Positions 1-9,888 of a DNA stretch of 9,888 nt are shown piece after piece; position 1 is the stretch's first letter; every line of letters starts with the position of its first letter. Source of the DNA: a virus (lineage: Duplodnaviria > Heunggongvirae > Uroviricota > Caudoviricetes); IMG/VR virus record IMGVR_UViG_2529292908_000017, positions 1 through 9,888 of that record; one strand, written 5' to 3'. Made by a program: the position numbers and the translations under genes. Under the pieces are notes generated by a model. It saw nothing but the letters and a program-made list of their open reading frames with translations. It searched no databases and was not told the DNA's origin.

Positions 1-1242
1 ATGGCGAGAAAAACACACCCATTAACCACAGTGCAGATCAAAGCAGCCAGACCAGCGCAAAAGGAGTACACCCTGCAGGACGGCGGAGGGCTTTTTCTCC
101 TGGTCAAACCGTCTGGATCAAAACTCTGGAGATTTTCCTACTACCGACCATCGGACAAAAAAAGAATATTGCTGAGTTTTGGATCGCTTGAAGATGTTTC
201 CCTGGCTGATGCCAGAAAACGCCGTAGCGAGTACAGGACGTTAATCAGTGCCGGAACTGACCCGCAGGACCACGAGAGGCAAAAAAGAGAGACAGAGGCC
301 CGAAGACAAGGGAACACGTTCGAAAATGTGGCGGCGGCATGGTACCAGGTGAAAATCAGCCAGAATCTGGCCCCCAACACGATTAAAGACATCTGGCGTT
401 CGCTGGATAAATATGTATTCCCGTTCATCGGCAACACGCCAATAGATACCCTCACCGCCCGAAGGTTCGTTGAAGTGCTTACCCCCATCAAGGAGCGCGG
501 CAACCTGGAAACACTCAAGCGGGTTTTACAGCGCGTTAATGAGGTAATGGATTACGCCGCCAACAGTGGGCTGATTGATGCCAATCCGGCTATGAATGTG
601 CGTAAGGCGTTTCCCTCACCTGTAAAAAAACATATGCCAACAATCCGCCCCGAACAGCTGCCGGAGCTTATGCAGGCTTTATCAGTATCGGCAACAGAAC
701 GGCAGACCAGATTACTGATTGAATGGCAGTTACTGACCGTAACCCGTCCCGCCGAAGCGTCATCAACGCGGTGGGATGAAATCAACCTGGACGCGAAGCA
801 ATGGACGATACCTGCCGGACGCATGAAGATGCGCAGGGATCACGTTATCCCGCTTTCCGGTCAGGCTATGGCGGTGCTGGAGGCCATGAAACCAATCAGC
901 CACCACCGCAATTACGTTTTCCCAAGTCTGAAAGACCCACAGCAGCCGATGAACAGCCAGACAGCTAACGCAGCATTGCGGCGTATGGGATTCGCTGGCG
1001 TGCTGGTGTCTCATGGATTACGCGCCATATTCAGCACAGCAGCGAACGAGGAAGGATTCGAGCCGGACGTAATAGAGGCGGCACTTGCCCACGTCGACAC
1101 CAACGAAGTTAGACGGGCATACAACCGGAGCAACTACATAGAAAAACGCATCGTGCTGATGCGCTGGTGGGGCGAATTTGTCGAGGCTGCGGCGACGGGC
1201 GTAACCCTCGCCAGTGGTAAAAGGGGTATCCGAGCCGTGTAG
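1..1242 (+). CDS. int: Tyrosine recombinase / integrase, P4-type (satellite / genomic-island family)
   Basis: 413-aa ORF starting at window base 1. N-terminal arm-type region (GGGLFLLVKPSGSKLWRFSYY) typical of P4-family integrases; C-terminal catalytic region with HGLRAIFST (H-x-x-R) and RAYNRSNY (tyrosine nucleophile region). Recognition by eye, no search. Confidence 0.9.
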   Translation: MARKTHPLTTVQIKAARPAQKEYTLQDGGGLFLLVKPSGSKLWRFSYYRPSDKKRILLSFGSLEDVSLADARKRRSEYRTLISAGTDPQDHERQKRETEARRQGNTFENVAAAWYQVKISQNLAPNTIKDIWRSLDKYVFPFIGNTPIDTLTARRFVEVLTPIKERGNLETLKRVLQRVNEVMDYAANSGLIDANPAMNVRKAFPSPVKKHMPTIRPEQLPELMQALSVSATERQTRLLIEWQLLTVTRPAEASSTRWDEINLDAKQWTIPAGRMKMRRDHVIPLSGQAMAVLEAMKPISHHRNYVFPSLKDPQQPMNSQTANAALRRMGFAGVLVSHGLRAIFSTAANEEGFEPDVIEAALAHVDTNEVRRAYNRSNYIEKRIVLMRWWGEFVEAAATGVTLASGKRGIRAV

Positions 1243-1319
1243 CTGTACAGAAAACCAGTAAAAACTACGAAAACCATGTAAAACCGTCGTATAATTGCAT
1301 CAAATTTAACGACAAGGCC

Positions 1320-1571
1320 GTGAAACATGAAACCGTTAAGATGCAAAAAAATATCAGATGCAATTGCGACGGGCTGCAACTGGCCCTGATGGTTCAGCAT
1401 GAATTTTGGTCAACCTACGATCCGGAGGACAGGACGACGGCCCCATCAAAAAAACAGGTAGTAGATTTTCTGGTATCCCGTGGCGCTTCCAGAAATCTGG
1501 CGGTAAGTATTGATAAGGTCGTACGTCCGGCATCTATGAAGATCGGAGGCAGGCCCAAAAAATGGCGGTAA
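1320..1571 (+). CDS. Hypothetical small protein (83 aa)
   Basis: ORF with AAGG about 10 nt upstream of the ATG, ending 10 nt before a strong intrinsic terminator. A TATAAT hexamer lies at about 1290-1295. No family recognised. Confidence 0.45.
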   Translation: MKHETVKMQKNIRCNCDGLQLALMVQHEFWSTYDPEDRTTAPSKKQVVDFLVSRGASRNLAVSIDKVVRPASMKIGGRPKKWR

Positions 1572-1580
1572 CAATCCTGG

Positions 1581-1606
1581 AAGCGGCAGAAATGCCGCTT
1601 TTTTTA
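1581..1606 (+). terminator. Rho-independent terminator
   Basis: Stem AGCGGCA / TGCCGCT (7 bp) with GAAA loop followed by a T6-7 run, immediately after the 1320..1571 ORF. Confidence 0.7.
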
Positions 1607-1629
1607 TAATTCCATTTCAAATCATCAAT

Positions 1630-1735
1630 ATAAAAAACGGTGTATACCGTTTAAAAACGGTGGGAACTGTTTTTACCCATATCCGATGATTTACCGTATT
1701 TGTCACCGGAATACACCGGATTCACAAGGTAAATC
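1630..1735 (+). promoter_or_regulatory. Putative promoter/operator region upstream of alpA
   Basis: 10-bp direct repeat AAAAACGGTG at 1633-1642 and 1653-1662; inverted half-sites ACGGT-N4-ACCGT at 1637-1650; direct repeat CACCGGA at 1704-1710 and 1714-1720; AAGG RBS at 1726-1729 before the ATG at 1739. Function inferred. Confidence 0.3.
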
Positions 1736-1738
1736 ACG

Positions 1739-1944
1739 ATGGAAGCAATCAGAAAAATTATCTTTCGCCAGGAAGTAAAAAAATTATCCACATCAAGGCA
1801 GACAGCACGCTGCAAAGCATGATCAACGCCGGAGAATTTCCGCAGGGTTTTCGCGTTGGTTTACGCCGTCGCGGATGGTATGAGGATGATGTGTTGGCCT
1901 GGCAGAAAGAACGCGAACAGGAAGCACGCGGAACGGCTGCTTAA
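1739..1944 (+). pseudogene. alpA: AlpA-family (prophage CP4-57-type) HTH regulator, apparently disrupted by a 1-nt frameshift
   Basis: Frame from ATG 1739 reads MEAIRKIIFRQEVKKLSTSRQTARCKA then stops (TGA 1820-1822). The -1 frame continues LQSMINAGEFPQGFRVGLRRRGWYEDDVLAWQKERE to TAA 1942-1944. Joined, they match the AlpA pattern (TG-x-SR-x-T-IY-x-hh-x-G-x-FP ... G-W-x-E-x-D-h-x-x-W). Length 206 nt is not a multiple of 3; shift localised to about 1803-1811. Confidence 0.6.
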
Positions 1945-2092
1945 CGGGTATCACAGATATGACAAACACGAAAAAAGCGGCCCCGATATGGAGCCGCCTT
2001 TCTGAACAATTAACCCGCTGCGCCTTATGTGTATGTGATCCCAAACATAAGCACGGGGATGATAGCCGCTATCAGGCTGGTGGGCAATGCAA

Positions 2093-2266
2093 TCAGTCTG
2101 GTTCAGTTCGTTGCCATACCTGCAATGAGCGCTTTTCCCTATACTCTTTAAGGAATTGCTCAAGGGCAAAAGCACATGGTGCGAATCTTTCTGATTCATG
2201 CTCTATCTTTCTGCGCCGTCTTTTCCGTGCCGGTGATAATGTTTTGGTCAATTCTTTATCGGTCAT
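2093..2266 (-). CDS. Hypothetical small basic protein (57 aa from second ATG; 62 aa from first)
   Basis: Minus-strand ORF MTDKELTKTLSPARKRRRRKIEHESERFAPCAFALEQFLKEYREKRSLQVWQRTEPD, with AGGA 7 nt upstream of the internal ATG (+ coordinates 2264-2266). Composition is protein-like, unlike the overlapping 186-aa + ORF. No homologue recognised. Confidence 0.3.
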   Translation of the reverse strand: MTDKELTKTLSPARKRRRRKIEHESERFAPCAFALEQFLKEYREKRSLQVWQRTEPD

Positions 2267-2692
2267 TGTGTTGTCCTGCATAGCAATACGCCGTAATACC
2301 TCACACCACGGCGCTGGTGATGGTTACTCCTGCTCTTTGGCCTTGCGCCGCTGGCGGCGTTTGATCTCACCTTTAACGGCAGTAACTATAAATTGCGCCT
2401 TGCTTTCACCTTCATCTAAATTTTTTCTAAGTCTGCAACAACATCATGCGGGAATCTGGCATTTAACTGTTGCGACTTATTATTTGTTGAACCTGTTGCC
2501 ATTACTGAATCCTCTCTAAGTTGGTGCGATTCAGTATACACAAAAAAAATTTCAGAGAAAGGCTTGAAGTGCGATTCACTTACTGATAGGTTAAAAACGA
2601 ATGGTGCGATGCACCAAACAACAACGCCCCGCAGTGGTGGCACACATGCAGGGCGTCTAACCACCAACGATAACGAGAGTATCGAGGTAGCT

Positions 2693-2896
2693 ATGAGAAA
2701 TCATACCACACACCCGCAAGGGCGGGACTCGCACGACCTGAATAAATACATCTGGCGTTTTATCGCCCTGAGCACGGCACAACCGCGCGTGATTACCATT
2801 GAGGCCACCAGCGAACAGGAAGCACGCCTGCAATCCCCGGCTGGCTGCGTGATGGTATTCGCTGCCCGTATTCGCCAGGGGTCACATCATGCGTAA
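2693..2896 (+). CDS. Small protein, paralogue A of a tandem pair; possibly Ash / Icd-like family (unverified)
   Basis: ATG 2693 preceded by GAGG (2684-2687). C-terminal motif YIWRF ... EATSEQEARLQSP ... FAARIRQGSHHA is repeated in the next gene, with synonymous third-position differences (CGT/CGC, CGC/CGT). The longer TTG start at 2564 in the ORF track has no credible RBS. Confidence 0.5.
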   Translation: MRNHTTHPQGRDSHDLNKYIWRFIALSTAQPRVITIEATSEQEARLQSPAGCVMVFAARIRQGSHHA

Positions 2897-3575
2897 AAAC
2901 CGCTTGCAAAAAATTATCACGGGGCTGTATGCTTCCCCCGTCGCCCACATGGCGACCGGGTTTAGCAGCCTGAATACATCTGGCGGACAGCCGCCCACAT
3001 CCGATAAGCGGTTTTTTTGTGTCCGTAAACCTACCCATACCCGCATTATGGCGGGGCGTAACGGGGGAGCCTTTGTGCTCGCTGGTTTCCAGATGACCAG
3101 TCTGCTAACCCTGTTACGTCTCGCCACCATGTTTAGCAGCGTAGTAGCGAGACTCCTTAAAATTCATCTGGGAGCCTTTCACATGGCTGTATTCGCACGC
3201 CCTTATTTTGTCTGGCGCTTTATGCAGTGCCTGACAGACAGTATTGCAATATTCACCGTTACCGCTGCCACTGAGCGCGAAGCACGTGCACAGCTGCCGC
3301 ACGCACATCTTATTTTTGTCGCCCGTATTCGCCAGGGGGGGGGAGTCATGCATAAAATACCCTTTGATGTTCTTGTTCATTCTGAAAACGCATTAATCCG
3401 CGCAAAGGAAATGGACGCATTACTACTTAAGTTAATTGATGTGCCGGAAAGTGGCGATGAATCTGATTCAATGATGTTTTCTGCCGTGCGTACGCTATTA
3501 ACGCCTGTTATTAATGAATTAAATACAGTGATGGCAATTCACGAGAATAATAAAGCGCAGCACAACGGAGAATAA
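2889..3575 (+). CDS. Composite ORF: N-terminal segment of unknown nature, then paralogue B (from internal ATG 3183 with GGAG RBS), read through a G9 tract into a 75-aa C-terminal segment
   Basis: Continuous 228-aa ORF; ATG 2889 overlaps the stop of the previous gene (ATGCGTAA). Residues from 3183 (MAVFARPYFVWRF ... TAATEREARAQLP ... FVARIRQGGG) parallel paralogue A. G9 tract at 3335-3343; with G10 the paralogue would end ...QGGGSHA* (compare A: ...QGSHHA*) and a separate ORF would start at ATG 3348. Confidence 0.4.
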   Translation: MRKNRLQKIITGLYASPVAHMATGFSSLNTSGGQPPTSDKRFFCVRKPTHTRIMAGRNGGAFVLAGFQMTSLLTLLRLATMFSSVVARLLKIHLGAFHMAVFARPYFVWRFMQCLTDSIAIFTVTAATEREARAQLPHAHLIFVARIRQGGGVMHKIPFDVLVHSENALIRAKEMDALLLKLIDVPESGDESDSMMFSAVRTLLTPVINELNTVMAIHENNKAQHNGE

Positions 3576-3580
3576 AAAAC

Positions 3581-3880
3581 ATGAAAAATAAAAATTCTGG
3601 CGTTACTGCCAGCGGCCCCGCTCGTCCTGAATTTATGAACGGCGATATTTACCGCGATAAATATGGCGGCATGGTAACGATTAAAGGCGTGGCAGAACGG
3701 CGCATCACCTACCGTCGTGAAGGCTACGAATATGATTGCGTGATGCCTGTTTATCAGTTTCGGCGTGATTTTTCTCTGGTACAGGCAGCGCCCCGCAGTA
3801 AACCAACCAGCAGGGAGAAAGCACGCGCCAATATTCAGGAAATAAAAAAGATGCTTAACGTATTCAGGGGTAAAAAATGA
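3581..3880 (+). CDS. Hypothetical protein (99 aa), translationally coupled to the primase
   Basis: ORF with GGAG upstream; its TGA stop (3878-3880) overlaps the primase ATG (3877-3879) as ATGA. Protein-like composition; family not recognised. Confidence 0.6.
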   Translation: MKNKNSGVTASGPARPEFMNGDIYRDKYGGMVTIKGVAERRITYRREGYEYDCVMPVYQFRRDFSLVQAAPRSKPTSREKARANIQEIKKMLNVFRGKK

Positions 3881-5625
3881 AACTGGCACCGAACGTAAAA
3901 AAACAGCCACGCGGAATAAAACACAAAGACACAGAGGTAATTATTTTCGCGGGTAGTGATGCCTGGTCGCACGCGAAACAATGGCAGGAGCAGGATGGCC
4001 CCGCATCCGGCGATAATGTGCCGCCTGTGTGGCTTGGGCCAAATCAGCTTGCCGAACTTGATGCACTGAAAATTGTTCCGGATGGGAAAAAGCGCGTAAG
4101 GCTGTACCAGGCCGGAGAACTGGATTTGGTGGAGACCAAAAAGATTGGTCAGAAGCTGGCGGCAGCAGATATTCAGGACGCAAATTTTTACCCCGAAGGA
4201 ATGCACGTCCAGAAGTGTGAAAACTGGCGGCGCTATCTGAATGCTGAGCGTGAAAATATTGCCGCAGGGCTTACCATGCCGGAGCAGAAAAATACGCAAC
4301 TGGCACAAATGGCAGACAGTGAGCGCGCGCAGCTGCTTGCCGAGCGCTTTGATGGCGTTTGTGTGCATCCTGAAAGTGAAATCGTTCACGTATGGCGCGG
4401 CGGGGTATGGTGTCCGGTCAGCACAATGGAGCTGAGCCGCGAAATGGTGGCGATCTATTCAGAGCACAGGGCCACTTTCAGCAAGCGCGTAATCAATAAC
4501 GCCGTGGAAGCGTTAAAAGTTATTGCCGAACCAATGGGCGAGCCGTCCGGCGATTTGCTGCCGTTCGCCAATGGTGCGCTTGACCTGAAAACGGGGGAAT
4601 TTTCCCCGCACACGCCGGAGAACTGGATCACCACGCACAACGGCATTGAGTACACGCCACCAGCACCAGGGGAGAACATCCGCGATAACGCGCCAAACTT
4701 TCATAAATGGCTTAAGCACGCAGCCGGAAAAGACCCGCGCAAGATGATGCGTATATGTGCCGCGCTGTACATGATTATGGCGAACCGGTACGACTGGCAG
4801 ATGTTTATTGAGGCCACCGGAGACGGCGGGAGCGGTAAAAGTACATTCACGCACATAGCCAGCCTTCTGGCAGGGAAACAGAACACGGTAAGCGCTGAAA
4901 TGACATCGCTTGATGATGCTGGTGGACGTGCGCAGGTTGTCGGGAGTCGTCTTATCGTCCTGGCTGACCAGCCGAAATATACAGGCGAAGGAACGGGCAT
5001 CAAGAAAATCACGGGCGGTGACCCCGTGGAAATTAACCCGAAATATGAAAAGCGTTTTACGGCGGTAATCAGGGCGGTGGTGCTGGCGACCAACAACAAC
5101 CCGATGATATTCACCGAACGGGCCGGAGGTGTGGCACGTCGTCGCGTGATTTTCCGTTTCGACAATATCGTCAGTGAGGCCGAAAAAGACAGGGAGCTAC
5201 CGGAAAAGATTGCGGCTGAAATCCCTGTGATTATCCGCCGATTACTGGCGAACTTTTCCGCCCCTGAAAAGGCACGGGCTTTACTCATTGAACAGCGTGA
5301 CGGTGATGAAGCACTGGCGATAAAGCAGCAAACGGATCCGGTTATTGAGTTTTGCCAGTTCCTGAATTTTCTGGAGGAAGCGCGCGGCCTGATGATGGGG
5401 GGCGGTGGCGATTCAGTGAAGTACACGACCAGGAACAGCCTTTACCGCGTCTATCTGGCGTTTATGGCATACGCAGGCAGGAGCAAACCGCTAAACGTAA
5501 ATGACTTTGGCAAGGCTATGAAGCCAGCCGCGAAAGTTTACGGACATGAATATATTACGCGGAAAGTTAAGGGAGTAACGCAGACTAACGCAATAACAAC
5601 AGACGATTGCGACGCGTTTTTATAA
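3877..5625 (+). CDS. Phage/plasmid primase-helicase, P4-family C-terminal domain / D5-like SF3 NTPase (satellite pri-rep type)
   Basis: 582-aa ORF with AGGGGT RBS. Walker A P-loop ATGDGGSGKST, followed by motifs typical of D5 / P4-alpha-type helicases (LIVLADQP Walker B-like, VVLATNN). Immediately followed by an iteron array. N-terminal ~300 aa not assigned. Confidence 0.88.
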   Translation: MKLAPNVKKQPRGIKHKDTEVIIFAGSDAWSHAKQWQEQDGPASGDNVPPVWLGPNQLAELDALKIVPDGKKRVRLYQAGELDLVETKKIGQKLAAADIQDANFYPEGMHVQKCENWRRYLNAERENIAAGLTMPEQKNTQLAQMADSERAQLLAERFDGVCVHPESEIVHVWRGGVWCPVSTMELSREMVAIYSEHRATFSKRVINNAVEALKVIAEPMGEPSGDLLPFANGALDLKTGEFSPHTPENWITTHNGIEYTPPAPGENIRDNAPNFHKWLKHAAGKDPRKMMRICAALYMIMANRYDWQMFIEATGDGGSGKSTFTHIASLLAGKQNTVSAEMTSLDDAGGRAQVVGSRLIVLADQPKYTGEGTGIKKITGGDPVEINPKYEKRFTAVIRAVVLATNNNPMIFTERAGGVARRRVIFRFDNIVSEAEKDRELPEKIAAEIPVIIRRLLANFSAPEKARALLIEQRDGDEALAIKQQTDPVIEFCQFLNFLEEARGLMMGGGGDSVKYTTRNSLYRVYLAFMAYAGRSKPLNVNDFGKAMKPAAKVYGHEYITRKVKGVTQTNAITTDDCDAFL

Positions 5626-5636
5626 TTTTTTGCAAT

Positions 5637-5865
5637 GTCTGTCTACCCTGTCTACCTGAGTAAAGAAAAATACATTTAATTCAGTATATTAACTTAGGTA
5701 GACAGCCTTTTTTCACTGTCTACCTACTATCTACCCTCTCTACCTGATTTTACCTGAATCAGACAGGGAGGTAGATACGGGGTAGATAGTGGATAAAAGC
5801 ACTCTACCCCGCTGAAAGCCGCGCCATTACTGGCATGAGAGCCAGTAAGGTAGATAAGGTAGACA
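5637..5865. repeat. Iteron array, putative replication origin
   Basis: About 11 copies of the heptamer GTCTACC / GGTAGA(C/T) in both orientations (e.g. 5641-5647, 5650-5656, 5697-5703, 5718-5724, 5770-5776, 5781-5787, 5849-5855, 5858-5864) around an AT-rich core (about 5657-5695), directly downstream of the primase-helicase gene. Confidence 0.65.
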
Positions 5866-5913
5866 AGGGGAGGCACAACTCAAAACTTTTTAAACGAGGG
5901 GGTAAAAATAAAA

Positions 5914-6171
5914 ATGCGCACATCAGGAAAACTTAATAATCAGAAGAAGCAGCATAACCGCGCCATTGACCTTACAGAGCACTGGCTGAGAGTGGCGATA
6001 AAAATCATCGACCGCAACACGGGGGAAGGATACGCGAAAGCACATCCCGACCTGATAAGCGCATTCATGACCACGGCGGCAGCAAACTTTGCCACGCTGA
6101 CAGAACGGGAGATTGCCGAAGCGGAACAGGTGACAACCATCAACGTTAAAACCGGAGAGCAGACAGCATGA
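5914..6171 (+). CDS. Hypothetical protein (85 aa), coupled to ssb
   Basis: ORF with GAGGGGG upstream; its stop overlaps the next ATG (ATGA at 6168-6171). No family recognised. Confidence 0.5.
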   Translation: MRTSGKLNNQKKQHNRAIDLTEHWLRVAIKIIDRNTGEGYAKAHPDLISAFMTTAAANFATLTEREIAEAEQVTTINVKTGEQTA

Positions 6172-6590
6172 CAGCACAGATAGCGGCTTACGGGCGGCTG
6201 GTGGCTGACCCGCAGTTAAAGACCACCAGCAAAGGGACACAAATGGCGATGGCGAGTATGGCGGTTCCCCTGCCATGCAGCCAGGCAGATGACGGAACGG
6301 CGACGATGTGGTTATCTGTCCTGGCGTTTGGCAGACAGGCCGACGCACTGGCAAAACACCACAAAGGCGAACTCCTGAGCGTGGCGGGTAATATGCAGGT
6401 GAGCCAGTGGACAGGCCAGAACGGCGAAACGCGGCAGGGCTGGCAGGTTATCGCAGACAGTGTAATCAGTGCCAGAACGGCGCGACCGGGCGGCAAAAAA
6501 GGTCAACAGGGGCAGGCTACTGACGCACTGAACAGGGCAAAACAACAGGCGGGAAATGATGATCCGTACGGGGATAACATACCGTTTTAA
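6168..6590 (+). CDS. ssb: Single-stranded DNA-binding protein (SSB-like OB fold with acidic C-terminal tip)
   Basis: 140 aa. N-terminal OB region aligns by eye with E. coli SSB (YGRLVADPQLK vs VGNLGQDPEVR; WLSVLAFGRQADALAKHHKGE vs [21 protein letters not shown]). Gly/Gln-rich linker and C-terminal DDPYGDNIPF resemble the SSB tail DDDIPF. Confidence 0.78.
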   Translation: MTAQIAAYGRLVADPQLKTTSKGTQMAMASMAVPLPCSQADDGTATMWLSVLAFGRQADALAKHHKGELLSVAGNMQVSQWTGQNGETRQGWQVIADSVISARTARPGGKKGQQGQATDALNRAKQQAGNDDPYGDNIPF

Positions 6591-6606
6591 GCAACGAGTA
6601 ACAGAG

Positions 6607-6628
6607 GCCGGAGCAATCCGGCTTTTAT
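6607..6628 (+). terminator. Rho-independent terminator after ssb
   Basis: Stem GCCGGA / TCCGGC with GCAA loop followed by TTTTAT. Confidence 0.65.
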
Positions 6629-6861
6629 CAGTTGAGTCCGTCACACTACGCAAAAAAAAGCCGGAATATTCCGACCCTTTCATCACCAAAGAGAATAATT
6701 TATGTCTTTGAACTTGTAACGCTGTACAGAATGACACGTAACGCCGGATAAATAAACGAAGATTGAAACTTTGCACACTATTGCATAGCAATGCATAAAG
6801 ATGCCAAACAAGGCAGATGATAAAATTAACGCGACACTTTTACTAAGTATTAAGAGGTTAT

Positions 6862-7902
6862 ATGAGTGATTTATATTCGCCAGCCATGTTAATACAGGTT
6901 GTTAATGCCGAAGATATTCAATGGCAGATTAATTCTTTATTTATAAACCTGTTTTTTAAGCGAGTCGTTACATTTGAGACGCGGGATATTGCGCTTGATA
7001 TTATTGACGATCCAGACATCCCGATGGCTGCATTTTGTTCCCCTATGGTTGGTAGTAAAGTCTCACGCGATGAAGGCTACGAATCAAAAGTAATTCGCCC
7101 TGGCTATATGAAGCCAAAAAGTAGTATCGACCCAAATAAAATAGCCGTTCGTCAACCAGGCGTATCACCTGAACAATTCAATGCATATTCATCACGCAGT
7201 TTCAAAATAAAGCGAGCGTTAGTAAGACAAGCGCAGGCAATTCGTGCGCGTATTGAGTGGCTTGCTGTTCAGGCGGTTACAACGGGGAAAAATATCATTG
7301 AAGGCGATGGAATTGAACGTTATGAACTGGACTGGAATATAAAACCACAAAATATTATCACGCAGTCCGGCGGCACGGAGTGGAGCGGTAGAGATTTATC
7401 AACATTTGATCCAAACGATGACATCGAAGAGTACGCAGAAATCAGCGAAGGTACTACAAATATCATCGTAATGGGCCGCAACGTATGGAAAAAATACCGC
7501 GCCTTTAAAGCAGTAAAAGATTGCCTTGATACTCGACGGGGATCTAATTCCATTCTTGAAACGGCCCTGAAAAATCTTGGGGATTCTGTAAGCTTCAAGG
7601 GTTACGTTGGCGATGTTGCTATTGTGGTATATAGCGGACGTTATACCGACGAGGACGGCAAAGAAAAATATTTCCTTGATCCTGATTTGATGGTGCTTGG
7701 CAACACATCATTACAGGGCATCGTTGCCTACGGTGGCATTCAGGATCCTGAGTTAATCAGAATGGGGCTGACTAAAGCCGAACTTGCGCCGAAAAATTAC
7801 ATCGTACCAGGTGATCCGGCTATTGAATATGTGCAGACGCACAGCGCACCGCAACCAATACCGGCCCGCATCAATCGTTTTGTTACCGTTCGCATTGGTT
7901 AA
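6862..7902 (+). CDS. Major capsid protein, phage lambda gpE family
   Basis: 346 aa with AAGAGG RBS. Long colinear matches to remembered lambda gpE: NIITQSGGTEWSGRDLSTFDPNDDIEEYA (lambda NITQSGGTEWSKRDKSTYDPTDDIEAYA); FKAVKDCLDTRRGSNSILETALKNLGDSVSFKGYVGDVAIVVYSGRY ... MVLGNT (lambda FKAVKEKLDTRRGSNSELETAVKDLGKAVSYKGMYGDVAIVVYSGQY ... MVLGNT). Confidence 0.9.
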   Translation: MSDLYSPAMLIQVVNAEDIQWQINSLFINLFFKRVVTFETRDIALDIIDDPDIPMAAFCSPMVGSKVSRDEGYESKVIRPGYMKPKSSIDPNKIAVRQPGVSPEQFNAYSSRSFKIKRALVRQAQAIRARIEWLAVQAVTTGKNIIEGDGIERYELDWNIKPQNIITQSGGTEWSGRDLSTFDPNDDIEEYAEISEGTTNIIVMGRNVWKKYRAFKAVKDCLDTRRGSNSILETALKNLGDSVSFKGYVGDVAIVVYSGRYTDEDGKEKYFLDPDLMVLGNTSLQGIVAYGGIQDPELIRMGLTKAELAPKNYIVPGDPAIEYVQTHSAPQPIPARINRFVTVRIG

Positions 7903-7911
7903 GGGGGAGCA

Positions 7912-8253
7912 ATGGCTACTCATTACACTGAACTCATGGCTGGCACTGAAGCACTGGTTACTACGTTGGGGATATTTTCAGCTAATAAAGGGGTAATTCC
8001 TGCATTTACGCCACTGATGCAAGAAGATGCAACTGGTGCACTGGTGGTATGGGATGGAACGAGCGCAGGCAAAGCTGTTTATGTTTCCGCTGTACAAATC
8101 GATACAGCGACAAAAACGCAGGCTCAGGTTTATAAAACCGGCGTCTTAAATGTTGATGCTCTGAACTGGCCTGAGTCTGTAACACAACTATCAGCAAAAG
8201 TTGCTGCGTTTGTTGGCTCAGGTATTTCTGTTCAGCCGCTGGCACGTGTGTGA
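7912..8253 (+). CDS. Head decoration protein, phage lambda gpD family
   Basis: 113 aa with GGGGGAG RBS. Matches remembered gpD: TPLMQEDATGALVVWDGTSAGKAV (lambda [24 protein letters not shown]), YKTGVLNVDALNWPE (YKSGTFRYEDVLWPE), AAFVGSGISV (TAFAGTAISIV). Confidence 0.85.
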   Translation: MATHYTELMAGTEALVTTLGIFSANKGVIPAFTPLMQEDATGALVVWDGTSAGKAVYVSAVQIDTATKTQAQVYKTGVLNVDALNWPESVTQLSAKVAAFVGSGISVQPLARV

Positions 8254-8262
8254 GGTACGAGA

Positions 8263-8607
8263 ATGATTGAAAGAGATAGTCAGCTACGAGAGCTATTAGA
8301 TATCGATGACAAAATGAGTTTAAGCGAGCGCCTTGTTGATATGGATCAGGTAGTGGAGCTTACAACCCTTAGCCGTCGCACATTGCTAAACCTTGAGGCT
8401 CGCGGAGAGTTCCCCGAACGCGTACAGGTTACGAAAGGGCGCAAGGCATGGTATTTAAGCGAGGTTGTTGCGTGGATTAACAACATTCCGCGCGCATCAA
8501 ATTATTGCCTTGTTCCCACCCCCGAAAAACCTGATGCGGCGTTATGCCTCAAGATTGAACGCGCCAGGCGTAATGCCCTGAAAGGACGCAATAAGTTGAT
8601 TGGTTGA
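8263..8607 (+). CDS. AlpA/MerR-like helix-turn-helix DNA-binding protein (114 aa)
   Basis: GAGG RBS. Central segment VVELTTLSRRTLLNLEARGEFPERVQVTKGRKAWYLSEVVAWI fits the AlpA / excisionase-type HTH pattern, with N- and C-terminal extensions. Lies between the decoration gene and cos. Confidence 0.65.
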   Translation: MIERDSQLRELLDIDDKMSLSERLVDMDQVVELTTLSRRTLLNLEARGEFPERVQVTKGRKAWYLSEVVAWINNIPRASNYCLVPTPEKPDAALCLKIERARRNALKGRNKLIG

Positions 8608-8631
8608 TGAAATTAGGGCCCGTTCTGGCTG

Positions 8632-8830
8632 GCGGGTCCTTTCCGGCGATCCGGCAGGCTACGGGGCGGCGACCTCGCGGTTTTTCGCTATTTATGAGCC
8701 TTTTCAGGGGGGTGGTGGTGGTTTTGTTGTTTGATCTATCTTTATGAATGAAAAGGGAAAGATGCAAGCAATACACCAACCTGAAGCAGTAATTAAGTTG
8801 GTGTATTAATGAAATCTCATCTGATGAACA
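8632..8830 (+). other. cos site 1 (+ orientation): lambda-like cosQ/cosN (cosN 8664-8675, GGGCGGCGACCT) followed by a divergent cosB-like region up to the terS start
   Basis: GCGGGTCCTTTCCGGCGATCCGGCAGGCTACG-GGGCGGCGACCT-CGCGGTTTTTCGCTATTTATGA is near-identical to the remembered lambda cos junction. Downstream lacks lambda R-site-like GAAACGACA elements but has an 11-bp perfect inverted repeat (8770-8780 / 8797-8807). Confidence 0.75.
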
Positions 8831-8837
8831 AAAAAAC

Positions 8838-9350
8838 ATGGCGAAAAGCTGCCGTGTAAGTGCGACAGCGTTCGACAAGTGGGGAGTAACTCCCGTTGAG
8901 CGTAAAGGCCGTGAGGCGTTTTATGATGTTGCCAGCGTGATAGAAAATAGGGTTAACAATGCAATTAGCCAGCTTATAAACGACAAAGGCGAGATTGACG
9001 ATGATGAACTTTTACGAGTCAGGATCAGATTACTGACAGCACAGGCAGAGGCGCAGGAACTTAAAAACGATCGCGATCGCGGTGACGTGATTGATACTGA
9101 GTTTTGCCTGTACGCGCTTTCAAAGCTGGCGAGTCAGATTTCATCAATCATGGACAGCCTCCCGCTTACTATGCAAAGGAGCTTCCCACAGATTACCCCC
9201 GCCATGCTGGATAGGCTTAAAAGGGAAGTGGTTAAAGCCTGTAATGCCAGTGCCAGAGTTGCCGACAACCTCCCACAGATACTGGCTGATTACTTGAAAG
9301 AAACAACCGGAAACGTACCGGAAAAGTTGCTACAGAAGAAAGGCGAGTAA
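8838..9350 (+). CDS. Terminase small subunit, lambda Nu1 family, with divergent N-terminal DNA-binding region
   Basis: 170 aa. C-terminal two-thirds matches remembered Nu1: LTAQAEAQELKNDRDRGDVIDTEFCLYALSKLASQISSIMDSLPLTMQRSFPQ (lambda LTRAQADAQELKNARDSAEVVETAFCTFVLSRIAGEIASILDGLPLSVQRRFPE). N-terminal ~45 aa only loosely similar. An upstream ATG at 8824 (MNKKTW...) is out of frame by 1 nt across an A7 tract. Confidence 0.85.
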   Translation: MAKSCRVSATAFDKWGVTPVERKGREAFYDVASVIENRVNNAISQLINDKGEIDDDELLRVRIRLLTAQAEAQELKNDRDRGDVIDTEFCLYALSKLASQISSIMDSLPLTMQRSFPQITPAMLDRLKREVVKACNASARVADNLPQILADYLKETTGNVPEKLLQKKGE

Positions 9351-9369
9351 CAGACGCGCAATTATTGAA

Positions 9370-9580
9370 CAAAACTGAGAAACGACATGAAAGCGTCATA
9401 AATCGCCATTTTAGATGATTACCGTGTCGTTTCTTTTTATTGTGTATCTATTTAAAAACAAATAGTTATGTTCGAGAAGTACCGACATGCTTTTTCCAGA
9501 AAATTTTTCATAAACAGATAAAAACCGCGAGGTCGCCGCCCCGTAACGGGTCCATAATTCCAGGAAGGACCCGACGACAC
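9370..9580 (-). other. cos site 2 (inverted): cosN at 9530-9541 with a lambda-like cosB (R3 / IHF-I1 / R2 / R1-like elements) on the terS-proximal side
   Basis: The reverse complement reads ...CCCGTTACG-GGGCGGCGACCT-CGCGGTTTTTATCTGTTTATGAAAAATTTTCTGG ... CGAACATAACTATTTGTTTTTAAATAGATAC ... AAAGAAACGACACGG ... CATGTCGTTTCTCAG, paralleling the remembered lambda left end (cosN, I1 IHF site CGTCATAACTTAATGTTTTTATTTAAAATACC, R2 GGAAACGACAGG, R1 CTGTCGTTTCC). No terminase gene follows in this orientation. Confidence 0.7.
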
Positions 9581-9606
9581 CAGACAATCAGAACGATGGG
9601 TGCACA

Positions 9607-9888
9607 ATGACAGAAGCCGAAATACTGGGATTAATCCGCCGTGCTGGTGGAATCAGCCAGCAGACTGACGAACAGGCCACGCAGCCGGACAGCGTGACAG
9701 CCGAAAATTATGCGCGTGTTGTTGCTGAGGTGATGCGCCGTGATGGTATCCAGCTTAATGATGTGGATATGCGCAACATACGGATCCGCGTTCTTGAAAT
9801 GCTGGCCTACCGTCGCCGCGTGCAGACGTACAGGGAAAAAGCAAAAATTACGTACCACTGGAAGAAGCCGGAGCGGTTACGGCGGTAA
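9607..9888 (+). CDS. Hypothetical protein (93 aa)
   Basis: Complete ORF ending at the last base of the window (TAA 9886-9888). Weak RBS. No family recognised; Arg-rich C-terminus. Confidence 0.45.
   Translation: MTEAEILGLIRRAGGISQQTDEQATQPDSVTAENYARVVAEVMRRDGIQLNDVDMRNIRIRVLEMLAYRRRVQTYREKAKITYHWKKPERLRR

Follow-up and report, generated by a model that had tools for sequence, protein, structure and literature searches.

A Nu1-family small terminase encoded without a large terminase between the two cos sites of a PICI

The window analyzed here, a 9,888-nucleotide stretch of viral DNA, is a PICI of ~10 kb that contains integrase, primase and SSB genes, lambda E/D-like capsid genes, cos1, terS, an inverted cos2, and a 93-aa ORF (Table 1). 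Pfam searches of the window returned a compact, unidirectional set consisting of int, AlpA, DUF4222, a primase or AAA_25 replicase, and SSB. Size, gene set and att sites are those by which Gram-negative PICIs have been defined (∼8–12 kb, int, an alpA-type regulator, pri-rep, unidirectional genes, and no lysis or tail genes; Fillol-Salom et al., 2018). Related islands occupy three att sites (tRNA-Pro/yejM, roxA-phoQ and cspD-clpS) with host genes on their flanks; the islands at the yejM site appear in Table S1 of PMC6092414. The terS module is also located inside prophage capsid genes, and these copies are referred to below as helper-embedded satellites. The window itself sits on the yejM-type integrase and primase backbone, and its upstream late module (346-aa MCP, 113-aa Dec, and an AlpA-like gene) is that of the helper-embedded satellites. 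The exact window was not present in complete E. coli genomes, where the best match covered 83% of it at 93% identity, and it is therefore regarded as a recombinant of known modules. The island TerS was found in 793 of 5426 complete E. coli genomes (∼15%), including Nissle 1917 and O157:H7 strains.

Table 1. Features of the terS module (positions are those of the window)
Feature	Position	Strand	Description
cos1, phage-like part	8634-8710	+	cosQ-like GGGTCCTTTCCGG 8634-8646; cosN with lambda cohesive end GGGCGGCGACCT 8664-8675; flank CGCTATTTATGA
Candidate TerS-binding element of cos1 (R3 equivalent)	8714-8731	+	GGTGGTGGTTTTGTTGTT, +51 to +68 from cosN
Perfect 11-nt inverted repeat	8770-8807	+	AATACACCAAC / GTTGGTGTATT; shortly before the ancestral start of terS
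Ancestral terS start and leader	ATG 8809; 8809-8859	+	16-codon out-of-frame stub in the window
terS	8838-9350	+	170 aa as called; Nu1-family small terminase; A8 alleles give 180 aa
terS domains (by homology with lambda Nu1)			putative N15-type winged HTH, central assembly region, C-terminal tail that varies
cos2	9369-9575	-	complete phage-type cos, inverted; cosQ-like 9560-9572; cosN GGGCGGCGACCT 9541-9530
93-aa ORF	9607-9888	+	conserved, closes the module; PHROG 1561 (unknown function), E=6e-56

No terL, portal or tail genes of the module's own were found in the window or its relatives. An initial annotation of this DNA had placed terS in a satellite, had seen no terL in the window, and had considered that a terL together with a full head module might lie immediately downstream. 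Neither a terL nor a head module followed terS among the 30+ related loci with downstream sequence, and in every chromosomal relative examined host genes come after the 93-aa ORF and the island. With host genes at this position and no terL, portal or tail genes, the downstream terL and head module do not occur; the satellite location is borne out by these host genes and by the PICI gene set.

As judged by homology along the whole product, the terS ORF is a real, end-to-end Nu1-family TerS. Pfam matched Phage_Nu1 (PF07471) to residues 60–138 only of the window ORF (E=8e-23), PHROG 57 'terminase small subunit' covered residues 1–164 (E=1.6e-48), and hhalign against lambda-type Nu1 gave a probability of 99.95% over residues 6–166 of the full-length form; all agree with the Nu1-like assignment that had been made at first. 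BLASTP against lambda Nu1 aligned residues 23–156 with 37% identity. A single-sequence search of the PDB gave nothing meaningful, and lambda TerS was recovered by a family profile only (6HN7_B, E=0.007, alignment from residue 6), with the lambda TerS DBD (1J9I) at an E-value of about 1 in the same search. The skeleton LK..KA.N..A......P..L..Y, common to all Nu1 proteins, is kept in the C-terminal region of the island TerS. Structure prediction, together with alignment, had been suggested as a check against Nu1. The AF2 model (24-sequence alignment) has an order a1-a2-hairpin-a3 that fits a winged HTH, but it is poor (pLDDT 54) and was therefore used for secondary-structure order only. Phage_Nu1 was the only significant Pfam family match, and terS is flanked by cos sites that have the lambda cohesive ends, a combination that does not correspond to a SaPI-type pac small terminase. 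The gene is under purifying selection (dN/dS of 0.16–0.19 between terS alleles). A scan for promoters and terminators around terS gave none above the shuffled expectation, and both of the 'terminators' were the cosN sequences themselves.

The window terS is a truncated frameshift allele that lacks a conserved 10-aa leader. Its relatives begin 10 codons upstream (MKSHLMNKKN-MAKS...), at an ancestral start located 145 bp downstream of cosN (8664) in all alleles, and the leader HL(M/L)NKKN is kept at the protein level in homologues down to 56% identity. The poly-A tract at 8830–8836 is A7 in the window and A8 in the relatives, and because A7 replaces A8 the leader is out of frame in the window. 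A7 was present in 8/8 loci coding for the exact 170-aa protein, and an A9 tract was seen in another terS allele. The 170-aa form is in the minority (104 contigs versus at least 1000 for the 180-aa form); on these 104 contigs, which represent two island backbones, all of its 170 codons are intact and the same. An in-frame ATG is located exactly at the frameshift, and a near-full-length product is therefore expected. Without slippage back into frame, this product would start at Met11 and lack half of the predicted HTH helix 1; going by the sequence, NKKNMAKS would be regained if the A-run were read with a −1 slip. Because half of this predicted helix is gone, the A7 TerS is probably weakened. 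Nonsense mutations were present in the terS genes of other satellites, in the DBD in L037 and L086 and in mid-gene in L024.

Window positions 8632–8710 upstream of terS are 91% identical to the cosQ-cosN of many lambdoid phages, and the similarity extends no further. To the right of the cos1 cosN, phage matches end ∼45 bp out and identity beyond is at background (49–61%), which bears out the claim that the cosB beside cos1 is unlike phage cosB. The cos1 site is kept in all related islands; its cosN is canonical, and its cosB is island-specific and unlike between terS-type and rppA-type islands. When satellites of E. coli, Enterobacter, and Citrobacter are compared, only the block at 8714–8731, at the position of lambda R3, is conserved downstream of cosN. 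The exact pattern GGTGGTGGTnTTGTTnTT occurs once in the window (0.01 chance matches expected) and once, upstream of terS, in every retrieved locus with a satellite-type DBD. Among the helper-embedded loci with a TerS call, it was present in 19/19 with a satellite-type DBD and in 0/5 with a lambda-type DBD, and it was found in every chromosomal island examined as well. The pattern was absent from the five lambda-type-DBD chimera loci, which have a lambda-type cosB instead, from the rppA island, and from the phage and helper cos sites; it follows the TerS N-domain even when the C-half has been swapped (L075). As in Nu1-type systems, terS lies immediately downstream of cosN-cosB, and the cosB block is, by co-occurrence only, strictly paired with the DBD type. 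We infer from this pairing that TerS may bind at the 8714–8731 block. The inverted repeat at 8770–8807, which is found in Nissle-type islands and is degraded in the MEW allele, could possibly represent further R-like sites or a regulatory hairpin.

The second cos site differs from cos1 in having a phage-type cosB, in which an R-site alignment located R3, an AT-rich I1-like segment, R2 and R1. Over 151 bp including cosB, cos2 is 83% identical to the cos of phage PhiR5_1 and 73% identical to that of lambda, and 37/38 positions of its R3-I1 segment agree with the cosB of an actual helper prophage (L080). The MEW island and the helper-embedded satellites are without cos2. The 93-aa ORF comes after both terS-type and rppA-type modules.

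By segment comparison, the window TerS is a mosaic protein. Its nearest phage DBD is that of N15 gp1 (61% identity over the N-domain, 44% over the full length), and its C-half is closest to phage PhiR5_1, for which a literature search found no paper; relative to lambda, the N-domain is 39% and the C-half about 39–40% identical. The C-half of N15 gp1, in contrast, is lambda-type (∼80% to lambda, versus 39% for the island C-half), and the N15 cohesive end is unlike that of the island. The N15 cosB is a lone R3 (PMC9026076) with the motif GTTGTTGTTT at a distance from cosN similar to that of the island cos1 block. A simple N15-R3 match for cos1 was considered and rejected: the motif is similar, but it is offset by ∼9 bp or re-phased, and N15-like specificity is thus a lead only. 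The island TerS and lambda Nu1 (gpNu1, PF07471; 1J9I, 6HN7 chain B) share the same predicted domain order from winged HTH to assembly region to tail, a gene that immediately follows cosQ-cosN-cosB, and an identical cohesive-end sequence. They differ in that terL overlaps the lambda Nu1 gene whereas no terL overlaps the island terS, that the wing of the island DBD (∼39% identity) is shorter and 11 residues are missing after its helix 3, that the tail is about 30–40% identical to the gpA-binding tail of lambda and carries a 12–14 residue satellite-specific extension (TTGNVPEKLLQKKGE), and that the cos1 cosB is unrelated to lambda cosB.

The initial annotation had contrasted a strongly conserved, TerL-interacting C-terminal half with a divergent DNA-binding N-terminus. 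Compared by segment with lambda-type TerS, the central assembly region is ∼50% identical (48–52%), the DBD 32–40%, and the tail, which binds gpA in lambda, 29–39%. The divergence of the N-terminus from lambda therefore stands, but the domain is no orphan, given its relationship to N15 gp1, and within the satellite family the predicted N-terminal wHTH is the most conserved part; the conservation attributed to the C-half belongs to the central region and not to the extreme tail. The notion of a strongly conserved C-terminus that contacts TerL did not hold up. In nine cis pairs, each a lambda-type helper prophage with an embedded satellite of the window's TerS type, similarity to the helper TerS is lowest over the last 41 residues of the satellite protein (29–39%), and the TerS proteins of the satellite family differ most from one another in their C-terminal ∼55 residues. 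The helper TerS proteins in these nine pairs are 83–100% identical to lambda Nu1, and the helper TerL N-terminus was lambda-type in the two of the nine pairs in which it was checked. The C-terminus of a Nu1-type TerS binds a cognate TerL encoded by an adjacent or overlapping terL; here there is no terL, and the homologous C-terminal region is 29–39% identical to that of the cis helper. That the tail is the segment least like helper TerS weakens the simple reading in which a conserved C-terminus recruits TerL. In a comparison of lambda, N15, and PhiR5_1, the C-terminus of TerS and the N-terminus of TerL vary together, which suggests that the TerS-TerL contact is type-specific. The prediction that the satellite C-terminus matches the helper TerS failed for the window's type and held for one type only, the 190-aa TerS of L075 and L074; the L075 protein has a helper-like C-half (73%). 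Chimeras of the L033 class have the reverse arrangement, a DBD identical to the helper's joined to a satellite-type C-half. A DNA-level search of E. coli genomes for prophage terS genes whose C-half is nearly identical gave, among the matches listed, satellite copies only.

The product of the window terS is essentially the same protein as the TerS of EcCIIHE3034 and EcCI18098 (Fillol-Salom et al., 2018; PMC6092414). The EcCIIHE3034 'terminase small subunit' is WP_000835278.1, which is also the protein of the yejM island of Nissle, and is 98% identical to the window ORF. The layout of MCP, Dec, cos1, terS, cos2 and 93-aa ORF is likewise the same, and the window differs in its A7 frameshift allele and its upstream late module. 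[quoted passage not shown] Our literature search found no experiment on any Nu1-type PICI TerS and nothing functional in follow-up of EcCIIHE3034 or on PICI-encoded TerS. In SatelliteFinder, TerS is one of the core components of a PICI, with the redirection of packaging as its role (PMC10085698). The 98% identity to the 2018 EcCIIHE3034 TerS and the occupation of the rppA slot mean that neither the TerS entity nor the 'redirector' idea is new to the literature, and the window is an ordinary, known kind of element. What the present analysis adds to the initial annotation is the predicted N15-type wHTH, the cosB block paired with the DBD, the mosaic C-half, the tail mismatch, and the A7 allele.

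A close parallel is provided by RppA and RppC, the Rpp proteins of PICIs of the EcCICFT073 type (Fillol-Salom et al., 2019; PMC6739421). RppA combines a TerS-like N-terminal wHTH with a PICI-specific cosB, as the island TerS is predicted to do, and is encoded on the same backbone in the same slot, between cos1 and the inverted cos2 and before the same 93-aa ORF; the placement of terS in the rppA position, directly after an island-specific cosB, agrees with the proposal made in the initial annotation. By analogy, redirected helper packaging would be the outcome expected for the island TerS. The proteins themselves are of different kinds. Rpps are 139–154 aa with a wHTH, an unrelated a3-a6 dimerisation domain, and no Nu1 C-half, and their cosB sequence differs, whereas the island TerS is 170–180 aa with a Nu1 C-half. 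BLASTP against RppA gave E=1.4; RppA matches PHROG 57 at residues 7–47 only and has no detectable similarity to the island TerS outside the HTH. The profile search of the PDB found 6HN7 chain B, deposited as terminase small subunit, and no Rpp-named chain at E-values up to 10. SaPI TerS (TerS-S, Staphylococcus aureus) embodies the same concept, a satellite small terminase that packages satellite DNA with helper TerL; its protein family is another one and its packaging is headful (pac), in contrast to the cos-type, Nu1-family island protein, for which pairing with TerL is proposed.

Because the island has an adjacent packaging site and no large terminase, terS most likely steers the helper packaging motor onto island DNA. 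The explanation that we favor, at roughly even confidence with its mechanism included, is that terS encodes the packaging-specificity subunit of a cos-type PICI, a Nu1-family TerS without a cognate TerL. A lambdoid helper would induce the island, which would replicate as concatemers. The island TerS would then bind, via its N15-type winged HTH, the cosB element (GGT)3TTTGTTGTT ∼50 bp to the right of the cos1 cosN, and the bound TerS would position the helper large terminase to nick cosN, leading to rightward packaging of island DNA in helper-built capsids. The C-terminus of the island TerS might recruit TerL directly, or recruitment might go through oligomers in which island and helper TerS are mixed. 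TerS and cos1 would thereby be the functional equivalent of rppA and cos1 in the same slot of EcCICFT073. Lambda-like prophages are candidate helpers through physical embedding, and PhiR5_1-like phages are candidates through C-half and cos2 similarity. Counting against this explanation are the tail mismatch with the cis helpers, the apparently type-specific TerS-TerL contact, the near-zero transfer in 2018, and the damaged terS alleles.

An alternative is a mode of action like that of Rpp, which works in this way and needs helper TerS (PMC6739421; PMC9026076): the island TerS would co-assemble with helper TerS via the central assembly region, the island DBD would read cos1, the helper tail would hold TerL, and helper cosB recognition would be spoiled. 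The positional interchangeability of terS with rppA and the gradient of conservation between satellite and cis helper TerS, best in the assembly region (48–52%) and worst in the tail (29–39%), are as this mode would predict. It is possible but somewhat doubtful, since the island TerS, unlike Rpps, keeps a full-length C-terminal region with the Nu1 skeleton, and its sequence does not resemble that of RppA (E=1.4). Murialdo and Feiss moreover argue that Rpps are shorter and without a TerL-binding tail, and the helper-like C-half of L075 (73%) makes better sense if the tail contacts TerL. Mixed TerS oligomers are also made possible by a C-half unlike that of the cis helper TerS in a more elaborate, quite improbable scheme, intermediate between Rpp and a true TerS. 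Here TerS would be a recombining adaptor of two modules, a DBD-plus-cosB cassette and an exchangeable C-half, with its output switched by the hypermutable poly-A: A8 would give a full TerS driving packaging from cos1; with A7 or A9 the subunit would have a crippled DBD and would poison or titrate helper terminase, and the island would resort to its phage-type cos2.

The damaged alleles bear on two further readings. It is unlikely, though supported by several observations, that the window terS is crippled or decaying and that the island relies on cos2, readable by the helper's TerS, with no contribution from its own. The A7 frameshift takes away the conserved leader and half of the predicted helix 1, the 170-aa form is the minority, nonsense-mutated terS genes occur in L024, L037, and L086, cos2 has a complete phage-type R3/R2/R1, and both cos sites of EcCICFT073 are functional (PMC6092414). 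However, EcCICFT073 cos2 is dispensable and even inhibitory for lambda-mediated transfer, and the 170 codons remain intact and identical on 104 contigs in two backbones, with the in-frame ATG and the potential −1 slip offering routes to a near-full-length or a wild-type product. Interference as the main role, with the island TerS, especially when DBD-defective, poisoning or titrating helper TerL or TerS and so blocking helper packaging, has precedents in Rpp (PMC6739421) and SaPI Ppi. N-terminally disabled alleles do recur (A7, A9, TGG-to-TAG) with the remaining ORF intact, and the L033-class chimeras, with their helper-identical DBD, would compete for the helper's own cosB; these alleles may nevertheless be mere decay, and a DBD that is strictly paired with its own cosB block, next to a cosN that looks functional, argues for a positive packaging role; we consider interference very unlikely. 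That terS is the leftover of a degraded prophage is scarcely credible: its neighbors do include capsid genes resembling lambda E and D as well as phage-like cos sites, but the compact, unidirectional ∼10 kb PICI belongs to a family catalogued in 2018, the same module recurs inside the capsid genes of prophages as well as at three att sites on chromosomes, and its own terL, portal and tail genes were never present.

The analysis reveals no new kind of system. Islands with this TerS are common in E. coli, yet the only E. coli PICI studied uses Rpp. The candidate TerS-binding site at 8714–8731 and the candidate helpers provide handles on the packaging of terS-type islands, and a role for terS in steering helper packaging could explain the spread of terS-type islands and be useful for engineering cos-type PICI delivery vehicles.

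The window is a compact island transcribed rightwards, as ORF calling and Pfam annotation show, and in it terS is bracketed by two cosN sequences of lambda type that form an inverted repeat of 38 nt. Among its ORFs there is none with similarity to large terminase, portal, protease, tail or lysis proteins. Close relatives occupy three sites, namely roxA-phoQ, cspD-clpS and, in strain MEW and Nissle 1917, tRNA-Pro between yejM and yejO/narP; host genes come next after the 93-aa ORF in all of them. The initial annotation had taken terS for the small terminase gene of a satellite without terL; the outcome it named as refuting that reading, a terL gene with a head module immediately downstream, does not occur, since these relatives all carry host genes there. 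The 93-aa product belongs to PHROG 1561, which has no assigned function, and has no Pfam match; its ORF comes after the cos2 position in terS-type and rppA-type PICIs alike, and in satellites embedded in helper prophages it starts 13 nt past terS.

Features of the island and of its two packaging sites
Feature	Coordinates	Strand	Remarks
Tyrosine integrase	1-1242
DUF4222 protein	3581-3880
D5/P4-type primase	3877-5625
SSB	6168-6590
Lambda E-like major capsid protein	6862-7902
gpD-like decoration protein	7912-8253
AlpA-type HTH protein	8263-8607
cos1 cohesive end	8664-8675	+	GGGCGGCGACCT
Candidate TerS-binding block	8714-8731		GGTGGTGGTnTTGTTnTT; +51 to +68 from cosN, position of lambda R3
terS	8838-9350	+	ORF in question
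cos2	9369-9575	-	inverted; cohesive end GGGCGGCGACCT on - strand, ending at 9541
93-aa ORF	9607-9888

The late module (6862-8607) encodes a 346-aa MCP, a 113-aa Dec and a 114-aa AlpA-like HTH protein, with gene order and product lengths as in helper-embedded satellites of Enterobacter and Citrobacter, whereas in the Nissle, IHE3034 and CFT073 islands the MCP has 351 aa, Dec has 111 aa and the third product is a hypothetical protein of 137 aa. A second AlpA-type gene adjoins cos1 on its upstream side in the window. PICI modules are thus recombined in the window. Fillol-Salom et al. (2018; PMC6092414) include the yejM-site islands among the PICIs of their Table S1; they singled out EcCIIHE3034 as encoding TerS and observed almost no transfer of EcCIIHE3034 and EcCI18098 by resident prophages. 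The EcCIIHE3034 'terminase small subunit' (WP_000835278.1) is the TerS of the Nissle 1917 yejM island and shares 98% identity with the window ORF. SatelliteFinder counts among the core components of PICIs a small terminase 'responsible for redirecting the packaging' (PMC10085698); literature searches found no functional study of any Nu1-type PICI TerS. The window terS is the already-catalogued TerS of EcCIIHE3034-type PICIs, the redirection idea is standard in the PICI literature, and its novelty is low.

The terS product matched Pfam Phage_Nu1 over residues 60-138 only (E=8e-23) and PHROG 57 'terminase small subunit' over residues 1-164 (E=1.6e-48), and profile-profile comparison of the satellite TerS family with lambda-type Nu1 proteins gave an almost full-length alignment (99.95% probability). 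These matches confirm a genuine Nu1-family small terminase. BLASTP against lambda Nu1 aligned residues 23-156 at 37% and left the first 22 residues outside the alignment, and a single-sequence search with the terS product gave no match to the solved Nu1 DNA-binding domain; the N-terminus thus looks unlike that of lambda, as the initial annotation held. In a search with the family profile, the DBD of lambda TerS (6HN7 chain B) aligned with the N-terminus at E=0.007, the wing being shorter in the island protein. The AlphaFold model is too poor for use (pLDDT 54), though its order of elements (helix, helix, hairpin, helix) is compatible with a winged HTH. Phage N15 gp1 matched over the full length at 44%. 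The N-terminal 66 residues matched only N15-like and Pseudomonas D3-like TerS (52-62%), with no match in the TerS of lambda-like E. coli phages, and the C-terminal 114 residues best matched phage PhiR5_1 TerS (60.6%; lambda 45%). TerS is therefore a mosaic, and its N-terminus is of the N15 type.

Homologues of ~59% identity are encoded by satellites integrated inside capsid gene E of lambdoid prophages, a helper-embedded configuration described by the Williams laboratory. Loci fetched around the gene-E-satellite integrase carry the TerS genes of helper and satellite together on one piece of DNA, and nine pairs were compared in which the helper TerS shared 83-100% identity with lambda Nu1, and the satellite TerS 81-90% with the Nissle protein. 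Identity between the two was 32-40% in the DBD, 32-53% in the linker, 48-52% in the assembly region and 29-39% in the TerL-binding tail, so the central assembly region (~50%) is the well-conserved part relative to lambda-type TerS. The tail comprises the last ~41 residues, whose equivalent in lambda TerS binds gpA (Murialdo and Feiss review). Of the asymmetry originally proposed, divergence of the N-terminus from lambda-type TerS stands and strong conservation of the C-terminus does not, the tail being divergent as well.

Phage similarity in cos1 stops ~45 bp past cosN, in agreement with the initial annotation of a divergent cosB beside terS. When the E. coli islands are compared with the 56%-diverged Enterobacter and Citrobacter satellites, the candidate TerS-binding block is the sole conserved block after cosN. 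Its pattern has no second match in the window, where 0.01 would be expected by chance. Each fetched locus with a satellite-type DBD has a single copy, located upstream of terS, and the pattern was missing from all lambda-type-DBD TerS loci, the rppA island, and the phage and helper cos sites searched. There are at least three types of C-half and two of N-domain, the latter each with its cosB, and they are found in shuffled combinations: the satellite DBD is joined to C-type A in the window, Nissle and fetched locus L034, to C-type B in L021 and to a lambda-like C-half (73%) in L075, and a helper-identical lambda DBD with lambda cosB is joined to C-type B in L033. In L075 the block stays with the N-domain though the C-half has been exchanged. 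We regard this as good comparative evidence that the satellite DBD and the cosB block form a pair, the block being a putative binding site. Crossovers are located at the conserved RLTxAQADAQELKN segment, consistent with a rise in dS between terS alleles from ~0.1 over the first third of the protein to ~0.9 over the last; dN/dS of 0.16-0.19 indicates purifying selection. Chimeras are reciprocal, with helper-identical lambda DBD, lambda cosB and satellite-type C-half in L033, L039 and L068, and satellite DBD, cosB block and lambda-like C-half in L074 and L075, which implies that helpers and satellites recombine frequently within the conserved central segment.

Two further features were observed. 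A perfect 11-nt inverted repeat (AATACACCAAC ... GTTGGTGTATT, 8770-8807) ends 2 nt ahead of the ATG from which the ancestral terS starts; the MEW allele retains it only in part, and embedded satellites do not conserve it. The cohesive end of cos1 reads GGGCGTCAGGCG or GGGCGGAAGGCG in place of GGGCGGCGACCT in most satellites that are embedded in lambda-like prophages (L034, L040, L058, L066, L080, L032, L035, L063, L085, L033, L039). It lies ~145 bp ahead of the start of the satellite terS in window-family loci and ~190 bp in the L033/L039 chimeras, with cosQ and flanks intact and the helper's own cos canonical. The different end might block helper terminase cutting at the embedded satellite, or give both elements incompatible ends.

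Unlike cos1, cos2 is a complete phage-type cos with a full cosB (R3, I1-like, R2, R1). It matches lambdoid phages through cosB, with 83% identity to PhiR5_1 over 151 bp and R3, R2 and R1 in register, and its R3-I1 segment agrees at 37/38 positions with cosB of L080, a lambda-like helper prophage with an embedded satellite; PhiR5_1 and the L080 cosB are its nearest counterparts. cos2 may let a helper's own TerS package the island in the direction opposite to cos1; such packaging would proceed leftwards, through terS. cos2 is missing from embedded satellites and from the MEW island (L001 17065-17080), where the region from cosN base 9 through cosB to the terS stop is deleted, so that GGGCGGCG abuts the region of the terS stop; cos2 can thus be missing from an island whose terS is in frame. 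In EcCICFT073, cos2 is dispensable, even inhibitory, for lambda-mediated transfer (PMC6092414). Its published description recognises no phage cosB; by eye, three ATGTCCGG-type motif copies (L007 11130-11309) have an R-site-like arrangement.

Relatives encode a 180-aa protein that starts MKSHLMNKKN-MAKS from an ATG equivalent to window position 8809. The poly-A tract at 8830-8836 is A7 in the window and A8 in relatives, which puts the leader out of frame and restarts the ORF at Met11. The leader is real coding sequence, because HL(M/L)NKKN is kept in homologues of only 56% identity that encode it without a homopolymer. The exact 170-aa form is present in 104 contigs (180-aa form, at least 1000), and A7 was found in 8/8 loci fetched for it, which represent two island backbones that differ in integrase and replicase; A7 is therefore not a one-off error. 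Another allele (L088) has A9 at the same tract, which makes the tract a mutational hotspot. A -1 slip on the A-run would regenerate NKKNMAKS, and slippage or phase variation may occur at the tract. At 9069-9080 the hexamer GATCGC stands twice in tandem (GATCGC GATCGC), encoding DRDR, and forms a second slippage-prone spot within terS, since the common allele P0036 (659 contigs) has one copy fewer and gives a 178-aa protein. Some satellite terS genes have premature stops: L037 has TGG-to-TAG at the conserved HTH Trp with restart at Met27, L086 the same 157-aa truncated form, and L024 a stop in mid-gene. Alleles with a disabled N-terminus are thus recurrent.

That TerS acts directly as the packaging specificity subunit is, in our judgement, about an even call. 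The pairing of DBD and cosB block fits such a role. The proposal that a conserved C-terminus recruits helper TerL is weakened, because the tail is only 29-39% identical to that of the helper TerS in cis. TerS tail and TerL N-terminus co-vary in lambda, N15 and PhiR5_1, and the window tail is of the PhiR5_1 type; together with the low tail identity to lambda-type helper TerS, this mismatches the tail with the most obvious helper, weakens direct TerL docking and keeps alive an Rpp-like mixed complex of island TerS with helper TerS, which we consider less likely. EcCICFT073 rppA (144 aa) lies in the same slot, downstream of genes for MCP, Dec and a hypothetical protein and between cos1 and an inverted cos2, and like terS precedes the same 93-aa ORF. 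RppA has no detectable similarity to the island TerS (E=1.4), and its HTH matches the TerS PHROG over residues 7-47 only. cosN is the same in the two island types and cosB of cos1 completely different; given the shared slot, the two genes are alternative cassettes that each come with a cosB of their own. The remaining probability is shared by a disabled copy and an interference-only role, and all these readings are not fully exclusive of each other. Taken together, we conclude that terS was correctly read as a real satellite TerS without TerL, in a position to redirect packaging towards a cosB specific to the island.
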